A stretch of 64,000 nucleotides of DNA. Source: Enterobacteria phage ATK47. The stretch lies in sequence record NC_055708.1; one strand, given 5' to 3'. The notes under the pieces were generated by a model. The model did no database searches. It saw nothing but the letters and a program-made list of their open reading frames with translations, and was not told the DNA's origin. The translations under genes and the position numbers were made by a program. Position 1 is the stretch's first letter, and each line of letters opens with the position of its first letter. Shown here piece by piece: positions 1 to 64,000 of this stretch.

Positions 1-2
1 AG

Positions 3-503
3 TTGGATGTTATTGAATTATTGGAAGAAGCGCTAATTTATTTGCAAAGTCAATATTTACCGATTAATAATGTTAAAGTATTATCATCGTTAGAAGGTGG
101 ATATTCGTATCTAGATATTAAACCATATGAAGCCCTGCGTGAAGCTATAAATAATATCAACGACACATGGTCAATCCGCCGTCTTATGCAAGCCCTCGGT
201 ACGGATGTTGTCGTTAATTTATTTGACCGTATGTATTGGGTTAAACTTTTTGCATTAAACTATATGGATTATATTGGAAGTGATTTCGATTACTATGTTG
301 TGACCGATACACGCCAAGTCCATGAAATGGAAACCGCTAGAGCGATGGGTGCTACAGTTATTCATGTGGTTCGCTCTGGTACGGAATCCACCGATAAACA
401 TATTACAGAAGCTGGGTTGCCTATTGAAGAAGGTGATTTAGTTATTACAAACGACGGCTCTTTAGAAGAGCTTTATTCTAAAATTGAAACAATCTTAAGG
501 TAA
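3..503 (+). CDS. 1: dNMP kinase gp1, 5'-truncated at window edge
   Basis: Translation matches remembered T4 gp1 C-terminal half (WSIRRLMQALGTD, DRMYWVKLFAL, ARAMGATVIHVVR, GDLVITNDGSLEEL). Confidence 0.8.
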   Translation: MDVIELLEEALIYLQSQYLPINNVKVLSSLEGGYSYLDIKPYEALREAINNINDTWSIRRLMQALGTDVVVNLFDRMYWVKLFALNYMDYIGSDFDYYVVTDTRQVHEMETARAMGATVIHVVRSGTESTDKHITEAGLPIEEGDLVITNDGSLEELYSKIETILR

Positions 504-507
504 TAAA

Positions 508-1193
<686 letters not shown>

Positions 1194-1204
1194 TTTTACA
1201 AAAC

Positions 1205-1244
1205 AGTTTACATAAGGATGATGGCGTGTTACTATCATCCTATC
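1205..1244 (+). promoter_or_regulatory. early promoter (GTTTAC -35, TACTAT -10) inside palindrome ggatgat/atcatcc
   Basis: -35/-10 spacing and flanking inverted repeat read directly. Confidence 0.5.
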
Positions 1245-1269
1245 AAATAAACGACCTCAAGGAAATAAA

Positions 1270-1557
1270 ATGAAAACCTATAAAGAATTTATATCACCTG
1301 ATGCTAACGTTTCTACTCTGACCGAAGCGACCCTTACTTCCGAAGTTATTAAAGCAAATAAAGGACGTGAGGGTAAACCAATGATTAGTCTGGTTGACGG
1401 CGAAGAAGTAAAAGGTACTGTTTACTTAGGGGATGGATGGTCTGCTAAGAAAGATGGCGCTACTATTGTTATCTCTCCGGCTGAAGAGACTGCACTGTTT
1501 AAAGCTAAGCATATTTCTGTAGCTCAGCTTAAAATTATTGCAAAAACCCTTCTGTAA
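1270..1557 (+). CDS. internal-protein-like (capsid-targeting N-terminus MKTYKEFI)
   Basis: N-terminus matches T4 internal protein capsid targeting sequence consensus MKTYQEFIAE; LxE sites for prohead protease. Confidence 0.6.
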   Translation: MKTYKEFISPDANVSTLTEATLTSEVIKANKGREGKPMISLVDGEEVKGTVYLGDGWSAKKDGATIVISPAEETALFKAKHISVAQLKIIAKTLL

Positions 1558-1560
1558 GTA

Positions 1561-1600
1561 GTTTACATGCTGATAGGATTATGGTATAGTAGTCCTATCA
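1561..1600 (+). promoter_or_regulatory. early promoter with -10 inside palindrome ataggatta/tagtcctat
   Basis: GTTTACA then TATAGT; inverted repeat flanks -10. Confidence 0.5.
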
Positions 1601-1620
1601 AAATTAATTAGGAAAATAAA

Positions 1621-1929
1621 ATGAAAACTTTCAAAGAATTTATCAATGAAGCGGCTGCACCAAAGACATTCGTTATTAATACTCAAGCGAGTCTTGATGA
1701 TGAGTACGCGGATGCAATTCTGAGGTCACTTGCTAAGAACGGCGTTGAAGTATCTGCATCAGACTTTAAGAAAGGGTCTTCCGAGATGTTTATTTCTATA
1801 GTTAAAGGATCTAAAGCTAAGATTAAATCATCATTCGGAGTTGCTCGTACCGATCAAATCGACAGTCATGACTTTAAACAAACCGGCGTTAAACGGCAGA
1901 ATACGATTGCATCACGCGGAATAAAATAG
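1621..1929 (+). CDS. internal-protein-like (MKTFKEFINE N-terminus)
   Basis: CTS-like N-terminus; SD AGGAAAA upstream. Confidence 0.6.
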   Translation: MKTFKEFINEAAAPKTFVINTQASLDDEYADAILRSLAKNGVEVSASDFKKGSSEMFISIVKGSKAKIKSSFGVARTDQIDSHDFKQTGVKRQNTIASRGIK

Positions 1930-1940
1930 TTTATAAAACC

Positions 1941-1980
1941 GTTTACTTTTAGATAGGGTAGTGATACTATTACCCTATCA
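1941..1980 (+). promoter_or_regulatory. early promoter with palindrome tagggta/taccctat
   Basis: GTTTAC -35, TACTAT -10, inverted repeat. Confidence 0.5.
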
Positions 1981-1998
1981 ACTACTGAGGAGAATAAA

Positions 1999-2184
1999 AT
2001 GAAACGCGCTGAACTGATTCGTAATGTTGCTGTAGTAATTGCTTCAATGGCTTTTAGTTTTTCGATGTTTGTAGGATTCATTTGTGGACTACTGACAACA
2101 ACTGAAAATTCTATCTCATTGGTAGTAGCATTTCTAATCGGTTTAATCGCTATTGTTATGGATAAAATTGCAAAAGGTGAGTAA
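1999..2184 (+). CDS. small hydrophobic membrane protein
   Basis: 61 aa ORF with SD GAGGAG; two hydrophobic segments. Confidence 0.45.
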   Translation: MKRAELIRNVAVVIASMAFSFSMFVGFICGLLTTTENSISLVVAFLIGLIAIVMDKIAKGE

Positions 2185-2185
2185 A

Positions 2186-2548
2186 ATGAAATATCACGTA
2201 TATGCGGATTTTGAAGCAAATCCTTCTAAAGACCCGGATTGTCGTTTATTCCGTAATCCGTTTGATTCAGCAGCTCAAGCATGGGCCTGGATTAAAACTT
2301 GTACTCCTTCTTACACTTTCTTTGAAGTGGTAGATGATAATGGTGTTTTGCATCCAGAACCTACAGAAACTATTAATTTCCTTCTGTTTGCTGGTTATGA
2401 CTGTTATCCTCTTGGTGGTATTGACGACCTTGTTGCTACAGGAAAAACTGTTGAAGCTCTTCGCGAAATTTATAAAAACGCAGAAGAAAATTTTGACTGG
2501 TATCATATTGTTGATGCTCATACCTTTGAAGTGGTGGAACATTCATGA
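2186..2548 (+). CDS. hypothetical protein
   Basis: ORF with SD GGTGAG before ATG at 2186; tight packing. Confidence 0.5.
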   Translation: MKYHVYADFEANPSKDPDCRLFRNPFDSAAQAWAWIKTCTPSYTFFEVVDDNGVLHPEPTETINFLLFAGYDCYPLGGIDDLVATGKTVEALREIYKNAEENFDWYHIVDAHTFEVVEHS

Positions 2549-2835
2549 TTCTTTATGCTAAGGTAAAATCCGTTGAGAATGGATATGAAAGCGATCAACG
2601 TGCAGCTAAAGCACTAGTCGATTACTATGGTATTTTGACCCACTTTGAAGTTGAAAAGGTTTACGTCGACCGTTCATCTTCACAGGTTAAATTACTTTGG
2701 GAAGACCGCAAATTTAATAGTGTGAACTTTGATTTCTTTATTGAAACAGAAAAAGGTCCTCTTGAATATGATATTTTCAAGAATCCTTTAAATCTTGAAT
2801 GTATTGAGTATAATTACATTAATATGGTACGGTGA
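2545..2835 (+). CDS. hypothetical protein
   Basis: 96 aa ORF, ATGA overlap with upstream gene. Confidence 0.5.
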   Translation: MILYAKVKSVENGYESDQRAAKALVDYYGILTHFEVEKVYVDRSSSQVKLLWEDRKFNSVNFDFFIETEKGPLEYDIFKNPLNLECIEYNYINMVR

Positions 2836-2839
2836 GTAA

Positions 2840-3355
2840 ATGAATATTTGTTTAGGCAGTACAATTCCTAAGGGTTATGTAATTGATGTCACTACCTATG
2901 AAAATGACGGGGACAACTATAAAACCAAAACATTGTTTGAAGTGGAAGAGCATGAGCTCCAACAGTTTAAATATCTCTTGAAGAAATTTAAGAGTCGTCA
3001 TTCCAGCACTAAAGCTGAACGTTACTGTGGTAATACACCATTCAGTGACTGCTCGCTTATTATCTACGAATATCTGGTTGAAGGGCTGTTCTCAGACCAA
3101 CTCCGACCAGAATTTATTAAAAAGGTCTTTGGCATCGAAGTAGACCTTGGTGATAAATCTGAAGAAGACGAAGCCCGCGTATTCGACCTGTTCTTTGTGA
3201 AAGGCGATGAGATATCTCAAGGACTTATTGATATTCTTGGCTATGCTTCTGAATACTATGATTACGATTTCTTGCGTGTAGTTGAACGTGTCGAATTTGC
3301 TTATATTGAAGAAGAAATTGTTTTGCCAACTGTTAAAATGATTGATTTGCTTTAA
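2840..3355 (+). CDS. hypothetical protein
   Basis: 171 aa ORF, SD GGTGAG upstream. Confidence 0.5.
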   Translation: MNICLGSTIPKGYVIDVTTYENDGDNYKTKTLFEVEEHELQQFKYLLKKFKSRHSSTKAERYCGNTPFSDCSLIIYEYLVEGLFSDQLRPEFIKKVFGIEVDLGDKSEEDEARVFDLFFVKGDEISQGLIDILGYASEYYDYDFLRVVERVEFAYIEEEIVLPTVKMIDLL

Positions 3356-3434
3356 GAATTATGTGTTATTATTAATTCATACCCTCTATTACCAAAGGTG
3401 CTCTAAAGTGCCTTTCATAATAGAAAGTTATTAA

Positions 3435-3509
3435 GGCCCTGTAGCTCAATGGGAGAGCTGTCAGCTCATAACTGATAGGTAGCTGGATCGAAACCAGCCA
3501 GGGTCACCA
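3435..3509 (+). tRNA. tRNA with CAU anticodon (Met or lysidine-modified Ile), includes encoded CCA
   Basis: Hand-folded cloverleaf: acceptor ggccctg/cagggtc, D stem gctc/gagc, anticodon stem gtcag/ctgat, loop CTCATAA, T stem gctgg/ccagc. Confidence 0.75.
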
Positions 3510-3512
3510 ATT

Positions 3513-3589
<77 letters not shown>

Positions 3590-3607
3590 ACTTCAAGTGA
3601 GGAAAAT

Positions 3608-3952
3608 ATGAAAGGTAATATTTATCTGGTAGTTCATGATTTAACGTTTTATTTTAACGAACAGGATACAGTTATTTCCGACCGGTTGATTAATTCATTA
3701 TATCAACACGCTGATTACGTTTATTTCCAAAATGAATTTGGCCATTGGAAGTTTCTTAAAAACCGTTCCGGGTTAACTAGTTTTGAATACTTTGACCGTA
3801 AAGACCTTTTAAACGAAATCCCATTGCAACATCGGTTCCAGAAACGCGAATCACTATACTATTGTCGCCATATACCAAATGCTGAATGTGTTTATGAAGC
3901 GATTAATCTATGGCGTCGGCGTCGAGAGCAAATTGATGATATGCCAAAATAA
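3608..3952 (+). CDS. hypothetical protein
   Basis: ORF with SD GAGGAAAA before ATG at 3608; upstream part of tracked ORF overlaps the tRNA. Confidence 0.45.
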   Translation: MKGNIYLVVHDLTFYFNEQDTVISDRLINSLYQHADYVYFQNEFGHWKFLKNRSGLTSFEYFDRKDLLNEIPLQHRFQKRESLYYCRHIPNAECVYEAINLWRRRREQIDDMPK

Positions 3953-4263
3953 GAAGCCGGGTCGCTACCGGCAAGTCGTCGGACTGATGTTCCCTGAGTA
4001 AGGACTGGTCTTAATAAATCTTTATGATTTGTTAATATCCCCTTACATCACAGCAGAAACGGCGCACAAAATTATCGATTCGAGGAAATATCTTTGCCGT
4101 AATCCGAGTAGCGTTTTTGACGGAACGTTCGGATATGGTCGAGATATGGCCTTTTAAAAATATTGAGTAGCGTCAACTGCTTAATAACCAGGTTCAAATC
4201 CCGGCGTTTCGTACAAACACTTGCCTTAGCAGGTGGAACCCCGACAAGGTTGCCGCAAGGCTT

Positions 4264-4290
4264 AGCCCCTTCCGAAAGGTTGGGGCTTTT
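4264..4290 (+). terminator. rho-independent terminator hairpin (gcccc..GAAA..ggggc + T-run), copy 1 of 3
   Basis: GC stem, tetraloop, U-run. Confidence 0.55.
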
Positions 4291-4335
4291 GGCATAATAA
4301 TAAATAGATAAGTTAATTAACTTAGGAAAAGCAAC

Positions 4336-4800
4336 ATGAAATCATACGCTGAATTTTTGACTGAACAATCTAGTTCAGATGTAAAAGCCGCTGCGATTGC
4401 AGCAATTCAAGCAGGTAAATATTCTTACAAAGACGCCTCTGATGAAGAACGTTTCCGTTTTATTAGAGATTTTAAAGCCGAAGGTTTTACTAATGCTAAT
4501 ACTGTTAGCCGAGTTTTTAAAAGCCTAGCTGCATCAGGTGAATTGTTCCAGAAAGCTACAGGTAAAGCACCTGCGCCAAAAACAGACCCTAAAGCAGCTC
4601 AAGAAAAAAATATCGCCAAAGGAATTATTTCTAAGTATGAAGCAATTCTTAAAGAGCTTTTAGTAATCAAAACAGAAGGCCAGAAACTGGCACGAGCACA
4701 TAGCTTCAAAGATAATCCTCACGCTCATAGCCTTGAGTATGTTGAAGATATCCAAAAACTTATTAAAGACCGTATCTGGTCTGCTAAACAAATTAAATAA
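4336..4800 (+). CDS. internal-protein-like (MKSYAEFLTE N-terminus)
   Basis: CTS-like N-terminus; SD AGGAAAAG. Confidence 0.55.
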   Translation: MKSYAEFLTEQSSSDVKAAAIAAIQAGKYSYKDASDEERFRFIRDFKAEGFTNANTVSRVFKSLAASGELFQKATGKAPAPKTDPKAAQEKNIAKGIISKYEAILKELLVIKTEGQKLARAHSFKDNPHAHSLEYVEDIQKLIKDRIWSAKQIK

Positions 4801-4806
4801 TAGAAT

Positions 4807-4834
4807 GCCCCTTCCTTATGGTTGGGGCCTTTTG
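4807..4834 (+). terminator. rho-independent terminator, copy 2 of conserved hairpin
   Basis: gcccc ttcc ttat gg tt ggggc followed by CTTTT. Confidence 0.55.
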
Positions 4835-4866
4835 GTATCTAGGGCATAAAAATATTTCATAAAGAT

Positions 4867-4906
4867 GTTTACTTCTTCCCTAGATGTGTTACTATAGATT
4901 TATCAA
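4867..4906 (+). promoter_or_regulatory. early promoter (GTTTAC, TACTAT)
   Basis: consensus elements upstream of 4924 gene. Confidence 0.5.
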
Positions 4907-4923
4907 CCACAGAGGAAAATATT

Positions 4924-5427
4924 ATGAGTCTTTACACTGAACTGAATAAAAAATCTGAAGAATCTGCTGAAACTATTTTTAAAAACGTGCAAAAGCGTAT
5001 TTTGGAAAAGATGTACGATGCAGCATCTAAAGGTGAAAAATCTTGCCGGTTTCCGATGAGGTGTTCTTCTGATTTATGCGCAAATACTATTGAATGGCTG
5101 GAAAGTGAAGGTCTTACGGTAGAGAAAAACCCGGCGACTTCTATTGACAGTGAATCATATATTAGTATTTCTTGGGATAAATCAAGGGTAGAAGAGAAAG
5201 ATGGTGATTGGGTTGTAGATGTTAAAACTTCTGATGGTGGACGTTCTGTTGAAGTTTCAGCTGTAGTTAAAGGTACCCACGGACAAAGGACTTGGGGTTG
5301 GGGTGGTGAAGAAAAAGAAATTGTTCTTAGTGTGATTGCAAGGTCTACTAGCAATAAAATTGCCCAGAGCATCATCTATGCTGCATGTATCGAAGCTGGA
5401 AAAATTTGCAAAATTAAAAATAAATGA
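4924..5427 (+). CDS. hypothetical protein
   Basis: 167 aa ORF with SD AGAGGAAAA; the antisense ORF 4932..5375 is treated as its shadow. Confidence 0.5.
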   Translation: MSLYTELNKKSEESAETIFKNVQKRILEKMYDAASKGEKSCRFPMRCSSDLCANTIEWLESEGLTVEKNPATSIDSESYISISWDKSRVEEKDGDWVVDVKTSDGGRSVEVSAVVKGTHGQRTWGWGGEEKEIVLSVIARSTSNKIAQSIIYAACIEAGKICKIKNK

Positions 5428-5485
5428 TGTACAAACACCATGGACGGTGTTACTATAGACCTATCAAATCAAGAGGAGAAACAAA

Positions 5486-5713
5486 ATGGCTAAAGTTAGT
5501 ATTGATGTCGTTGATTATGAATACACAGAAGAAGTTATTCGCAACCGTCACCCTGAAGTTCGTATCGATTCAGTACAAGATTCCAAGTTCTGGACAACTG
5601 AGCTTAATCTGAGTGGTCCTTATGAAGCTGTTAAGAAGTTCATGGTTGAAGAATACTGCGAAGGAATGCACCCGGAAGACGCCAAGTTTTATGTCAATTT
5701 GATTAAAAAATAA
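5486..5713 (+). CDS. hypothetical protein
   Basis: 75 aa ORF with SD AGAGGAG. Confidence 0.5.
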   Translation: MAKVSIDVVDYEYTEEVIRNRHPEVRIDSVQDSKFWTTELNLSGPYEAVKKFMVEEYCEGMHPEDAKFYVNLIKK

Positions 5714-5748
5714 TTTACAAACTCTTGAGAGCAGAGTATAATGCTCTC
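5714..5748 (+). promoter_or_regulatory. promoter cassette: TTTACAAACTCTTGAGAG..GAGTATAAT with -10 inside palindrome gagagca/tgctctc
   Basis: near-identical second copy at 36017-36052 with compensatory stem changes. Confidence 0.5.
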
Positions 5749-5783
5749 ATTGGATAATAAACCACCAATTGAAAGGTAATAAT

Positions 5784-6377
5784 ATGAACACACTGAAGAA
5801 ACTTGTTGAATTCATCCGCACTAAACTGGGTACTGCTATGGCTAAAAATCTGACTGTCGAAGAACAGTATAACGCAGCTGCAGATAAGTTGATTACCCAA
5901 ATCAAAGAACTAAAAACGGCTTCTGTTAAATCTATTAATGAAGAAAAACGTATTCGCGAACTTGTTAATGAAAAGAACAAGCAAGCCGCTTCTAAGGAAC
6001 GTGAAATTCGTAAGCTCCTGGCTGAAGGACAAGATGTTACCATGCATGCTAAGCTTGGTCTTCTGTATCGTCGAACTGCCGAACAACTTAATACAAAAGC
6101 TGACGGGTATGCCGCTATGCGAATTGAAATTGCTCGTAAGGTGGTTGAACTTGATGATGCTCGTCAGAACCTGGCAATCAAACTCGAATACATTCGTGAA
6201 ACTCGAGCAGCCAATGCCCTTGGTATCTCTACGGCTGATGATGTAATTGAAATCGCTGCACTGACTAAGGTTGATATCGAAGACACTCTGACTCGTGTTG
6301 AAACGTTCAATGGCACTCCAGCTGGTGTCGAAACCACTTCTGCTGATGTACAAGAATATATTAACTCTTTGAAATAA
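5784..6377 (+). CDS. coiled-coil protein of unknown function
   Basis: 197 aa, heptad-rich, SD AAAGGTAA. Confidence 0.5.
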
Positions 6378-6385
6378 AATAATAC

Positions 6386-6408
6386 GGAGGACTCCGGTCC
6401 TCCTTTTG
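6386..6408 (+). terminator. rho-independent terminator (ggaggac tccg gtcctcc TTTT)
   Basis: perfect 7 bp stem and T-run. Confidence 0.6.
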
Positions 6409-6426
6409 GATAATAAAGGAGTTAAC

Positions 6427-7029
6427 ATGCGAAACCAAAATAATGATATTGACTCAATGTTCGAAGAGTTCCGAGATAAGGTAAATCCACCTACGTCCTT
6501 AGTTGATTCATTACGATATGTTGCAACCGGACGTAAATGGTACTGGTCGTCTTCTTATGAGACCACCGAGAAAACGGCTAGCCATAGCAGAAAATCTTTA
6601 TTAGCCCCAGGTATTATGATTCATGATATCGGAGCTATTGCTAAACTAGTTGCAGACCATGATATTAGATTCACTGATTTCGTTGCTCCTACGTGGTCTG
6701 TTTGTTGTTTAAACACTGAATGGGAATATATCAGCGAACGCTCTGAAGATTATTATGGTTTTAGAGATAAGCTTCTGAGGTCTAATATGTTTTATATCGA
6801 TACAGAAGTTCTAGTCGATAATAAAAAATATTACTTTACGTTAATCATCGATTCTGAAACTATGTATGAAGGCAAGCCTTTGCTTAAAAGAGTTGATGCT
6901 TTAAGTGCTATTGATGCGCTTTATGAAACTATGGTTGTTAGTCCTAATTTCACTAACAATTTAATCCTTGAGCAATTTATTATGGAATGTAGAGAATATG
7001 TCAAAGCCAACCCTATACATGCCAAGTAA
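6427..7029 (+). CDS. hypothetical protein with FIMECR motif
   Basis: 200 aa ORF, SD AAAGGAG. Confidence 0.5.
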   Translation: MRNQNNDIDSMFEEFRDKVNPPTSLVDSLRYVATGRKWYWSSSYETTEKTASHSRKSLLAPGIMIHDIGAIAKLVADHDIRFTDFVAPTWSVCCLNTEWEYISERSEDYYGFRDKLLRSNMFYIDTEVLVDNKKYYFTLIIDSETMYEGKPLLKRVDALSAIDALYETMVVSPNFTNNLILEQFIMECREYVKANPIHAK

Positions 7030-7393
7030 GCCCTGGGCGTATGAATACAAGCGTAAATTAATCCCAAATGAAGTACTATTTGGCCCTATTTTAGCTTTAG
7101 CATTTTTAATCTTTATGATTATAGGAGCTGTTTTAGATTCTAGTGAAGTTATATCGTCTGATGCAGCATTTTCATTAATGTTCGTCGCACCACTTATTGT
7201 ACCGTTTTTATTAATGCCTATTAATTGGGCGGGATATTGGCACCAAGGCCGTCATCACAGAGCCCGATTAAGAGAATGGAAAGTTCAGTGCGCAAAAGCC
7301 CAAGCTCAGTATGATGAAGCTGTTAAAAAGTATGAATATGAAGAAGCTATGGAATTCGTTAAGGAAATAAGATGCAAAAGCCTCAACTCTTAA
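7019..7393 (+). CDS. membrane protein, variant C-terminal motif (EFVKEIRC)
   Basis: hydrophobic segments; start uncertain (6998 or 7019). Confidence 0.4.
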   Translation: MPSKPWAYEYKRKLIPNEVLFGPILALAFLIFMIIGAVLDSSEVISSDAAFSLMFVAPLIVPFLLMPINWAGYWHQGRHHRARLREWKVQCAKAQAQYDEAVKKYEYEEAMEFVKEIRCKSLNS

Positions 7394-7731
7394 CCGTATG
7401 GCCTTCTCTTGGTGAGAACATTCTAATTTTTATTATGAGTATTGGCATGGGATTTGCCTTTGGATTAGTTGGATTTCTTATTGACGGCGTTGTGTTAGGA
7501 TTTATAGGGAACACTGGTGGATTCACAGACCAATGGCAGGACTTACGGTATACCCAAGCCTTTGCATCCATCGCATCATTTTGTACTGTAGTCTATTTTT
7601 ACTACGATTTTATAAACCACAACAAGAAAAATAAAAAGGTTTACGCTTCTCAAATGATTAGTTATAATGAACTCCTAGCTAGACGTGAAAATGAAACAAT
7701 CGAAAACTTTATTAAGGAATGTAGAAAATGA
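7372..7731 (+). CDS. membrane protein, C-terminal NFIKECR motif family
   Basis: two TM segments; C-terminus IENFIKECRK. Confidence 0.45.
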   Translation: MQKPQLLTVWPSLGENILIFIMSIGMGFAFGLVGFLIDGVVLGFIGNTGGFTDQWQDLRYTQAFASIASFCTVVYFYYDFINHNKKNKKVYASQMISYNELLARRENETIENFIKECRK

Positions 7732-8033
7732 GTAAGATTATTGAAATTAAAGTACCAGAGTTTAATGATGCCAAATCCGCTTCAGATGCAATTTATAAAC
7801 TTCTGAATCAAGCTGAACGTATCGAAGAAGAAGCAACAAAGATCGCAGACCAATATGCCGTATCATTTTCTGTAGGTGATTATGGTAGTGGTCGTACTTA
7901 TTATCCTAAGGGTGAAATCGTATCCCAGTGGATGAAAGATGAAATTGAAAATAATGGCGGCGATGTTAAGCGTGAAGGTAATGGATACGTTATTACTGAA
8001 GGTGCTTGGGTTTCGTCTTCTGCGTTGTGCTAA
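7728..8033 (+). CDS. small protein, C-terminal GAWVSSSALC (paralog 1 of 3)
   Basis: tandem paralogs share C-terminal motif. Confidence 0.5.
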   Translation: MSKIIEIKVPEFNDAKSASDAIYKLLNQAERIEEEATKIADQYAVSFSVGDYGSGRTYYPKGEIVSQWMKDEIENNGGDVKREGNGYVITEGAWVSSSALC

Positions 8034-8042
8034 GGAATCATT

Positions 8043-8315
8043 ATGTCTAAAGAACAAACCGAACTGGCTGAAGCTGTAGCAAAAATCTATGCAGCTATTG
8101 AGGCTGCCAAAGAAATTGCTGATAAACAAAACACAACATTCGACTTGTATCCAGCTTATGGTATGGGTGGAACCTATCATTCACCAGGACATCTTAAAGC
8201 CGATCTTGAACGTTGTACAAAAAACGGTTATGCCGAATGGGCTGACGTTTACCAATACGACTACAACCTGAGCCTCGAAACTGGTGGTTGGGTCGCATCT
8301 TCTCACACTTGCTAA
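8043..8315 (+). CDS. small protein, C-terminal GGWVASSHTC (paralog 2 of 3)
   Basis: SD AAGGAA; shared motif. Confidence 0.5.
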   Translation: MSKEQTELAEAVAKIYAAIEAAKEIADKQNTTFDLYPAYGMGGTYHSPGHLKADLERCTKNGYAEWADVYQYDYNLSLETGGWVASSHTC

Positions 8316-8324
8316 GGAAACAAT

Positions 8325-8522
8325 ATGTCTCGTGAATTAGATTGTGCTGTACGTACGGCAGTAGCTGCTCTGGAAAACCTGTTCCAAATTGCAACAGAAG
8401 AACGCGAAGAAGTTACATTATGGATTGAAGATAACGCAGGTCTGAATCTCCAGGACGCGATCTCATTATCCCACAATAGTATCACTGTTCAAGGCTGGGT
8501 ATCATCTAGTTATTCTTGCTAA
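8325..8522 (+). CDS. small protein, C-terminal QGWVSSSYSC (paralog 3 of 3)
   Basis: SD AAGGAAA; shared motif. Confidence 0.5.
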   Translation: MSRELDCAVRTAVAALENLFQIATEEREEVTLWIEDNAGLNLQDAISLSHNSITVQGWVSSSYSC

Positions 8523-8526
8523 AACA

Positions 8527-8566
8527 GTTTACAACAAGATAGGGCTATGTTATAGTAGTCCTATCA
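8527..8566 (+). promoter_or_regulatory. early promoter with -10 inside palindrome
   Basis: GTTTACA, TATAGT, inverted repeat atagggcta/tagtcctat. Confidence 0.5.
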
Positions 8567-8584
8567 AAACAAATGGAGTCCACA

Positions 8585-8824
8585 ATGATTTATTACGAAA
8601 GTATCGGAACCAAAGTGGTTGGTAAAACCATTACTCGTGAAAAGTTTGCAAAGATATTCGATATGCGTTATAAAAAATCTGAACACAAAGGCATCCGATT
8701 CGAAGATGCGCACTGTACAATTTGCCCTTATAATGAAGACATAAACGGTACAATCGTTCCATTGGTAGAGGCTTCACATGATGACCTCTGGGATGAATAT
8801 AATATCGCATGTCGTGAAATTTAA
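8585..8824 (+). CDS. hypothetical protein
   Basis: SD GGAG 6 nt before ATG at 8585. Confidence 0.45.
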   Translation: MIYYESIGTKVVGKTITREKFAKIFDMRYKKSEHKGIRFEDAHCTICPYNEDINGTIVPLVEASHDDLWDEYNIACREI

Positions 8825-8852
8825 GTTAATGAATTAATCCGAGGAAAATATT

Positions 8853-9809
8853 ATGATGTTAGTTATTGGTTCTCGTGCACTTCACTATCACGGTCTTATT
8901 GATTCTAGCGCTATTAAAAATAGTGATTGGGACTTTATTGCGGACCAAGGTTCTTGGAATGTATTCAAAAATCAAATGATGGGTGTATATGTTCACCAAG
9001 ATAACCCTGATGTCCAAGTTTTCAAATGCTTCCATAACGGACGCGAAACTCATTTTGAAGCATACATCGTTCCGGCTATCACTAACGTTCGCGAACTAGT
9101 CGGTGAACTCACTCCTGAAGATTTCACGTCTTCTTATGACCTTTTAAAATACGCCAAGAAAAATTTGACTAAAGACCGTTTGAACGGGTTTTACTGGGCA
9201 ACTCCTGAGATATGTCTTGCAATTAAGATGTCTCATCGTTTCAAGAAAAATAATCCATTCTTTTTAAAGACTATGAACCATATTCAGTATCTTCGTGGTA
9301 AAGGTGTTACACTGAACGATGAACTTACTGAAATTATGCTGAAACGCCAGAAAGAAACCTTGAATTATGCTCACCCAGTTCTTGACACTTCTAAAAGTGC
9401 GTTCTTTAAAGATGACATCTATACATATGACCATGATACTATTCATGAAGCCATTGCACTAACAGACCGTCCAGCGTATACATTTTATATGAAAGATGGT
9501 TCTGAAGTCATGACCTCACGCGAGAAGTTCGAATCATTACCAGAAATGGTCAAATTGGCCGGCGTATACGAAGAATCATGTGTACTAGCGTTAGAACGTT
9601 CTCAGATTCCTAATAACTTTGAAATCCATCCACGTGATAGTTTTATGATGGCCCTTGAAAAGGTCTGCACATCAATCACATCAGGATGGTTCCGTGAGTT
9701 CGCTTGGGAAAATTATAGCAAAGTAGTAAGTATGTACCAAAGCTTAGGACACGACGATTACGTCAAGCGTTTCAAACAAAACTTTCATATGGTAAAACCT
9801 TTCAAATAA
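8853..9809 (+). CDS. hypothetical protein (318 aa)
   Basis: long ORF with SD GAGGAAAA. Confidence 0.55.
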   Translation: MMLVIGSRALHYHGLIDSSAIKNSDWDFIADQGSWNVFKNQMMGVYVHQDNPDVQVFKCFHNGRETHFEAYIVPAITNVRELVGELTPEDFTSSYDLLKYAKKNLTKDRLNGFYWATPEICLAIKMSHRFKKNNPFFLKTMNHIQYLRGKGVTLNDELTEIMLKRQKETLNYAHPVLDTSKSAFFKDDIYTYDHDTIHEAIALTDRPAYTFYMKDGSEVMTSREKFESLPEMVKLAGVYEESCVLALERSQIPNNFEIHPRDSFMMALEKVCTSITSGWFREFAWENYSKVVSMYQSLGHDDYVKRFKQNFHMVKPFK

Positions 9810-9821
9810 TTTCACAAAACA

Positions 9822-9860
9822 GTTTACAAGGTCTGTAGTTGTTGATACTATAGACCTATC
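9822..9860 (+). promoter_or_regulatory. early promoter with palindrome aggtct/agacct
   Basis: GTTTACA, TACTAT. Confidence 0.5.
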
Positions 9861-9889
9861 AAAACAAATGAGTGAATGGAGATATAAAA

Positions 9890-10090
9890 ATGACTACTTT
9901 GAATAAACGTTTCGGTAAAGCTAAACCTGGTTGTGCAGCAGAACGTCGTTATGTTTTCGCTCAGTTAGAAGATGTAGAGTATCAGATTAATCAAGTTCAC
10001 ATTACTGGTATCGAGCCTATGTGTGGCCTTGAAGCTCTTCGTGAAGTTCGTGATGGGTATCGTCGTGACATCGAAGAAATGTCAAAATAA
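9890..10090 (+). CDS. hypothetical protein
   Basis: 66 aa ORF from ATG at 9890. Confidence 0.45.
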   Translation: MTTLNKRFGKAKPGCAAERRYVFAQLEDVEYQINQVHITGIEPMCGLEALREVRDGYRRDIEEMSK

Positions 10091-10130
10091 GTGTACAAAC
10101 TGATAGGACTATGTTATAGTAGTCCTATTA
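10091..10130 (+). promoter_or_regulatory. early promoter with palindrome ataggacta/tagtcctat
   Basis: GTGTACA, TATAGT, 9 bp inverted repeat. Confidence 0.5.
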
Positions 10131-10148
10131 AAACATGAGGAGAATATT

Positions 10149-10454
10149 ATGAAATTAGGCGAAACCAACCGAATTGGTCTTTTAACAATATTTGTATCAC
10201 TTTTTTACGCAGCTCTTTCTGTTGCAGTATTACAAAAGGCTTACAGTATGGATGGTGTTCCTGGTTTTGTATTCTTATCGCCGTTTTTGCTATTCGTTGG
10301 AGCATTGTTATTATATGCCACGACTAGTTTCGACCATAACGTCTGGGTCAATTATAAATGTAAATTGTCTGAAGAAGAACACGCAGAAGCTCGTAAAAAA
10401 GCTATTGAATCTACCAATCTAGAAAATTTCATTAAAGAATGTCGAGGAAAATAA
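10149..10454 (+). CDS. membrane protein, C-terminal NFIKECR motif family
   Basis: two TM segments; C-terminus LENFIKECRGK. Confidence 0.5.
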   Translation: MKLGETNRIGLLTIFVSLFYAALSVAVLQKAYSMDGVPGFVFLSPFLLFVGALLLYATTSFDHNVWVNYKCKLSEEEHAEARKKAIESTNLENFIKECRGK

Positions 10455-10455
10455 T

Positions 10456-11142
10456 ATGAATAGTTCTAAAGTGTTTAATAGTCAAGCTCGTGCAGTAGGT
10501 GGTTTTGCTCATGCGATTAAAAATGACCAGATTAAAAACGAGCCTATGTTCTTTAATTGCGATTTGAATTTTGCTTTTGATAACGGCGGTCCAATTACTC
10601 GTAGCTTTATCCAAAATCTCCCTGACGATTGGAAAGACTCGGATGTAGTATTTGATTCACGAGTCCATATGCTGATGCCTGGTTGGTATCCTGCTATTCC
10701 TGGTTATCACCATGATGACGTACCACGCCCGGATATTCCGGTTGGTCAACATTTTATTACTGCAGGACAACCTGACTATGACAATCCTCGCTATTTGTCT
10801 GAACATATTCTTGGTCTTGTTAACGCTGATGTGTGTCCTACTCATTTTGCAACAGGAACTGCAGAGTTCAGTCAGATTCCTGATGGCGAACTTATCTATC
10901 GCCAGTGTCACAAAGAAGTCCTCGAAAAAATTGAAAAAGGTGAACTAGAGAAATGGGAAGCTCCAGATCGTACTCTTCTTCAGTTTGATTGGCAAACATG
11001 GCACACTGGTTCTCGTGCAATTAGTAATGGATGGCGTTGGTTCGGACGTGTATCTCGTAATACAGACCGAGTTAAAAAGATTACCAATGAAATTCGTGTC
11101 AATGCTCAAGTTTATCTGGAATTCCCTATGGAAGGCTGGTAA
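10456..11142 (+). CDS. hypothetical protein (228 aa)
   Basis: ORF with SD GAGGAAAA. Confidence 0.5.
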   Translation: MNSSKVFNSQARAVGGFAHAIKNDQIKNEPMFFNCDLNFAFDNGGPITRSFIQNLPDDWKDSDVVFDSRVHMLMPGWYPAIPGYHHDDVPRPDIPVGQHFITAGQPDYDNPRYLSEHILGLVNADVCPTHFATGTAEFSQIPDGELIYRQCHKEVLEKIEKGELEKWEAPDRTLLQFDWQTWHTGSRAISNGWRWFGRVSRNTDRVKKITNEIRVNAQVYLEFPMEGW

Positions 11143-11633
11143 TGATTAACAAAACATATTGGTCTAATATAGACGATGGCAACGAAGGTATTTCGTACTA
11201 TTCAGTGGATTGGACAGGATGTCCATCCTACTTAGTGAAACGTATTTGCCAAGAATTTAAAATCGACCAGCCAGCAGGTATTATCGTGAACAGATACATT
11301 AATGGATATCAACCTATCGATGAAGTAATACGAACAACTCAAGCTGAGCTTGAAAAGTTTTTCAATAAGTGCCAATGGATAACAGGATGGATTATATTTG
11401 TACCGTCGGTATGGTTTTTCAGTACTAAGGTGAGTTCTTTCGGATTTGTTGATATTATTGCTATCTTATTAGCATCTAGTATCGTAAGTGTTGTTGGTGG
11501 CATCATTGGCGGCGGTACCGCCGCCATCATTATTAATCTTATTAAAAGTAGTTTACAAGAACATAAAGACAAGATAAAAGCCAAGAATAATGAAGTTGAA
11601 CGTTTTATTACCGAATGCAGGAATTTGAGATGA
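11142..11633 (+). CDS. membrane protein, C-terminal RFITECR motif family
   Basis: hydrophobic C-terminal half; motif VERFITECRNLR. Confidence 0.5.
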   Translation: MINKTYWSNIDDGNEGISYYSVDWTGCPSYLVKRICQEFKIDQPAGIIVNRYINGYQPIDEVIRTTQAELEKFFNKCQWITGWIIFVPSVWFFSTKVSSFGFVDIIAILLASSIVSVVGGIIGGGTAAIIINLIKSSLQEHKDKIKAKNNEVERFITECRNLR

Positions 11634-11866
11634 GTATAGCAATTTACATTAAATCAGAATCATGTGATAGTTATCTGTACACATATGATAAAGATGTGTC
11701 AGAAGAAAAAATCAAAGACGACCTTAATACGGACCTTGATATGTTCTGTCCTATTGCAGATTACAAACTTGCGGTCTCTAATAGTGAAAGTCCATCTAAA
11801 GAAACGCGCATTGAAGAATTTATGTCTGAATTAATGGCCAAATCATGGGACCGAGATGATGAGTAA
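11630..11866 (+). CDS. hypothetical acidic protein
   Basis: ORF from ATG at 11630 overlapping upstream stop. Confidence 0.4.
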   Translation: MSIAIYIKSESCDSYLYTYDKDVSEEKIKDDLNTDLDMFCPIADYKLAVSNSESPSKETRIEEFMSELMAKSWDRDDE

Positions 11867-12314
11867 GAAAAATAAAGTGAAAGAGCTATCAGCCGGTATT
11901 ATTTTCCTTACCGAAGATAAAGAGTTATTCATGGGGCGTGTAACTGGTTCTCGTCCTAAAGGTGCATTAACTCATCGGTGGGATATTCCTAAAGGCCGTG
12001 TCGAACCTGGCGAATCTCCTATTGAAGCCGCTATTCGTGAATGCGAAGAAGAAACTGGGTTTACACAATATGACCCTGCCTTCCTGAAAGACCTAGGTGA
12101 ACATCATTACTCAGACAATAAGAATATTCATCTGTTCCTATATACCATCCCTGTAGAGCACGAGCAATTCAGAAACAGTGTTTGTAATTCCTATCATACA
12201 TTCCAAGACGGACGACAGATTCCTGAATTTGATGCATTCGCTTTAATTAAACCTTCTCAATGGGAATATGTAATGGGCAAATCGTTATATAAGGTGCTCA
12301 CTACCCTCCTATAA
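11856..12314 (+). CDS. nudE: Nudix hydrolase (NudE, e.1-like)
   Basis: Nudix box GRVEPGESPIEAAIRECEEETG; sits directly upstream of e as in T4. Confidence 0.75.
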   Translation: MMSKKNKVKELSAGIIFLTEDKELFMGRVTGSRPKGALTHRWDIPKGRVEPGESPIEAAIRECEEETGFTQYDPAFLKDLGEHHYSDNKNIHLFLYTIPVEHEQFRNSVCNSYHTFQDGRQIPEFDAFALIKPSQWEYVMGKSLYKVLTTLL

Positions 12315-12315
12315 G

Positions 12316-12347
12316 TAATAAATACCTCCTATAAACGTGGGAGGTAT
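12316..12347 (+). promoter_or_regulatory. late-promoter-like AATAAATA plus hairpin sequestering the lysozyme SD
   Basis: tacctcc/ggaggta stem occludes GGAGG; matches the known T4 e regulatory layout. Confidence 0.4.
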
Positions 12348-12348
12348 T

Positions 12349-12837
12349 ATGAATATATTTGAAATGCTTCGTAATGACGAAGGTCTTAGACTGACTTTAT
12401 ACAAAGACACTGAAGGCTTTTGGACGATTGGCATAGGCCATTTAGTAACAAAGAACCCGTCTTTAGCCGTAGCTAAAGCTGAACTTGACAGAATGATCGG
12501 CCGTAAATGCAACGGTACAATTACCCTTGATGAGGCTGAAAAGCTATTTAATGAAGACGTTGATAAAGCTGTCCGCGGAATCTTGGGTAATGCTAAACTT
12601 AAACCGGTATATGATTCTTTAGATGCAGTTCGTCGGTGTGCATTGGTCAATATGGTCTTCCAAATGGGTGTAGCAGGAGTCGCCGGTTTTACTAATTCTC
12701 TTCGTATGCTTAAACAGAAACGTTGGGATGAAGCGGCAGTAAATCTAGCTCAATCTAAATGGTATCGTCAGACACCTAATCGCGCGAAACGCGTAATCTC
12801 AACATTTAAAACAGGAACTTGGAAAGCGTATATATGA
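12349..12837 (+). CDS. e: endolysin (T4 lysozyme e)
   Basis: [48 protein letters not shown]; near-identical to remembered T4 lysozyme. Confidence 0.9.
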
Positions 12838-13115
12838 AAACATATAGTGAATTTTTATCAGAATCTATTCTTAACGAAGCTACTGACACATTTGCAACTA
12901 AGCTAGGTGCAGCTTTGGTTGAAGCTGAAAGTCTATTAGCACGTATTTCTGAACTTGCTAGTAAGATAGATACTCGCAAATTTGAACGTACCAGCGATAT
13001 CGCTAAGCTTGAAGCCTTGTTGCGTATGTGCGATAAACCAGAAGAAATCGCTAAGAACGGCTCGCTGATGAAACAACGTCTTGAAAAATATATTTCAGGC
13101 GCTTCAGAAAAATAG
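12834..13115 (+). CDS. internal-protein-like ([11 protein letters not shown]-terminus)
   Basis: CTS-like N-terminus; at T4 ipIII/ipII position. Confidence 0.55.
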
Positions 13116-13116
13116 T

Positions 13117-13168
13117 GTTTACTTCCTCCAAGGGTTTTGATACTATACATTCATCAACTACTTGGAGG
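13117..13168 (+). promoter_or_regulatory. early promoter with palindrome ttcctccaag/cttggaggaa
   Basis: GTTTAC, TACTAT; 10 bp inverted repeat whose 3' arm carries the SD. Confidence 0.5.
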
Positions 13169-13587
13169 AAATTATGACTCGTATCAATTTAACACTTGTT
13201 TCTGAACTGTCCGACCAACATCTTATGGCTGAGTATCGTGAATTACCACGCGTATTTGGTGCAGTCCGTAAACATGTTCAAAACGGTAAACGTGTAAAGG
13301 ATTTTAAAATCTCTCCAACATTTATCTTAGGCACAGGTCACGTAACATTCTTTTACGACAAACTCGAATTTTTACGTTTACGTCAAATCGAGCTAATCGC
13401 TGAATGTTTGAAACGTGGTTTCAAAATCAAGGACACGACAGTCCAGGATATTTCCGACATCCCTGCCGAATTTCGTAATAATTATGTCCCGTCCGAAGCG
13501 TCCATTGCGATAAGTCAAGCACGCTTAGATGAAAAAATTGCTCAACGTCCGACTTGGTACAAATACTATGGTAAATCAATTTACTAA
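13162..13587 (+). CDS. denV: endonuclease V, pyrimidine-dimer DNA glycosylase (DenV)
   Basis: [35 protein letters not shown]; near-identical to remembered T4 DenV. Confidence 0.9.
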
Positions 13588-13594
13588 GGAAAAA

Positions 13595-13924
13595 ATGAAA
13601 ACATATCAAGAGTTTATCACTGAAGTTACATTATCTGCGGAACAGAAAGCTGCTATCGAAGAAAGTAAAAATCCCAAAGTAACATATAAAGTAAATAGTA
13701 AAGGCGTTTTTGATGGCTTGGTTCAAGACCCTGAATTGAAAAAAGCTCTTTCTAAAACTAATGCGTACTTTGCTCCTAAATTTAACACAGCCGGTGTACT
13801 TATTGGATTGGATGTATTCAACTCTAAAGGTGTTCTATCTAATGCCTTTGGCTATGCCGCTAACAAAATTACCAAAGCCGCATGGGAATCCAATACCAAA
13901 CAAGCTCAAAAGCCTAGAGTATAA
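13595..13924 (+). CDS. internal-protein-like (MKTYQEFITE N-terminus)
   Basis: exact CTS-like start; SD AAGGAAAAA. Confidence 0.6.
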   Translation: MKTYQEFITEVTLSAEQKAAIEESKNPKVTYKVNSKGVFDGLVQDPELKKALSKTNAYFAPKFNTAGVLIGLDVFNSKGVLSNAFGYAANKITKAAWESNTKQAQKPRV

Positions 13925-14096
13925 TTCTTGTCTAATAAAGGGAAACGCAACCTCTCCTTATGAACGTCGAGTCCTCTGAGTGATGTACCTTTTCCAACCT
14001 GTAATAAGGTCGAGCGCAATGCGGTAATGGGTTTACATAGCGAGTCGAAGGACCTAACATGTGCCACGGAATGGCCCAAACCTTAAGAGAAATAAT

Positions 14097-14636
14097 ATGA
14101 GAACATTTTTAACTGGACCTTATCTATCCCTGATGAATGCTTTTACACACCATTCTGATGCTAGAGTAGAAGAAATTTGTAAGAACGGTTATATCCCACC
14201 ATTTGAAGACGTACTCAAGCAGTACTGTACACTTCGTTTAGACGGCGGCAGACAATCAGGTAAATCAATTGCTGTGACTAACTTTGCTGCTAATTGGCTG
14301 TACGATGGTGGAACAGTTATTATTCTTTCTAATACTTCAGCTTATGCTAAAATTTCTGCTGGCAACATTGAAAAAGAATTTTCTCGTTATTCTAGCGACA
14401 ATATTCGATTCCGTTTATTTACTGATTCTGTCCGTAGTTTTATTGGCAATGAAGGTTCTAAATTCCGTGGATTAACGCTTTCTCGTATTCTGTATATAAT
14501 TGACGAGCCTATTAAAGCTCCTGATATGGATAAGATTTACAATGTCCATATTAAAACAGTACAGTACTGCTGCAAAAGCAAATATTGCATCGGCGGTAAT
14601 TCTCGTCCTCAATTTTTTGTGATTGGAATGCAATGA
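14097..14636 (+). CDS. P-loop NTPase-like protein
   Basis: Walker A GGRQSGKS, Walker B-like IIDEP. Confidence 0.45.
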   Translation: MRTFLTGPYLSLMNAFTHHSDARVEEICKNGYIPPFEDVLKQYCTLRLDGGRQSGKSIAVTNFAANWLYDGGTVIILSNTSAYAKISAGNIEKEFSRYSSDNIRFRLFTDSVRSFIGNEGSKFRGLTLSRILYIIDEPIKAPDMDKIYNVHIKTVQYCCKSKYCIGGNSRPQFFVIGMQ

Positions 14637-14941
14637 TGACCACTATTGAAGTTTTTGAATATTGTTATAACAGCCCAGTATGCAATAAAAGGGCTCTTGT
14701 AGAAAATTATGAGATTTACCATTTTAAACCTAAACGATATCGTTTGACTAAAGGCCCGTTCGCAGGGCAGCAGGTTCTTTGTACTGCTCCTAATGCACGG
14801 TTGATGACTAGTATTCCGCATTTCAAAATGGAATTTATTGATGGGCCATTTAAGGGATTAATCACTCAAAGTTTAATGGCGTTTAATTCCGACCCATTTT
14901 TGATTAAAGAAAAATCTTGGATAAATTTATTTTCTAATTGA
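14633..14941 (+). CDS. hypothetical protein
   Basis: 102 aa ORF, ATGA overlap. Confidence 0.4.
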   Translation: MMTTIEVFEYCYNSPVCNKRALVENYEIYHFKPKRYRLTKGPFAGQQVLCTAPNARLMTSIPHFKMEFIDGPFKGLITQSLMAFNSDPFLIKEKSWINLFSN

Positions 14942-14947
14942 GGTTAT

Positions 14948-15310
14948 ATGAAAGCATATCAAATTCTTGAAGGTGAACATAAAGGCACTATTTATTTTGA
15001 AGACTGTACTCAAGCCCGGATTATTGTCTCTAAGACTTTTAAAGAAGACGCTATTGTAGATCCAGAAATTTTCTACGGTTTGAATGCTCGTGAAATTGAA
15101 ATTGAACATCAACCTAAAGTTAAAATTGAAGGTGGTCAACACCTGAACGTTAACGTTCTGCGTCGCGAAACTCTGGAAGATGCAGTTAAGCATCCAGAAA
15201 AATATCCGCAGCTGACCATCCGTGTATCCGGTTATGCAGTTCGCTTTAACTCTCTGACTCCGGAACAGCAGCGCGACGTTATCGCTCGTACCTTTACCGA
15301 GAGTCTATAA
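14948..15310 (+). CDS. grcA: autonomous glycyl-radical cofactor (GrcA/YfiD-like)
   Basis: C-terminus [59 protein letters not shown] matches enterobacterial GrcA glycyl-radical domain; host-like codon usage in 3' half. Confidence 0.8.
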
Positions 15311-15534
15311 TGGCTAAATTGATTATAGAAGGGTCTGAAGATGTTTTAAAATGTTTTGCCGCCTGGTTTAGTTGCTCAGGCGAGCAATCATTCATTGAAG
15401 CATTTAGAATGGGTGATATTACTGGAAACTATCCGACAACTGATATCACTGTACGTGGATATGGTATTAATGAGCCTATCCAATTGGTCGAATATGACCT
15501 TGCCACAGATGAGGAAATTCCTTATGTCGATTGA
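15310..15534 (+). CDS. hypothetical protein
   Basis: 74 aa ORF, TAATG overlap. Confidence 0.4.
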   Translation: MAKLIIEGSEDVLKCFAAWFSCSGEQSFIEAFRMGDITGNYPTTDITVRGYGINEPIQLVEYDLATDEEIPYVD

Positions 15535-15790
15535 AGATATTAAAGGCTACAAGCCACATACCGACGATAAAATCAGTAAAGTGAACGCTATTAAAGATGC
15601 AGAAGTCCGTCTTGGATTGATGTTTGATGCTCTGATTGAAGAAGCATATATCTTAAAAGAAAATGAAACAGAGCAACAAACCAAAGAAGATATGGATGCA
15701 GTGCAGGCTCTTAAGTATGCTAAGCAACATCTAAAAGAAGCTAGTATGTGGGCTTGTCGTGCGGTATTTCAACCAGAGGAAAAATACTAA
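15524..15790 (+). CDS. hypothetical protein
   Basis: ORF from ATG at 15524. Confidence 0.4.
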
Positions 15791-16089
15791 TGGCTCAAAT
15801 CCTATCAGGCTTTGGAACTCATTATGAAGCATCTCGACGCATAACTGAAAGCAATCCTTTTGGCCTTGTTCCGAAGCACAAGAAAATTCAAAGCCTTGAT
15901 GACTTTGAGAATCGCCTATGGGCCCTCTTTAATGAGTACAAGGCATATCTGAAAGAAGACGCTGACGATTGTCTTGAAGAAGATGAGATTGCGTATTACG
16001 AACAACGCCTTGAACAGCTCAAGAACTTCCACCAGGTTCGTGACGAAGTATCTAAAGCAGTTAAAAAGTTAATTCCTTTCAAAGAGTAG
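15789..16089 (+). CDS. hypothetical protein
   Basis: ORF from ATG at 15789. Confidence 0.4.
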
Positions 16090-16137
16090 TTTACTTCTCC
16101 TCTAGTTGTGTTACTATAGACCTGTCAACTAGAGGAG
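16089..16137 (+). promoter_or_regulatory. early promoter with 12 bp palindrome ctcctctagttg/caactagaggag
   Basis: GTTTAC, TACTAT; longest palindrome of the set. Confidence 0.55.
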
Positions 16138-16145
16138 AAATCAAA

Positions 16146-16604
16146 ATGACTATCAATTCAGACGTTTTTATCCGCCGCAATAAACTCCGTCGAATCTTTG
16201 AAACGGAGTTCCGCAAAATAAATGCCAGTATAAAAGATGCTGCAAAGTCTCTTGGACTACCAGGCTTTCATATCAAGTATTCTCAACATCTCTTAGATCG
16301 TGCCATCCAGAGAGAAATAGATGAGAATTACGTTTTTGAATTATTTCGTAAAGTAAAAAATCATGTTAAAGAAGTTGCAGAATTTTTATCAATGCCGGCA
16401 CGTCCAGATGTTGATGAAGATTTTGTCGAAGGTGTAGAATATCGCCCAGGCCGTTTAGAAATAACTGATGGAAATCTTTGGTTAGGACTTACAGTTTGTC
16501 GCGAAAATCCGGCATTCAAAATGAAGACTCTTCAATGCAGAATGGCTATTATTAACAATAAACGACTACCAGGAAAAGCTTCTAAAGCAGTGATTAAAAT
16601 CTAG
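16146..16604 (+). CDS. regB: RegB site-specific endoribonuclease
   Basis: MTINSDVFIRRNKLRR..KYSQHLLDRAIQREIDE..GVEYRPGRLEITDGNLWLG..RLPGKASKAVIK matches remembered T4 RegB. Confidence 0.85.
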   Translation: MTINSDVFIRRNKLRRIFETEFRKINASIKDAAKSLGLPGFHIKYSQHLLDRAIQREIDENYVFELFRKVKNHVKEVAEFLSMPARPDVDEDFVEGVEYRPGRLEITDGNLWLGLTVCRENPAFKMKTLQCRMAIINNKRLPGKASKAVIKI

Positions 16605-16612
16605 AGGTAAAC

Positions 16613-17155
16613 ATGAGAAAAGCACTACTCGCTGGTCTATTTGCTCTTTCATTATCAGCACATAGCTCCGAGCATACTTTTAGTAATGTCCAACTCGATA
16701 ACTTGAATTATGCTTATCAGTTTGGGGAACAGTTTTCTAAGGATGGAAAATTTAAAACGCATGAAAATATGCATAAGAAAGGACTTGGATACATAATGGC
16801 CGCAATACTATGGCAGGAATCATCTGCTGGTATTAATCTTAAAGATAAGAAAGGTCACCATGCGTATGGAATGTTCCAAAATTATCTACCAACAATGAGG
16901 GCAAGAATTAACCAGCTTGGTTATAATATGACTGATGCCCAAATTAAGAAAATGCTATCTAAGCGGTCTAATTCAACCAGATGGGCTTATATCGAATTTT
17001 CTTATTGGTTAAATATACATAATGGGGATATAAGAAAAGCTATATCCTCATACAATGCGGGATGGAAGACAAGTGCTGGAAGTAAATATGCTTCTGAAGT
17101 CCTAGAAAAGGCTAATTACCTTAAATCAAATAAACTACTGGAAATAAAAGAATGA
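16613..17155 (+). CDS. secreted lytic-transglycosylase-like protein (SLT-type motifs)
   Basis: signal peptide; QESSAG, GMFQ and SYNAG resemble family 1 lytic transglycosylase motifs. Confidence 0.5.
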   Translation: MRKALLAGLFALSLSAHSSEHTFSNVQLDNLNYAYQFGEQFSKDGKFKTHENMHKKGLGYIMAAILWQESSAGINLKDKKGHHAYGMFQNYLPTMRARINQLGYNMTDAQIKKMLSKRSNSTRWAYIEFSYWLNIHNGDIRKAISSYNAGWKTSAGSKYASEVLEKANYLKSNKLLEIKE

Positions 17156-17499
17156 CCAAAATGTTAGCTTTAATAGTTGGCTTGGTTTCATTTAACGCTC
17201 TTGCTAATACTACATATACTGATGTAACGGAGTATACAAACAGAACGGCGTCTGATTATTGTGGTAAAAGTCAAGAGTGTAAAGTAGATTTTTCACAAAA
17301 ATTGTTATATGCGTATAAAGACGGAGAAAAAGATGGGGCGTCTAGTAGGTTCAAGGCGTCTACCTTAATTAAAAGATACTATAAAAAATGGCAAATATTA
17401 GAATGCTCGGTGGCGGAACCTAAAGATAAGGCAGCATGCAATTCTATGGTGGACCGCCTAGTTGACTCTTATACTAGAGGACTTGCAGCAAGTGATTAA
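17152..17499 (+). CDS. secreted protein with signal peptide
   Basis: N-terminal MTKMLALIVGLVSFNALA. Confidence 0.45.
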   Translation: MTKMLALIVGLVSFNALANTTYTDVTEYTNRTASDYCGKSQECKVDFSQKLLYAYKDGEKDGASSRFKASTLIKRYYKKWQILECSVAEPKDKAACNSMVDRLVDSYTRGLAASD

Positions 17500-17959
17500 A
17501 AACTATATCAAGGGCGATATTGTCGCCCTGTTTTCTAAAGGTAATAATATTGCTCATGGGTGTAATTGTTTTCATACAATGGGCGCCGGTGTGGCAGGAC
17601 AATTAGCAAAGGCTTATCCAAAAATTCTGGAAGCCGATAAACTTCAAACCGAATTCGGAGACGAGTCTAAACTCGGGACTTATTCGGTTTATGAAAAATA
17701 TTTTAAGACCCATAAAGCTTATTGCTTTAATCTTTATACGCAGTTTGAGCCGGGACCTAATTTTGAGTACTCTGCTTTAATGAATTGTATAATAGAATTA
17801 AATGAATTTGGAAAGAATAAGATAACAAAGCCTGTAATTTATATGCCAAGAATTGGTGCAGGTATTGGTGGTGGAAACTGGGATGTCATCGAAGAGATTT
17901 TAGATACGTATTCCACTAAACTAGAAATTGTGATTGTTGATTGGGAACCGTTATTATGA
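17483..17959 (+). CDS. macro-domain protein (ADP-ribose binding/hydrolase fold)
   Basis: NIAHGCNCFHTMGAGVAGQL and RIGAGIGGGNWDVI resemble macro-domain glycine-rich loops; start approximate (non-ATG). Confidence 0.55.
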   Translation: MQQVIKNYIKGDIVALFSKGNNIAHGCNCFHTMGAGVAGQLAKAYPKILEADKLQTEFGDESKLGTYSVYEKYFKTHKAYCFNLYTQFEPGPNFEYSALMNCIIELNEFGKNKITKPVIYMPRIGAGIGGGNWDVIEEILDTYSTKLEIVIVDWEPLL

Positions 17960-18168
17960 ATATACATTATCCACATCCATATGATCCAAAGAATAAGGCA
18001 GTAATTATTCGTCAATGGGAACGCATTTGTCGTACTAAATGTCCAATTAATAGTCCACATGATGTAGATAAAGACTACATCGGAACATTCGTTGAATATA
18101 CCTTTATTGATAAGAAAGGCCGTAAACAACATGTAGAAGAATATTGCTTAAAGGTGACATGGCTATGA
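17956..18168 (+). CDS. hypothetical protein
   Basis: ORF from ATG at 17956. Confidence 0.4.
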   Translation: MNIHYPHPYDPKNKAVIIRQWERICRTKCPINSPHDVDKDYIGTFVEYTFIDKKGRKQHVEEYCLKVTWL

Positions 18169-18371
18169 GTCAAACAAAAATTCTTACAGGTGCTAAATGC
18201 GAAAAATGCGAATGGCCTGTAGTTTTTGCTTTATGCAATGACGAAATGGCTTGTGATTTTGATTATTGGTGTTACTGTTCGAACAAAGGTTGTAGCAATC
18301 ATAAAGGTGAAGGGTTTTACTCAGGATTTTACCCTTACCCAGATTTCGTTAAAGAAGGTGAACCTAAATGA
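18159..18371 (+). CDS. Cys-rich small protein (putative Zn-binding)
   Basis: CEKCEW...CNDEMACDFDYWCYCSNKGC. Confidence 0.45.
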   Translation: MAMSQTKILTGAKCEKCEWPVVFALCNDEMACDFDYWCYCSNKGCSNHKGEGFYSGFYPYPDFVKEGEPK

Positions 18372-18550
18372 AATTGACTAAAGAAGAGAAAACTAAACTG
18401 TTTGAACTTATCCATGACCTATTGGATGAGCAAGCAGCCACCAATGCGTATGATGAATATGCTCCTTTGACGGACGAAGAATATCAAGCATTGTTGGAAT
18501 CATTTGACAGGAAAGAACAAGAACTCATTGACTACGTGAATTCGTTATGA
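18368..18550 (+). CDS. hypothetical acidic protein
   Basis: 60 aa ORF, ATGA overlap. Confidence 0.4.
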   Translation: MKLTKEEKTKLFELIHDLLDEQAATNAYDEYAPLTDEEYQALLESFDRKEQELIDYVNSL

Positions 18551-18732
18551 TTACTCGCCAACAGAAAGAAGAAATAATTTATTTGTCTAATGAAATACGG
18601 TTAGCAGAACAAGCTTATGAATGGGAACATTCATCGTATTTCTCGTCTAAACTGGCAAAACAACTTGCAACACAAGAATTGGAAGATGCTCAAAAAGCAT
18701 TGGATGATTATTTAGAACGAATTACCGAATAA
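18547..18732 (+). CDS. hypothetical protein
   Basis: 61 aa ORF, ATGA overlap. Confidence 0.4.
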   Translation: MITRQQKEEIIYLSNEIRLAEQAYEWEHSSYFSSKLAKQLATQELEDAQKALDDYLERITE

Positions 18733-18740
18733 GGACTCTT

Positions 18741-19322
18741 ATGGCTAGTTTAATTTTTACATATGCCGCTATGAACGCTGGTAAGTCTGCTTCATTACTT
18801 ACTGCTGCACATAACTATAAAGAACGTGGCATGGGTGTATTAGTTCTTAAACCGGCTATTGATACTCGTGATTCAAAAGGTGAAATAGTCTCTCGTATTG
18901 GTATTCGTCAGGATGCCAATATAATTACAAAAGACATGGATATCTTTGAATTCTATAAATGGGCTGCAGCACAAAAGGATATTCACTGTGTATTTGTTGA
19001 CGAAGCTCAGTTCTTAACTACTGAAAAGGTGTATCAACTTAGTCGTATTGTTGACGTATACAATGTGCCGGTAATGGCATATGGACTACGAACAGATTTT
19101 AAAGGTAATCTATTTGAAGGTTCTCAAGCATTAATGGCTATTGCCGATAAGCTTGTTGAACTTAAAGGTGTCTGTCATTGCGGTAAAAAGGCCACAATGG
19201 TAGCTAGAGTCACGGAAGACGGACTTCCAATTACAGATGGCAGTCAAATTGAAATTGGTGATACCGATAGATACGTGTCATTATGCCGGAAGCATTGGAA
19301 TGATTTGACAGGGTTGTTATAA
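18741..19322 (+). CDS. tk: thymidine kinase
   Basis: P-loop YAAMNAGKS, VFVDEAQF, C-terminal Zn ribbon CHCGKKA...CRKHW; 193 aa as in T4 Tk. Confidence 0.9.
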   Translation: MASLIFTYAAMNAGKSASLLTAAHNYKERGMGVLVLKPAIDTRDSKGEIVSRIGIRQDANIITKDMDIFEFYKWAAAQKDIHCVFVDEAQFLTTEKVYQLSRIVDVYNVPVMAYGLRTDFKGNLFEGSQALMAIADKLVELKGVCHCGKKATMVARVTEDGLPITDGSQIEIGDTDRYVSLCRKHWNDLTGLL

Positions 19323-19349
19323 ATACTAATATCTAACCAAGAGGTATAT

Positions 19350-19562
19350 ATGCAGCAATTAAACGAAAGACAACTTCGTAATCTTACTGTAACCCAATTG
19401 GATGAAATCCGAAGAGAATTAGGACATTCTATTTCTCATTTAAACGAGGATATCCGTCAAACTGGTTCTAAAGCTGATTATACACGCAAGCGCAAGCTGG
19501 AAAAATACCTCGCAGATGTTAAGGCCGTCCAAAGGCGAAAAATAAATACTGGCCAAAATTAA
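19350..19562 (+). CDS. hypothetical protein
   Basis: 70 aa ORF with SD AAGAGG. Confidence 0.45.
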
Positions 19563-19574
19563 CAGGAGGCCTAT

Positions 19575-19877
19575 ATGGCCTTAAGAGCGATAGCTGTCAT
19601 GGCGATGCTGGGGTTTTTTGCAGCAACAACTCCTATCGTTGGTACTGCACATATTGACCCATATTTTGATAACTTTATGGAATCAGGGATTAAAAACGTA
19701 TATACTTTGTTTGAAATTCAAAATGTCGAGAATTCTGAAAAATTCTATAAGTATATGGCAAAGCATTACAAAAATAGCCCCTGTGATGATGCATTTGAAT
19801 GTCATGAACAAGGCATAAAAACTGCCAGACAATTTGCTGAGTTCATGAAAATAAAATTAGAGCCTACATCTATCTAA
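19575..19877 (+). CDS. secreted protein with signal peptide
   Basis: N-terminal hydrophobic signal; SD AGGAGG. Confidence 0.45.
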   Translation: MALRAIAVMAMLGFFAATTPIVGTAHIDPYFDNFMESGIKNVYTLFEIQNVENSEKFYKYMAKHYKNSPCDDAFECHEQGIKTARQFAEFMKIKLEPTSI

Positions 19878-19884
19878 TTTACTA

Positions 19885-19911
19885 GCCCCTTCCTTATGGT
19901 TGGGGCTTTTT
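19885..19911 (+). terminator. rho-independent terminator, copy 3 of conserved hairpin
   Basis: gcccc ttcc ttat gg tt ggggc + TTTTT. Confidence 0.55.
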
Positions 19912-19922
19912 GGCATTTAACA

Positions 19923-19972
19923 GTTTACTTCTCCTTGAGATGTGTTATAGTAGTCCTTACTTACTAGAGGAG
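19923..19972 (+). promoter_or_regulatory. early promoter with inverted repeat flanking -10
   Basis: GTTTAC, TATAGT, ctcct...aggag arms. Confidence 0.5.
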
Positions 19973-19977
19973 AACGT

Positions 19978-20158
19978 TATGACACGTAAAGAAAAGATTT
20001 CTAAGTTGATGTTTTTGATTGAAGAGTACGCTAATGCGGTATCTGATTGGGAAAATGCTCATGGTTGCGAAGATGGAGACATCGACATTAACAGAGCTAT
20101 GAAAAAGATGGCCGACGCTCACACCGAATTGCAAATGTATGTTAACGAGATTATGTGA
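19978..20158 (+). CDS. hypothetical protein
   Basis: ORF from ATG at 19978. Confidence 0.4.
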
Positions 20159-20165
20159 GGATATT

Positions 20166-20372
20166 ATGCTTTACGATTATACTGGAAAATCTGAAGACGG
20201 TGTGCTTGAACTTTTACCTGAAAGCGCTGAAGATGATGATATGGTGGCAATGTTTTGTAAAAATGGTCCTGGGGATAAGGGATGGATTTATCTTCGCCAA
20301 GAAAATGACCTAATTGTTTTAGACCCAAAACAAGTTGAAGAACTTTATCAACATTTAAAACACAATCGGTAG
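20166..20372 (+). CDS. hypothetical acidic protein
   Basis: ORF from ATG at 20166. Confidence 0.4.
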   Translation: MLYDYTGKSEDGVLELLPESAEDDDMVAMFCKNGPGDKGWIYLRQENDLIVLDPKQVEELYQHLKHNR

Positions 20373-20410
20373 TTTACATCTTGGTAGGACTATGTTATAG
20401 TAGTCCTACC
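20373..20410 (+). promoter_or_regulatory. early promoter with 10 bp palindrome ggtaggacta/tagtcctacc
   Basis: GTTTACA, TATAGT. Confidence 0.5.
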
Positions 20411-20535
20411 AAAACAAACGGAGAACAAAATGAAACTTTTGCTTATCGCTTATGTTGTAGTACAATACAATTATCCGATGTTTACTTATAACATGGTAAA
20501 CGGCATAGTGAATCTTATTGAAACGAGTATGGTAA

Positions 20536-20715
20536 AATGACCCGTGAACAAGCTAATAAATTGATGGACCTTATCCGTGACCTACGTGAAGCCGATTCAG
20601 ATTTGAATGATGTAGCTTATCACGCGGTAAATGATAACGGAGACTTTTATGAAAATCAGGTTGATGCGTGCCAGAATGCTTTGGTGAATTTTGTTGAAAC
20701 TTTAATTGGTGAATA
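20536..20715 (+). CDS. hypothetical small protein (59 aa, below ORF-track cutoff)
   Basis: translated by hand from ATG at 20536. Confidence 0.35.
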
Positions 20716-20717
20716 AT

Positions 20718-21248
20718 ATGAAAATTGTAATTGAAACAACCGAGTTGTTTGGTGATTTATGTATCGAAAAACGTGGTTATGCTTACGTTCTGACACAAGA
20801 AGATGATTCTGTTACTATTCTTCCTATGGAACTGGACAAGATTTTGAAACTCAATCCGCCAGGCCATGCATCTGTAATTAACATCGATGAAGACCTTCAA
20901 GTTCGTTTTTATCACGGTCTTTATAGTGGGGTTAATATCGAAACAGAAGATGAATGCCTTTCTATCAATAATTGGAAAACATTCGTCACTAAGGTGAAAG
21001 AATTAATGGAATCTGAAATAGCCAAAAAGGCCAAACTTCAATGGGCTAAATGCCGTAATGCTTTTATTACAAATCAGGACCGCCCTGACTATACAACGGT
21101 CCTAGGCGTTAATCCTTCTTATGAAGATGGCGATGTTGTAGTTATTCGTCAAATTGATGACCTTCGTCAACATATCGTTACATTAGACAAAGATGAAGCA
21201 GTTGCTCTTAAAGCTTATCTCGATTCTATTATCCCAACTTTGAAATAA
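20718..21248 (+). CDS. hypothetical protein
   Basis: ORF from ATG at 20718. Confidence 0.5.
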   Translation: MKIVIETTELFGDLCIEKRGYAYVLTQEDDSVTILPMELDKILKLNPPGHASVINIDEDLQVRFYHGLYSGVNIETEDECLSINNWKTFVTKVKELMESEIAKKAKLQWAKCRNAFITNQDRPDYTTVLGVNPSYEDGDVVVIRQIDDLRQHIVTLDKDEAVALKAYLDSIIPTLK

Positions 21249-21257
21249 GGAATTATT

Positions 21258-21731
21258 ATGATTATCAATGAAAACTCTTGGCACTTTAAAATTTATGCCG
21301 CGTTCAATAGTACATGGAATCGTCCGAAAACGTTGTGTGCTTATTTTTGGAAAACGTTAATCCCGGTATTGGCTGTTTCAATTATTGGATTTGCGATTTT
21401 AGCAGCAGTCACAATCATTGGCCAGGAAATTTTAACTAAATTCTTTGTTTTTAGCAGTCTATGGACATTAGTTCCAGCCTCAATTGGTGTAGGCATTTTA
21501 ATTGTAGCAGTCATGGCTTTTATTGCTACCGGGTTAGTAATTGGTCCGTCTTGGTTGTTAGACAAATATAACGACAGAAAATATTATAAAGAAATTGAGC
21601 TCATTGCGCAAAACCAAGAACGAATTAAAAATGGACTTGAGCCTATTGAACGTAAGAAATCATTAATAGGTGAATACCTTAAAGCTCGTAAAGAAAAAGT
21701 CTGTCCTACTCTTGAATATAAGGCTAAATGA
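21258..21731 (+). CDS. membrane protein
   Basis: multiple hydrophobic segments. Confidence 0.5.
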   Translation: MIINENSWHFKIYAAFNSTWNRPKTLCAYFWKTLIPVLAVSIIGFAILAAVTIIGQEILTKFFVFSSLWTLVPASIGVGILIVAVMAFIATGLVIGPSWLLDKYNDRKYYKEIELIAQNQERIKNGLEPIERKKSLIGEYLKARKEKVCPTLEYKAK

Positions 21732-22717
21732 TGAAAACAATTATGAAAGGCTACTTTGGTAGCCACCTTTATGGAACGTCTACTCCTGAATCTGACGTCG
21801 ATTTTAAAGAAATTTATGTCCCTCATGCTCGTGATATTTTGACCGGTAACGTTAAAGAACATATGAGCAAGAACACGAATAACACATCTTCTAAGAACAC
21901 AAAAGACGACGTAGACCATGAGTTGTATAGTCTAAAATATTTCTTTAAACTAGCTGCGGATGGTGAAACCGTCGCATTAGATATGCTTCATACTCCACCA
22001 AGTCTAGTAGTTAAATCTGATTTGCCTGATGTATGGAAGTATATTCAAGATAACAGGTCTCGTTTCTATACCACTAACATGAAATCTTATTTAGGGTACG
22101 TCCGTAAGCAAGCTTCTAAATACGGTGTCAAGGGTTCTCGACTGGCTGTTCTTCGTCAAGCCCTTAAACGTTCTAATGAATGGGGACAATACTTTGATAA
22201 TGGTGCAGTAATTCGTTTATCACATATGAAGAATGTTCTACCTGTAGGTGAATTTGCTTCATGGGTTGAAACCGAAAACGAGAAAACAGGTAAGCAAACA
22301 TTCTATAGTCTGTTAGACCGTAAATTCCAAGACACGTTAACCAATAAAGAGTTCAATGCTATCCTGGTTAAACTGGAAGAGAACTATGGTGAACGTGCTC
22401 GTAAAGCAGAAGCTAACGAAGGTATTGACTGGAAAGCATTGAGTCATGCATGTCGTGGTGGACTTCAATTATTGGAAATTTACAAAACCGGCGACCTGGT
22501 TTACCCACTTCAGGATGCTCCATTTATTCTCGATGTTAAGCTTGGTAAACATACGTTTAAAACTGTACAAGAATTCCTAGAAGATATCGTTGACCAAGTT
22601 GAACATGCGTCAGAACAAGCTGCCAAGAATGGTATGCAACAAAAAGTAGATACGAGTTTCTGGGATGATTTCCTTGAGCAAGTCTATCTCGAAAATCATA
22701 ATTCTTACTATAAATAA
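21728..22717 (+). CDS. Pol-beta-superfamily nucleotidyltransferase-fold protein
   Basis: GS-x12-DVD motif (GYFGSHLYGTSTPESDVDF). Confidence 0.5.
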   Translation: MMKTIMKGYFGSHLYGTSTPESDVDFKEIYVPHARDILTGNVKEHMSKNTNNTSSKNTKDDVDHELYSLKYFFKLAADGETVALDMLHTPPSLVVKSDLPDVWKYIQDNRSRFYTTNMKSYLGYVRKQASKYGVKGSRLAVLRQALKRSNEWGQYFDNGAVIRLSHMKNVLPVGEFASWVETENEKTGKQTFYSLLDRKFQDTLTNKEFNAILVKLEENYGERARKAEANEGIDWKALSHACRGGLQLLEIYKTGDLVYPLQDAPFILDVKLGKHTFKTVQEFLEDIVDQVEHASEQAAKNGMQQKVDTSFWDDFLEQVYLENHNSYYK

Positions 22718-22748
22718 GTAGATAAATAACCCTTAACTTGAGGTAAAT

Positions 22749-23009
22749 ATGAAAAAATTAGCAATTGGTTTATTCGCAGTAATGATGGCATTCTCTGTTG
22801 GTGCTACCACAGGAGCTGGTGGTAACCAGTCTTCTGGGCCTTCCAACGGTTCGGTAAATGCATCACATTCTCAGGGTATTGAGAATATCAAATCGAGCTA
22901 TATTAATAGCACTGCCGGACAAGCAACTGAAGCATGGTCAAAGGGTCGAGTAGTTACACGCTCCGTATTCTGTGATATGCCTAATTATGTTGCTAAGTGC
23001 GATAAGTAA
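22749..23009 (+). CDS. secreted small protein
   Basis: signal peptide MKKLAIGLFAVMMAFSVGA. Confidence 0.45.
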   Translation: MKKLAIGLFAVMMAFSVGATTGAGGNQSSGPSNGSVNASHSQGIENIKSSYINSTAGQATEAWSKGRVVTRSVFCDMPNYVAKCDK

Positions 23010-23012
23010 ATG

Positions 23013-23034
23013 TGGGGACCTTCGGGTCCCTTTA
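23013..23034 (+). terminator. rho-independent terminator (gggacc ttcg ggtccc TTT)
   Basis: UUCG tetraloop hairpin. Confidence 0.55.
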
Positions 23035-23060
23035 GGGGGTCAAAATATTTTTAAAAAGTA

Positions 23061-23098
23061 GTGTACATGCTTTTAGGATATGATACTATAGACCTATC
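23061..23098 (+). promoter_or_regulatory. early promoter
   Basis: GTGTACA, TACTAT, aggata...tagacctat. Confidence 0.45.
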
Positions 23099-23127
23099 GA
23101 AACGAAATGAGTAAATTGGAGAATAAA

Positions 23128-24108
23128 ATGTTCAACGTTCAAATCAAAAAAGGTATCTATCGTAATAACGAAATCTCTGGTTCTTATGTTGCCACAAAGA
23201 CATGGTTCCCGGCAAAGCTTAATCCTGAATGTTCCCACTTAGGTGATGGTAAAATTTTCGTTATGATTGATGGTTCTGAACGTGGAGTATGGGTCTTCAA
23301 ATCAGACATCGTAATGGAAGGAGTTGAGACGTCACCAGTTGCAGTTGTTGAAAGCACTGAAGATATGAAAACTCGTATCAACAAACGCTTTAAAGTAATG
23401 AACATGATGACGAATGGCATTATTGATGGCAAAATTCGTTCACTCATTATTTCAGGTGCAGCTGGTATTGGTAAGACGTATTCTCTGGATAAAGCACTTA
23501 ATAATGCTAATGATAATGGTTTCATCAAATACAAAAGCATTAATGGTAAAATCTCCGGTATTGGCCTTTACGAACAACTTTGGCTCAACCGTGATGAAGA
23601 CAGCGTTCTCTTAATCGATGACGTTGACGTATTCTCAGATATGGACATCCTGAACCTTCTTAAAGCAGCATTAGATACCGGAGATAAACGCAAAGTTTGT
23701 TGGAGCACTGCGTCATCTTATCTCGAGGATAAGGGTATTGATAAAGAATTTGAGTTTGAAGGTACTATCGTTTTCATTACAAACGTTGATATCGATAAAG
23801 AGTTAGAACGGGGTTCGAAACTTGCTCCACACCTTCAAGCTTTAGTATCTCGTTCAGTGTATCTCGACCTTGGAGTACACTCTAATGAAGAGATTATGGT
23901 TCGAGTTGAAGATGTAATATTATCTACTGATATGATGCAGAAACGTGGCTTGACTGATGCTGAAACGTATAAAGCATTGTCCTGGATGAAGGCTAATGTA
24001 TCTCGTCTTCGCAATGTATCATTACGTACGGCTCTTTATGTAGCAGATTTTATTTCAACCGATAAAGATGGTTGGGAGGAAATCTCCGAAGTAACTTTAC
24101 TGAAATAA
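23128..24108 (+). CDS. AAA/P-loop ATPase
   Basis: Walker A GAAGIGKT, Walker B VLLIDDVD. Confidence 0.6.
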   Translation: MFNVQIKKGIYRNNEISGSYVATKTWFPAKLNPECSHLGDGKIFVMIDGSERGVWVFKSDIVMEGVETSPVAVVESTEDMKTRINKRFKVMNMMTNGIIDGKIRSLIISGAAGIGKTYSLDKALNNANDNGFIKYKSINGKISGIGLYEQLWLNRDEDSVLLIDDVDVFSDMDILNLLKAALDTGDKRKVCWSTASSYLEDKGIDKEFEFEGTIVFITNVDIDKELERGSKLAPHLQALVSRSVYLDLGVHSNEEIMVRVEDVILSTDMMQKRGLTDAETYKALSWMKANVSRLRNVSLRTALYVADFISTDKDGWEEISEVTLLK

Positions 24109-24245
24109 GCTTATAGGAAGTTCTGAGGTAACAAAAGCCATAAAGATGAATAATCATATGGCTTACCTCAAAGAAGGACACCAGGAACCTACTGAGGGCA
24201 TAGAAATATTTAAAATAATGATGTACAAATCAAAGAGGATATGTT

Positions 24246-24533
24246 ATGGATTTTATGCAAAAAATTAAAGCCGCAGTCGAACTCTATGCTCATCGTATGG
24301 TTAGTTCTACGATGCAATATAGCGAGGAGGTTCGCCAGGACTCTTCCTTGAAAGGAAAAACTAAAGCCTTAATTACCTTAGATCGTTTGCAAAAGAATGC
24401 CATAGAGATGCTCCAGTACGACAAGGGTGTATATAAGAAAGAACAGGAAGAGAAACTTAAATCTGAAAAATTACAAAAAATCCCGAAGTCGGTTTGGTTC
24501 AGTGGAAAAAATACCGAAAAAAGTTTCTTTTAG
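24246..24533 (+). CDS. hypothetical protein
   Basis: 95 aa ORF with SD AGAGGA. Confidence 0.4.
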   Translation: MDFMQKIKAAVELYAHRMVSSTMQYSEEVRQDSSLKGKTKALITLDRLQKNAIEMLQYDKGVYKKEQEEKLKSEKLQKIPKSVWFSGKNTEKSFF

Positions 24534-24535
24534 TT

Positions 24536-24575
24536 GTTTACAAGGTCTATGGTTATGTTATTATAGACCTATCAA
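24536..24575 (+). promoter_or_regulatory. early promoter with palindrome aggtctat/atagacct
   Basis: GTTTACA, TATTAT. Confidence 0.5.
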
Positions 24576-24591
24576 CTACTGGAGGTAAAAC

Positions 24592-25119
24592 ATGAACGCT
24601 AAAGATATTTTCAACCTGGTAAATTATAACGACGGTAAATTTAAATCTGAAGCACAAAGCAAGTTCTTTAATGACGTTGCTTATGGTAACGAGATTACCG
24701 TAGATGGAGGTCAGATTTTCAAATCTCGCTGGAATTGGATTGTTATCATCGATTCAGTTGGAATTGTGGAAGTCTACAAAAACACTAACAAAAACCGTAC
24801 ATTATTCTGGTCTCGTGAAACTAACGAGCAGTACAAAAAGGATAAAGCATCTCGTTTATCCAAAGTAACCCAGGAAGATATCGAGTTTATTAAGAAAGAT
24901 ATCGAGATGTACGAAAATTTAATCGCTGAAGACCAGGCAGTACTCGATAAGTTTGATGAAATTAAAGCTTCTCGTGAAATCCCTGACTTCATGAAAGAAA
25001 CAGTAAACGAACGATACGCTCTCACTTCAGAACGTATTGCAAACTATACAAAACAGAAAGCAGAACGTATTAGTACTCTTCGGAAATTTGAAGAACGTTT
25101 AAAGACGGTTCACGCATAA
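24592..25119 (+). CDS. hypothetical protein
   Basis: 175 aa ORF with SD GGAGG. Confidence 0.5.
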   Translation: MNAKDIFNLVNYNDGKFKSEAQSKFFNDVAYGNEITVDGGQIFKSRWNWIVIIDSVGIVEVYKNTNKNRTLFWSRETNEQYKKDKASRLSKVTQEDIEFIKKDIEMYENLIAEDQAVLDKFDEIKASREIPDFMKETVNERYALTSERIANYTKQKAERISTLRKFEERLKTVHA

Positions 25120-25148
25120 ACGCTTTACCCAAGGACGGGTTATAATGG
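25119..25148 (+). promoter_or_regulatory. middle-type promoter (MotA-box-like CGCTTTA at about -30, TATAAT)
   Basis: resembles T4 middle promoter layout. Confidence 0.45.
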
Positions 25149-25181
25149 TTTTGAGTTCCAATTCAATCTGAGGAAATAGTT

Positions 25182-26177
25182 ATGAGCATTACATCTGATG
25201 CGATAAAACATGAAATTAACGGTTTATGTGCTTCACAGATTAAAGTGTGGTTTAAAGACCATAATGATCGCAGAGCGCTTAATTATGAACGAATTGCTAT
25301 CCAAGTTCATCAATTACTGGTTAGTAAATTTGATTTTCATATGCCGTCTGAAATCTATACTAATCTACCGCGAGCGCTTATTAAAGCGTGTAAAGGCTAC
25401 GGAAAATCAATGGCTGACGGAATCTTCAGCGCGCTGAATAAACTTAACGTTCTGTCGATGATTAACTCTAACAATATCCTGCGTAATCTAGGACGTACTG
25501 ATTTGTTCGGTCGTGAACAGTGTAAAATGCCTTTGAAACGGATTGTTGCTCATCTTAACGAGAACCAAACACGTTTTATGGCCGTAACAGCACGTTTACA
25601 AATGGGCCTAGATCGTCAGATGAACTTTAAAACTCATCCACGTTATTCAGGTTCAACAGACTTTTATAAATGTGAGCTTCAAAAGGTTGGTGGTAAAACT
25701 GTCTTAGTAGTTCGTGTAACGTTTGAAGGACGACGTCAAGGATATTTTGACATAATCGGCTCTGGTCTTAAACATTGTGGATTTATCGACGAAGTTGATA
25801 TCAAGCGAGACGGCATTGGATACCGTATTGGGTATGTTTGTACTCTTAAAGAAGAGATTTCAGGACCAGCTCCAGGACTAAAAGACGTTAGATATAAAGA
25901 CGAGCTCGTTGAAGAAATAAAAGAAGTTGAATATGATATCAACCAAGAAGATGCTCTTAAAGACCTTATTGATGAACTGAACCAAGATGTTATTCCTGTT
26001 CAGAAATTTGAATCAAAACATGCTGAGCAAATCAAATACTTTGAAGCTTTGATTAACGAACTTAATGTAACTATTCAACAGACTGACGATGAAATCTCAC
26101 GATTAGCAGGCTTAAACGGTAAAAATAAAACAGAACGAGCTAATCTTATTCAAGTAGTAAAACTTCTTAAGGAATGA
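25182..26177 (+). CDS. hypothetical protein with C-terminal coiled coil
   Basis: 331 aa ORF; first of three similar-sized tandem genes. Confidence 0.5.
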   Translation: MSITSDAIKHEINGLCASQIKVWFKDHNDRRALNYERIAIQVHQLLVSKFDFHMPSEIYTNLPRALIKACKGYGKSMADGIFSALNKLNVLSMINSNNILRNLGRTDLFGREQCKMPLKRIVAHLNENQTRFMAVTARLQMGLDRQMNFKTHPRYSGSTDFYKCELQKVGGKTVLVVRVTFEGRRQGYFDIIGSGLKHCGFIDEVDIKRDGIGYRIGYVCTLKEEISGPAPGLKDVRYKDELVEEIKEVEYDINQEDALKDLIDELNQDVIPVQKFESKHAEQIKYFEALINELNVTIQQTDDEISRLAGLNGKNKTERANLIQVVKLLKE

Positions 26178-26208
26178 TGTACAACCAAGGATGGTTGGAG
26201 TATAATAA
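26176..26208 (+). promoter_or_regulatory. promoter cassette AACCAAGGATGGTTGGAGTATAAT
   Basis: near-identical element at 27196-27228. Confidence 0.45.
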
Positions 26209-26232
26209 ATTTTTCAACATGAGGAATATAAA

Positions 26233-27192
26233 ATGGCTTTTATTACACGTAGAGAACTTATCAAAGAATTTACCTCGAACGCATATACTCCAGGACCTAA
26301 TCCTATCCGTATGCCTGTAAAGACTCCTGAAGAGATTGAGGAAATCTGTTCATATTATGGGATTACTTCTCGTATGTTTACCCAATTTGAATGCGTTACT
26401 AACACACCCGTTAAAGAGTTCATTAAAAATGGTGAGTTCAGCCGTTTATTGGCCAAACAGAAACTTCGTAATTTTTGTATTGGCGGTGAAGGTCAATATT
26501 TCGCTAAGCAGTTCCGGAATAACCTTAACAATCTGATGGCCATTGCTTCTCGTATTCGTCCTCAAGCAATTAACATGAAACATTTGAAATATACTTACGA
26601 TAAGTTAGAAATCATGGTTATCAGTGAGAACGAGTTCACTCTTACGTATAAACCTAAGAATGATAACGTTGCTCGTGTATTCCACCAAGCGTTGGAAGTT
26701 TTAGGTGATAATATCCACCAGATTAAAGCAATTTATTCTCGTGAGCTTAATATTATCGACCCTATCAAGAATAAGGGCCATATCGCTATCCAGGCTCGTG
26801 TATCTATTGGTAAAAAGGTTCCTGCACCATGGTGGCACAAAGACTCTGAATATTATCAAAATCTTAAAAAGGAAAATGCAACATTTGAAGCGTCAATTAC
26901 TGCAACCCCAATTGGTAATGCTGAAGTTCTAGGTTCATATTCTACTTCGGGTAAATCAATGTTTAAAGGTTTGCCAAATGTGTGCAAACTGTCTGCAGTA
27001 AAACTAAATGTTTCTAATGACCTTCTTCCGGTCGAAGATTACCATTACAATCAAATCAAGGCCACTATGGACCAACTGTCTGTTGAACTTGACAAAGCAC
27101 AAGCTAAGCTTCGTGATGCTCAAAGTGTTGTAACGAATCTCCAGTTGCAGTACTCTAAACTTTTTAACGCAATGAATGCATTAAAATCATAA
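26233..27192 (+). CDS. hypothetical protein with C-terminal coiled coil
   Basis: 319 aa ORF. Confidence 0.5.
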   Translation: MAFITRRELIKEFTSNAYTPGPNPIRMPVKTPEEIEEICSYYGITSRMFTQFECVTNTPVKEFIKNGEFSRLLAKQKLRNFCIGGEGQYFAKQFRNNLNNLMAIASRIRPQAINMKHLKYTYDKLEIMVISENEFTLTYKPKNDNVARVFHQALEVLGDNIHQIKAIYSRELNIIDPIKNKGHIAIQARVSIGKKVPAPWWHKDSEYYQNLKKENATFEASITATPIGNAEVLGSYSTSGKSMFKGLPNVCKLSAVKLNVSNDLLPVEDYHYNQIKATMDQLSVELDKAQAKLRDAQSVVTNLQLQYSKLFNAMNALKS

Positions 27193-27195
27193 AAC

Positions 27196-27228
27196 GGTTT
27201 ACAACCAAGGACGGTTGGAGTATAATGA
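27196..27228 (+). promoter_or_regulatory. promoter cassette GTTTACAACCAAGGACGGTTGGAGTATAAT
   Basis: second copy of 26176 element. Confidence 0.45.
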
Positions 27229-27254
27229 ATCTATCTTAACGAGAGGAAAATATT

Positions 27255-28205
27255 ATGACACGTTCACATTACATTGAATACTTTGCCGGGCTTATCGCTA
27301 ACGTTCATGCTCAGCGCGCTACTGGTGCACTAGGATTTGATGTTCCACACCGAGATGTAGTAAGTGGTATTCTTCGCGATTTTGGTACATACACAGGCCA
27401 AGAAAATCATATCTGTAAAGATACTCAAAATGCATATTCTCATTCATTAGGGACGCTGCTTCAATGGTTCAAACGTTCTCGTTTATTATCTTCTACTGTA
27501 GCTCGCGATAACATTAAAAACTTTATGAAGCCGAGCTTTATTAAATCTGTGACATCTAAAACCGATTTGGTTGAATTCACTATTGTTAATGATGTTAAAA
27601 AGACTCATTTGGCTGATTGGTTATCTACCATTCCTGAAACTAAATTTGCTGATAAATTTGCTTGTGAATTCAATAACCAAGTGAATATGCTTTTTAAACA
27701 TTCTCGTAAATTATTCACGGGCGGTGATGGTCGTACAAATAAAGTTCATGTTAAAGATTGGGTTACTGCAGTATTCAAACCGACCGGTAATGGTAACGCA
27801 TCATTATCAATTGATATCCAGGTTCCTTATTACTACTCACGTAATCTCGGTACCATGAAAGCCGAAGAAATTAATAAGCACAACAAAACCGTTCGTTCAT
27901 TGTCTTATAAACTTATTACATTGTTAGAGACTATGGATGTTGTTGAAACGTTCGACGAATCCGAAGATAACGGTTCAATGTTATACAGTTCTCGTACCAG
28001 AATTAAGCTGAAGAACCCTAACGAGTATAAACTTAAGACTATTAAAGAACCTAAAGTAGAAAAAGTTGACAACTTGAGCGAAGAACGTGAATACCTCAAA
28101 TCTCGTCTGAAAGAAGTCGAAGCCCAGATTAAAGAACAAACTAAATCGTTAAAAGCTCTTAATGCGAAAGCGGATGGTTTACGAAATGCCATTGAGGTTT
28201 TATAA
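27255..28205 (+). CDS. hypothetical protein with C-terminal coiled coil
   Basis: 316 aa ORF. Confidence 0.5.
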   Translation: MTRSHYIEYFAGLIANVHAQRATGALGFDVPHRDVVSGILRDFGTYTGQENHICKDTQNAYSHSLGTLLQWFKRSRLLSSTVARDNIKNFMKPSFIKSVTSKTDLVEFTIVNDVKKTHLADWLSTIPETKFADKFACEFNNQVNMLFKHSRKLFTGGDGRTNKVHVKDWVTAVFKPTGNGNASLSIDIQVPYYYSRNLGTMKAEEINKHNKTVRSLSYKLITLLETMDVVETFDESEDNGSMLYSSRTRIKLKNPNEYKLKTIKEPKVEKVDNLSEEREYLKSRLKEVEAQIKEQTKSLKALNAKADGLRNAIEVL

Positions 28206-28510
28206 TGAAACTACGTCTTTTAGAGGATATTGATATGAACACTAATCACAGCTTGGTTAAGTTTATTGACGATAGTTCAAAGATTGAATTTGTTCAGCGA
28301 GATAAAATCCACGGTGAAGAAGAGTTCGTTCCTCCAGCATGGAACGAAATCATGAAAATGGTTGAACGACGTGAAAATGCTGCCAAATCGGCAGCAAAAC
28401 ACCCATGTCCGGAATGTGGAACTATCCAAGTCCAACTGGTTAACTGGACCACTGATAACTTGAAATTGAAATGCCGTAAATGCTTCCACAATTTTGAGAG
28501 AACATTATAA
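28205..28510 (+). CDS. zinc-ribbon protein
   Basis: CPECG...CRKCFH. Confidence 0.45.
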   Translation: MKLRLLEDIDMNTNHSLVKFIDDSSKIEFVQRDKIHGEEEFVPPAWNEIMKMVERRENAAKSAAKHPCPECGTIQVQLVNWTTDNLKLKCRKCFHNFERTL

Positions 28511-28923
28511 TGAGATATAGCCTTCGTTGTTTTATCGCAGCTTTAGTTTTTGCTATTATTCCATTCATTTGGAACAGCCAGAATACTTACATGGAAACTA
28601 AAGTAATTCCTGTGGAGGTAGTGGAATTAATCTCAGGACAATCTACAGGAAAATATTCTAAATTGGAATTTATTGCAGTCTATAAAGATGAGCAAGGACG
28701 AGTTTTTGACAGGCGTGTATCGCCATCGTTTTATACGCTTCTGAATAAAGGTGATACGATAGCTATAGAAATTCGTGAGATGGATATCAAACAAACTACT
28801 AAAGATAACTTGATTTGGTTCTTTGGTACAGTGTTGTTGGTTTCTATCTGTATCACAGGTTTTATTACATGTATTGTATTTGGCGTTGCATATTTAATCG
28901 ATGAAAGGAAAAATAATGTTTAA
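28510..28923 (+). CDS. membrane protein
   Basis: N- and C-terminal TM segments. Confidence 0.45.
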   Translation: MRYSLRCFIAALVFAIIPFIWNSQNTYMETKVIPVEVVELISGQSTGKYSKLEFIAVYKDEQGRVFDRRVSPSFYTLLNKGDTIAIEIREMDIKQTTKDNLIWFFGTVLLVSICITGFITCIVFGVAYLIDERKNNV

Positions 28924-29179
28924 AGTGTACGGGTACGACTCTACTATTCATAAATGCATTTATTGCGATAATGCGAAACGATTGCTGACTGTTAAGAAAC
29001 AGCCATTCGAATTCATTAATGTTATGCCGGAAAAAGGTGTTTTTGATGATGAGAAAATTGCTGAGCTTCTGGCTAAGCTTGGACGTGAAACACATGTTGG
29101 ATTGACGATGCCTCAGGTGTTTGCTCCTGACGGAAGTCACATTGGTGGATTTGACCAACTACGAGAATATTTTAAATGA
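28916..29179 (+). CDS. nrdC: glutaredoxin/thioredoxin NrdC
   Basis: MFKVYGYDS..IHKCIYCDNAKRLL..MPQVFAPDGSHIGGFDQLREYFK matches remembered T4 NrdC; 87 aa. Confidence 0.85.
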   Translation: MFKVYGYDSTIHKCIYCDNAKRLLTVKKQPFEFINVMPEKGVFDDEKIAELLAKLGRETHVGLTMPQVFAPDGSHIGGFDQLREYFK

Positions 29180-29472
29180 GTATTGATTTAACTTTCCCTG
29201 GCCCTTATGACCAGGGTGAATTAGAAGCTTTATTATATCAAGAAATGTGCTCTCGTGCCAAGAACGATATTCAGTATGCTATCGATAATCCATGGGGCGA
29301 ATTTCGAGTAATGATGGGTAATCGAATCATCGGTGTCCAATGGCGATTCGTTGGCCTTGAGCCTGAGGACTATGAAGAAAACGAGCACGGTGACTGGATT
29401 CCCGTTGGTGAATATCACTGGGAATACGGTGGTCCTGATTTTGAAGTCTCTTGTTCATGGGTAGAACAATAA
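29176..29472 (+). CDS. hypothetical protein
   Basis: 98 aa ORF, ATGA overlap. Confidence 0.45.
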   Translation: MSIDLTFPGPYDQGELEALLYQEMCSRAKNDIQYAIDNPWGEFRVMMGNRIIGVQWRFVGLEPEDYEENEHGDWIPVGEYHWEYGGPDFEVSCSWVEQ

Positions 29473-29490
29473 CCTGCGAGAAAATTTTAA

Positions 29491-29847
29491 ATGACATATT
29501 CATTAAATCTTAAAGATTTCCAGGATGTATACGAAGTTTGTGCCAATGAACTTGGTCCTGATGCTCCAACTATTATTGAAGTTTTAAATGTGCTACCTTC
29601 AACATTAGCTTACGAAGCCAAATCATGGGGATGGAACGACACTGTCGTTCGTGATGACCTTTACATCCTGATGAACGATATGATTGTTAAAAAGGCAGAA
29701 CCGGTTGCACCAATGGTTACCATTACCGTTGAAGAATATAATCGCCTGCAAGCCATTGAAGAGCTTCTGTGGAACATTGAATGTGACCTGCCGTCAGGGC
29801 TAGAATCCTGGATTGATTATGAAGAGCTCAATAAACTCCGGGGTTAA
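29491..29847 (+). CDS. hypothetical protein
   Basis: 118 aa ORF. Confidence 0.45.
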   Translation: MTYSLNLKDFQDVYEVCANELGPDAPTIIEVLNVLPSTLAYEAKSWGWNDTVVRDDLYILMNDMIVKKAEPVAPMVTITVEEYNRLQAIEELLWNIECDLPSGLESWIDYEELNKLRG

Positions 29848-29975
29848 ACCGTGGTATTCTGCTCGATGGGAGACTGTCGAGCCAGACGTTGAAACGGTTT
29901 ACAACGACGAAGAACCATGTTATGATGAACCTTCAATAAATGAATTAATTGATATGGAAATGGGAAGAGATTATT

Positions 29976-30146
29976 ATGCAAGTTAAATTATTGTACCGTT
30001 TATTAAAAAACGGCAAACATGATTGGTATTTGCTTATTAAAACCGATCCGAATTTTTTCTCTGGACAACCATTTACAGTTCGTCCTACTAAACGTCAGCT
30101 TCGCAAAGCTAAACGTTCTCATCGTAACTTTTATAGAGAATATTGA
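29976..30146 (+). CDS. small basic protein (paralog of 30571 gene)
   Basis: shared C-terminal RPTKR..R..K..R..FY..Y pattern. Confidence 0.35.
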   Translation: MQVKLLYRLLKNGKHDWYLLIKTDPNFFSGQPFTVRPTKRQLRKAKRSHRNFYREY

Positions 30147-30147
30147 T

Positions 30148-30561
30148 ATGAATATTTCTGAAACTCGCGGTAAATGGTTCAAGATTGTTAAAGAAGATGA
30201 AGAACTACAAGTCAAGTTTCCTGAATTAAAGAAAGGAACAATCATCAAGGTAATTGGTACTACTACCGAAGATGGTTATGGCGACCATGGCATTATCGAA
30301 GTGATGTTGAACACAGGTGAGAAACTTTGCATCTATGACCGTGATACTTCTCTTTGGTGCTTCTGGGAATCCCATTCAATAGATGAACTCGAAGAAATTG
30401 ACCAAGTAGTTTGTGATGGTGGACTTGGCGAATTCGAAGGTGAACGTATTTCTTATGCTTTAGCTAAATTAGCTGGTCAAGAAAATAATGACGGTTATGA
30501 AGGTAATCTGATGCAAGCCGCAGCGGAATACATTGAATACTTAGAAAGACGTTTAAGTTAA
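30148..30561 (+). CDS. hypothetical acidic protein
   Basis: ORF from ATG at 30148. Confidence 0.45.
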   Translation: MNISETRGKWFKIVKEDEELQVKFPELKKGTIIKVIGTTTEDGYGDHGIIEVMLNTGEKLCIYDRDTSLWCFWESHSIDELEEIDQVVCDGGLGEFEGERISYALAKLAGQENNDGYEGNLMQAAAEYIEYLERRLS

Positions 30562-30570
30562 AGGTTTATT

Positions 30571-30750
30571 ATGAAAACTGAACTATTTTATGGTGAAAGA
30601 AAAAATGGGCAAAAATCCTGGAAATTTATTATGATTGGGGCCCCAAACAATCCAAATATGAGGACTTCAATTATTTCAGAAACTCGTCCTACTAAAAGAA
30701 TGATTCGTCAGTATAAGCGTTTCCATCGAGACTTTTATAACGTTTACTAA
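30571..30750 (+). CDS. small basic protein (paralog of 29976 gene; 59 aa, below ORF-track cutoff)
   Basis: translated by hand; conserved C-terminal motif. Confidence 0.35.
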   Translation: MKTELFYGERKNGQKSWKFIMIGAPNNPNMRTSIISETRPTKRMIRQYKRFHRDFYNVY

Positions 30751-30752
30751 AT

Positions 30753-30789
30753 TATAAATACCCTTATCTATTTAAGGTAAGGGTTTATC
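30753..30789 (+). promoter_or_regulatory. late promoter TATAAATA plus hairpin ccctta/taaggg before gene 49
   Basis: exact T4 late promoter consensus at 30753-30760. Confidence 0.5.
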
Positions 30790-31263
30790 ATGTTATTATC
30801 AGGCGCAAAATATAAAGAAGAAAAACAAAAATTTTATGATGCACAGAACGGTAAGTGTCCTATTTGCCACCGTGAATTAGACCCTGATGTTCAAGGTAAC
30901 CATCTTGACCATGACCACGAATTAAAAGGGCCAAAAGCCGGTAGAGTTCGTGGTTTACTATGTAACCTGTGCAATGCAGCAGAAGGTCAAATGAAGCATA
31001 AGTTCAACCGTTCCGGTTTGAAAGGTCAAAACGTTGACTACTTAGAATGGCTTGAAGCTCTTCTTGCTTATTTGAAACAAGATTATTCTGATAATAATAT
31101 CCATCCTAATTTTGTTCCGGATAAAACTAAAGAGTTCTCAAGACTAGGTAAAGAGGAAATGATGACCGAGATGCTTCAAAGAGGATTTGAATATAATGAA
31201 TCTGATACTAAAACACAATTAATAGCTTCATTCAAAAAGCAGCTTAGAAAGAGTTTAAAATGA
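30790..31263 (+). CDS. 49: endonuclease VII (Holliday junction resolvase)
   Basis: MLLSGAKYKEEKQKFYDAQNGKCPIC..HLDHDHEL..LCNLCNAAEGQ; near-identical to remembered T4 gp49; 157 aa. Confidence 0.9.
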   Translation: MLLSGAKYKEEKQKFYDAQNGKCPICHRELDPDVQGNHLDHDHELKGPKAGRVRGLLCNLCNAAEGQMKHKFNRSGLKGQNVDYLEWLEALLAYLKQDYSDNNIHPNFVPDKTKEFSRLGKEEMMTEMLQRGFEYNESDTKTQLIASFKKQLRKSLK

Positions 31264-33077
31264 AAATTGAAAAAGAAATTGAAGGATTAATTTATAAAAC
31301 TAATAAAGATCTTTTGAACGAGAATGCTAATAAAGATTCTCGTGTTTTTCCAACTCAACGGGACCTTATGGCTGGTATTGTGTCTAAGCACATTGCCAAA
31401 AATATGGTCCCGTCTTTTATTATGAATGCGCATGAAAGCGGAATCATTCATATGCATGATATTGATTATTCTCCTGCTCTTCCATTTACTAATTGCTGTT
31501 TAGTCGATTTAAAGGGGATGCTTGAGAATGGATTTAAATTAGGCAATGCTCAAATTGAAACGCCTAAATCGATTGGTGTTGCTACTGCAATTATGGCACA
31601 AATTACTGCACAAGTTGCTTCCCATCAATACGGCGGAACGACTTTTGCTAATGTAGATAAAGTACTTTCTCCTTATGTTAAACGCACCTATGCAAAACAT
31701 ATTGAGGATGCAGAAAAATGGCAAATCGCTGATGCGTTGAATTATGCTCAATCCAAAACAGAAAAAGATGTCTATGACGCATTCCAAGCTTATGAATATG
31801 AAGTAAATACTCTCTTTAGTTCAAACGGACAAACGCCTTTTGTAACAATTACATTTGGTACTGGAACTGATTGGACCGAACGAATGATTCAGAAGGCAAT
31901 TCTTAAAAACCGCATTAAAGGTCTTGGTCGTGATGGAATAACTCCTATTTTCCCTAAACTTGTTATGTTTGTCGAAGAGGGTGTTAATCTTTATAAAGAC
32001 GATCCGAACTATGATATTAAGCAACTCGCTCTAGAGTGTGCAAGCAAAAGAATGTATCCTGACATTATTTCTGTTAAGAATAATAAAGCTATTACCGGTT
32101 CTTCAGTTCCAGTTTCTCCAATGGGTTGCCGTAGTTTCTTGAGCGTATGGAAAGATTCGACCGGTAATGAAATTCTTGATGGACGTAATAATCTCGGTGT
32201 TGTAACACTGAATCTTCCTCGTATCGCATTAGATTCTTATATTGGAACACAGTTCAATGAACAGAAATTTGTTGAATTATTCAACGAACGAATGGATCTG
32301 TGCTTTGAAGCTTTGATGTGTAGAATTAGTTCCTTAAAAGGAGTTAAAGCGACTGTTGCTCCTATTCTTTACCAAGAAGGTGCATTCGGGGTTCGTCTTA
32401 AACCTGACGACGATATAATTGAGTTATTTAAAAACGGTAGAAGTTCAGTGTCTTTAGGATACATTGGTATTCATGAATTGAATATTCTTGTTGGCCGTGA
32501 TATTGGACAAGAAATTTTAACTAAGATGAATGCTCATCTTAAACAGTGGACTGAAAGAACTGGATTTGCTTTTAGCTTGTATTCTACACCTGCTGAAAAC
32601 CTTTGTTATCGTTTCTGTAAACTCGACACAGAAAAATACGGAAGTGTAAAGGATGTCACTGATAAAGGCTGGTACACTAATAGTTTCCATGTTTCAGTAG
32701 AAGAAAATATTACTCCGTTTGAAAAGATTTCTCGTGAAGCGCCATATCATTTCATTGCGACAGGTGGTCACATTTCTTATGTTGAACTTCCAGATATGAA
32801 AAACAATTTAAAGGGACTTGAGGCTGTCTGGGATTATGCTGCACAACATTTAGATTATTTTGGTGTTAATATGCCAGTAGATAAGTGTTTTACATGCGGA
32901 AGCACCCATGAAATGACTCCTACTGAAAACGGATTTGTTTGTTCAGTTTGCGGAGAAACTGATCCTAAAAAGATGAACACTATAAGAAGGACCTGCGGTT
33001 ATTTGGGAAATCCGAACGAGCGCGGATTTAATCTAGGCAAAAATAAAGAAATCATGCATAGGGTTAAACACCAATGA
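31260..33077 (+). CDS. nrdD: anaerobic ribonucleoside-triphosphate reductase NrdD
   Basis: 605 aa; C-terminal glycyl-radical motif RRTCGYLG and Zn ribbon CFTCGS..CSVCG. Confidence 0.9.
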   Translation: MKIEKEIEGLIYKTNKDLLNENANKDSRVFPTQRDLMAGIVSKHIAKNMVPSFIMNAHESGIIHMHDIDYSPALPFTNCCLVDLKGMLENGFKLGNAQIETPKSIGVATAIMAQITAQVASHQYGGTTFANVDKVLSPYVKRTYAKHIEDAEKWQIADALNYAQSKTEKDVYDAFQAYEYEVNTLFSSNGQTPFVTITFGTGTDWTERMIQKAILKNRIKGLGRDGITPIFPKLVMFVEEGVNLYKDDPNYDIKQLALECASKRMYPDIISVKNNKAITGSSVPVSPMGCRSFLSVWKDSTGNEILDGRNNLGVVTLNLPRIALDSYIGTQFNEQKFVELFNERMDLCFEALMCRISSLKGVKATVAPILYQEGAFGVRLKPDDDIIELFKNGRSSVSLGYIGIHELNILVGRDIGQEILTKMNAHLKQWTERTGFAFSLYSTPAENLCYRFCKLDTEKYGSVKDVTDKGWYTNSFHVSVEENITPFEKISREAPYHFIATGGHISYVELPDMKNNLKGLEAVWDYAAQHLDYFGVNMPVDKCFTCGSTHEMTPTENGFVCSVCGETDPKKMNTIRRTCGYLGNPNERGFNLGKNKEIMHRVKHQ

Positions 33078-33544
33078 ATTATGATAGATTTTATCCTTGC
33101 GATTTTGTGAATGGCCCTGGTTGTAGGGTCGTTCTTTTCGTTACAGGGTGTTTGCATAAATGCGAAGGGTGTTATAATAAATCAACATGGAATGCTAGAA
33201 ATGGTGTTCCATTCACTGGTGAAACACTAGAACAATTAATTGAATGTTTGAATAATGATTATATAGAAGGATTAACTATAACCGGAGGTGACCCTCTCTA
33301 TCCTGATAACCGAGATGTTATTCATTGCATTGTTCAAACAGTAAAAAATCTTTATCCTAATAAAAGCATTTGGTTGTGGACAGGATATACGTTTGAAGAT
33401 ATTAAACAACTAGAAATGCTTAAATATGTTGATGTTATTATTGATGGGAAGTATGAGAAAAATCTTCCGACCAAAAAACTGTGGCGAGGATCAGATAATC
33501 AGCGACTTTGGTCAAATACCGATGGGGTGTGGAAACATGATTAA
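33074..33544 (+). CDS. nrdG: anaerobic RNR activating protein NrdG (radical SAM)
   Basis: Cys cluster GCLHKCEGCYN; downstream of nrdD. Confidence 0.8.
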   Translation: MNYDRFYPCDFVNGPGCRVVLFVTGCLHKCEGCYNKSTWNARNGVPFTGETLEQLIECLNNDYIEGLTITGGDPLYPDNRDVIHCIVQTVKNLYPNKSIWLWTGYTFEDIKQLEMLKYVDVIIDGKYEKNLPTKKLWRGSDNQRLWSNTDGVWKHD

Positions 33545-33655
33545 ATTGAACTACATTATGGATACTATAAATGATATGATTTTTCATTTTGGTCCAGAAT
33601 TTTATTCGCAATATGGTTTGCTTATCAACGCTTGGTTAATTAATTAAGGGTAAAT

Positions 33656-33871
33656 ATGTATAAATTTCGTAAAGGTTTAGCTGATTTTCTTACAACTGTA
33701 ACATTCTTTCTGTTTATGGCAGTTGGAGCTATTTTTCTTATTCCTTTTACTGGTGTATTTTTCGTGATTAGTTTAATTTCTCCGGAAAAGGGTTTATCCT
33801 CCAGCGAATTCAATGAACGTTTGGATAAAATTACTAACAAACTGAATTCTGTTCTTGATAAAAAGGCTTAA
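33656..33871 (+). CDS. small membrane protein
   Basis: two TM segments. Confidence 0.4.
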   Translation: MYKFRKGLADFLTTVTFFLFMAVGAIFLIPFTGVFFVISLISPEKGLSSSEFNERLDKITNKLNSVLDKKA

Positions 33872-33873
33872 TT

Positions 33874-34185
33874 ATGATTAGTTTTGAGCGGTACGTGGTA
33901 GAGAGTTGGAAGGGTTTTGACATGTTCGGTAATGACTATTATTTCTATGAATGTAGTCTGAACCCAAGCTTCTGGGCTGGACGTGAACAAGACCTCGAAG
34001 AAATCAACGCTCGTGCCGATTTGTTAGGTGAACTGCCTACTACTTATTTCACCTTTGATGAATCCGGCTTCGTTATCCAGGTTTATTTCCCTGAAGAAAA
34101 TTCTGGTGATGATTCTGTTAATCCTCCTTATTGGGCTTACCAAGGAATTATTTCTCGTGGAACAAAACTCGAACTTAAAGAATAA
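33874..34185 (+). CDS. hypothetical protein
   Basis: 103 aa ORF. Confidence 0.45.
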   Translation: MISFERYVVESWKGFDMFGNDYYFYECSLNPSFWAGREQDLEEINARADLLGELPTTYFTFDESGFVIQVYFPEENSGDDSVNPPYWAYQGIISRGTKLELKE

Positions 34186-34186
34186 G

Positions 34187-34480
34187 ATTGAAGTCTATGG
34201 CATCCCTGAAGAAGTTGGACGTTGTCCAGGATGTTATACCGTTACAAAACTTTTAAAGGAGCTCAATGCTCCTTATACATTTTATAAAGTCCTCACTAAT
34301 AATGGTAAGATTGAATATGATCGTCCTTTAATCGTATCTCTTGCTAAACGTGCAGGATTCACTTCACTTAATATTCGTTATCCTGTCATATTTTTAAATG
34401 ATAAGAAACAAAAGAATATTGCAGAGTTTAAAAAGTCCTTGATTTCATTAGGATACGACTCTGATATCATAGAAGATTGA
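34187..34480 (+). CDS. glutaredoxin-like protein (CPGC active site), start codon unresolved (possible ATT)
   Basis: KIEVYGIPEEVGRCPGCY is a thioredoxin-fold active site; no in-frame ATG/GTG/TTG between upstream stop and the conserved N-terminus. Confidence 0.45.
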   Translation: MEVYGIPEEVGRCPGCYTVTKLLKELNAPYTFYKVLTNNGKIEYDRPLIVSLAKRAGFTSLNIRYPVIFLNDKKQKNIAEFKKSLISLGYDSDIIED

Positions 34481-34503
34481 CCAGGTGCCGCCTGGTCTTC
34501 TTT
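34479..34503 (+). terminator. rho-independent terminator (gaccagg tgccg cctggtc TTCTTT)
   Basis: 7 bp stem + T-rich tail. Confidence 0.55.
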
Positions 34504-34588
34504 ATCCTATTTCTAATATAATCCATTAGAATCTTCACTTCACTATCTCCTTGTGCCCCTCTCAAATCAAAAATATTTTCATAAAACA

Positions 34589-34640
34589 GTTTACATCCTC
34601 AATAGATGTGTTAAGATTAAACCATCTGCTATAGAGGAAA
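34589..34640 (+). promoter_or_regulatory. early promoter with inverted repeat
   Basis: GTTTACA; cctc...gagg arms. Confidence 0.4.
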
Positions 34641-34645
34641 ACAAA

Positions 34646-34828
34646 ATGAAAATTGAAGATAAAGAAATTAAGGTTGACCAGTATTATTCTGTCAATGGTA
34701 ATGCAGTACGGATAACCAGAATTTCAAGCCTGGATGTTTGGTATCGTTCAATCAAATATCCAGAAATTGGTGAAATGCTTTGTGACCGTAGTATCTTCTG
34801 TTCAATTGCGAAGGAAATTAAGCCATGA
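34646..34828 (+). CDS. hypothetical protein
   Basis: ORF from ATG at 34646. Confidence 0.4.
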   Translation: MKIEDKEIKVDQYYSVNGNAVRITRISSLDVWYRSIKYPEIGEMLCDRSIFCSIAKEIKP

Positions 34829-35073
34829 TTAGTTTGGATTCAAAGAAGGTTGTTCTAACCCTTAAAGTTAATGATGAGCGACCGGTATTCGTTACCATTT
34901 CAGATTTGCATGTTGAAATTGCTAATGGCGTTCGTACTTATCAAACGTCTAAAACTCAATGGGACTATATCCCAATGTTGACGCTTACTCAGCGTTTAGA
35001 ATCAATCGGTCTTAAAGACCTTTCAGTAAGTGAAGTGAATTTTATCAAACGCATTGTATCAATCAACCTCTGA
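34825..35073 (+). CDS. hypothetical protein
   Basis: 82 aa ORF. Confidence 0.4.
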   Translation: MISLDSKKVVLTLKVNDERPVFVTISDLHVEIANGVRTYQTSKTQWDYIPMLTLTQRLESIGLKDLSVSEVNFIKRIVSINL

Positions 35074-35080
35074 GGTACTT

Positions 35081-35374
35081 ATGGGTAAAACATATCGTCG
35101 TAAAGATTTGAAAGTTCGCGATTACGACTATTTTGGTAAGCGTAAAGCTCCTGACGGTGTTAGCCACAAAGACATGGTTGAAAACATCTTCCGCTCAGAT
35201 AAATGGAAACGTATGAAAGGTGTTGATTCTGAAGTCAAGAATGAAATGAATCGACAACTCCGCAAAGAGGTTCGTAAGTTGAAAAAAGATGTTTACAGTA
35301 AAGAAGAGTATGATTATAATACTTCTCATACTGAAGCCAAACGTAAAGCTAACGAATGTTATCGTTACAGTTGA
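35081..35374 (+). CDS. basic hypothetical protein
   Basis: ORF from ATG at 35081. Confidence 0.4.
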   Translation: MGKTYRRKDLKVRDYDYFGKRKAPDGVSHKDMVENIFRSDKWKRMKGVDSEVKNEMNRQLRKEVRKLKKDVYSKEEYDYNTSHTEAKRKANECYRYS

Positions 35375-35512
35375 GGAAATTATGAATATTAAACGAATGC
35401 TTTTTAAGCAAGGATTATATACTTTAAATGTTAATCCAAAGGGTGATACAACTAAATGGTCTGTAAATGACTGGATTAAGTTCATCGATGAAAATGGGGC
35501 GTGGAATACAAA

Positions 35513-35713
35513 ATGAATCCTGAATCTATGTTATCGCAAAAGCTTCGTGAAGAACGTGCCGAATTCTTTGCCAATATGAAACTCAACGGCGTTGAGGATG
35601 AAGACTTCTTACGCTGGTTCTGGATTTACAAATACAAAGAATGCCAGCACGCTGTACTATTGACTTGTGCAGCTATGTACGAAGGCTGGAAAGGCGCTAA
35701 AAAGTTCGGTTAA
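35513..35713 (+). CDS. hypothetical protein
   Basis: ORF from ATG at 35513. Confidence 0.4.
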   Translation: MNPESMLSQKLREERAEFFANMKLNGVEDEDFLRWFWIYKYKECQHAVLLTCAAMYEGWKGAKKFG

Positions 35714-35776
35714 CAATGTACAACGATAGGAAGACATGTTATTATCTTCCTATCGTCTTAAAATGAGGAAAATATC

Positions 35777-36016
35777 ATGGCCCAAGAATTAGATTTTATC
35801 AAATTCAAAAAACACCTCGACGTTAAAATTGGGGATTCAATTGTTAGGATTGAGTATGACATTTTAACAGATGCTATTACTGTTAGTTGTGATGGAAATA
35901 GTTTCAGCTTCGATACAACCGAAAACAAATACCCAATCTATAAAGGTATCTTTGATATGGGTGTTGATATTACTCCACGTGATACAAATTACTTACTTTT
36001 CATGCTTAAAAAATAA
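35777..36016 (+). CDS. hypothetical protein
   Basis: 79 aa ORF with SD GAGGAAAA. Confidence 0.4.
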   Translation: MAQELDFIKFKKHLDVKIGDSIVRIEYDILTDAITVSCDGNSFSFDTTENKYPIYKGIFDMGVDITPRDTNYLLFMLKK

Positions 36017-36052
36017 TATACAAACTCTTGAGAGATGAGTATAATTCTCTCA
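36017..36052 (+). promoter_or_regulatory. second copy of TACAAACTCTTGAGAG..GAGTATAAT cassette, palindrome gagaga/tctctc
   Basis: direct comparison with 5714-5748. Confidence 0.5.
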
Positions 36053-36082
36053 TCGGATAATAAAATAACCGAGGAAAATAAT

Positions 36083-36415
36083 ATGTCTACTAAAATCAAA
36101 AACGTAGTTAATTCTTTCGCTTTCGATAAAGTTGTTGCTCTTCTGGAATCCGGCAATATTGTTACTCCTCAAGTTCTTGACGCATGGGAATTCCGTCTTT
36201 ATGAAATCATGCAAAAACACGACCAGAAAATTGGACGTAATTCTATTCGTGAAATTCTAGTGCAATATATTCTTTCTGAATTTGACGTTGCTGCATTTGG
36301 TGTTGAATCTAAAGCTTATCAGAAACATGAAATCTCTGAAAAGACTATCCGTCGTATGAAAAATCAACGTAAGAAAAAATTCGTTGACCTGAAAATTGTT
36401 AAGGCGGTAAAATGA
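36083..36415 (+). CDS. hypothetical protein
   Basis: ORF from ATG at 36083. Confidence 0.45.
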   Translation: MSTKIKNVVNSFAFDKVVALLESGNIVTPQVLDAWEFRLYEIMQKHDQKIGRNSIREILVQYILSEFDVAAFGVESKAYQKHEISEKTIRRMKNQRKKKFVDLKIVKAVK

Positions 36416-36639
36416 GCGTATTAACAGAAACTTTGATTAATGACCTGCGTCTAGCTGGTTACGAAGTTGGTACAAATAGTCTAGGTCTTCCTCAGATTGA
36501 AGGGCCTGGATTTATCCTAGAATATGAATTCAAACAATGGTGGTTATATGCTACGGTTGACGATGCGTTGAATATTGATTTCGTTGACCAATTTGATTCG
36601 TTGGATGCTGCTCTTGAAGCAGCAAAGGAACTAGAATGA
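36412..36639 (+). CDS. hypothetical acidic protein
   Basis: 75 aa ORF. Confidence 0.4.
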   Translation: MSVLTETLINDLRLAGYEVGTNSLGLPQIEGPGFILEYEFKQWWLYATVDDALNIDFVDQFDSLDAALEAAKELE

Positions 36640-36905
36640 AATTAACTCGAATCAGTATAACTGAAGAAAAGCTGGGCGAATTTTACATCGACAACTTTAT
36701 GAAAGTCACGTATTTTCCATTCGTTAAAGGTGTTGGTTTTTGGGAAACTCATGTATCTCAATTAAACGAAGGCGACTATAACGAAACACATGAGAACTTT
36801 TTAGATTTTCTTTATAACGCCGGTCTTACTGAGCTTTATATCGATATCCATGAGTTCAAACGTTTAATGGAAAAAGTGTTTCAGGCTTATTGTTTGCTCC
36901 GATAG
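36636..36905 (+). CDS. hypothetical protein
   Basis: 89 aa ORF. Confidence 0.4.
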   Translation: MKLTRISITEEKLGEFYIDNFMKVTYFPFVKGVGFWETHVSQLNEGDYNETHENFLDFLYNAGLTELYIDIHEFKRLMEKVFQAYCLLR

Positions 36906-36911
36906 TATCTC

Positions 36912-36957
36912 GTGCTTTAAGATAGGTCTCTAAATATTATGATATAATAGACCTATG
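36912..36957 (+). promoter_or_regulatory. promoter before gene 55 (GCTTTAA box, TATAAT inside palindrome ataggtct/agacctat)
   Basis: motifs read directly. Confidence 0.45.
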
Positions 36958-36977
36958 AATTGAGCCAAGAGGTACTT

Positions 36978-37535
36978 ATGACTGAACAAAAACCTAAAAA
37001 TAACTATGTGAATAATAAAGAGCTTCTCGCTGCTATAATCGAGTGGAAAAAGGAGCTCTTAAATAATAAAGACCCAAACAAAATTATTCGTCAGAATGAT
37101 ACCATCGGTTTAGCAATTATGCTTATCGCCGAAGGCCTGTCCAAACGTTTCAACTTTTCAGGATATACCCAGTCTTGGAAGCAGGAGATGATTGCAGATG
37201 GGATTGAAGCCTCTATTAAGGGACTTCATAATTTCGACGAAACTAAGTACAATAACCCACATGCATACATAACTCGAGCTTGTTTTAATGCTTTTGTCCA
37301 ACGTATCAAAAAAGAACGTAAGGAAGTTGCAAAGAAATATAGTTACTTCGTTCATAACGTCTACGACAGTCATGACGATGATATGGTAGCGTTGGTAGAT
37401 GAAACGTTTATTCAAGACATCTACGATAAAATGACGCATTATGAAGAATCCGCTTATAAAGCTCCTGGGGCTGAAAAGAAGGAAGTTGTTAGCGATTCGC
37501 CTAGTTTGGATTTTTTATATGAGGATGACAATTGA
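36978..37535 (+). CDS. 55: late-transcription sigma factor gp55
   Basis: [70 protein letters not shown]; near-identical to remembered T4 gp55; 185 aa from ATG at 36978. Confidence 0.9.
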
Positions 37536-37734
37536 TATCTCTAACTACTTAGAAGAACCTTTTGACGAAGCAATCCCTTATTTGGTAAAACTGTTGGGCC
37601 GAGAATTTAAAATTAATTTTGACATCGACCCTTTGAACCCACATGACGTGTCATTTTCGATAAATGGGACTCCAGTTGAGTACGAGTTCTGTATTGAAGA
37701 GGACGGACGTTTTTATTTTAATTTAATGAGATAA
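37523..37734 (+). CDS. hypothetical protein
   Basis: ORF overlapping the gp55 stop. Confidence 0.35.
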
Positions 37735-37735
37735 T

Positions 37736-38059
37736 ATGACTACCGAGATTATTGAAAATAAAGAAGCAGAAGATGCAGTAGCTAAAATGCTACAAGAAAT
37801 CCAAAAGAAAAACGAAGCTGAAGCACGTAAAAAATCCGAAAAGATTCTTAAAAAGAATCGTTTTGAACTAAACCGTCTTTATGCTCATGCTCAAGAAGCA
37901 GCAATTCAAAACAACTTCGAAGCTTACGAATACGCTATTAAGAAATCTCGGGATATTCTACGACAACCATATAATGACAAGTTAATTAAAATCCAGTGGG
38001 TTACTACTCGTCAGGCTATTGAGGACATCATTAATGGCGCTAGTTCAAACAAAGTTTAA
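37736..38059 (+). CDS. hypothetical protein
   Basis: 107 aa ORF. Confidence 0.45.
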   Translation: MTTEIIENKEAEDAVAKMLQEIQKKNEAEARKKSEKILKKNRFELNRLYAHAQEAAIQNNFEAYEYAIKKSRDILRQPYNDKLIKIQWVTTRQAIEDIINGASSNKV

Positions 38060-38240
38060 ACGTCTGAAGCTGAACGCAGGGTTCACCGTTAAATTGGGTG
38101 GTCCTCTTTGTGTTAAAATTTCTGAAAAGGAATATCACGACGGTTCTATTACAGAAATTTGTCCGCCTATTGTAAAGGCAGACCCAAAACAACTCGTGTG
38201 GGTTGATTCATTTCAAGTTAAGAAATGGTGGAAACGATGA
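38034..38240 (+). CDS. hypothetical protein
   Basis: ORF from ATG at 38034. Confidence 0.35.
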   Translation: MALVQTKFKRLKLNAGFTVKLGGPLCVKISEKEYHDGSITEICPPIVKADPKQLVWVDSFQVKKWWKR

Positions 38241-38279
38241 GAGAAATCGATTTAGGCATTTTCCGAGAGGTGCTTATGC

Positions 38280-38453
38280 ATGATGAACATCCCGACTTCT
38301 GAAAATTTCGATAAAATCCGTAAAGGCAAAGCAGAAAGAATGAGACGTTTTAAAGAGTCTTATGATAAAGCTAAAGCCGAAGGAACTATTACGTACAAGC
38401 CCATTCGATTTAAAAGTCCAAATGAGCCTCTGTACGGTGTACTATGTGGATAG
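38280..38453 (+). CDS. hypothetical small protein (57 aa, below ORF-track cutoff)
   Basis: translated by hand; followed by terminator. Confidence 0.3.
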   Translation: MMNIPTSENFDKIRKGKAERMRRFKESYDKAKAEGTITYKPIRFKSPNEPLYGVLCG

Positions 38454-38476
38454 GAACTCTTCGGAGTTCCTTTTTT
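38453..38476 (+). terminator. rho-independent terminator (ggaactc ttcg gagttcc TTTTTT)
   Basis: UUCG hairpin + T6. Confidence 0.6.
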
Positions 38477-38522
38477 GCTTTATAAACGGATGATAGAATG
38501 AATTAACTAATGAGGAAATAAT

Positions 38523-39542
38523 ATGAAAATTTTGCACTTAGGAGACTTCCATATCGGAGTCAAACAAGATGACCCATGGGTTCAAGATATTCAACGTGAT
38601 GGTATTCGTCAAGCAATTGAATACTCTAAGAAACACGGGATTAAAACTTGGATTCAGTACGGTGATTGGTTCGACGTCCGTAAAGCAATAACACATCGTA
38701 CAATGGAATTCAATCGTGAAATCGTTGATATGATTTCTAAAGCAGGCATTCACGTTCATGTCACGATAGGAAACCATGACATGGCGTTTAAGAATACAAT
38801 AACACCTAACACTGTTTCTGAATTGTTAACTCAATTTGAAAACTTTACTATTTACGAACATCCAACTACTGTAGATTTTGATGGATGTCTGATTGATATC
38901 GTTCCATGGATGTGTGAAGAAAATACAGGTGAAATCTTAGAGCATATCAAGACTTCTTCTGCTGCGTATTGTGTTGGGCACTGGGAACTGAATGGCTTTT
39001 ATTTCTATAAAGGAATGAAGTCTCATGGGCTTGAACCTGATTTCTTAAAGACCTATAAACAAGTCTGGTCCGGCCACTTCCACACAATCTCTGAAGCTGC
39101 TAACGTCAAATATATTGGGACACCATGGACCCTTACTGCAGGTGACGAGAACGACCCACGTGGATTCTGGGTATTTGACACTGATGTTGAACGTATGGAA
39201 TTTATTCCTAATGAAACGACATGGCATCGACGAATCACTTATCCATTTAAAGGCAAAATCAATTATTCTGATTATACTAATCTAGCCGTACGTGTTATAG
39301 TATCAGAAATTGATTCAGAGTTGACTAAGTTTGAATCTGAACTTGAAAAAGTAGTTCACTCTCTTCGTATGGTTTCTAAAGTTGATAACAGTGTTGAATC
39401 TGATGACGACCAGGAAATCGAGATTAAATCACTTCAAGATATCATTAAAGAATATATTGACGCGATTCCAGATATCTCAGACGAAGACAGAGAAGCGCTG
39501 GTCAAATATTCCAACGAACTTTATATTGAGGCAACACAATGA
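38523..39542 (+). CDS. 47: recombination nuclease subunit gp47 (Mre11/SbcD-like)
   Basis: phosphoesterase motifs LGDFHIG, GDWFD, GNHD; 339 aa as T4 gp47. Confidence 0.9.
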   Translation: MKILHLGDFHIGVKQDDPWVQDIQRDGIRQAIEYSKKHGIKTWIQYGDWFDVRKAITHRTMEFNREIVDMISKAGIHVHVTIGNHDMAFKNTITPNTVSELLTQFENFTIYEHPTTVDFDGCLIDIVPWMCEENTGEILEHIKTSSAAYCVGHWELNGFYFYKGMKSHGLEPDFLKTYKQVWSGHFHTISEAANVKYIGTPWTLTAGDENDPRGFWVFDTDVERMEFIPNETTWHRRITYPFKGKINYSDYTNLAVRVIVSEIDSELTKFESELEKVVHSLRMVSKVDNSVESDDDQEIEIKSLQDIIKEYIDAIPDISDEDREALVKYSNELYIEATQ

Positions 39543-39796
39543 CTTTAGATGAATTTAACAATGCTGGGCTTGGGCTTGAAGTTGAAATAGACGTTAAAGA
39601 TGATGATGGATTCGAGAACACTATCAAGTATTGGATTGAGCCATTACGCGTTGAAGGCAATGAAGTTAAAGCCGTTCATGTCTGTACCGACTGGGCTATT
39701 GAATTTAGCTTTAATATAATGGACAACGATACTCCTGGCTCTATTCTTAAAATGGCTGAAGCGTGTATTGAGGATGCGTATAATGACGAAGACTGA
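39539..39796 (+). CDS. hypothetical acidic protein
   Basis: 85 aa ORF between 47 and 46. Confidence 0.45.
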   Translation: MTLDEFNNAGLGLEVEIDVKDDDGFENTIKYWIEPLRVEGNEVKAVHVCTDWAIEFSFNIMDNDTPGSILKMAEACIEDAYNDED

Positions 39797-40022
39797 CTAT
39801 GAAATCCATCGTCACGAATTTAGTATTGGTGACGGTTATATTGGTATCGTTGAATGGACTGAGAATTACGAGGAATCAACTCCTCGTTTCTTTGGAACAA
39901 TGTATGTTACCTGTGAGTACGCACCAGGTGTTGTTATGTATGCAGAACTAGATGAATATTTTGCTGATAGGGATGACATGTTAAAATATGTAGAGGACTT
40001 CATTCGAAGAGAATACATATGA
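39780..40022 (+). CDS. hypothetical protein
   Basis: ORF from ATG at 39780. Confidence 0.4.
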   Translation: MMTKTDYEIHRHEFSIGDGYIGIVEWTENYEESTPRFFGTMYVTCEYAPGVVMYAELDEYFADRDDMLKYVEDFIRREYI

Positions 40023-41707
40023 AATCATTTAAATTAAATCGTGTTCGTTATCAAAACATCATGTCGGTAGGTGGGAATCCTATTGATATCCAATTAGATA
40101 AAGTCCAAAAGACATTAATCACTGGTAAAAATGGTGGTGGTAAATCTACGATGTTAGAAGCCATTACTTTCGGACTTTTCGGTAAACCATTTCGTGATGT
40201 TAAGAAAGGACAAATCATTAATAGCACGAACAAGAAAGAGCTCTTAGTTGAGCTTTGGATGGAATTCGATGATAAAAAATACTTCATTAAACGAGGCCAA
40301 AAGCCCAATATTTTCGAAATCTCCGTTGACGGTGTTCGTCTTGATGAATCTGCCAGCAGTCGTGACTTCCAAGAAGAATTTGAACGTAGCATCGGAATGT
40401 CATACGCGTCTTTTAAACAGATCGTTGTGCTTGGGACGGCAGGGTATACCCCTTTCATGGCTCTTAGCACCCCTGCTCGCAGAAAGCTTGTTGAAGACTT
40501 ATTAGAAGTTGGAACACTAGCTGAAATGGATAAAATCAATAAGTCTCAAGTTCGAGAACTTAATTCCCAGGGACAAGTTCTCGATGCCAAGAAAGATGGT
40601 ATTATCCAACAAATTAAGATTTATAACGAGAATATCGAACGTCAAAAGAAATTATCTGGCGATAATGTAGCGCGTCTACAGAATATGTATGACGACCTAG
40701 CCAAAGAAGCTCGTTCATTAAAAGCAGAAATTGAAGAAGCTAACGAGCGTCTACTTAATATCGTTCTTGACGAAGACCCTACTGAGGCATTCAACAAGAT
40801 CGGACAAGAAGCATTCTTGATTAAATCTAAAATTGACTCATATAACAAAGTTATTAAGATGTATCATGATGGCGGTACATGTCCTACTTGCGCATCACAG
40901 TTGCACCAGGGTGACCCTATTGTCTCTAAGATTACCGATAAGCTTCATGAATGTAATCACTCATTCGAGCAACTTACCTGCCACAGAGATAATCTGAGTG
41001 TCCTAGTGGACGAATATCGAGCTAATGTTAAGACTAAACAGGACCTTGCATCCGATATCCGTACCAAGAAACAAGCAATGATTGCCACTATTGATAAAGC
41101 TAAGAAAGTTAAAGCTGCAATAGAGCAAGCCTCGGCGGAATTTATCGACCATGCCGATGAGATAGCTTTGCTTCAAAAAGAACTTGATAAAATCATTAAA
41201 ACAAAATCAGATATCGTTCTTGAAAAATACCATCGTGGTATTATCACAGATATGTTAAAAGATTCTGGTATTAAAGGTGCTATCATTAAAAAATATGTGC
41301 CTCTGTTCAACAAGCAGATTAACCATTATCTTAAAATCATGGAAGCCGATTACGTGTTTTCTATTGATGAAGAATTCAATGAATCTATAAAATCACGTGG
41401 TCGTGAAGATTTTAGTTATGCTTCATTTAGTCAAGGTGAAAAGGCACGTATCGATATCGCATTGTTGTTTACATGGCGAGATATTGCTGAAAAGGTCTCT
41501 GGTGTTAGAATCAATACATTAATTATGGACGAAGTCATGGATTCCGCGACTGATTCTGAAGGTATTAAAGCTATTTCAACAATTCTTAACTCTCTAACCG
41601 ATGCAAACGTGTTTATAATTAGTCACAGAGACCATGACCCACAAGCTTATGGACAACATCTTCAGATGAGTAAAGTTGGACGATTTACTGTAATGTCTGT
41701 TTCATAA
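40019..41707 (+). CDS. 46: recombination nuclease ATPase subunit gp46 (Rad50/SbcC-like)
   Basis: Walker A GKNGGGKST, long coiled coil with Zn hook CPTC, C-terminal signature/Walker B LIMDEV; 562 aa. Confidence 0.9.
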   Translation: MKSFKLNRVRYQNIMSVGGNPIDIQLDKVQKTLITGKNGGGKSTMLEAITFGLFGKPFRDVKKGQIINSTNKKELLVELWMEFDDKKYFIKRGQKPNIFEISVDGVRLDESASSRDFQEEFERSIGMSYASFKQIVVLGTAGYTPFMALSTPARRKLVEDLLEVGTLAEMDKINKSQVRELNSQGQVLDAKKDGIIQQIKIYNENIERQKKLSGDNVARLQNMYDDLAKEARSLKAEIEEANERLLNIVLDEDPTEAFNKIGQEAFLIKSKIDSYNKVIKMYHDGGTCPTCASQLHQGDPIVSKITDKLHECNHSFEQLTCHRDNLSVLVDEYRANVKTKQDLASDIRTKKQAMIATIDKAKKVKAAIEQASAEFIDHADEIALLQKELDKIIKTKSDIVLEKYHRGIITDMLKDSGIKGAIIKKYVPLFNKQINHYLKIMEADYVFSIDEEFNESIKSRGREDFSYASFSQGEKARIDIALLFTWRDIAEKVSGVRINTLIMDEVMDSATDSEGIKAISTILNSLTDANVFIISHRDHDPQAYGQHLQMSKVGRFTVMSVS

Positions 41708-41748
41708 ACGCTTTAACACGATGTGGTTATAATGACCACATCAAATTA
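41708..41748 (+). promoter_or_regulatory. middle-type promoter (GCTTTA box, TATAAT inside palindrome gatgtggt/accacatc)
   Basis: motifs read directly. Confidence 0.45.
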
Positions 41749-41761
41749 AATGGAGAACAAC

Positions 41762-41950
41762 ATGGAGTATTCAACCGGTCAACATCTTCTCGTTGTCCCT
41801 GAAATTAAAAAATATGTTTTGACCAATACGTTTTCAGGTGAAGAACATATTGTTACTGAACAAATGCTCAAATCTGCTTTTAAAGATGAGTATAATAAAA
41901 TAATGTCTAATCGCAATTCCGCATGGACAGTTACTGACTTCTACGAATAA
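41762..41950 (+). CDS. hypothetical protein
   Basis: ORF from ATG at 41762 after SD GGAG. Confidence 0.4.
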   Translation: MEYSTGQHLLVVPEIKKYVLTNTFSGEEHIVTEQMLKSAFKDEYNKIMSNRNSAWTVTDFYE

Positions 41951-41962
41951 GAGAGAAATAAT

Positions 41963-42379
41963 ATGTTTACTACTGCTAAAGGTTTCACTGCTGCTGATCT
42001 GAAAGTTACTTCTATCCGTACTGACGCTAACCCACATAACCATAATCGTGTTCGTAAAGCATGGGTCCTGCATTGTGATGACGCAAGTGCTAAAAAGCTT
42101 CAATCTTTGCCACAAGAAACTCGTTTTATGATTTATGGTTTTATTGATAACGATGTATCTGATATGTGGATTCATCTGATGCGTAAGCACTATAAAGATT
42201 CTATTGAAGCTGGTGGAAAAATCGTTCTTGATAAAGATGGTTCTGAGCGTCTGGAAGATTTCTACTGTGTTGATGCCGACGAACAATTAATTGCAGCCGG
42301 CGAAATTGTTGCTTCTAAAATTCCAGAATATATTGAATCGCTGCCTGAAGCTATTAAAAAGCAGATGGTTGCTGCGTAA
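41963..42379 (+). CDS. hypothetical protein at T4 rpbA position
   Basis: 138 aa ORF between 46 and 45; synteny only. Confidence 0.45.
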   Translation: MFTTAKGFTAADLKVTSIRTDANPHNHNRVRKAWVLHCDDASAKKLQSLPQETRFMIYGFIDNDVSDMWIHLMRKHYKDSIEAGGKIVLDKDGSERLEDFYCVDADEQLIAAGEIVASKIPEYIESLPEAIKKQMVAA

Positions 42380-42419
42380 TAAATTTGTTATACTTTGAAT
42401 TGTCTTGAAAGGAAATAAA

Positions 42420-43106
42420 ATGAAACTGTCTAAAGATACTATCGCTATTCTGAAAAACTTTGCCTCTATTAACTCCGGTATTCTGCTGAGTCAAGGTAAA
42501 TTTATTATGACCCGTGCAGTTAATGGCACCACTTATGCGGAAGCAAATATCTCTGATGAAATTGATTTTGACGTAGCACTTTATGATTTGAATAGCTTCT
42601 TAAGCATTTTGAGTCTAGTGTCTGATGATGCTGAAATTTCAATGCACACTGATGGCAATATTAAAATTGCAGATACACGTTCCACAGTTTATTGGCCTGC
42701 TGCCGACAAGAGCACCATTGTTTTTCCTAATAAGCCAATTCAATTCCCAGTGGCTTCTGTGATTACTGAAATTAAAGCTGAAGACCTTCAACAATTGCTT
42801 CGAGTTTCACGTGGTCTCCAGATTGATACAATTGCTATTACAAATAAAGATGGTAAAATTGTTATCAATGGTTACAATAAAGTTGAAGATTCTGGCTTGA
42901 CTCGTCCTAAGTATTCTTTGACTCTTACCGATTATGATGGTTCTAACAACTTTAACTTCGTAATCAATATGGCTAATATGAAAATCCAGCCAGGTAACTA
43001 TAAAGTAATGTTGTGGGGAGCTGGTGATAAAGTTGCAGCCAAGTTTGAAAGCTCTCAAGTAAGTTATGTTATTGCAATGGAAGCCGATTCTACTCACGAC
43101 TTCTAA
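42420..43106 (+). CDS. 45: sliding clamp gp45
   Basis: 228 aa; MKLSKDTIAILKNFASINSGILL...; synteny with 44/62. Confidence 0.9.
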   Translation: MKLSKDTIAILKNFASINSGILLSQGKFIMTRAVNGTTYAEANISDEIDFDVALYDLNSFLSILSLVSDDAEISMHTDGNIKIADTRSTVYWPAADKSTIVFPNKPIQFPVASVITEIKAEDLQQLLRVSRGLQIDTIAITNKDGKIVINGYNKVEDSGLTRPKYSLTLTDYDGSNNFNFVINMANMKIQPGNYKVMLWGAGDKVAAKFESSQVSYVIAMEADSTHDF

Positions 43107-43181
43107 GTCAAAGCTTTACGTTTAATGTAGTACGATTATGGAGGAGAAATCCTCCAGATTAATGATAATGAGGAAAATTAC

Positions 43182-44144
43182 ATGATTACTATCAATTCCA
43201 AAGAACACATTCTAGAACAGAAATATCGTCCTTCTTCCATCGACGAATGTATTCTGCCTGCGTATGACCATGAAACATTCAAGTCTTTAGTATCTAAAGG
43301 AAAACTTCCTCATATTATTTTGCACTCTCCTTCTCCTGGTACAGGTAAAACAACCGTAGCAAAAGCATTATGTAATGATATCAATGCCGAAATGATGTTC
43401 GTCAACGGTTCTGATTGTAAGATTGATTTTGTGCGTGGTCCGTTAACTGCATTCGCTCGTTCAGTCTCAATGGAAGGCAAGCCTAAAGTTATTGTTATTG
43501 ATGAATTTGACCGTAGTGGCCTCGCCGAATCACAACGTCACCTTCGTACGTTTATGGAAGAATTCTCTAGTAACTGCTCTATTATTATCACTGCTAACAA
43601 TATTGATGGAATTATTGAACCATTACGTAGTCGTTGTCGAGTTATCGAATTCGGTCGTCCGACTGAAGAAGATAAAATCTCGATGATGAAGAAAATGATT
43701 CATCGTATGGTTGAAATCTGTAAGAACGAAAATATCGAAATCGCTGATATGAAAGTTGTTGCAGCTCTGGTTAAAAAGAACTTCCCAGACTTTCGTCGTA
43801 CAATTGGCCAATTAGACCAGTACTCGTCTAAAGGTGTTCTTGATGCAGGTATTCTGTCTATCGTAACTAATGACCGTGGCACAGTCTCTGATGTTATCGA
43901 AGCAATGAAGAACAAAGATATCAAACAACTTCGTGCATTAGCTCCAAAATATGCTGCAGATTATTCATGGTTCATCGATAAATTAGTTTCAGAATGTTAC
44001 GACCAAGTTGCACCTGGTAAAAGTATTATTTCGCTTTACGAAATTGCAGGCGAAAATAATAAGTTTCATGGACTAGCAAGTAATATTGAATTACATGTTA
44101 TGTATATGCTTCTTCAACTGACCTGTGAACTGACTTGGAAATAA
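43182..44144 (+). CDS. 44: clamp loader large subunit gp44 (AAA+)
   Basis: Walker [10 protein letters not shown], Walker [12 protein letters not shown]-like motif. Confidence 0.9.
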
Positions 44145-44145
44145 T

Positions 44146-44709
44146 ATGAACTTATTCGATGATGACGTCCAGCTTAACGAGCACCAAATTGCATGGAAGT
44201 CTAATGACGCTGATGCGATTCAAAAATGTGCTGATATGTTTAAAGAAAAACCTGAGAATGAATTCTTTAAAATCATTAATGCTATTAATGAAAAGAAATC
44301 TATGTCAATTGCTCAGGTCGACTACTCAAAATTTATGGTTGAGAACTCATTATCCCAGTTCCCAGAATGTATGCCAGCCGTTTACATGATGAACTTAGTC
44401 GGTTCTGAATTAAGTGATGAAGCGCACTTCAACTATATGATGGCGGCAATTCCACGTGGTCGTCGATTCTCTAAATGGGCTAAACTAGTCGAAGACACTT
44501 CAGAGTTACTAGTTATCAAACTGTTGATGAAACATTACACAATCAACATGAACGATGCTACCGAGTATAAGCGGCTCCTTGAAAAAAATAACAAGTTGCC
44601 AATAGTCCTTAAAGAACTGAAGGCCATGGTCACTGATGAATTTCTCAAAGAAGTTACTAAAAACGTAAAAGAACAAAAACAATTTAAAAAATTAGCATTG
44701 GAATGGTAA
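44146..44709 (+). CDS. 62: clamp loader small subunit gp62
   Basis: 187 aa immediately after gp44; synteny. Confidence 0.8.
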
Positions 44710-44711
44710 AA

Positions 44712-45080
44712 ATGATTGAAATTAAATTGAAGAACCCTGAAGATTTTCTTAAAGTCAAAGAGACTTTGACCCGTATGGGCATCGCTAATAACAAAGATAA
44801 AGTCCTTTACCAGTCTTGTCATATCCTCCAAAAGCAAGGTAAGTACTATATTGTCCACTTTAAAGAAATGTTGCGTATGGACGGACGTCAGGTTGATATT
44901 GATGGTGAAGACTATCAGCGACGTGATTCGATTGCTCAGTTGCTTGAAGACTGGGGATTGATTGTTATTGAAGACTCTGCTCGTGAAGATCTGTTTGGCC
45001 TGACTAATAACTTCCGTGTTATCTCTTTTAAACAGAAAGATGACTGGACTTTGAAAGCAAAATATACAATTGGTAATTAA
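44712..45080 (+). CDS. regA: translational repressor RegA
   Basis: MIEIKLKNPEDFLKVKETLTRMGIANNKDKVLYQSCHILQK; near-identical to remembered T4 RegA; 122 aa. Confidence 0.9.
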   Translation: MIEIKLKNPEDFLKVKETLTRMGIANNKDKVLYQSCHILQKQGKYYIVHFKEMLRMDGRQVDIDGEDYQRRDSIAQLLEDWGLIVIEDSAREDLFGLTNNFRVISFKQKDDWTLKAKYTIGN

Positions 45081-45085
45081 AGCAA

Positions 45086-45104
45086 TGGGACTTCGGTCCC
45101 ATTT
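45086..45104 (+). terminator. hairpin tgggac ttcg gtccca + TTT (terminator/operator before gene 43)
   Basis: UUCG hairpin. Confidence 0.5.
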
Positions 45105-45161
45105 GGAGTATAATAAGTTCATCAACAAACAAAAGACAATAACTCGTCTAAAGGAAATTAA

Positions 45162-47873
45162 ATGAAAGAATTTTACTTAACGGTTGAACAGATTGGTGAT
45201 TCAATTTTTGAACGTTACATCGATTCTAATGGCCGTGAACGTACTCGTGAAGTAGAATATAAACCATCACTGTTTGCTCATTGTCCAGAAAGTCAGGCTA
45301 CTAAATATTTCGATATCTACGGTAAACCTTGTACTCGTAAGTTGTTCGCTAATATGCGTGATGCCTCCCAATGGATTAAACGCATGGAAGATATCGGACT
45401 TGAAGCACTTGGCATGGACGATTTCAAATTGGCGTATTTGTCTGACACTTATAACTATGAAATCAAATATGACCATACAAAAATTCGTGTGGCTAACTTC
45501 GACATCGAAGTAACATCCCCGGATGGGTTCCCTGAGCCGTCACAAGCAAAACATCCGATTGATGCTATCACCCATTATGACTCAATTGACGACAGGTTCT
45601 ACGTATTTGATCTATTGAATTCTCCATATGGCAATGTAGAAGAATGGTCTATCGAAATTGCGGCTAAGCTTCAAGAACAAGGTGGTGATGAAGTTCCATC
45701 TGAAATTATCGATAAAATCATTTATATGCCGTTTGATAATGAAAAAGAATTATTGATGGAATATCTCAACTTCTGGCAACAGAAAACTCCTGTCATTTTG
45801 ACTGGATGGAACGTTGAGTCATTTGATATTCCATATGTGTATAATCGAATCAAGAATATTTTTGGTGAATCCACAGCAAAACGGTTGTCGCCACATCGTA
45901 AAACTCGTGTTAAAGTTATCGAAAACATGTATGGTTCTCGTGAAATCATTACATTGTTCGGTATCTCTGTTCTTGATTACATTGACCTTTACAAAAAATT
46001 CTCTTTCACAAACCAACCGTCGTATTCTCTGGATTACATTTCAGAATTTGAATTGAACGTTGGTAAACTGAAATATGACGGCCCTATTTCTAAGCTTCGT
46101 GAAAGCAATCACCAACGATATATTTCTTATAACATTATCGACGTATATCGTGTATTGCAAATTGATGCTAAACGCCAGTTCATTAACTTGAGCTTGGACA
46201 TGGGTTATTATGCTAAGATACAGATTCAATCTGTGTTTAGCCCAATTAAAACATGGGATGCTATTATTTTTAATAGCCTTAAAGAGCAGAACAAGGTGAT
46301 TCCACAAGGTCGTTCTCACCCGGTTCAACCTTATCCTGGCGCTTTTGTTAAGGAACCTATTCCAAATCGATACAAATATGTAATGAGTTTCGACCTTACA
46401 TCTCTGTATCCAAGTATTATTCGCCAAGTGAATATTAGCCCAGAAACAATAGCAGGAACGTTTAAAGTAGCTCCATTGCATGATTATATTAACGCAATCG
46501 CTGAACGTCCTTCAGATGTGTACAGTTGCTCTCCTAACGGCATGATGTATTATAAAGACCGTGACGGTGTAGTTCCAACTGAAATCACTAAGGTCTTTAA
46601 TCAACGTAAAGAACATAAAGGTTATATGCTTGCGGCTCAACGTAATGGTGAAATAATTAAAGAGGCGTTGCATAATCCTAATCTTTCTGTTGACGAACCA
46701 TTAGATGTTGATTATCGTTTCGACTTCACTGACGAGATTAAAGAAAAGATTAAAAAGTTGTCTGCTAAATCTCTTAATGAAATGTTGTTTAGAGCTCAAC
46801 GTACTGAAGTTGCAGGTATGACTGCACAAATTAACCGTAAATTGCTTATCAACTCGCTTTATGGTGCACTTGGTAACGTATGGTTCCGTTATTACGATTT
46901 GCGTAATGCTACTGCAATCACAACATTCGGGCAAATGGCTTTACAGTGGATTGAACGTAAAGTTAATGAATATCTGAATGAAGTTTGTGGTACAGAAGGT
47001 GAAGCTTTCGTTCTTTATGGTGATACAGACTCTATTTACGTATCTGCTGATAAAATTATCGATAAGGTTGGTGAATCTAAATTCCGTGATACCAACCATT
47101 GGGTAGACTTCTTAGATAAGTTTGCACGTGAACGTATGGAACCAGCTATTGATAAAGGTTTCCGTGAAATGTGTGAATACATGAACAATAAACAACACTT
47201 AATGTTCATGGACCGAGAAGCTATCGCTGGTCCTCCGCTCGGTTCTAAAGGTATTGGTGGATTCTGGACCGGTAAGAAACGTTATGCATTAAACGTGTGG
47301 GATATGGAAGGAACTAGATACGCTGAGCCTAAACTCAAAATCATGGGTCTCGAAACACAGAAATCTTCGACCCCTAAAGCAGTACAGAAAGCTCTTAAAG
47401 AATGTATTCGTCGTATGCTTCAAGAAGGTGAAGAATCATTACAAGAATATTTTAAAGAGTTTGAAAAAGAATTCCGTCAATTGAATTATATTAGCATCGC
47501 GTCAGTATCTTCTGCGAATAACATTGCTAAATATGACGTTGGTGGATTCCCTGGTCCTAAATGCCCGTTCCATATTCGTGGAATTCTGACATATAACAGA
47601 GCTATCAAAGGTAATATTGATGCTCCACAAGTTGTAGAAGGTGAAAAAGTATATGTTCTGCCTTTACGTGAAGGAAACCCATTCGGTGATAAATGTATCG
47701 CATGGCCTTCTGGTACTGAAATCACAGATTTAATTAAAGACGACGTACTTCATTGGATGGACTACACTGTTCTCCTTGAGAAGACATTTATTAAACCACT
47801 TGAAGGATTCACATCAGCAGCGAAACTCGATTACGAGAAGAAAGCATCTCTGTTCGATATGTTCGATTTTTGA
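45162..47873 (+). CDS. 43: DNA polymerase gp43 (family B, with 3'-5' exonuclease)
   Basis: 903 aa; exo motif FDIEV; polymerase motifs SLYPSII, YGDTDS. Confidence 0.95.
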   Translation: MKEFYLTVEQIGDSIFERYIDSNGRERTREVEYKPSLFAHCPESQATKYFDIYGKPCTRKLFANMRDASQWIKRMEDIGLEALGMDDFKLAYLSDTYNYEIKYDHTKIRVANFDIEVTSPDGFPEPSQAKHPIDAITHYDSIDDRFYVFDLLNSPYGNVEEWSIEIAAKLQEQGGDEVPSEIIDKIIYMPFDNEKELLMEYLNFWQQKTPVILTGWNVESFDIPYVYNRIKNIFGESTAKRLSPHRKTRVKVIENMYGSREIITLFGISVLDYIDLYKKFSFTNQPSYSLDYISEFELNVGKLKYDGPISKLRESNHQRYISYNIIDVYRVLQIDAKRQFINLSLDMGYYAKIQIQSVFSPIKTWDAIIFNSLKEQNKVIPQGRSHPVQPYPGAFVKEPIPNRYKYVMSFDLTSLYPSIIRQVNISPETIAGTFKVAPLHDYINAIAERPSDVYSCSPNGMMYYKDRDGVVPTEITKVFNQRKEHKGYMLAAQRNGEIIKEALHNPNLSVDEPLDVDYRFDFTDEIKEKIKKLSAKSLNEMLFRAQRTEVAGMTAQINRKLLINSLYGALGNVWFRYYDLRNATAITTFGQMALQWIERKVNEYLNEVCGTEGEAFVLYGDTDSIYVSADKIIDKVGESKFRDTNHWVDFLDKFARERMEPAIDKGFREMCEYMNNKQHLMFMDREAIAGPPLGSKGIGGFWTGKKRYALNVWDMEGTRYAEPKLKIMGLETQKSSTPKAVQKALKECIRRMLQEGEESLQEYFKEFEKEFRQLNYISIASVSSANNIAKYDVGGFPGPKCPFHIRGILTYNRAIKGNIDAPQVVEGEKVYVLPLREGNPFGDKCIAWPSGTEITDLIKDDVLHWMDYTVLLEKTFIKPLEGFTSAAKLDYEKKASLFDMFDF

Positions 47874-47913
47874 TATAATGCCATGGACGGTAAACTAATT
47901 AAATGAGAGAAAT

Positions 47914-48549
47914 ATGAAAACTACACCAATCACTATCGCTATTGACGCAATCGTAAAACAAGCTTCTTCTTTGGCTACTATGGCCAAAGTAATTAGTCAA
48001 AACCCTGCTCGTTATAATGCTATTCTAGAAACTCTTCGACGCCCAGGACTTAGTAATTATGAAAGCCGAGTAATTATTACAGGTGTTGGTAAGAATGCTA
48101 ATATTGCAACTAAAGCTTCTGAGACATTTGCTTCACTCGGTATCCCAAGTATGTACTTGAACACCGGGCATTATTCTCACGGTGATGCAGGATTCATTGC
48201 GCCTAATGATGTGTTGATTCATATTAGTCGTTCTGGTAAGACTGAAGAAATGATAGGTGTTGCTAAACATCTTCGTATGATTCGTCCTCAGGTTAAACAG
48301 ATTCTGTTACATTGTAACCCTGACATTCCACAAGAATACGAAGCTCTTTTTGATTATACGTTCTGTACCGGTATCGCGGTAGAAGTTGACGAGAACTCTT
48401 TAGCTCCGACAATGTCCACTACATTGTTGTTAGCGCTTATCGATACGTTCGCTATCAACCTTTCGTCTGAACGCGGATTTACCTCTAATGACTTCCTTAA
48501 GTTCCACCCTGGTGGTGCACTAGGTGCCATGTTACGAGGCGAGCAATGA
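47914..48549 (+). CDS. SIS-domain sugar-phosphate isomerase (KdsD/GutQ arabinose-5-phosphate isomerase-like, no CBS domains)
   Basis: ITGVGKNANIATK, HGDAGFI, ISRSGKTEE, LAPTMSTT and FHPGGALG match SIS-domain isomerase motifs. Confidence 0.7.
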   Translation: MKTTPITIAIDAIVKQASSLATMAKVISQNPARYNAILETLRRPGLSNYESRVIITGVGKNANIATKASETFASLGIPSMYLNTGHYSHGDAGFIAPNDVLIHISRSGKTEEMIGVAKHLRMIRPQVKQILLHCNPDIPQEYEALFDYTFCTGIAVEVDENSLAPTMSTTLLLALIDTFAINLSSERGFTSNDFLKFHPGGALGAMLRGEQ

Positions 48550-48689
48550 AAGCAATAACAATAGGACTTTTACTATTGATGCTTGTCATGACTATCTACT
48601 GGAGCTTAACGGCTCCAGTAATGATTCCGACTCTTATAATCGGATGGATTATGATTGGACTACAAGCAAAGTATGAATGCTTTAACTAG
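48546..48689 (+). CDS. small hydrophobic protein (47 aa, below ORF-track cutoff)
   Basis: translated by hand; ATGA overlap with upstream stop. Confidence 0.3.
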   Translation: MKAITIGLLLLMLVMTIYWSLTAPVMIPTLIIGWIMIGLQAKYECFN

Positions 48690-48730
48690 AATAGTGTACA
48701 ATACACCTACTTACCAATGAGGACCACAAC

Positions 48731-50416
48731 ATGAAAAAAGCTGTTATTCTTGGTGCTGGACTGGCAACTCGTTTGTATCCAATAACGCATCATATTCCTA
48801 AGGTGCTTGTTAACTATAAACAAGACACTATTCTGAGCAATTTGTATACAATTTATTCTGACCTTGGCGCAGATGAAATTATTGTAGTAGTTCATTCAAA
48901 ATTTGCTGAAACTGTTCGAGCTTATTGCGAGCAAGAAGGGTTCAATGCGACTATTCGTACAGTTGATGAAGCGTATGGTTCTGCTTATGCTCTTGCTAAA
49001 TTATACAAAGATTTAGATGGCCATAATGTAATTGTTAACTGGTGTGATATTATTCCTGATTTTGGTTCATGGTCTTGGAATGTTAACGCAATCTATGTTA
49101 AGGGTGATGAATGTCGATATAATTTCGATGGTGAAAATATCACTAACGTAGGTTCAACAGGCGGTAATGTTGTAGGAATTTATCAGTTCAAAGACTGGGA
49201 ATTCTACATGGGTTCTACTGATGAGGAAATTCACGAATACTGCAAAGGACGTGATTTCGTAGAATTCCTTTACGGCAGTGCATTCAATAAATCAGAGCTT
49301 ATGAATCTAATTGATTTAGGTGATATGCCTAAACTTGAAAAAGCTCATGAAGTTCGTGAACTTAATCGTAGTTTTAATGCAGTTGAAATTGGCGAAGAAA
49401 CTGTAACTAAATTCGCGTTAACCGAACAAGGTCGAGCTCTTCAGAAAGATGAGATTTCATGGTATTTGAAAGTGAAATCAGATTCAGTCCCTCAGTTAGT
49501 TTCTGTTAATGAAAATAACTTTGAAATGGAACGTATTAAAGGTAAGCCGGCATTTGAATATATTAAATCCAAATCAAGTCTTGCTCGTCCACAAATTGTT
49601 GATGCAATTTTAGATGCACTGAAATTCAGCACAGACACTTATTTTGTAAGTCCTGAAACTGTTCGCCGTGATTTCACTAAAGAGTTCTATACGAAAGTTA
49701 TTGATCGTTGTGAAAGCATTCAGCCATTGATTGATTCATTTGGTAAAATCACACACGTGAACTACACTAAGATTGGACGTCTGAAGCCAATGTTGAAACA
49801 AGCTTTAGAACATCTTATTCGTTATCATAACCGTTCTCAGGGACAGTACTCTGTTATTCACGGTGATCCGAACTTCAGTAATACTATGATTACTGATAAC
49901 GGCGAAGTCAAGTTTATCGACCCTCGTGGATATTTTGGTGAAACCAAGATTTACGGACCAAAATTGTATGATGAAGCTAAAGTGCTTTATGCTGTTTCAG
50001 GTTATGATGAATTCAACGCTAATCCGACCTGGGGCCAGTTTATTATTGATGAAACAACTTGTAATGTGACTATTAACATCAATCCATTAGTTTACAAATA
50101 TGGAAAGATGAGTTCGTTTAACGAGTATCATCATTTGGCAGTAGCAATTATCTGGATTGCATTAGGTGGTTATTTCAAGAATAATCCACTTAAAGCGGTA
50201 GCCGCATATTATAAAGGTATGGAACTTCTGACTAAGCAATTACGTAACATGGGCCGTGTACTTCAAGATGGCTCTATTAGTTATGACGTAGCAGAACCTG
50301 TAACGGCTACTCTGATTACAAAAAATCCTGGTAAATGGGTACTAACTGATAAAGAAACTGGTGTTTCCTATCGTCCAATCGGTGGCGATATCACTCATCA
50401 ATGGGAACGAATCTAA
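48731..50416 (+). CDS. bifunctional sugar-1-phosphate nucleotidyltransferase (N-terminal) / anomeric sugar kinase (C-terminal)
   Basis: N-terminal AVILGAGLATRL as in LicC/RmlA-type nucleotidyltransferases; C-terminal HGDPNFSNTMI...FIDPRG as in choline/aminoglycoside/AmgK kinases. Confidence 0.7.
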   Translation: MKKAVILGAGLATRLYPITHHIPKVLVNYKQDTILSNLYTIYSDLGADEIIVVVHSKFAETVRAYCEQEGFNATIRTVDEAYGSAYALAKLYKDLDGHNVIVNWCDIIPDFGSWSWNVNAIYVKGDECRYNFDGENITNVGSTGGNVVGIYQFKDWEFYMGSTDEEIHEYCKGRDFVEFLYGSAFNKSELMNLIDLGDMPKLEKAHEVRELNRSFNAVEIGEETVTKFALTEQGRALQKDEISWYLKVKSDSVPQLVSVNENNFEMERIKGKPAFEYIKSKSSLARPQIVDAILDALKFSTDTYFVSPETVRRDFTKEFYTKVIDRCESIQPLIDSFGKITHVNYTKIGRLKPMLKQALEHLIRYHNRSQGQYSVIHGDPNFSNTMITDNGEVKFIDPRGYFGETKIYGPKLYDEAKVLYAVSGYDEFNANPTWGQFIIDETTCNVTININPLVYKYGKMSSFNEYHHLAVAIIWIALGGYFKNNPLKAVAAYYKGMELLTKQLRNMGRVLQDGSISYDVAEPVTATLITKNPGKWVLTDKETGVSYRPIGGDITHQWERI

Positions 50417-50802
50417 TGCACCGTGTAGAAAACATGCTTAATCTTTGTTTTGATGTCGATGATTGTATAACAGAGTGGAATAACAATCGTGATTATGTGA
50501 ACTTCAAACCAGACGTCGAAATGGTGACCGCCATTAATGCCCTGTATGATGCAGGGCATACCATAACGCTTTACACTGCTCGTGGTATGAAGTCGGTAGG
50601 TCCTGGTCGTATAGCAATTGACATTCTCCCAAGTCTGATTCAGAACTTGGAAAACATTGGTTTGAAGTACCATAATTTGCTAACACATAAACCAGTATAT
50701 GATTGGATTATCGACGACAAAGCTATGCGTCCTGACGAATTCAAAGCTCTTATGAATAAAGGCGAATTCGAAACATTTAAATCGTATAAACCGAATCTAT
50801 AA
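50416..50802 (+). CDS. HAD-superfamily phosphatase
   Basis: motif I FDVDDCIT; small cap-less HAD architecture; TAATG overlap with upstream gene. Confidence 0.55.
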   Translation: MHRVENMLNLCFDVDDCITEWNNNRDYVNFKPDVEMVTAINALYDAGHTITLYTARGMKSVGPGRIAIDILPSLIQNLENIGLKYHNLLTHKPVYDWIIDDKAMRPDEFKALMNKGEFETFKSYKPNL

Positions 50803-50853
50803 TAATTTAAGTAAGACCTGCAAAAAAAAACCCATCGCATCAATTAACGCGAG

Positions 50854-52023
50854 ATGCAAAAAATGAATACTTTTAAAATCGGAACGAATTTTGATTTAGC
50901 TCTTCTTGATAAAATCGTAGAGCTCAATAAAACTTATCCTAATAGCTTGATAAATGAAGTATACGGCTCTACAAGAGAAATGGCTTTTGTAGCAGCCAGA
51001 CCTGATTTTAGGCTTCCTGACGTTGACAAAAAGATGTTAGAAGACTACGTTAAACGTTGTAACGAATTAGGTATTTGCTTTAACTATACACTCAACACGA
51101 TAAATCCTGGTTCAAAAAGAGAACTAGTTGAGTGGAAGAAGAAAGCTATTCAGGATTATGTTCAGTATCTTTGGTCAATAGGCGTATGGCGTATTACTAT
51201 CGCTAACCCTGTTGTTATGGAAATTGTTCGTGAAGTCAATAAAGACATTGAGATTGAAGTTTCAACAATTCTACATGTTGATGCTGTAACTCAAATCAAA
51301 TACTTGCACGACCAATATAACATCAAAAAAGTCTGTTGCGGAATTCATAAGAACCGTTCAGTTTCTTTCCTGAAGCGTGCAGCAGAGTTTTGCAATAAGA
51401 ACAATATAATATTTGAAGTTCTTGTAAATGAGTTCTGTTCTAATGCTGGTAAAGGGTATACAACACATTGTAGCTATCGTGACTCTTGCTATATTTTCCA
51501 TAGTACTGATGTTACCGCTGATGATGCTAAATCCTTAAATGGATATCCTATGCAGCACTGTATTAAAGCTCGTGATACAGACCCATTTAACTGGCTGAGA
51601 ACTCGTTTTGTTCGTCCTCAAGATTTGAAACTTTATAATGATATTGGTATCACTCAATTCAAAGTTTCAGGACGTACAGGTAGCACAGACTACATTTTGA
51701 AAGTTCTTGAAGCATACGCTTCTGAAAAGTTTGAAGGTAATTTGTTAGAACTGTGGAAGCCTTTAGAGACTATTTTCACTCTTGAAAATGAGACTGAGTT
51801 TTCACATACAGTAAATATTGAAACCTCATTGTTAGACGGTTTTTTAGAAAAAAGGTGGTTCAGACATCCAGATTTCGATTGTGCTAATGAAATCTGCGGG
51901 ACGACGTGTACATATTGTGAAAGATATTATAAACGTCAGTTATCTAAAAATGGGTTATCAGAAAACTCTATATCTATTATTGATATAACTAACTCTGATG
52001 ACGCTTTGAGGTACCCGGAATGA
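50854..52023 (+). CDS. hypothetical protein, Cys-rich C-terminus (candidate sugar-modifying or transferase enzyme)
   Basis: 389 aa ORF inside the island; CANEICGTTCTYC cluster; function not recognisable. Confidence 0.45.
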   Translation: MQKMNTFKIGTNFDLALLDKIVELNKTYPNSLINEVYGSTREMAFVAARPDFRLPDVDKKMLEDYVKRCNELGICFNYTLNTINPGSKRELVEWKKKAIQDYVQYLWSIGVWRITIANPVVMEIVREVNKDIEIEVSTILHVDAVTQIKYLHDQYNIKKVCCGIHKNRSVSFLKRAAEFCNKNNIIFEVLVNEFCSNAGKGYTTHCSYRDSCYIFHSTDVTADDAKSLNGYPMQHCIKARDTDPFNWLRTRFVRPQDLKLYNDIGITQFKVSGRTGSTDYILKVLEAYASEKFEGNLLELWKPLETIFTLENETEFSHTVNIETSLLDGFLEKRWFRHPDFDCANEICGTTCTYCERYYKRQLSKNGLSENSISIIDITNSDDALRYPE

Positions 52024-52259
52024 TTTCTAGAAAAACTTTTAACCACCAACTTAATGAAGAGATTTTGACTATAAAACTGAACACTAACGAACAAATTCTT
52101 AAAAAGGCCCTTATGGGCCTGTTTGAAACCAAAGCGGCTAAAGTGATTAAAGAACCTGTTCAATTGGAATACTACACTGATGCATTCCTTCATAGTGTTC
52201 TTGGAAGTATAGATTCTGAAGCTTTACGTTATATCAACATTGCCAAGAAATTCAAATAA
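52020..52259 (+). CDS. hypothetical protein
   Basis: 79 aa ORF, ATGA overlap. Confidence 0.4.
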   Translation: MISRKTFNHQLNEEILTIKLNTNEQILKKALMGLFETKAAKVIKEPVQLEYYTDAFLHSVLGSIDSEALRYINIAKKFK

Positions 52260-52301
52260 GCTTTACGAATTGAGTATATAATAAATTGTATTGAGGTAAA
52301 C

Positions 52302-53018
52302 ATGGGAAAACATAACACAATGAAATATATCAAAGCCGCAGATTTTCAAGCCGCATTTAAAGCAGTCAATCGTGAAATTTTAGAAAATCCTGAATTCGTA
52401 ACTGATTCTCGTATTGGACGTTGTAATGAAATCGGGTCCATGACAGTAGTTGTTGACAATCCATCATCATTCAAAATGACCGACCCACGTATTAACCGCA
52501 TCTCTTATGAATATGCCGAAGACTTCTGGAAGTTTATGATTTCTGGTGGTACTGATGCAGAAGAAGCGTTTAAGGCATATCCTAATGTCGCTAAATTTAT
52601 TTCTAAACCTAAATCAGACGCTTTGCCGGCGAACTTCAACACTTTCTATGGTCCTCGCATTGCGGCCCAATTACCAGCTCTTCTAAAAGAACTTAAAGAG
52701 AAACCTAACTCTCGAAGAGTTGTGTTCCAAATTCTAGAAAGTTCTGATCAGGCTTTGCTTGATTCGGACGAAACACTTGAATATCCATGTACTGACTCAG
52801 TGACTTATTATATTCGCGATGGTAAGCTTTATACCCACTGTCATATGCGTTCTCAGAACTGTGCTGTTGTTATGCAGTTGGATTTTTATCTCCAAGGAAA
52901 ATTACTTCATTATATCGCTAACGAATGCGGCGTAGAAGTTGGTGATTATACTCATACCATGGTAAGTGCCCATGTGTTTGAACGTGATTTTGATTATGTT
53001 AAAGGATTCCTTGACTAA
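52302..53018 (+). CDS. thymidylate-synthase-family deoxypyrimidylate hydroxymethylase (gp42-like, divergent)
   Basis: KPNSRRVVF, nucleophile motif YPCTDSVTYYIRD, MRSQN...QLDFY align to remembered T4 dCMP hydroxymethylase NPDSRR / MCTNTVQYLIRD / MRSND...RNDY. Confidence 0.7.
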   Translation: MGKHNTMKYIKAADFQAAFKAVNREILENPEFVTDSRIGRCNEIGSMTVVVDNPSSFKMTDPRINRISYEYAEDFWKFMISGGTDAEEAFKAYPNVAKFISKPKSDALPANFNTFYGPRIAAQLPALLKELKEKPNSRRVVFQILESSDQALLDSDETLEYPCTDSVTYYIRDGKLYTHCHMRSQNCAVVMQLDFYLQGKLLHYIANECGVEVGDYTHTMVSAHVFERDFDYVKGFLD

Positions 53019-53917
53019 TGGCTATTTTCCGCGTACCAATCTTGAGTATGCGGTCTTATGAAACTGGACAGTATGCTATCCTTAAGGATGGCAACTTCCA
53101 ACTTCATTTGCACCGTGCTAATCCAGGTGATGTGATTACATATCCACGTAATGCATCTGATATTAAAGAATGTGAACGTCTTTTCCCGGAATTTAAGTTT
53201 GTTCCATTATGGTATAAAGATAACGCGTATAACACTCGTAAATATTTCTGGTCTGAAAATGAATTTGTGGTTGATTCATTAATTGCTTATTATGATTGTG
53301 ATTTTCTAATAACAGATATCACTGGATATGACGGCGCTTTTGATGTAGAATTCAATTTCAATATCACTGCAGACCCTAATAAACCACGTTTTTATATTGA
53401 TGAATTCTTAAAAACCGATATGTTGTCGGTTAATCGTTCACTTCAAACTACTGTGTTGAATGAACGTCAAAAAGAAGTGCTGGTTAACGCCGGTGCAGAT
53501 GGTAATAAGATTATCGTAACGCAGAAAGTTATACGTCCTTCCATCATGCAGCGTCTTGTAGGTGATTTGGCTCCTATTCATGTAGATGGTATTTTTCATC
53601 CATTTCGAATTAGTGATCCGTGTTATCATTTTGAACAAGTGGTTGAATGTGCAATTCAATTAGGTCAACCGCTTTATATAACTGATCCAAATAATAGCTT
53701 TGACAGAAATAAGTATCCTGAAGAAGCGCTGATTCGAATTTTTAAACCAACTAAAACTGAGTACTATCAAATTCTTAAAGGACGTCCGAAGATTCAATAT
53801 TTCGAAAATCCTGAAGAAGTATTCCATCCAGGTCTTGGTGAGTTCATCTACTTTAATGCTTTAATTTCTTCGCCGTATAATATACCTAAATACGAAGATG
53901 TCGTAATCGAGGAATAA
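53018..53917 (+). CDS. hypothetical protein at T4 beta-gt position (candidate DNA glycosyltransferase)
   Basis: 299 aa ORF, position only; no motif recognised. Confidence 0.4.
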   Translation: MAIFRVPILSMRSYETGQYAILKDGNFQLHLHRANPGDVITYPRNASDIKECERLFPEFKFVPLWYKDNAYNTRKYFWSENEFVVDSLIAYYDCDFLITDITGYDGAFDVEFNFNITADPNKPRFYIDEFLKTDMLSVNRSLQTTVLNERQKEVLVNAGADGNKIIVTQKVIRPSIMQRLVGDLAPIHVDGIFHPFRISDPCYHFEQVVECAIQLGQPLYITDPNNSFDRNKYPEEALIRIFKPTKTEYYQILKGRPKIQYFENPEEVFHPGLGEFIYFNALISSPYNIPKYEDVVIEE

Positions 53918-53918
53918 A

Positions 53919-54467
53919 ATGGCTAAAATTATTTTAGTAGATGGCCCAGATAATGCTGGTAAAACAACTTTCATTAATGACATAATGGAAATTAGTGAAA
54001 GATATGTAAAGATTGATTTCCCTAAACGAACAGTTGATGGACGTTTCGATGTTAAGTCTCGAAATGAAGTTGGCTGTTTCGAAACGATGTTGAATTATTT
54101 AGACCCTACTAAGATTTATCTGTTAGACCGTGGATATATTAGTAACTGGGTTTATGGACGTATTCGACAAGATGCGGACTCGGTTCTTGACGTTTATGAA
54201 CAGGACTATGTTCGTCTTTGCCAAAACCATGATGTGTTCACAATTATTTTAACACGTAACGAAATGACTGAAAGTTTTGAAGACGACCTTATTACTTTGT
54301 CTTCATTCGGTTTTAATACAGTCATTTCACATTTTGAAGAGTTTGCAATTCATAACAAAATCCAAACGTATCAATTACTTAATCATGATGGTGCTAACAA
54401 AGTTATAGGATTTAATGCAAGCGAACGTAATTATTTGATTACAGAAATTATCAAATGGGCTCGTTAA
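53919..54467 (+). CDS. thymidylate-kinase-like P-loop nucleotide kinase
   Basis: P-loop VDGPDNAGKTT and LDRGYISNWVYG (DRY-type motif) resemble dTMP kinase family. Confidence 0.55.
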   Translation: MAKIILVDGPDNAGKTTFINDIMEISERYVKIDFPKRTVDGRFDVKSRNEVGCFETMLNYLDPTKIYLLDRGYISNWVYGRIRQDADSVLDVYEQDYVRLCQNHDVFTIILTRNEMTESFEDDLITLSSFGFNTVISHFEEFAIHNKIQTYQLLNHDGANKVIGFNASERNYLITEIIKWAR

Positions 54468-54565
54468 GAGCCATTTAAAGTTTTAAATGCTGTATAACCA
54501 TTAGTATATAATTGTCTTATCTTTTAAACATGAGTAAAATATAATGATGCCTATGGAAAAATACA

Positions 54566-55738
54566 ATGTCTGATTTAAAATCTCGTCTGATTAAAGCTTC
54601 TACTTCTAAAATGACTGCCGACTTGACCAAGTCTAAGCTCTTTAATAATCGTGATGAAGTCCCTACTCGTATTCCGATGTTGAATATTGCACTAGGTGGT
54701 GCTCTGAATGCAGGATTGCAATCAGGCTTGACTATTTTTGCTGCACCTTCTAAACACTTTAAAACATTGTTTGGGCTGACTATGGTTGCAGCGTATATGA
54801 AGAAATATAAAGATGCAATCTGTTTGTTTTATGACTCGGAATTTGGTGCTTCAGAATCTTATTTTCGTTCAATGGGTGTTGATTTAGACCGTGTAGTTCA
54901 CACACCAATTCAGTCCGTCGAACAACTTAAAGTTGATATGACTAATCAGCTTGACGCTATTGAACGCGGTGATAAAGTTATTATCTTTATCGATTCAATC
55001 GGTAATACTGCATCTAAGAAAGAAACCGAAGATGCATTGAACGAGAAAGTTGTAGGTGATATGTCTCGTGCTAAGGCACTTAAATCTCTGTTCCGTATTG
55101 TGACTCCTTATCTGACTATTAAAGATATTCCGTGTGTTGCAATCAACCATACAGCAATGGAAATCGGCGGACTATATCCTAAAGAGATTATGGGCGGTGG
55201 TACAGGTATTCTTTACTCTGCTAACACTGTATTCTTTATCTCTAAACGTCAGGTTAAAGAAGGTACAGAATTGACAGGTTATGACTTCACGTTGAAAGCA
55301 GAAAAATCTCGTACTGTTAAAGAAAAATCTACTTTCCCGATCACGGTTAATTTTGATGGCGGTATTGATCCATTCAGTGGCTTGTTAGAAATGGCAACTG
55401 AAATTGGATTTGTTGTTAAGCCTAAAGCTGGTTGGTATGCTCGTGAATTCCTTGACGAAGAAACAGGCGAAATGATTCGTGAAGAAAAATCATGGCGTGC
55501 TAAAGCTACTGATTGTGTAGAATTCTGGGGGCCGTTGTTTAAACACAAACCTTTCCGAGATGCAATTGAAACTAAATATAAACTAGGTGCTATCTCTTCT
55601 ATTAAAGAAGTTGATGACGCTGTTAACGACCTTATTAATTGCAAAGCAACAACTAAAGTTCCGGTTAAAGCTTCTGATGCTCCGTCTGCAGCAGATATAG
55701 AAAACGACCTTGACGAAATGGAAGATTTCGATGAATAA
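54566..55738 (+). CDS. uvsX: recombinase UvsX (RecA-like)
   Basis: 390 aa; MSDLKSRLIKAS...; Walker A FAAPSKHFKT; near-identical to remembered T4 UvsX. Confidence 0.95.
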   Translation: MSDLKSRLIKASTSKMTADLTKSKLFNNRDEVPTRIPMLNIALGGALNAGLQSGLTIFAAPSKHFKTLFGLTMVAAYMKKYKDAICLFYDSEFGASESYFRSMGVDLDRVVHTPIQSVEQLKVDMTNQLDAIERGDKVIIFIDSIGNTASKKETEDALNEKVVGDMSRAKALKSLFRIVTPYLTIKDIPCVAINHTAMEIGGLYPKEIMGGGTGILYSANTVFFISKRQVKEGTELTGYDFTLKAEKSRTVKEKSTFPITVNFDGGIDPFSGLLEMATEIGFVVKPKAGWYAREFLDEETGEMIREEKSWRAKATDCVEFWGPLFKHKPFRDAIETKYKLGAISSIKEVDDAVNDLINCKATTKVPVKASDAPSAADIENDLDEMEDFDE

Positions 55739-56072
55739 TCTTGATGATTTAAATCTAGAAATCGTTGATGAATCCCCTTCTTCGGAAGGGGAAGACATTC
55801 GCAAAGAACGAGTGTTTAATGAATCTCTTAAAATTATCCGTTCAGCAATGGAAAATGTCATTCAAGAGATTCTGATTACACTTGAAGACGGTTCTCATCA
55901 TATAGTCTATATTACAAAACTAGACTGGGTTGATGGTAAAATCGTAATGGACTTTGCAGTTCTTGACCAGGACAGAAAAGCAGAACTTGCACCGCATGTT
56001 GAAAAATGTGTTACAATGCAGGTACAACAAGCTTTTAATGAACGAACCAAGAAAAAATTTAAATTCTTTTAA
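55731..56072 (+). CDS. 40: gp40 head vertex assembly chaperone
   Basis: 113 aa ORF between uvsX and 41; synteny. Confidence 0.6.
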   Translation: MNNLDDLNLEIVDESPSSEGEDIRKERVFNESLKIIRSAMENVIQEILITLEDGSHHIVYITKLDWVDGKIVMDFAVLDQDRKAELAPHVEKCVTMQVQQAFNERTKKKFKFF

Positions 56073-56081
56073 GGAGTTATC

Positions 56082-57524
56082 GTGGTAGAAATTATTTTGT
56101 CTCATCTAGTATATGACCAGGCTTATTTTTCTAAGGTCTGGCCTTATATGGATTCTGAGTATTTTGAGCGTGGACCGGCAAAAAACGTCTTTAAAATTAT
56201 AAAGAACCACGTTAACGAATATAATGCAATGCCATCTATCAATGCATTAAAGGTGGCTTTAGATAACAGTTCTTTAACTGAAGCCGAATATAAAGGAACT
56301 TCAGACCTAATTGAAAAATTGGCTGACACTCCTGAAGACCACGAATGGTTGGTTAAAGAAACTGAGAAATATGTCCAGCAAAAAGCGATGTATAATGCTA
56401 CGTCCAAAATCATTGAGATTCAGACTAATGCTGAACTACCTCCAGAACAACGTAACAAGAAAATGCCTGACGTAGGAGCTATTCCTGATATTATGCGTCA
56501 AGCACTTTCAATTTCGTTTGATAGTTATGTTGGTCATGACTGGATGGAAGACTATGAAGCACGCTGGCTTTCTTATCTAAATAAAGCACGTAAGGTCCCG
56601 TTCAAATTAAACATTCTGAATAAAATCACCAAAGGTGGTGCAGAAACAGGTACACTGAACGTTTTAATGGCCGGTGTTAACGTTGGTAAATCTTTAGGCC
56701 TTTGTTCACTTGCTGCAGATTATCTTCAAACAGGACATAATGTTCTTTATATTTCCATGGAAATGGCTGAAGAAGTTTGTGCTAAGCGTATAGACGCAAA
56801 CATGCTTGACGTATCACTCGATGATATCGACGATGGTAACGTATCTTATGCTGAATATAAAGCCAAGATGGAAAAATGGCGTTCAAAAACAACATTAGGA
56901 CGTTTAGTAGTTAAACAGTATCCTACTGGTGGAGCTAATGCTAATACATTTCGTGCATTGCTTAATGAGTTAAAACTTAAGAAGAACTTTGTGCCATCTG
57001 TAATCATGGTTGATTACTTAGGTATTTGTGGGTCTTGTCGTATCAGAGTTTACACTGAAAATAGCTACACATTAGTTAAAGCTATCGCAGAAGAACTTCG
57101 TGCATTAGCAGTAGAATCTGAAACAGTTCTATGGACTGCAGCTCAAGTAGGACGTGCAGCCTGGGATGCTTCAGACATGAACATGAGTGATATCGCAGAA
57201 TCAGCAGGTTTACCAGCAACAGCAGATTTCATGTTGGCCGTAATTGAAACCGAAGAACTTGCACAAGCTGAACAACAACTTATCAAACAAATCAAATCAC
57301 GATACGGTGATAAGAATAAGTGGAATAAATTCCTGATGGGTGTACGTAAAGGCAATCAGAAATGGGTTGAGATTGAGCAAGAAGGCATGAACACACCTAA
57401 CACAGTAAATGAAAACGCAGGTGCTCAGATGCGTCAGGCAGAGGTGAATCGCACGGAACGCGTAGGTAAAGCCAAAGCAACACGTGCTGACCTAGATAGC
57501 TTAGCCAATGAGTTAAAATTTTAA
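56082..57524 (+). CDS. 41: replicative DNA helicase gp41 (DnaB-like), GTG start
   Basis: MVEIILSHL...; Walker A GVNVGKSLG; near-identical to remembered T4 gp41. Confidence 0.95.
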   Translation: MVEIILSHLVYDQAYFSKVWPYMDSEYFERGPAKNVFKIIKNHVNEYNAMPSINALKVALDNSSLTEAEYKGTSDLIEKLADTPEDHEWLVKETEKYVQQKAMYNATSKIIEIQTNAELPPEQRNKKMPDVGAIPDIMRQALSISFDSYVGHDWMEDYEARWLSYLNKARKVPFKLNILNKITKGGAETGTLNVLMAGVNVGKSLGLCSLAADYLQTGHNVLYISMEMAEEVCAKRIDANMLDVSLDDIDDGNVSYAEYKAKMEKWRSKTTLGRLVVKQYPTGGANANTFRALLNELKLKKNFVPSVIMVDYLGICGSCRIRVYTENSYTLVKAIAEELRALAVESETVLWTAAQVGRAAWDASDMNMSDIAESAGLPATADFMLAVIETEELAQAEQQLIKQIKSRYGDKNKWNKFLMGVRKGNQKWVEIEQEGMNTPNTVNENAGAQMRQAEVNRTERVGKAKATRADLDSLANELKF

Positions 57525-57531
57525 TAAAAAA

Positions 57532-57550
57532 GGAGACTTCGGTCTCCTTT
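57532..57550 (+). terminator. rho-independent terminator (ggagac ttcg gtctcc TTT)
   Basis: UUCG hairpin after gene 41. Confidence 0.6.
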
Positions 57551-57554
57551 CGGG

Positions 57555-57590
57555 GTTTACATCTTCCTCTAGGCATGATATGATGTACTT
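57555..57590 (+). promoter_or_regulatory. early promoter (GTTTACA, TATGAT)
   Basis: consensus elements. Confidence 0.45.
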
Positions 57591-57613
57591 ACACCAACCA
57601 AGAGGAAAACATT

Positions 57614-57988
57614 ATGAATATGTCTCAAGCAATTTTTACTGCAATCACCGAAAACACAACTGTTGAAGTAGTTTCTCCGCTGGCAACCTACGTTATTCTT
57701 GCTCCTAAATCTATTGTATCTCGTATGGAAAACATGGGCAAACGTATCGTACAAATCGTTGGAGCCGGAAATCAAAAACTTGATTATCTGCGAACCATCA
57801 AAGCTTATGAACATTTCCAACTCGAAAAAGGTTCTCCTATCCAGGTAGAACTCGTAAATGGTGATATCGTTCGAGCAATGTTCCATCATTTCTATGCATT
57901 GAATGACCCATCTAAAGCGGTTCGTTTAATTGCATACGACGCAAACCAAAACGAAATCAACGCAGATATATCTAAATTACGTTTTTAA
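57614..57988 (+). CDS. hypothetical protein
   Basis: 124 aa ORF with SD AAGAGGAAAA. Confidence 0.45.
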   Translation: MNMSQAIFTAITENTTVEVVSPLATYVILAPKSIVSRMENMGKRIVQIVGAGNQKLDYLRTIKAYEHFQLEKGSPIQVELVNGDIVRAMFHHFYALNDPSKAVRLIAYDANQNEINADISKLRF

Positions 57989-58038
57989 GTTTACTTCTCC
58001 AGTAGTTGTGTTATTATAGACCTATCAACTACTGGAGA
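57989..58038 (+). promoter_or_regulatory. early promoter with 10 bp palindrome ccagtagttg/caactactgg
   Basis: GTTTAC, TATTAT. Confidence 0.5.
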
Positions 58039-58043
58039 ACAAA

Positions 58044-58361
58044 ATGAAAACCATCGATTGTAAAGCAGAATTTAAGATTTTTTATCACGGTTCAAGTAGT
58101 TCAGCTAACATCGAAAACATGCTTTGTCCTCCTGAAGAAACAGGAGTTCTGTCTGAAACTGGACGTAAGAAAAACTTGAATCGTGTATTCTTTACTGAAG
58201 ATATCGGTTTAGCAAAGATTTATGCAGGACGAGCAGCACGCTCTTATGGAGGTGAACCACGTCTCTATCGAGTAATTTCTCCGGTAGACGTAGTTCAAAT
58301 GAATAATACTAAAGGTGCTACAGTTTATCACGCTGAATGGGCATTTTGCGAGGAAATATGA
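58044..58361 (+). CDS. hypothetical protein with YHGSS motif (possible NAD-binding/ADP-ribosyltransferase-like fold)
   Basis: motif-level resemblance only. Confidence 0.4.
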   Translation: MKTIDCKAEFKIFYHGSSSSANIENMLCPPEETGVLSETGRKKNLNRVFFTEDIGLAKIYAGRAARSYGGEPRLYRVISPVDVVQMNNTKGATVYHAEWAFCEEI

Positions 58362-58546
58362 GCAAATTAACTAAAGTTACTTTTATCGGTTGGTTTAAAA
58401 GCGGCGAGATGTTCACTAAAGATATCATGCTATCAGGTGATCGCGAAGAAATCGAGTGGGTTACGGTACAACTTGCTGAAGTGAACAATGCATTAGTTAA
58501 AGCATTTATTAATGACGAGAAAGTTTTCGAAGCAGATTTTCGATAA
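58358..58546 (+). CDS. dmd: Dmd-like antitoxin (discriminator of mRNA degradation)
   Basis: VTFIGWFKSGEMFTKDIM...AEVNNALVKAFINDEKVFEADFR resembles remembered T4 Dmd; located next to gene 41. Confidence 0.65.
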   Translation: MSKLTKVTFIGWFKSGEMFTKDIMLSGDREEIEWVTVQLAEVNNALVKAFINDEKVFEADFR

Positions 58547-58559
58547 TTTTAAAATAACT

Positions 58560-58600
58560 GTTTACAAGCACCACATACTGTGTTACTATCTTTCTATCAA
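58560..58600 (+). promoter_or_regulatory. early promoter
   Basis: GTTTACA, TGTTACTAT. Confidence 0.45.
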
Positions 58601-58617
58601 CTACAGAGGAAATTGAA

Positions 58618-58986
58618 ATGAAAAAATTAATCGCTTTAGCAATGGTATTTGGATTAACCGGATGTGGTGCCCATGGCTTTATCCCTAATAACGTCGGCCA
58701 ATTGATTTACAATCCGAATGTTAAACAGTACGACCAACCTAAAGTTGAAGTGGAAGACCCGGTTACTGTAGGTAATCGAATGATTCAAGCTGATGCCCAT
58801 GCTCAACGTTATCGTGATTCTGATACTGTAGCATTGTCAAAAGAACAACGCGTTAAAGAACATTGCTTACAGGCTACTGAAATCGCATTCATTCGCTATG
58901 TTGAAACAACTGGTAAAGAGCCTTCCCAGAAACAAATCGCGAATAACTACGTCCAGTGTATTGAACGTTTAAACAAATTTAATTAA
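58618..58986 (+). CDS. lipoprotein (lipobox LTGC)
   Basis: signal peptide MKKLIALAMVFGLTGC. Confidence 0.5.
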   Translation: MKKLIALAMVFGLTGCGAHGFIPNNVGQLIYNPNVKQYDQPKVEVEDPVTVGNRMIQADAHAQRYRDSDTVALSKEQRVKEHCLQATEIAFIRYVETTGKEPSQKQIANNYVQCIERLNKFN

Positions 58987-58989
58987 TTG

Positions 58990-59025
58990 GTTTACACCAA
59001 AGTTAAAATAAGATACTATAAACAT
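58990..59025 (+). promoter_or_regulatory. early promoter
   Basis: GTTTACA, GATACTAT. Confidence 0.45.
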
Positions 59026-59047
59026 AACAAATCAAGAGGAAATTAAC

Positions 59048-59296
59048 ATGGAATTATTCGTAGCTAGTTCAGTAGCAGTTTTAATCGCAGGTATTGGTTC
59101 AATCATCATTTACATGTTGCCTTGGGTAATCGCACTTATTCGTGGCACAAAAAGCACAACAGCAATCTTCTTTGTATCTTTGCTCTTTAACTGGACGATG
59201 GTTGGTTGGATTGGAACTTTAATTTGGTCTATCGTTGCCGAAAAGAAATCTGCTCAGCAGCCTCAACAAGTAATTATTATTCGCGAAAAAGAATAA
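59048..59296 (+). CDS. imm: superinfection-immunity (Imm)-like membrane protein
   Basis: two TM segments; PWVIALIRGTKSTTAIFFVSLLFNWTMVGWIGTLIWS resembles the Imm family pattern. Confidence 0.5.
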   Translation: MELFVASSVAVLIAGIGSIIIYMLPWVIALIRGTKSTTAIFFVSLLFNWTMVGWIGTLIWSIVAEKKSAQQPQQVIIIREKE

Positions 59297-59300
59297 ACTT

Positions 59301-59340
59301 GTTTACATTATAGATGGACTATAGTATAGTAGTCCTATCA
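59301..59340 (+). promoter_or_regulatory. early promoter with palindrome ggacta/tagtcc
   Basis: GTTTACA, TATAGT. Confidence 0.5.
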
Positions 59341-59359
59341 AATCAACTAAGGAGTTAAA

Positions 59360-59653
59360 ATGAAAAAGTTATCATTGGCAGCAATCTTACTCGCAGTATC
59401 ATGTGCACCAGCTCCAGTTACAGCAGGTTATGATAAAGACCTCTGTGAGTGGTCAATGACTGCAAATCAAGAAGATGTTGAACATCAAATCTTCGCTGAT
59501 ATCATGAACATTACTAAACGAGACCGTCCTAATATGGTTAATAAAGTTGTTGAACAACTTAAGTCTGGCGGTATCATGCAGTACAACTATGTTTTGTATT
59601 GTGACCCTAATTTCGATAACAAAGATATCGTAACCGAAATCACAGGTGAATAA
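59360..59653 (+). CDS. sp: Spackle (periplasmic inhibitor of gp5 lysozyme, superinfection exclusion)
   Basis: 97 aa with signal peptide; GYDKDLCEWSMTA...SGGIMQYNYVLYCD matches remembered T4 Sp. Confidence 0.7.
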   Translation: MKKLSLAAILLAVSCAPAPVTAGYDKDLCEWSMTANQEDVEHQIFADIMNITKRDRPNMVNKVVEQLKSGGIMQYNYVLYCDPNFDNKDIVTEITGE

Positions 59654-59654
59654 T

Positions 59655-60305
59655 ATGATTTATTACATGCACAAAAACGCGCCATTTAAATATGGTAAAT
59701 TTCCTAATGCACAATGTTATAATATAACGCCGAATGAAAATAATAATGGATACCATATTGGTGTAATTTTTGTAATTGTTAAAGATAACGAAATCGTTGC
59801 ATGGGCAGATTTTAAAGGTACAACGTATGACGTTAATCCAGTTCCGTTCACATATTATAATTTAATGGATTTAGCATACGACTATAATTGGTTTACTCAT
59901 GATACTCTAGCACATGTTGAAGGCGTAGGATTTGACATCTCTTATTCTAGTTATTCATTATGTCCTATGAGCCGAGCTCACGGTAAAGATGTATCATATC
60001 TTTCAATTCGGAAACGTGTAAACTTTAAACGTAGTACAGAGTATGTTGGTGGACTCTTTGTTAAAGATAATAAAATAACTCGTATTAGTTATCCTTTAAG
60101 TGTAGGTCAAAAAGATGTTGATGTTGATTTAGACTTAACTGAAAGTAACATTAATCGTATTGCTTCTGTATATTTTGATATCGATGAAAAAATTGTAGTG
60201 TGTGGATACGAATTACCACCTGAAGAAAAGGCTGAAACAATTGAAGTCGAATTAGAAATTTCTGTTGATGACCAAATATTTAATGCATTTATGAATCGAG
60301 GTTAA
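59655..60305 (+). CDS. hypothetical protein
   Basis: 216 aa ORF from ATG at 59655. Confidence 0.5.
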   Translation: MIYYMHKNAPFKYGKFPNAQCYNITPNENNNGYHIGVIFVIVKDNEIVAWADFKGTTYDVNPVPFTYYNLMDLAYDYNWFTHDTLAHVEGVGFDISYSSYSLCPMSRAHGKDVSYLSIRKRVNFKRSTEYVGGLFVKDNKITRISYPLSVGQKDVDVDLDLTESNINRIASVYFDIDEKIVVCGYELPPEEKAETIEVELEISVDDQIFNAFMNRG

Positions 60306-60306
60306 A

Positions 60307-60504
60307 ATGACTACTGCAATTTGCACTGGTTCTAAAATTAGTGTTTTTACAAGTTTTGAAGATTATGAAGTTGTTTCAAAACACCAATGCCATATTAGCG
60401 TAAAAGCTAATGATGGCGTAATTTGGAATATTCCACACTATGAAGACACTACATATGAAGTCACAGATGCGAACGGTGATAAAGCGATCTTTGTGATTGA
60501 TTAA
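60307..60504 (+). CDS. hypothetical protein
   Basis: 65 aa ORF. Confidence 0.4.
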   Translation: MTTAICTGSKISVFTSFEDYEVVSKHQCHISVKANDGVIWNIPHYEDTTYEVTDANGDKAIFVID

Positions 60505-60523
60505 ATATACTCAGGAGGTACCT

Positions 60524-60991
60524 ATGGGTATTATTAACACTGCAATAGATTCAGTTTATGCATATAAGTTTATTCGACTAATGCAAAAACCTTTTACCGA
60601 ATGGAAAGCGTACGAAGCCAAAATCATCGACGAACGTGGAAGTGTTCTTAAACGTCCTTCCACTCCTGAAGAGAAAGCGGCTTATACACCTTTTCATGCT
60701 TCAGTTCGTTCAATGAAGCGAATGATGAGCACTGTTCCGGGTCTTAATGGAATGGCCTCAATGATGTCTGCCTGGAGTGCTGTAGCATCCCGCTATAACA
60801 TTACAGAAGAACAACAGAAAGAAATATTTAAAGAACTCCCTTTATTTGAGGATATGGTTGCTGGTGATTCAGGTGGCAGCCCTCAAGCTATTGCATCAGG
60901 AACAACTACAGGTGCAGTCGTAAATAAAGGTCCAGAACAAATTCCTTCCAAGAAAAGAAAGCGAATTAAAGTAAATATTAATAAGTTGTGA
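60524..60991 (+). CDS. hypothetical protein
   Basis: ORF from ATG at 60524 after SD AGGAGG. Confidence 0.45.
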   Translation: MGIINTAIDSVYAYKFIRLMQKPFTEWKAYEAKIIDERGSVLKRPSTPEEKAAYTPFHASVRSMKRMMSTVPGLNGMASMMSAWSAVASRYNITEEQQKEIFKELPLFEDMVAGDSGGSPQAIASGTTTGAVVNKGPEQIPSKKRKRIKVNINKL

Positions 60992-61030
60992 TATGATGGC
61001 CTTATTAATTTAAGGCCTCTGGAGAATACT

Positions 61031-62053
61031 ATGGCTGAATGGATAGATAATGAATTTGCTTATCGTGCGTTTTCTCACCTCCCTCGTTTTAGACAAATCA
61101 ATAATTCAAGCACATTTAAATTAACGTTTCGTTGTCCAGTTTGTGGCGACTCTCAGACAGATGCAATGAAAGCCCGCGGATGGTATTATGGTGGTACTCC
61201 AGGTAATGTGCATTGCTATAACTGTCAGTATCATAATACAATTTCCGGATACTTAAAAGAGTATGATGAAGAGCTTTATCGCGAGTATCTAATGGAAGTT
61301 CGTAAAGAAAAAGTTAGAATGGAACCAAAGATTGAAAAGGTTCCTGAACATAAACCAGAACCGGAGAAAAAGACTATAAATTCTTTGCCGTCTTGTTCTC
61401 GTCTGGACAAGCTGCCTGAAGAGCATCCTATTGTGAAATATGTTAAGTCTCGGTGTATTCCTAAAGAATCGTGGAACAGATTATGGTTCACATTAGAATG
61501 GCCTAAATTGGTCAACAAGATTCAACCTGGTACGTATAAGAAAGAGATTCCCGAGCCACGTTTAGTGATTCCTATTTTTAATAAAGATGGGAAGGCCGAG
61601 TCATTCCAAGGACGTGCACTTCGTAAAGATGCTCCTCAGAAATATATCACTATTAAAGCGTTTGAGTCTGCAACAAAAATTTATGGTGTTGAACGTGTTA
61701 AGGAAGGAGACGTCTGGGTAATGGAAGGCCCTATTGATAGTTTATTCATACCCAATGCAATCGCTATTACAGGCGGCTCAATAGATTTAGATGTGGTACC
61801 ATTTAAAGAACGTCGGGTATGGGTAATGGATAATGAACCTAGGCATCCAGATACTATAGCTCGCATGAAGCGATTAGTTGATGCAGGCGAACGTGTCATG
61901 TTCTGGGACCGAGCTCCGTGGAGTTCAAAGGATGTGAATGATATGGTAATGAAAGAAAATGCAACACCACAAGAAATTTTAGAATATATGAAACAGAATA
62001 TTTCAAGTGGGTTGCATGCTAAAATGAGATTATCTCGTTATTCGAAGATTTAA
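61031..62053 (+). CDS. 61: DNA primase gp61
   Basis: Zn ribbon CPVCGDS...CYNC; TOPRIM-like region; near-identical N-terminus to remembered T4 gp61. Confidence 0.9.
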   Translation: MAEWIDNEFAYRAFSHLPRFRQINNSSTFKLTFRCPVCGDSQTDAMKARGWYYGGTPGNVHCYNCQYHNTISGYLKEYDEELYREYLMEVRKEKVRMEPKIEKVPEHKPEPEKKTINSLPSCSRLDKLPEEHPIVKYVKSRCIPKESWNRLWFTLEWPKLVNKIQPGTYKKEIPEPRLVIPIFNKDGKAESFQGRALRKDAPQKYITIKAFESATKIYGVERVKEGDVWVMEGPIDSLFIPNAIAITGGSIDLDVVPFKERRVWVMDNEPRHPDTIARMKRLVDAGERVMFWDRAPWSSKDVNDMVMKENATPQEILEYMKQNISSGLHAKMRLSRYSKI

Positions 62054-62247
62054 ACAAGCCCTATAATAGCAAAGGCCAAATCAACTACAGTATCCAACGG
62101 AACAGAAGGAACTATAATACCATGGGCAACTAACAACGGTGCAATCCCGAAGTTCCATGAAATAATGCCACCTACAACTATTGCGGCGATAGCAGTTTTC
62201 TTTTTATTGCCTTTAATAGCGTTGATTAACGATGGAAGTTTAAACAT
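62050..62247 (-). CDS. small two-TM membrane protein on opposite strand
   Basis: minus-strand ORF with strong SD (AAGGAGAT) 7 nt before ATG; AATAAATA late-promoter-like element upstream. Confidence 0.4.
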   Translation of the reverse strand: MFKLPSLINAIKGNKKKTAIAAIVVGGIISWNFGIAPLLVAHGIIVPSVPLDTVVDLAFAIIGLV

Positions 62248-62335
62248 AATATCTCCTTGGTTACCTATTATTTATTACGCTTTATAAAATTAATGTTAGA
62301 ATTAACTCTCTTATACTGAATTGAAAGGAAAAATA

Positions 62336-62857
62336 ATGGCACACTTTAATGAATGTTCACAACTTATTTCTGGTGTTGATAAAGCAGAAGAAGCTTATTT
62401 TAATGCTCTGATTCACGAAGATAAAGACCCACTGCAGGTAATGCTTGATATGCAGAAATCTTTACAGGTTCGTCTGGCAAATGACAAGCCTGAACATAAC
62501 AAACATCCTGATGAATTGGCCACTGCTGGTGATGTTGTTGATTGGCTGCGTAATCAGAAAGATTATATTGATGATGAATTCCGTGAACTGTTGACTTCAC
62601 TTGGTGGTATGAGCAATGGTGAAAAAGCCGCCAGCAGTGTATGGAAGCCATGGAAAGCACAACATGCTGAATATCGAAATCGTCGTATCGATGAACTGTC
62701 TCCTGAAGACCAGCTTGAAATTAAATTTGAAATGATTGATATTCTGCATTTCGTTCTAAATATGTTCCAAGGTCTAGGTCTTTCGGCTGAAGAAATCTTT
62801 AAACTTTACTACTTGAAAAACCAACACAACTTTGAACGTCAGGATAATGGTTACTAA
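62336..62857 (+). CDS. 56: dCTPase/dCDPase gp56 (MazG-like)
   Basis: MAHFNECSQLI...; 173 aa; position next to 61 as in T4. Confidence 0.8.
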   Translation: MAHFNECSQLISGVDKAEEAYFNALIHEDKDPLQVMLDMQKSLQVRLANDKPEHNKHPDELATAGDVVDWLRNQKDYIDDEFRELLTSLGGMSNGEKAASSVWKPWKAQHAEYRNRRIDELSPEDQLEIKFEMIDILHFVLNMFQGLGLSAEEIFKLYYLKNQHNFERQDNGY

Positions 62858-62863
62858 TTAAGT

Positions 62864-62871
62864 TATAAATA
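62864..62871 (+). promoter_or_regulatory. late promoter TATAAATA upstream of soc
   Basis: exact T4 late promoter consensus. Confidence 0.55.
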
Positions 62872-62902
62872 CACCTGTAATTAAACAACAAAGGAGTTAA
62901 TT

Positions 62903-63139
62903 ATGGGTGGTTATGTAAACATCAAAACCTTTACGCATCCTGCTGGTGAAGGCAAAGAAGTTAAAGGTATGGAAGTTTCTGTTCCGTTTGAGATTTATTC
63001 AAACGAACATCGGATTGCAGATTCTCATTACCAAATCTTTCCATCAGAAAAGGCAGCTTATTCTGATGTCGTTTCTGATGCAGCAACTTGGAAAACTAAG
63101 AACGCTGCAATGTTTACCCCTACGCCAGTAAGTGGTTAA
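62903..63139 (+). CDS. soc: small outer capsid protein Soc
   Basis: GYVNIKTF...HYQIFPSEKAAYS matches remembered T4 Soc. Confidence 0.8.
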   Translation: MGGYVNIKTFTHPAGEGKEVKGMEVSVPFEIYSNEHRIADSHYQIFPSEKAAYSDVVSDAATWKTKNAAMFTPTPVSG

Positions 63140-63148
63140 ATAATTTAA

Positions 63149-63172
63149 GGAATCCTTCGGGATTCCTTTTTT
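63149..63172 (+). terminator. rho-independent terminator (ggaatcc ttcg ggattcc TTTTTT)
   Basis: UUCG hairpin + T6. Confidence 0.6.
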
Positions 63173-63183
63173 CGTTTCTAGAG

Positions 63184-63225
63184 TTTACATCCACTAAAAA
63201 CTATGTTAAGATATTCTTACTTACT
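63184..63225 (+). promoter_or_regulatory. early promoter
   Basis: GTTTACA, TATGTTAAGAT. Confidence 0.4.
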
Positions 63226-63240
63226 CAAGAGGAGAACAAT

Positions 63241-63468
63241 ATGTTAAATCGTTGGATTAAACCTAATAACACATTAGGTGCTTTGATTGCTCAAGAAGTT
63301 TCGTTGAAATACGGTCTTGGATATTACGATGATGTAGTCGTACACTCATTCATGATGGATGGTGAAGACGTCAAATTTAATGCCGAAATCCGCTGGGATG
63401 ATGGTGGCGTTCGTTTTGTTCGAGGAACAATTAATGCTTACGATGCTAAAGAAGTTATTTGCTGTTAA
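63241..63468 (+). CDS. hypothetical protein
   Basis: 75 aa ORF with SD AAGAGGAG. Confidence 0.4.
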   Translation: MLNRWIKPNNTLGALIAQEVSLKYGLGYYDDVVVHSFMMDGEDVKFNAEIRWDDGGVRFVRGTINAYDAKEVICC

Positions 63469-63481
63469 ACCAGGCGAAGGT

Positions 63482-63682
63482 ATGATGCCTATTCCTGATA
63501 CACACGAAAAAAGTTGGGAATATATCGGTGACGGAATGATGGAAGAAGTTGTTCGTCCAAAAACAAAACAGGTTAATGCTTCAAGCTCTTCAAGTTATAA
63601 TCATTCATACGTATCGTCTTGGCCTGGTGATTCCGGGTCAAGTTATTCTGATTGTGGTTCAAGCTCAGGGAGCTGCGAATGA
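63482..63682 (+). CDS. hypothetical protein with Ser-rich C-terminus
   Basis: ORF from ATG at 63482. Confidence 0.35.
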   Translation: MMPIPDTHEKSWEYIGDGMMEEVVRPKTKQVNASSSSSYNHSYVSSWPGDSGSSYSDCGSSSGSCE

Positions 63683-63858
63683 ACAAGATAGTTAAATGGT
63701 TTAAAAGCTGGGACGATGGTGTCGGTCCAGAAGATTGGCTGGATGTTCTTGAAGAGAATATGGCTAAAGAATTCCAGAAACATGAAGAAAAGCTCGTCGA
63801 AGATGAAGGCGAACGTATTGTAAAACTTTATATGGGTGAACCATCGAGGAAATTATAA
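63679..63858 (+). CDS. hypothetical protein
   Basis: ORF from ATG at 63679. Confidence 0.35.
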   Translation: MNKIVKWFKSWDDGVGPEDWLDVLEENMAKEFQKHEEKLVEDEGERIVKLYMGEPSRKL

Positions 63859-64000
63859 TGGATGCTATGTTATTTAAAATGTATTTGCTTGAAGCCAAGT
63901 CATTTAAACATATACCAGTAGAAGATAAGACTCCACTAGAAATAGCTATTCTCATTAACAAAAGTCTAAATAATCCGCAATATATCGTAGAAGAATTCTG
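63858..64000 (+). CDS. hypothetical protein, 3'-truncated at window edge
   Basis: open frame from ATG at 63858 to window end. Confidence 0.35.
   Translation, partial: MDAMLFKMYLLEAKSFKHIPVEDKTPLEIAILINKSLNNPQYIVEEF

Follow-up and report, generated by a model that had tools for sequence, protein, structure and literature searches.

The vs.6 locus of phage ATK47

The DNA considered here, referred to below as the window, is a stretch of 64,000 nucleotides (nt) from Enterobacteria phage ATK47 (sequence record NC_055708.1), analysed at its full length. It contains an ATG-to-TAA open reading frame (ORF) of 120 amino acids (aa), which lies exactly at the coordinates predicted for it (Table 1). The 2.2 kb of the window that was tested is 100% identical to Enterobacteria phage ATK48, a Mosigvirus, that is, an RB69-like relative of the T-even phages, and the sequence and annotation of ATK48 were used for the comparisons of the window's vs.6 gene. 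In that annotation the gene is described as "similar to T4 AAD42676; Vs.6". The order of the cluster, vs.8-vs.7-vs.6-vs.5-vs.4-regB, is conserved upstream of regB in the annotations of both ATK48 and RB69. The ORF is thus a known gene, the Mosigvirus ortholog of T4 vs.6, whose product is also called Y06I. The T4 protein has the same length, the same neighbourhood, an identical C-terminal 60 aa and a tract derived from E. coli as well; it differs at 8 of the 120 positions (93% identity, with 93.3% to T2), and all eight substitutions are in the N-terminal half. A promoter and terminator scan round vs.6 returned 12 promoter-like sites compared to 9.5 in shuffled sequence, which is not above expectation.

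Table 1. Features of the vs.6 locus and of the nrdD-nrdG block in the window
Feature	Position	Strand	Basis or remark
Upstream vs.7-like ORF, TGA stop	14939-14941	+	Overlapped by the vs.6 Shine-Dalgarno sequence
Shine-Dalgarno sequence GAGG	14940..14943	+	4 nt before the vs.6 ATG; read from the sequence
vs.6/Y06I ortholog, GrcA-like phage autonomous glycyl-radical cofactor, 120 aa	14948..15310	+	ORF, Pfam, phrog_1209, 6owr, ATK48 annotation
AT-rich phage-specific 5' part, gene nt 1-178, aa 1-59	14948..15125	+	GC, GC3, nt identity
Host-derived patch, gene nt 179-350, aa 60-116/117, encoding the glycyl-radical domain	15126..15297	+	171/172 vs MG1655 grcA
Gly95 codon GGT, predicted glycyl-radical site in the RVSGYAV motif	15230..15232	+	Alignment to 6owr and 1h16
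Terminal codons ACC GAG AGT CTA TAA	15298..15310	+	Sequence comparison with phages and host
vs.5-like ORF, 74 aa	15310..15534	+	ATG overlaps the vs.6 TAA; ORF list, annotation, profile match
nrdD, class III (glycyl-radical, formate-dependent) ribonucleotide reductase	31260..33077	+	Pfam NRDD E=2.6e-171 and Gly_radical
nrdG, radical-SAM activase of NrdD	33074..33544	+	Pfam Fer4_12 E=7.5e-49 plus Radical_SAM

The first-pass annotation, made from the letters of the window alone, had called the product a GrcA-like protein, and the profile and structure searches bear this out. The Pfam Gly_radical family (PF01228) matches aa 59-101 with E=1.8e-18, over domain positions 64-106 of 106, and the phage family phrog_1209 matches the full length of the protein with E=1.3e-62 (aa 1-120 on profile positions 1-121). 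The best match among solved structures is E. coli GrcA, also called YfiD (NMR structure 6owr, E=2.8e-42). The next is the C-terminal domain of pyruvate formate-lyase (PFL, the product of pflB), the segment that a spare-part protein replaces: residues 696-759 of 1h16 are homologous to aa 57-120, that is, over 64 aa (E=3.2e-26). In the alignment to both structures, Gly95 of the phage protein falls on Gly102 of GrcA and on the Gly734 loop of PflB. The structural hallmarks of GrcA are present, namely a small stand-alone protein (of the ~14 kDa class), the RVSGYAV loop and homology to the tail of PFL.

The N-terminal half is another matter. On TIGR04365, the equivalog model for the GrcA/YfiD family (IPR011140), the phage protein scores 159.1 bits, below the cutoff of 170 and over profile positions 23-126 only, compared to 234 bits for E. 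coli GrcA; it falls short because its N-terminus is divergent. The phage protein is 7 aa shorter than E. coli GrcA, and its N-terminal ~59 aa are only weakly similar. The protein alignment begins at aa 21/22 and is of low identity, with the first ~20 aa unaligned, so the part comprising aa 1-59 appears, as judged from this alignment, to be distantly homologous to the N-terminal region of GrcA from about aa 21. Given the divergent N-terminus, the functions of this half may differ from those in GrcA. Some Tequatroviruses lack two codons of this half, which leaves a Vs.6 of 118 aa (phage OES_C-2, L098:179-535; P0012), and the N-terminal half therefore tolerates insertions and deletions. The second of these, P0012, is listed at NCBI as "autonomous glycyl radical cofactor GrcA [Escherichia coli]"; it is of the phage Vs.6 type, with 118 aa, and comes from a contig of 167,969 bp, apparently the genome of a T4-like phage deposited under E. 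coli.

The NCBIfam families GrcA2 and GrcA3 (NF008341 and NF038360) share the glycyl-radical spare-part domain with the phage protein (E=1e-27 to 5e-31). They differ from it in being only ~80 aa long and lacking the N-terminal region, and the phage protein scores well under their cutoffs. On sequence grounds, the product is best placed in the phage Vs.6/Y06I family, as a protein that would work like GrcA. Neither the gene nor its biochemical role is new, and current phage records annotate the gene as GrcA.

A host-identical patch in the 3' half of the gene

The two halves of vs.6 look as if they came from different genomes. The earlier reading that the C-terminal ~60 residues match enterobacterial GrcA proved to be exact, as the last 60 residues are identical to those of E. 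coli K-12 GrcA at 60 of 60 positions. At the nucleotide level, gene nt 179-350 differ from MG1655 grcA by a single mismatch in 172 nt, and this mismatch is synonymous. Another four synonymous differences lie in the last 4 codons, so that the last 60 codons hold 5 differences from E. coli grcA, all of them synonymous. By comparison, the 5' 178 nt have ~50% identity to host grcA in a global alignment and are barely alignable. Whether taken as nucleotides or as protein, the similarity of the 3' half to host grcA goes far beyond chance and beyond the level of a shared motif.

The composition of the gene changes at the same place. The contrast between a host-like 3' half, rich in CTG, CGT and CCG codons, and an AT-rich 5' half had been noticed at first sight, and the counts agree with it: GC is 0.326 in nt 1-178 and 0.494 in nt 179-350 (the window mean is 0.372), and GC3 is 0.19 in the 5' part compared to 0.43 in the 3' part. 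Among the leucine, arginine and proline codons of the 3' half there are five CTG, three CGT, three CGC and two CCG; the 5' half has zero CTG or CCG. Of all 172-nt windows in the 64 kb, no more than 0.04% reach this GC content.

A megablast search with the window against 5,426 complete E. coli genomes found the patch to be the sole segment of the 64 kb that matches E. coli. Window positions 1-25000 gave the same number of match locations as the patch alone, and the other 39 kb gave zero matches in these genomes. There are three spots in the window as GC-rich as this, of which the patch is one. Another, window positions 4121-4293, is free of ORFs and overlaps rnaC ("species 1 RNA"), a small stable RNA annotated in ATK48 and lying at about 4075-4213 of the window; it matched no Rfam family and nothing in E. 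coli. The third, at 40315-40494, is inside a 562-aa ORF (40019-41707) that resembles T4 gp46, a recombination nuclease subunit, and has no match in the E. coli genomes. A host origin of these two spots was considered and rejected, as both lack E. coli matches. Elsewhere in the window, the ATK48 annotation places adjacent genes for tRNA-Met (CAT) and tRNA-Arg (TCT) at 3435-3589.

At the very end of the gene, the sequence is of the phage type again. The codons ACC GAG AGT CTA are synonymous with ACT GAA AGC CTG of the host, and the last three of them, GAG AGT CTA, are common to the distant phages RB16 and Matisse. T4 differs at this junction, where it reads ACT GAA AGT TTG. The GAGAG at the end of vs.6 may act as the Shine-Dalgarno sequence of the vs.5-like gene.

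A phage gene beneath the patch

Phage-type sequence is found on both sides of the tract, and the 5' part (nt 1-178) is 87.8% identical to T4. Between T4 and ATK48, dS is 0.43 in the 5' half compared to 0.15 in the 3' half. The phages RB16, Matisse and CC31 carry the same gene at the same place without a host-identical tract, with 78-84% nt identity to any host. In RB16 (L007:301-663), all 60 of the 60 residues are identical to E. coli GrcA at 83% nt identity and a dS of ~1.7, which indicates strong purifying selection on the domain and shows independent evolution under that constraint. Matisse (L008:301-663), a relative of RB16 that infects Klebsiella, has the Klebsiella-type residues LLDAVEH, including a codon change of three bases from GAA to CTG. 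The residues of RB16 and Matisse mean that host matching at the protein level exists without a recent long patch.

These comparisons bear on the proposal in the first-pass annotation that the switch in composition reflects recent acquisition of the gene or recombination with the host gene. The recombination part stands, because 171 of 172 nt are identical to host grcA, E. coli is the nearest host and the flanks are of the phage type. The acquisition part does not: by the sequence comparisons, the patch is a conversion of a diverged phage homolog that was there before, rather than a freshly acquired gene end.

Over a tract of 180 nt, identity is 97.2% to E. coli, 92.8% to E. albertii and 91.1% to Citrobacter, declining with the relatedness of the hosts. 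In the host, grcA is uniform from end to end and keeps a conserved position on the chromosome (ung-grcA), between ung and eamB, as opposed to the AT-rich, lytic early-region cluster that houses the phage gene. The direction of transfer was therefore from E. coli grcA to the phage. The host pflB gene was also considered as a donor and rejected: it matches the tract at 78.8% at best compared to 97% for grcA, and its ~78% identity in both protein and DNA compares with 100% (protein) and 97-99% (DNA) for grcA.

Recurrence and host specificity among phages

The patch is far from private to ATK47. With E. coli grcA as the query, there are 751 matches among 50,697 phage records, of which 631 are at 95-99% identity. 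The matches listed start at host nt 199-200, with the exception of a 39-nt fragment that borders a record edge, and none of those listed covers the 5' half of grcA. The same in-frame mosaic gene recurs in hundreds of phage genomes sequenced independently of one another, T4, T2 and RB69 among them. In T4, the tract is identical at 183 of 185 nt to grcA of several natural E. coli strains, and both differences are in the last two codons. A Klebsiella grcA query (an allele of the K. variicola cluster in which a rare P-to-S change is found) matches no more than 84 phages, at 90-96.5%, and these are without exception phages of Klebsiella or Raoultella.

Eighteen diagnostic sites separate E. coli grcA from Klebsiella grcA. 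The patch has the E. coli state at all 18, as do RB69 and T4 (18/18 in ATK48, RB69 and T4), while the Jiaodavirus UTI-K4 has the Klebsiella state at 16/18 compared to 0/18 (Fisher p=4e-8). Within E. coli there is a CGC/CGT polymorphism at tract site 39, and both alleles are found among the phages: ATK47, ATK48 and RB69 have the K-12-type C, and T4, OES_C-2, FL31 and WFbE185 have T. The edges of the tract vary as well, with at least five different haplotypes at the 3' junction and at least two at the 5' junction. E. coli-like sequence runs to the stop codon in OES_C-2, to GAA in T4, to ACT in RB69 and up to TTC only in T4_ev240/UAB60; at the 5' end, FL31 has phage-type bases across the first ~18 nt of the tract. 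Within the tract, every phage has a closer match in E. coli than in any other phage, and the differences are private, giving a star-like pattern. Taken together, these sequence patterns point to at least two independent host-to-phage conversions, one of the E. coli type and one of the Klebsiella type, and probably to several. Part of the diversity within the E. coli phages could come from phage-phage recombination.

Two other phages show further changes at this locus. In the Klebsiella phage vB_KpnM_W2-7 (L103:171-533, at about nt 370-415), the gene encodes VMNREMLLDAVEH inside a tract that resembles Klebsiella grcA, and the first part of this segment is PflB-type sequence (NVNVMNREMLLDA). This suggests a short extra conversion, with host pflB or else an unusual grcA allele of the host as its source. 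In phage JSE (L009:756-1005), a homing endonuclease gene lies directly downstream of vs.6, and double-strand breaks near it could stimulate recombination at the locus in some lineages.

How the patch may have arisen

The nucleotide comparisons show that host DNA has taken the place of the conserved half of the gene by way of homology. They are best explained by gene conversion, in which the conserved 3' half of the diverged phage homolog was overwritten by homologous recombination with the chromosomal grcA of the infected cell, leaving a patch of ~170 nt from E. coli between flanks of the phage type. T-even recombination is proficient with plasmid-borne homology. The same recombination functions would act on fragments of the host chromosome during infection. 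The 5' limit of the patch would be set where the homology between host and phage collapses, at EGGQHLNV, the start of the domain. The 3' limit, which falls within the last few codons, would be where homology ends at the stop codon, and may perhaps also reflect the need to keep the ribosome-binding context (GAGAG) of the downstream gene, although this last limit looks weak because T4 lacks GAGAG.

Could such a gene have come about without recent recombination? If a T-even ancestor had acquired grcA only once, long ago, and purifying or codon-usage selection had frozen the 3' half ever since, this would agree with the very strong purifying selection on the C-terminal domain (the identity of RB16 at 60/60 residues and a dS of 1.7) and with a 5' junction that coincides with the boundary of amino-acid conservation. 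Selection on protein or codons, however, cannot yield identity at synonymous sites to the extent of 171 in 172 nt. Nor can it account for synonymous E. coli states at 18/18 sites in E. coli phages compared to 2/18 in Klebsiella phages, or for a tract without a mismatch between T4 and natural E. coli alleles, and RB16, Matisse and CC31, which are under the same constraint, stand at 78-84% nt. As far as can be judged from sequence, the synonymous-site data effectively refute a frozen ancient gene, which is highly improbable. An artefact, in the form of a chimeric assembly or of host DNA contaminating the record, has the abrupt switch in composition in its favor and nothing else. Its probability is negligible, and it is already refuted by replication across records, since the same in-frame mosaic recurs in hundreds of independent phage genomes, with phage-type flanks and an intact, overlapping start codon of the next gene.

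A closer contest concerns how often the conversion took place. There may have been a single conversion in each host genus, after which phage-phage recombination spread and reshuffled the converted allele among co-infecting phages. Tequatro- and Mosigviruses do co-infect E. coli and readily recombine, and variable endpoints, such as the first 18 nt of FL31, could stem from recombination between converted and unconverted alleles. On the other hand, both site-39 alleles of E. coli occur in phage tracts, the tracts form a star in which each phage is nearest E. coli, and the 3' endpoints differ between OES_C-2, T4 and RB69. A single conversion per genus is thus rather unlikely, though it deserves to be taken seriously. 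The best explanation overall, and one that very probably holds, is that the gene is the vs.6/Y06I ortholog, a spare part for PFL, whose 3' half has been gene-converted repeatedly by host grcA.

The repeated conversion itself could be either selected, with the domain kept matched to the host, or a neutral by-product of recombination with fragments of host DNA. A bolder version, for which the chances seem about even, holds that the grcA allele of the most recent enterobacterial host keeps replacing the glycyl-radical half of vs.6 with its own sequence. The patch would then be a natural, datable record of recent host use and a rare case of ongoing conversion from chromosome to lytic phage in phages that degrade host DNA, maintained perhaps because an exact match to PFL and its activase PflA is advantageous.

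A probable spare part for pyruvate formate-lyase

The function of the protein is best approached from T4. As presented in PMC8683613 with reference to Wagner et al. 2001 (BBRC 285:456), T4 Y06I receives a glycyl radical from PFL activase in vitro and restores the activity of PFL cleaved by oxygen; the same account names Y06I and YfiD/GrcA as the only two validated "spare part" proteins. For the ATK47 protein, we infer the role of a PFL spare part by carrying this in vitro activity over from the T4 ortholog. The protein presumably shares with E. coli GrcA both its activation by PflA and its ability to stand in for the C-terminus that PflB loses to O2 cleavage. Host PflA would put the radical on Gly95 in the RVSGYAV loop, and the C-terminal domain, being identical to that of host GrcA, would dock onto PFL molecules whose glycyl-radical tail has been cleaved by O2, bringing their activity back. 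During a microaerobic or anaerobic infection, this would sustain the output of acetyl-CoA/ATP and formate. Formate is the reductant of class III ribonucleotide reductase (RNR), and it could therefore also serve the phage's own NrdD.

The first-pass annotation had pointed to the genes for NrdD and its activase NrdG at 31260-33544, and Pfam confirms both. The frames of nrdD and nrdG overlap by 4 nt, and the last 4 nt of a gene for endonuclease VII (gp49-like; window 30790-31263) lie within nrdD, so that the three genes form one tightly coupled unit. That annotation had also left two outlets for the protein, support of host anaerobic metabolism or support of NrdD during infection. The activity of the T4 ortholog in vitro is in line with the host PFL part. 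A direct spare-part role for NrdD was rejected on sequence, as BLASTP against the phage NrdD gives E=5.5 with the Gly site unaligned; the glycyl motifs are RRTCGYLG in NrdD and IRVSGYAV in vs.6. An indirect link between vs.6 and NrdD through formate is plausible.

A rival idea is that the protein serves the phage NrdD rather than host PFL, either by lending a spare domain to NrdD that O2 has cleaved or by being a substrate of NrdG. Both nrdD and nrdG are encoded by the phage, and Nolan et al. 2006 (PMC1524935) speculate about a role in nucleotide metabolism. In two unrelated large phages, a GrcA-like gene follows immediately downstream of nrdD (Escherichia jumbo phage A4, L012:1-657) or of nrdG (Aeromonas phage ZPAH1, L014:1-640), a gene order which suggests that the spare-part protein and anaerobic ribonucleotide reduction may be functionally connected. 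Against a service to NrdD stand the lack of sequence similarity to the NrdD C-terminus, a domain that is GrcA at 60/60 residues and ~78% identical to the C-terminus of PflB, and a distance of 16 kb between vs.6 and nrdDG in this phage; in addition, T4 Y06I works with PFL and PFL-AE, according to the account in PMC8683613. A service to NrdD is accordingly quite improbable. So is a decoy that manipulates host fermentation by titrating PflA or by occupying PFL and redirecting carbon flux, with the divergent N-terminus providing some other activity. The high divergence of the N-terminal 59 aa from GrcA, with the first ~20 aa unalignable, and a score under the GrcA equivalog cutoff would fit such a decoy. 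Against it, the T4 ortholog restores PFL activity in vitro (as given in PMC8683613), and a spare part that works would require just such perfect conservation of the domain for docking and the radical.

Relation to other systems and significance

Host-phage intragenic recombination has reportedly been described in the psbA and psbD genes of cyanophages. That case is alike in that an auxiliary metabolic gene of a T4-like phage carries patches of host-type sequence and GC content from the host homolog. The gene, the host group (Enterobacteriaceae here) and the phage group are different, and the vs.6 patch is limited to one domain, has a nearly fixed 5' limit and is sometimes identical to extant host alleles.

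No report of a host-genus-specific, recurrent conversion of vs.6 was found in the searchable literature, the main T4 genome review (Miller 2003, PMC150520) lying outside that scope; Petrov 2010 has nothing on conversion of vs.6. For the GrcA-like gene, Nolan 2006 (PMC1524935) notes only a Pfam hit next to the speculation mentioned above. What may be new is the evolutionary pattern, which is of moderate interest; in itself the gene offers no novelty. The first-pass annotation proves sound both in what it observed and in how it interpreted it, but no new system stands behind it: the gene is well characterised, and it is the turn taken by its evolution that is instructive.

In hundreds of strictly lytic phages of the T-even type, vs.6 has a patch whose sequence is specific to the genus of the host and up to 100% identical to extant host alleles. 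This makes vs.6 a clean natural system for measuring recombination between the host chromosome and virulent phages, and its patch a possible marker of recent host use. It also means that what looks like extreme conservation in auxiliary metabolic genes can be the result of repeated conversion, and not of selection alone. Finally, the locus supports the idea that enteric phages invest in the fermentation of their hosts, possibly for the formate needed by the anaerobic RNR, under fluctuating oxygen.

Follow-up and report, generated by a model that had tools for sequence, protein, structure and literature searches.

The DNA analysed here (a stretch of 64,000 nucleotides, called the window) carries, between the genes vs and tk.3, a reading frame whose two glycine-rich motifs had suggested, in a preliminary description made from the letters alone, a macro domain, the fold that binds or removes ADP-ribose. 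The locus raises the question of whether such a protein is truly encoded here and, if it is, which ADP-ribose marks it would act upon: those of a host defence or those that the phage's own ADP-ribosyltransferases make.

The window matches Enterobacteria phage ATK48 (KT184310.1), a Mosigvirus, at 100% identity, and its coordinates are those of the ATK48 record minus 24504. All genes of the regB-to-tk block are co-directional on the + strand, and several of them overlap by a few bases (Table 1). The order of the block, regB, vs.1, vs, tk.4, tk.3, tk.2, tk.1, tk, matches that of T4, and the gene had therefore been correctly placed in the regB–tk accessory block.

Table 1. Genes of the regB–tk block and features of the tk.4 reading frame, in window coordinates.
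Feature	Position	Strand	Basis
regB	16146-16604	+	
vs.1	16613-17155	+	
vs, valyl-tRNA synthetase modifier; upstream neighbour of tk.4	17152-17499	+	ATK48 and T4 annotation
vs/tk.4 overlap, GTGATTAA	17492-17499	+	sequence
tk.4 / adfM (assigned ortholog), stand-alone macro-domain protein, 155 aa, GTG start, TGA stop	17492-17959	+	
First active-site region, H22-G-C-N25-C26 then loop 1 HTMGAGVAGQ (residues 28-37)	17555-17602	+	conservation, alignment
N80-L-Y82-T83-Q84 motif	17729-17743	+	conservation, alignment
Loop 2 (diphosphate-binding), P119-R-I-G-A-G-I-G-G-G-N-W130	17846-17881	+	conservation, SCO6735 alignment
tk.3, downstream neighbour; ATG overlaps tk.4 stop (ATGA)	17956-18168	+	
Three small ORFs between tk.3 and tk		+	
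tk	18741-19322	+	

The longest open reading frame that contains both glycine-rich motifs spans 17462-17959 on the + strand and is closed by a TGA at 17957-17959. The preliminary description had called a non-ATG start, at TTG 17483; the first part of this held, while the codon itself should be placed 9 nt further downstream. Alignment of the DNA puts the GTG at 17492-17494 column for column under the start ATG of T4, Sf21 and Melville, and a start at this GTG yields 155 aa, a length equal to that of T4 Tk.4. The sole Shine-Dalgarno-like element, GAGGA at 17477-17481, lies 10 nt upstream of the GTG. Among annotated relatives, LF82-9 (protein 96.8% identical) has its start at the corresponding GTG, and LF82-41 has an annotated CDS of matching length and position (468 nt) which overlaps the end of vs. 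Two upstream TTG codons were considered and rejected, because the ATG codons of the relatives align with GTG 17492: TTG 17462, which opens the longest ORF, and TTG 17483, which is also only 1 nt past GAGGA, a spacing too short for a ribosome-binding site. Because the ATG of T4, Sf21 and Melville aligns with GTG 17492, and because the annotations of LF82-9 and LF82-41 agree with it, we assign the gene to 17492-17959, with 155 codons and a GTG start. This start codon lies within the 3′ end of vs, whose TAA occupies 17497-17499, and the two genes overlap by 8 nt. Because the GTG overlaps the vs stop, translation of tk.4 is probably coupled to that of vs.

The vs/tk.4 junction carries further features. 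A terminator-like hairpin followed by a T-run (AGGGCGATATTGTCGCCCT GTTTTCT) lies at 17511-17529, 20 nt into tk.4, where KGDIVAL is encoded; T4 and Sf21 retain it, Melville does not, and folding of an 81-nt segment gave z = -2.4. This hairpin may arise as a side effect of peptide conservation, or it may be an attenuator of read-through from vs. In the T4 transposon screen described below, no gene was depleted more strongly than vs in minimal medium, and because vs also overlaps the start of tk.4, mutations at the junction could hit two conditionally important genes together.

We compared the reading frame with that of T4. Of 89 nucleotide differences, 61 fall at codon position 3, and the changed codons comprise 49 synonymous and 25 non-synonymous ones. 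Because the differences concentrate at third positions and in synonymous codons, we conclude that the tk.4 frame is under purifying selection. Relatives of the window protein were found by tblastn in 2,799 of 50,697 phage records.

The protein scored 28.2 bits against the Pfam Macro profile (PF01661; curated gathering threshold 22 bits), with residues 25-139 aligned to profile positions 2-117 of 118, and it matched PHROG 335 (‘phosphatase’) with an E-value of 1.4e-66. An AlphaFold2 model built with 57 homologs (mean pLDDT 95.4, pTM 0.90) predicted the fold of a macro domain, a three-layer α/β/α arrangement with a central mixed β-sheet. Both motifs of the preliminary description were confirmed, HTMGAGVAGQ as residues 28-37 (17573-17602) and GAGIGGG as residues 122-128 (17855-17875), and they form the two glycine-rich loops, M30-G-A-G33 and I121-G-A-G-I-G-G-G128, which in macro domains grip the diphosphate and the distal ribose of ADP-ribose. 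The nearest structural and sequence neighbours all belong to the ALC1-like macrodomain class (TARG1, DarG, SCO6735, Poa1p). Thus, the macro domain proposed from the motifs was borne out by a PF01661 score above threshold and by a fold prediction that returned this very fold, and the window protein is a genuine macro-domain gene product.

The closest characterized relative is T4 Tk.4 (NP_049723), to which the window protein is identical at 130 of 155 positions (84%) with no gaps. Both proteins are 155 aa long, both genes lie between vs and tk.3 on the same strand, and all family-invariant residues are kept. The differences consist of the start codon (GTG in the window, ATG in T4), the overlap with vs (8 nt in the window, 4 nt (ATGA) in T4), and 25 amino acids; loop 2 reads GIGGGNW here and GIGKGNW in T4. 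On the strength of sequence and gene order, we identify the window gene as the syntenic ortholog of T4 tk.4 (adfM, anti-DarT factor macrodomain).

The function of the T4 gene was recently addressed genetically. Screening of a T4 transposon library on E. coli cells with DarTG2, a bacterial defence which attaches ADP-ribose to DNA, yielded tk.4 as its one significant hit; a clean tk.4 knockout rendered T4 sensitive to DarTG2, and the gene was renamed adfM (bioRxiv 10.1101/2025.11.20.689424, November 2025). It was only with DarTG2 present that tk.4 insertions were depleted, and the authors proposed that Tk.4 strips ADP-ribose from DNA, stating of enzymatic removal that it ‘seems likely’ (10.1101/2025.11.20.689424). 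These functional data were obtained with one plasmid-borne DarTG2 system, at 30 °C and in minimal medium (10.1101/2025.11.20.689424). Thus, tk.4 is already known as a conserved T-even accessory gene whose T4 ortholog has a genetic anti-DarTG2 function. The genetic requirement for the T4 ortholog against DarTG2 (10.1101/2025.11.20.689424) supports the earlier proposal that the phage protein reverses an ADP-ribosylation-based host defence. The companion proposal, that it erases the marks of the phage's own ADP-ribosyltransferases, was left unsupported by the DarTG2-specific depletion of T4 tk.4.

Deposited annotations omit tk.4 in ATK48 and truncate it in one or more close relatives. The ATK48 GenBank record has no feature in the interval from vs to tk.3, leaving tk.4 unannotated. 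In the relative 348Ecol098PP (OR062947.1, 99.4% identical; 697-1074 of locus L003), the annotation opens the macro-domain gene at an internal ATG, corresponding to Met30, and the deposited protein lacks the conserved His22 and Asn25. Both the missing ATK48 feature and the shortened 348Ecol098PP protein are annotation errors caused by the non-ATG start, and counter-defence inventories which rely on deposited annotations will miss tk.4. Many GenBank records nevertheless name the gene, as ‘phosphatase’, ‘macro domain protein’ or ‘Poa1p-like family protein’, and the T4 record describes tk.4 with the phrase ‘A1pp phosphatase motif’.

The ATK48 record leaves three gaps in the vs–tk block, at 17500-17955 (tk.4/adfM), 18169-18367 and 18551-18740. 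The second gap contains a Cys-rich 75-aa ORF (18144-18371), known as RB32ORF111c in other records, and the third contains a 61-aa ORF (18547-18732; MITRQQKEEIIYLSNEIRLAEQ...). We considered the Cys-rich ORF as the segment missing in close relatives, and this proved wrong, since it is 100% identical in many of them. The 61-aa ORF is probably the ∼7% of 16600-19400 that is absent from the nearest relatives: in LF82-41 a 183-nt ORF is followed directly by tk, and the segment lacking there appears to be this ORF, which resembles a small gene gained or lost in the tk.1/tk.2 array. In the same window, the ATK48 annotation also includes further genes for counter-defence or related functions: an ORF after 57A (at the T4 position of 57B/acb1, the anti-CBASS nuclease), ipI, with the product line ‘internal head protein with nuclease inhibitor activity’, and nudE, whose product the record gives as a Nudix hydrolase that acts on ADP-ribose (738-1193, 1270-1557 and 11856-12314, respectively). 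ADP-ribose, the annotated substrate of nudE, would be the product of the macrodomain reaction.

We examined conservation across 57 phage-like homologs, down to 38% identity. Residues H22, C26, G33, A35, D49, G62, N80, Y82, Q84, P119, I121, G122 and G124 were invariant, and N25 was conserved in at least 90% of the 57. In profile-to-sequence and MAFFT alignments, Gln84 stands where TARG1 (K84), DarG (K80) and PhiKZ gp104 (in its FPTK motif) have the catalytic Lys; its counterpart is also Gln in SCO6735 (Gln85) and in BT1257. The second catalytic residue of TARG1, Asp125, aligns with Gly126 of the window protein. N25 aligns with Asn27 of SCO6735 and with a conserved Asn of DarG, H22 with His24 of SCO6735, and G122 and G124 with Gly126 and Gly128 of SCO6735. 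SCO6735, from Streptomyces coelicolor, outpaces DarG and TARG1 in cleaving thymidine-linked ADP-ribose from DNA, and it rescues cells from DarT (PMC9411070). Its Gln85, kept in a productive rotamer by Asn27, forms a hydrogen bond with the distal ribose at the ring oxygen; the Q85A mutant is inactive, and N27S nearly so (PMC9411070).

Relatives are also found in bacteria. A scan of the genomes of 185,579 species identified 381 loci encoding relatives, and we analysed the best 80 of these 381 (L007-L086). The proteins of these 80 loci share 35-45% identity with Tk.4, have a median length of 155 aa, are often encoded on large chromosomal contigs, and come from Ruegeria, Desulfobacter, Verrucomicrobia, Hymenobacter and others. 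The HGCNC-type and N-x-Y-T-Q motifs are kept in all of these best 80, and at the position where DarG, TARG1 and PhiKZ AdfM have Lys, Gln is found in 57/57 phage-like and 80/80 bacterial homologs. When ORFs of at least 70 aa within the 4-kb flanks of the best 80 loci were clustered, neither a recurrent partner nor darT was found beside them; the clustering gave only synteny within ∼10 loci and antisense shadow ORFs of high-GC genomes. Because the flanks of the 80 loci share no neighbour family across genera, the bacterial members appear to be stand-alone enzymes, resembling SCO6735, and not captured antitoxins with a recognisable toxin. Beyond the genetics of the T4 preprint, sequence comparison thus adds the invariant Gln pattern, the lack of a DarG C-terminal domain and the lack of a darT neighbour. 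The analysis shows the fold, orthology, synteny and residue pattern of the window protein.

We consider it likely that Tk.4 is a stand-alone hydrolase which clears ADP-ribose from thymidines on phage single-stranded DNA. According to this mechanism, the DarT2 toxin would ADP-ribosylate thymidines of single-stranded DNA during phage replication, the two glycine-rich loops of Tk.4 would bind the ADP-ribose, and Tk.4 would hydrolyse the N-glycosidic bond between ribose and thymine, restoring a replicable phage DNA template. Gln84, positioned by Asn25, would fill the catalytic position in place of the Lys of DarG. Because this position holds an invariant Gln and not Lys, the chemistry is expected to resemble that of SCO6735, with the Gln positioning the substrate and a water being activated, unlike that of DarG and TARG1. 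Transfer of the SCO6735 mechanism is uncertain, because equivalents of its Lys34 and Lys89 and its longer mobile loop are absent. In addition, protection need not be purely catalytic, because SCO6735 and DarG also inhibit DarT through direct binding (PMC9411070). For the window protein, a function shared with its T4 ortholog, enzymatic action on DNA and the roles just given to Gln84 and Asn25 are inferred from the comparison with its relatives; with 25 differences from T4 and a weak GTG start, its anti-DarTG2 activity and its expression are predictions.

An explanation based on binding is the least unlikely of the alternatives. Tk.4 might be a decoy or sponge which blocks DarT2 chiefly through binding, of the toxin itself or of its ADP-ribosylated product (stoichiometric inhibition or shielding), and not through turnover. 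Catalytically dead SCO6735 (Q85A), DarG (K80A) and TARG1 (K84A) still inhibit DarT in vitro, SCO6735 most strongly (PMC9411070), and another phage factor, AdfB of ICP1, neutralises DarT solely via binding; Tk.4, for its part, has neither the Lys of DarG nor the DNA-positioning lysines of SCO6735. However, among homologs whose identity falls as low as 35-40%, both from phages and from bacteria without a nearby darT, the Gln is invariant and the Asn is present in at least 90%, and the C-terminal DarT-binding domain of DarG has no counterpart in Tk.4. The conservation of catalytic residues where no darT is nearby therefore favours an enzymatic site over a toxin-specific binding surface, and we regard protection mainly by binding as quite unlikely.

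T-even phages possess three ADP-ribosyltransferases, and the marks of Alt, ModA and ModB are arginine-linked. Tk.4 could mainly erase ADP-ribose from protein or RNA, whether set by Alt, ModA and ModB or by other defences, with resistance to DarTG2 as one facet of this activity. To our knowledge, cleavage of arginine-linked ADP-ribose by ALC1-like macrodomains is not known, which argues against the Alt and Mod marks as its substrates. SCO6735 and TARG1 also act on ADP-ribosylated protein, namely auto-modified PARP1 (PMC9411070), and since the bacterial homologs stand alone with no darT partner, the ancestral role of the family would not have been that of a DarT antitoxin. In the T4 screen, however, tk.4 was the single hit under DarTG2 and was depleted under no other condition (10.1101/2025.11.20.689424), and we judge a primary role on protein or RNA to be very improbable. 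A role as a small-molecule enzyme, either a Poa1p-like ADP-ribose-1″-phosphate phosphatase or an O-acetyl-ADP-ribose deacetylase that tidies NAD-derived metabolites during infection, is most improbable, as the ‘phosphatase’ and ‘deacetylase’ labels are inherited from a historical domain name (A1pp) and not from assays on Tk.4, yeast Poa1p aligns a Ser with the invariant Gln, and the sole tk.4 phenotype found is DarTG2-specific (10.1101/2025.11.20.689424). Side activities of this kind occur commonly in macrodomains and might accompany an activity on DNA.

Our preferred reading, hydrolysis of the DarT2 mark on DNA, can be extended. Tk.4-type macrodomains, found in T-even-like phages, in many other phages and, as stand-alone genes, in diverse bacteria, pair the Gln found in SCO6735 with a loop as short as in DarG or TARG1, and have no equivalents of the lysines by which SCO6735 positions DNA. 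They might constitute a third mechanistic branch of DNA ADP-ribose erasers, which we think unlikely on present evidence. If this were true, a catalytic and DNA-binding solution not yet described may be in use, substrates may go beyond DarT2 marks to other ADP-ribosylated bases, RNA or proteins, and these proteins would be broad-spectrum counter-defence enzymes and not DarG mimics.

Among known systems, the closest in active-site residues are SCO6735 (PDB 5E3B) and BT1257 of Bacteroides thetaiotaomicron (PDB 2FG1), which are Gln-type, stand-alone ALC1-like macrodomains. The window protein shares with SCO6735 the catalytic-position Gln (Gln84, Gln85 in SCO6735) and the rotamer-locking Asn (Asn25, Asn27 in SCO6735), the residues that mark the subclass. 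In contrast, the lysines that position DNA in SCO6735 are replaced, Lys34 by Ala32 (Ser in T4) and Lys89 by Gly88. The window protein also lacks the mobile loop, which is five residues longer in that subclass; relative to BT1257, MAFFT placed a 6-residue gap in Tk.4 after Q-F-E-P-G, and the loop has the length found in TARG1 and DarG. The phage family, moreover, has invariant residues of its own, Cys26, Tyr82 and Asp49. We therefore rejected full membership in the SCO6735/BT1257 subclass: the assignment is partial only, with the Gln and Asn present and the long loop and both lysines absent.

DarG, the antitoxin of DarTG2 (PDB 5M3I, 5M31, 7OMU; NCBIfam NF048014), differs in several respects. 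Against the NF048014 DarG equivalog profile the window protein scored 31.9 bits, where the cut-off is 250, and the PADLOC DarG profile matched through its macro part only (positions 4-145 of 329, E-value 9e-9). Across the two DarG profiles, which have 329-338 positions, the matches extend over positions 4-146 alone. At 155 aa, compared with about 330-340 aa for DarG, the window protein lacks the C-terminal DarT-binding domain; Gln84 replaces the catalytic Lys80 of the T. aquaticus and M. tuberculosis DarG proteins, and the adjacent genes are vs and tk.3 and not darT. Identity as a DarG antitoxin was thus rejected on score, architecture, catalytic Lys and toxin neighbour.

T4 itself also encodes a stand-alone eraser that undoes a DarT mark on DNA, AdfN (gene 30.3, PMC11825919), the strategy proposed for Tk.4. 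Unlike Tk.4, AdfN has a NADAR fold and is an orphan antitoxin against DarTG1, acting on the guanosine-linked ADP-ribose left by DarT1 (PMC11825919), and it gives no protection against DarTG2.

A functional parallel is gp104 of PhiKZ, also named AdfM, a stand-alone phage macrodomain directed against DarTG2 which removes DarT2 marks from DNA in vitro (PMC13309987, Cell Rep 2026) and is imported into the phage nucleus (PMC13309987). PhiKZ gp104 is DarG-like, with an E-value of 9e-25 to M. tuberculosis DarG and an FPTK motif containing the catalytic Lys, and it matches the window protein only locally, over 23 residues. The name AdfM therefore stands for two macrodomain lineages that are unrelated, one of Gln-type (T4) and one of Lys-type (PhiKZ), and these comparisons indicate that two phage groups arrived at one counter-defence by way of separate branches of the macrodomain class.

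Follow-up and report, generated by a model that had tools for sequence, protein, structure and literature searches.

Three tandem genes of Enterobacteria phage ATK47, lying within the window analysed here (64,000 nucleotides of record NC_055708.1), are genuine accessory genes, expressed early, in the nrdC region of T-even phages. As judged from comparisons of family profiles, they are very diverged paralogs: a whole gene was duplicated in tandem, and the copies then diverged extremely. They belong to the NrdC.3/.4/.5/.6 family, and its diverged members probably constitute a diversifying early anti-defence set. The phage is a Mosigvirus (RB69-like T-even phage), and the window is 100% identical to the sequence of phage ATK48 (KT184310).

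Identity and relationship of the three genes

The three tandem open reading frames described in a sequence-only reading of this DNA (331, 319, and 316 aa) are all present on the + strand, each in a conserved phage family. The first, a NrdC.6-like gene (25182..26177; PF26899), is located after nrdC.8 and its product matches phrog_2257 (2.6e-126). The 331-aa protein shares 29-33% identity with Tequatrovirus NrdC.6 over ~92% of its length (32-33% by tblastn, E about 1e-26) and is ~35-55 aa longer; the T4 reference protein carries a frameshift and is devoid of the C-terminal helix that the ATK47 protein has. The NrdC.6 family is small: a library with 1.84 billion representatives contains only 6 of its members. 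The second gene (26233..27192; phrog_2351) encodes the 319-aa member of the NrdC.5 family. Its residues 15-318 match Pfam DUF7235 (PF23882, gathering score 30 bits) across positions 1-307 of the 307-position profile with 405.5 bits, the corresponding score of T4 NrdC.5 being 420.6 bits. Identity to T4 NrdC.5 amounts to 26% over 308 aa; the two proteins share the array position, the C-terminal helix, and the end motif. The gene is located between the NrdC.6-type and NrdC.4/NrdC.3-type genes, as the gene orders of Mosigvirus, Tequatrovirus, and JS98/VR5-like phages indicate. The third gene (27255..28205; PF26897, phrog_1435) is NrdC.3-like: its 316-aa product is 56% identical to T4 NrdC.3 over 100% of the length, and PF26897 is annotated on all of its homologs. 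It lies directly upstream of the nrdC.2-like gene, whose start overlaps its stop at 28205. In comparison with T4, the NrdC.4 copy is absent from Mosigvirus, and nrdC.7 is displaced to 28510-28923 in ATK47.

The sequence-only reading assumed unrelated N-terminal regions and domain swapping on a common scaffold. No similarity was found by BLASTP among the three proteins; however, profile comparison links their N-terminal and central regions, including two collinear motifs, and this contradicts the first assumption. The NrdC.4 profile aligns with NrdC.3 at a hhalign probability of 98% (E 4e-13) and with NrdC.5 at 79-92% (E 2e-5 to 7e-7), and the single-copy family aligns with NrdC.5 at 98% (E 2e-14), with NrdC.4 at 91% (E 1e-6), and, as the Karamvirus-type family, with NrdC.6 at 94% (E 1e-7), all these probabilities being rough, since the family alignments are shallow (Neff about 1.5-2). 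NrdC.6 is linked to the other families through the single-copy family and NrdC.5. Its direct hhalign comparison with NrdC.3 and NrdC.4 was not significant (at most 9%, mostly under 1%), and the probability for NrdC.6-NrdC.5 was only 12-14%.

A recombination that placed unrelated effector domains at the N-termini of three proteins with one C-terminal coiled-coil scaffold would agree with the negative BLASTP result and with the NrdC.3-NrdC.5 link, which is confined to the C-terminal 46 residues (E 1e-5). The signal between Marfavirus and NrdC.5 and between Karamvirus and DUF7235 is also partly C-terminal, and the linker ahead of the helix is hypervariable, with indels. However, families deprived of the C-terminal tail still match collinearly: NrdC.4 with NrdC.3 at E 9e-14 (a value without shuffle control), NrdC.4 with NrdC.5 at E 7e-7, and the single-copy Karamvirus-type relative with NrdC.5 at E 2e-6, with NrdC.4 at E 2e-5, and with NrdC.6 at E 7e-5. 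The tail-less scores for NrdC.4-NrdC.5 and for the single-copy family against NrdC.5, NrdC.4, and NrdC.6 were 39-52, compared with 13-14 +/- 2-3 after column shuffling, and tail-less links, including NrdC.6-NrdC.5, exceeded column shuffles by 6-16 SD. In every family, motifs A and B keep their order and lie at similar positions, the pairwise alignments concur on both, and all 15 representatives were aligned in register in one MAFFT run. The order of secondary-structure elements is likewise identical in both AlphaFold models, of low pLDDT. Such a recombination of effector domains is thus improbable. Since the links survive both helix removal and shuffled controls, an ancient tandem expansion, not domain swapping, is indicated; the similarity reaches beyond the C-terminal helix in collinear order, and no swapping within the proteins was seen.

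It could also be proposed that the family similarity is an artefact of low complexity, coiled coils, or shallow alignments, and that the genes are unrelated ORFs of similar size accompanied by a duplicated promoter cassette. The low hhalign probabilities of NrdC.6 with NrdC.5, NrdC.4, and NrdC.3, the low Neff, and the origin of the Foldseek cross-matches in poor models would be in line with this proposal, but the signal disappears after column shuffling and reversal, the matches lie in non-coiled regions, and independent pairwise alignments concur. Moreover, among the 135 ORFs of the window, the NrdC.5 and single-copy HMMs rank the other genes of the cluster as best non-self matches, and two of the three cluster genes come first with the HMM of NrdC.4, a family absent from the window. 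Both poor AlphaFold models match the same T4-like-phage proteins of 318-346 aa (Foldseek against BFVD), with weak shared cross-matches to E5EYP0, A0A1Z1LY96, and IME523. An artefact is therefore very improbable. The refuting condition set for the sequence-only reading, three proteins without structural relationship, does not apply, because the proteins are related as judged from their profiles, though in another way than the one it proposed.

The common layout consists of an N-terminal helical region with the two conserved motifs, a beta-alpha-beta middle, the hypervariable linker, a P-[VI]-E turn, and a C-terminal heptad helix. The helix is closed by the end motif L-x-x-A-[LIVM]-x-x-L-K, found in 10 of the 15 family representatives and in 1 of about 382 unrelated ORFs. 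The earlier proposal that each protein ends in a coiled coil holds insofar as a terminal heptad-periodic helix is predicted in all three, although such a helix is no proof of a coiled coil. The 3.5-residue hydrophobic periodicity of this helix differs from shuffles with p = 0.007, 0.022, and 0.0015 for the 331-, 319-, and 316-aa proteins, respectively. The C-terminal segment of the 331-aa protein contains a G-rich break (AGLNGKNK), and AlphaFold predicts for the 316-aa protein one long helix at 275-315 (pLDDT 70-80). The mean pLDDT of the two AlphaFold models is 48.5 and 53.3, too poor for a structural test; the shared fold is predicted from sequence profiles.

Evolution of the locus and a proposed anti-defence role

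The number of copies varies between genera. A single copy lies directly upstream of nrdC.2 in Karam-, Kanagawa-, Mosuguk-, and Marfavirus, three copies are found in Mosigvirus and in JS98/VR5-like phages, and four in T4. The T-even clade probably expanded the single nrdC.2-adjacent gene by tandem duplication to three or four copies. Swapping does occur at the level of the locus: phages differ in which paralogs they possess, nrdC.7 has been relocated, and the alleles of NrdC.3 are mosaic. The three genes encode products with 26-56% identity to T4, compared with 78-84% for the flanking NrdC.10 and NrdC.8. Fast divergence, variable copy number, and mosaic alleles are the usual marks of arms-race genes.

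The proposed function follows from data on T4. Its nrdC.5 gene restores infection on cells with Dsr1, a sirtuin (NADase) defence of E. coli ECOR17 (Srikant et al., 2022, eLife, PMC9391042), and the adjacent nrdC.1 inhibits Septu (bioRxiv 10.1101/2025.11.20.689424). Evolved T4 clones without these genes still grow on K-12, so the genes are dispensable (PMC9391042). Taken together, the anti-Dsr1 activity of NrdC.5, the anti-Septu activity of nrdC.1, and an evolution faster than that of the flanks make an early anti-defence set the most likely role of the Mosigvirus proteins. As the 319-aa protein is just 26% identical to T4 NrdC.5, the anti-Dsr1 activity itself may not be conserved.

Another early role of the paralogs (host takeover, nucleoid or transcription modulation, or DNA metabolism), with the NrdC.5-Dsr1 effect being indirect or specific to one member, has also to be considered. 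A phenotype is available for only one family member, for which one complementation experiment provided it; many T4-like genera have kept the family; and among its neighbours are an AAA-type ATPase (NrdC.10) as well as nrdC and nrdD, which belong to nucleotide metabolism. Against this stand the dispensability of the genes in T4, a divergence far faster than that of the flanks, the copy number varying between genera together with mosaic alleles, and the presence of the anti-Septu factor nrdC.1 in the same block. We consider a role of this other kind unlikely.

No catalytic-looking residues are conserved in the family, and binding proteins fit better than enzymes with its sequences. It is proposed that each member is adapted to its own immune protein, or allele of one, in the host and acts probably through direct binding, and that the C-terminal helix might serve oligomerisation or contact a shared partner. 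A precedent is DSAD1 of SPbeta-phage, which by direct binding inhibits DSR2, a SIR2-domain NADase defence (PMC10973363, PMC10981675). The likeness is a functional analogy only, the block by direct binding being the mechanism proposed for the NrdC.3-.6 family; the target of DSAD1 is DSR2, not Dsr1.

If this role is correct, then three or four "hypothetical" early genes of hundreds of T-even phages, therapy candidates included, would become one family with a testable job. Because one member overcomes Dsr1, the paralogs are candidate inhibitors of other defence systems and candidate host-range determinants. Their paralogy would offer a clean case in which a counter-defence gene has expanded in tandem and diverged.

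Promoters and the hairpins within them

The claim that each gene follows a middle-type promoter stands for the first gene but not for the other two. In a MotA-dependent middle promoter, a (a/t)(a/t)(a/t)TGCTTtA box located 12+/-1 bp upstream of TAtaaT replaces the -35 element (PMC2988021). The promoter of the 331-aa gene (25118..25146, + strand), with aaaCGCTTTA, 13 bp, and TATAAT at 25141-25146, is the sole one of the three with this geometry; lacking a -35 hexamer, it is missing from the sigma-70 scan list. By position and sequence it is orthologous to T4 PnrdC.7, a mapped MotA/AsiA-dependent middle promoter with the start site 53325 (Hinton, 2010, PMC2988021 Table 1); both lie after nrdC.8 and share the CGCTTTA box, the CCAAGGAYGG spacer, and TATAAT, the T4 version upstream of nrdC.7 reading aaCCGCTTTA-N12-TATAAT. 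Whereas PnrdC.7 drives nrdC.7-nrdC.6-nrdC.5, nrdC.7 has moved in ATK47, so the first promoter would directly serve the NrdC.6-like gene. No middle promoter is tabulated for T4 at nrdC.3-nrdC.6 (PMC2988021).

Before the 319-aa and 316-aa genes, no MotA box was found 12+/-1 bp upstream of TATAAT, and CAACCAAGG is present there instead. TGTACA at 26178 and TTTACA at 27198 are located 17 bp upstream of TATAAT, which is -35 geometry. The resulting putative sigma-70/early-type promoters, TGTACA-N17-TATAAT for the 319-aa gene (26178..26206, + strand) and TTTACA-N17-TATAAT for the 316-aa gene (27198..27226, + strand), have 10/12 and 11/12 consensus matches. The consensus of T4/PST early promoters is TTTACW-N17-TAYWAT (Comeau, 2014, PMC4122927); the former differs from it by one mismatch, and the latter fits exactly and is A-rich upstream. 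From sequence geometry and T4 orthology, the promoters are thus assigned as one MotA middle and two sigma-70 early. T4 nrdC.5, in contrast to the 319-aa gene with its own early-type promoter, abuts nrdC.6 without one. No terminators were predicted on the + strand within 25100-28205, so read-through between the three genes is also expected. Expression before replication would be provided by the middle promoter for the first gene and by near-identical early cassettes for the second and third; for the T4 orthologs, early RNA and proteins were detected (PMC9697503 supplements).

The second and third promoters have the 24-mer AACCAAGGAYGGTTGGAGTATAAT in common. As the sequence-only reading noticed, it occurs as AACCAAGGA(T/C)GGTTGGAGTATAAT at 26183-26206 and 27203-27226. 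Its core, CCAAGGAYGGKT, is found 3 times in 64 kb, each gene being preceded by one copy (0.63 expected; 3 occurrences were reached in 2 of 100 shuffles). On both strands of the window, AGGA-loop hairpins with a stem of at least 4 bp occur at the three promoter sites only, in each case in the spacer and on the + strand: ACCC(A)-AGGA-(C)GGGT at 25127..25140 in the MotA-type promoter, CAACCA-AGGA-TGGTTG at 26182..26197 with a 6 bp stem (-6.9 kcal/mol), and CAACC(A)-AGGA-(C)GGTTG at 27202..27217. Their stems covary, and the hairpin is conserved across genera; in the window the hairpins are weak (-6 to -7 kcal/mol) and have no U tract.

These elements resemble the PeSL and PmSL cassettes (promoter-early or promoter-middle stem-loops) of T4-like phages (Arbiol, 2010, PMC2839356; Comeau, 2014, PMC4122927), which are also short repeated composites of promoter and stem-loop and separate the accessory ORFs in a hyperplastic region. 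The PeSL promoter consensus TTTACW-N17-TAYWAT fits the ATK47 cassettes, and a version with a MotA box exists too. However, the stem-loop of PeSL immediately precedes the promoter and functions as a terminator, whereas the weak ATK47 hairpin, devoid of a U tract, lies in the spacer between -35 (or MotA box) and -10. The single allele exchange that was looked at breaks inside nrdC.3 rather than at the cassette.

A further reading, which we regard as tentative and rather doubtful, combines one fast-evolving NrdC.3-.6 anti-defence scaffold, every paralog of which would disarm another immune protein of the host, with a functional role of the AGGA-loop hairpin as an RNA or recombination element. Acting, for instance, as a site of RegB-type processing or as a recombination cassette like PeSL, the hairpin could allow each unit its own expression, processing, or exchange. 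Small, conserved, and embedded in the promoter, it is a candidate regulatory element directly testable in T4.

The nrdC block and its three tandem genes

The studied region matches Enterobacteria phage ATK48 (KT184310; Straboviridae, Tevenvirinae, Mosigvirus, RB69-like) at 100% identity and approximately 140 other Mosigvirus genomes at 96–99%. The locus is part of the accessory "nrdC" block, bounded by nrdC.8 on one side and nrdC on the other, with endonuclease VII (gene 49) and nrdD downstream. The three open reading frames of 331, 319, and 316 aa, all on the + strand, were found exactly as described in the sequence-only reading. They are known conserved hypotheticals, and for the family of one of them a counter-defence phenotype has been published. 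The 331-aa gene (25182–26177; phrog_2257/PF26899) is NrdC.6-like and shows 29–33% identity to Tequatrovirus NrdC.6. The 319-aa gene (26233–27192; phrog_2351), named "NrdC.5" in RB69, matches Pfam DUF7235 with 405 bits over its full length; although its product is only 26% identical to T4 NrdC.5, it is a bona fide member of the NrdC.5 family, because T4 NrdC.5 matches the same model (421 bits). The 316-aa gene (27255–28205; phrog_1435/PF26897) is NrdC.3-like, with 56% identity to T4 NrdC.3. In T4, nrdC.6, nrdC.5, nrdC.4, and nrdC.3 are consecutive and encode proteins of 275 to 340 aa.

The GenBank product name "thioredoxin" on the nrdC.x genes was rejected: it derives from the locus label by propagation, and no thioredoxin domain was detected. 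Every nrdC.x gene within 23107–29179 (KT184310 49096–53683) is labelled in this way, and NrdC itself occupies only 28901–29179. Dubious features, e.g., a "StbAB binding site" and an "IS2" 10-mer, are also annotated within nrdC.x genes in KT184310. The NrdC.10-like protein (23107–24108, 333 aa) gave weak matches to P-loop ATPases of the AAA/STAND type (AAA_22, AAA_16, nSTAND3; E from 3e-4 to 2e-3); it is 78% identical to its T4 counterpart and is conserved far better than the three paralogs.

Relatedness of the NrdC.3–NrdC.6 proteins

It had been suggested from the sequence that the three proteins have unrelated N-terminal regions and that domain swapping placed these on a common C-terminal coiled coil. 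Pairwise BLASTP among the three proteins gave no matches, and PDB sequence searches with them showed no relatives. Profile comparisons were based on family alignments built from the locus in 30 further T4-like contigs and three GenBank phages. In hhalign, NrdC.4 matched NrdC.3 with a probability of 98% (E = 4e-13) and NrdC.5 with 79% (E = 2e-5), and the match between NrdC.3 and NrdC.5 (82%) was confined to the C-terminal 46 residues. The family represented by one gene copy next to nrdC.2 in Karam-, Kanagawa-, Mosuguk-, and Marfavirus was linked to NrdC.5 (98%, E = 2e-14), NrdC.6 (94%, E = 1e-7), and NrdC.4 (91%, E = 1e-6). Direct comparisons of NrdC.6 with NrdC.3 and with NrdC.4 did not reach significance. 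After removal of the C-terminal helical tail, NrdC.4 and NrdC.5 still scored 51.6 (13.6 ± 2.4 in column shuffles) and NrdC.6 and NrdC.5 29.4 (shuffles 13.3 ± 2.0), while the tail-less single-copy family scored 38.9 with NrdC.6, 48.9 with NrdC.5, and 42.0 with NrdC.4 (shuffles about 13 ± 2–3). When HMMs were run over the window (135 ORFs), the best non-self matches of NrdC.5 were the 316-aa and 331-aa genes, those of the single-copy family the 331-aa and 319-aa genes, and those of NrdC.4, which has no member in the window, the 316-aa and 331-aa genes. A mixed HMM of the three families was abandoned due to its reduced sensitivity. Searching 1.84 billion representatives by HMMER, the NrdC.6-like alignment found only 6 proteins, which did not deepen the profile.

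Independent pairwise alignments concur on two motifs, A, ..(F/L)K.s.LLS....+..L.NF (ALNKLNVLSMINSNNILRNLG in the 331-aa, EFIKNGEFSRLLAKQKLRNFC in the 319-aa, and WFKRSRLLSSTVARDNIKNFM in the 316-aa protein), and B, F..+F..N...l...A.+L..G..RQ. One MAFFT run of 15 representatives placed in register both motifs, two beta blocks, a P-[VI]-E turn, and a terminal L..A[LIVM]..L(K), the last of which occurs in 10 of the 15 representatives and in 1 of approximately 382 unrelated ORFs. The AlphaFold2 models of the 331-aa protein (5 sequences, mean pLDDT 48.5) and the 316-aa protein (29 sequences, 53.3) are, at these values, too poor for fold comparison. Even so, in both low-pLDDT models the elements follow one order, with a helical N-terminal part, two beta hairpins separated by a helix, a disordered linker, and, last, a C-terminal helix. 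In Foldseek searches of BFVD each model found its own family and, weakly, similar-sized proteins of T4-like phages, including the same 318–346-aa proteins for both; as evidence of relatedness, such cross-matches of low-pLDDT models are suggestive and not decisive. The persistence of profile links without the tail and the agreement of motifs across the proteins speak against unrelated N-terminal regions. Instead of unrelated heads on a common tail, the three genes read as whole-length paralogs. NrdC.3, NrdC.4, and NrdC.5 are very probably highly diverged full-length paralogs, and NrdC.6 is proposed, with somewhat less confidence, to be another. No statement in the literature that NrdC.3–NrdC.6 form one superfamily was found, and its recognition, as an expansion from a single gene, is a modest addition.

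The coiled coil predicted at each C-terminus was borne out as far as heptad periodicity and a/d occupancy can indicate. The C-terminal segments show a hydrophobic periodicity of 3.5 residues (p = 0.007, 0.022, and 0.0015) and a hydrophobic occupancy of 0.65–0.93 at a/d positions, and the 316-aa model is predicted best at 275–315, a single helix. It is also worth noting that nrdC.6 in the T4 reference (NC_000866, locus L002, 5497–6394, 275 aa) carries a frameshift close to its 3′ end (compare L023:11450–12337), and T4 NrdC.6 therefore lacks the C-terminal helix of the family. In other Tequatroviruses the protein has 295 aa and ends with KSEREKLIKIVDLLKS, whose coding sequence is retained out of frame in T4 immediately ahead of nrdC.5.

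Promoters and an embedded hairpin

A middle-type promoter had been assigned to each gene; this holds for the first and not for the other two, and together with domain swapping it is where the sequence-only reading, otherwise partly confirmed, failed. The promoter of the 331-aa gene (25118–25146, + strand) consists of aaaCGCTTTA, 13 bp, and TATAAT, in agreement with the geometry of the MotA box, (a/t)3TGCTTtA at 12 ± 1 bp from the −10 element (Hinton, 2010; PMC2988021). Its T4 counterpart after nrdC.8 (aaCCGCTTTA-N12-TATAAT) has been mapped by experiment as the middle promoter PnrdC.7, with the start site 53325 (PMC2988021), 23 nt ahead of the nrdC.7 ATG, in accord with the sequence prediction. 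The promoters of the 319-aa gene (26178–26206, + strand; TGTACA-N17-TATAAT) and the 316-aa gene (27198–27226, + strand; TTTACA-N17-TATAAT) agree with the sigma-70 consensus at 10 and 11 of 12 positions, respectively, contain no MotA box 12 ± 1 bp upstream of −10, and fit TTTACW-N17-TAYWAT, the early consensus of T4/PST promoter cassettes (Comeau, 2014; PMC4122927). No T4 middle promoter is listed for nrdC.3–nrdC.6 (PMC2988021), and T4 omics data class the RNAs of all four genes as early and detect all four proteins (PMC9697503). As no + strand terminator was predicted within 25100–28205, transcripts from upstream are also expected to read through. The stop codon of the 316-aa gene overlaps the next start (TAATG; 28203–28207), and the following nrdC.2-like, nrdC.7-like, and nrdC genes have abutting or overlapping starts (28510, 28901–28923); thus, the third promoter probably drives a translationally coupled unit of four genes.

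The 24-mer that had been noted in the second and third promoters is present at 26183–26206 and 27203–27226, and its core CCAAGGAYGG lies also within the first promoter. It forms part of a hairpin, NN-CCA/AGGA/YGG-NN, in the spacer of each promoter (25127–25140, 26182–26197, and 27202–27217, + strand), and no further hairpins of this kind were found on either strand of the 64-kb window. The same element precedes nrdC.7, nrdC.4, and nrdC.3 in T4 and nrdC.6 and nrdC.4 in JS98/VR5-like phages. Its stems vary by site (TTATACCA/TGGTATAA, CCACA/TGTGG, AGCCA/TGGCT, CATCCA/TGGATG, CAACCA/TGGTTG). Over eight distinct versions, a small sample of paralogous sites, 81% of cells are paired, compared with 63% in shuffles and at most 39% in slid registers, the covariation score is 0.48 vs. 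0.13 (reached by 0 of 500 shuffles), and one stem pair occurs in all four Watson–Crick forms. Since the versions are few and the sites paralogous, this is suggestive, short of proof, of a hairpin that Mosig-, Tequatro-, and JS98/VR5-like phages have all retained, with compensatory changes in its stem. The conserved, covarying AGGA hairpin inside promoters is the second modest addition. IMG/VR was also scanned for CCAAGGAYGG...TATAA, which gave chance matches for the most part. The recurrent match CGCTTTGCCAAGGAYGG...TATAAG (L036, L050, L059, L080, and others; many metagenomic viral contigs) sits in a large tail-fibre-like coding region (…AYRFAKDG…) of other phages and was dismissed as a coding coincidence unrelated to the promoter motif.

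An intrinsic terminator is ruled out by the weak stem (−6 to −10 kcal/mol, z from +0.45 to −1.8) and the absence of a U tract. MotA-type and −35-type promoters differ by about 5 nt in the spacing of hairpin and −10 element, so the hairpin is not a fixed promoter element. The hairpin lies 5–10 nt past the upstream stop codon and ahead of the local start site, so it would be present in read-through RNA only. A role as a stabiliser of the mRNA 3′ end of the upstream cistron is possible, as is that of a PeSL-like recombination cassette. It might also be a RegB-type site; RegB cleaves GGAG/U, with an optimum for unpaired GGA and a constrained fourth base, but the closing base of the hairpin alternates between U and C among close relatives. 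The two early cassettes are identical at about 30 of 32 positions, while the proteins have diverged past BLAST detection, an indication that the cassette itself is subject to selection or concerted evolution.

A possible anti-defence role and variation of the array

All functional data on the family come from T4. An evolved T4 clone lacking nrdC.5 lost infection of ECOR17, deletion of the host dsr1 restored it, and on K-12 with dsr1 plating was regained when nrdC.5 was expressed (Srikant et al., 2022; PMC9391042). The neighbouring nrdC.1 was reported to be a Septu inhibitor (2025 preprint, bioRxiv 10.1101/2025.11.20.689424). Conservation across the superfamily is limited to hydrophobic positions and a few N, R, G, and P; no catalytic-looking constellation was seen in its alignment, and there were no known-domain or PDB matches giving a function. 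These observations and the T4 data led to the proposal of non-enzymatic binding proteins. By analogy with T4, the chance that the three proteins of ATK48 act in anti-defence may be considered about even, and that they do so by binding host immune proteins is a more tentative suggestion. In the proposed mechanism, early, non-enzymatic proteins would bind host immune proteins, with each paralog adapted to targets of its own, and the C-terminal helix that they conserve might serve oligomerisation or a common partner.

The set of paralogs differs between phages. Mosigviruses carry the NrdC.6, NrdC.5, and NrdC.3 types, T4-like phages have NrdC.4 in addition and nrdC.7 inserted after the middle promoter, and JS98/VR5-like phages carry NrdC.6, NrdC.5, and NrdC.4. 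In the more distant genera Karam-, Kanagawa-, Mosuguk-, and Marfavirus, one gene of 309–338 aa lies directly upstream of nrdC.2, the place of the 316-aa gene in the window. In genera with one such gene, an unrelated conserved gene of 256–284 aa (L019:11842–12642, L153:1958–2743, L154:1580–2353, L155:2419–3189), without detectable similarity to the NrdC.3–NrdC.6 superfamily or Pfam, lies upstream of the family gene and is separated from it by one or two small ORFs. Between ATK48 and T4, the paralogs are 26–56% identical and the flanking NrdC.10 and NrdC.8 78–84%. Tequatrovirus NrdC.3 is mosaic and occurs as two alleles, one of which is nearer to the Mosigvirus gene (75% aa identity) than to that of T4 (56%). 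Two otherwise near-identical phages (L005:11120–12070 and L006) agree at about 100% up to and including nrdC.4 and the promoter, but between a point about 90 nt into nrdC.3 and one about 100 nt into nrdC.2 their DNA identity falls to 40–78%. With a left breakpoint inside nrdC.3 and a right one inside nrdC.2, an allele exchange breaking at the promoter cassette was rejected. Fast divergence and NrdC.3 allele mosaicism are the pattern expected of arms-race genes. A further rearrangement concerns nrdC.7, a gene relocated within the block: the nrdC.7-like membrane protein is encoded between the nrdC.2-like gene and nrdC (28510–28923), and T4 nrdC.7 lies between nrdC.8 and nrdC.6, straight after the middle promoter.
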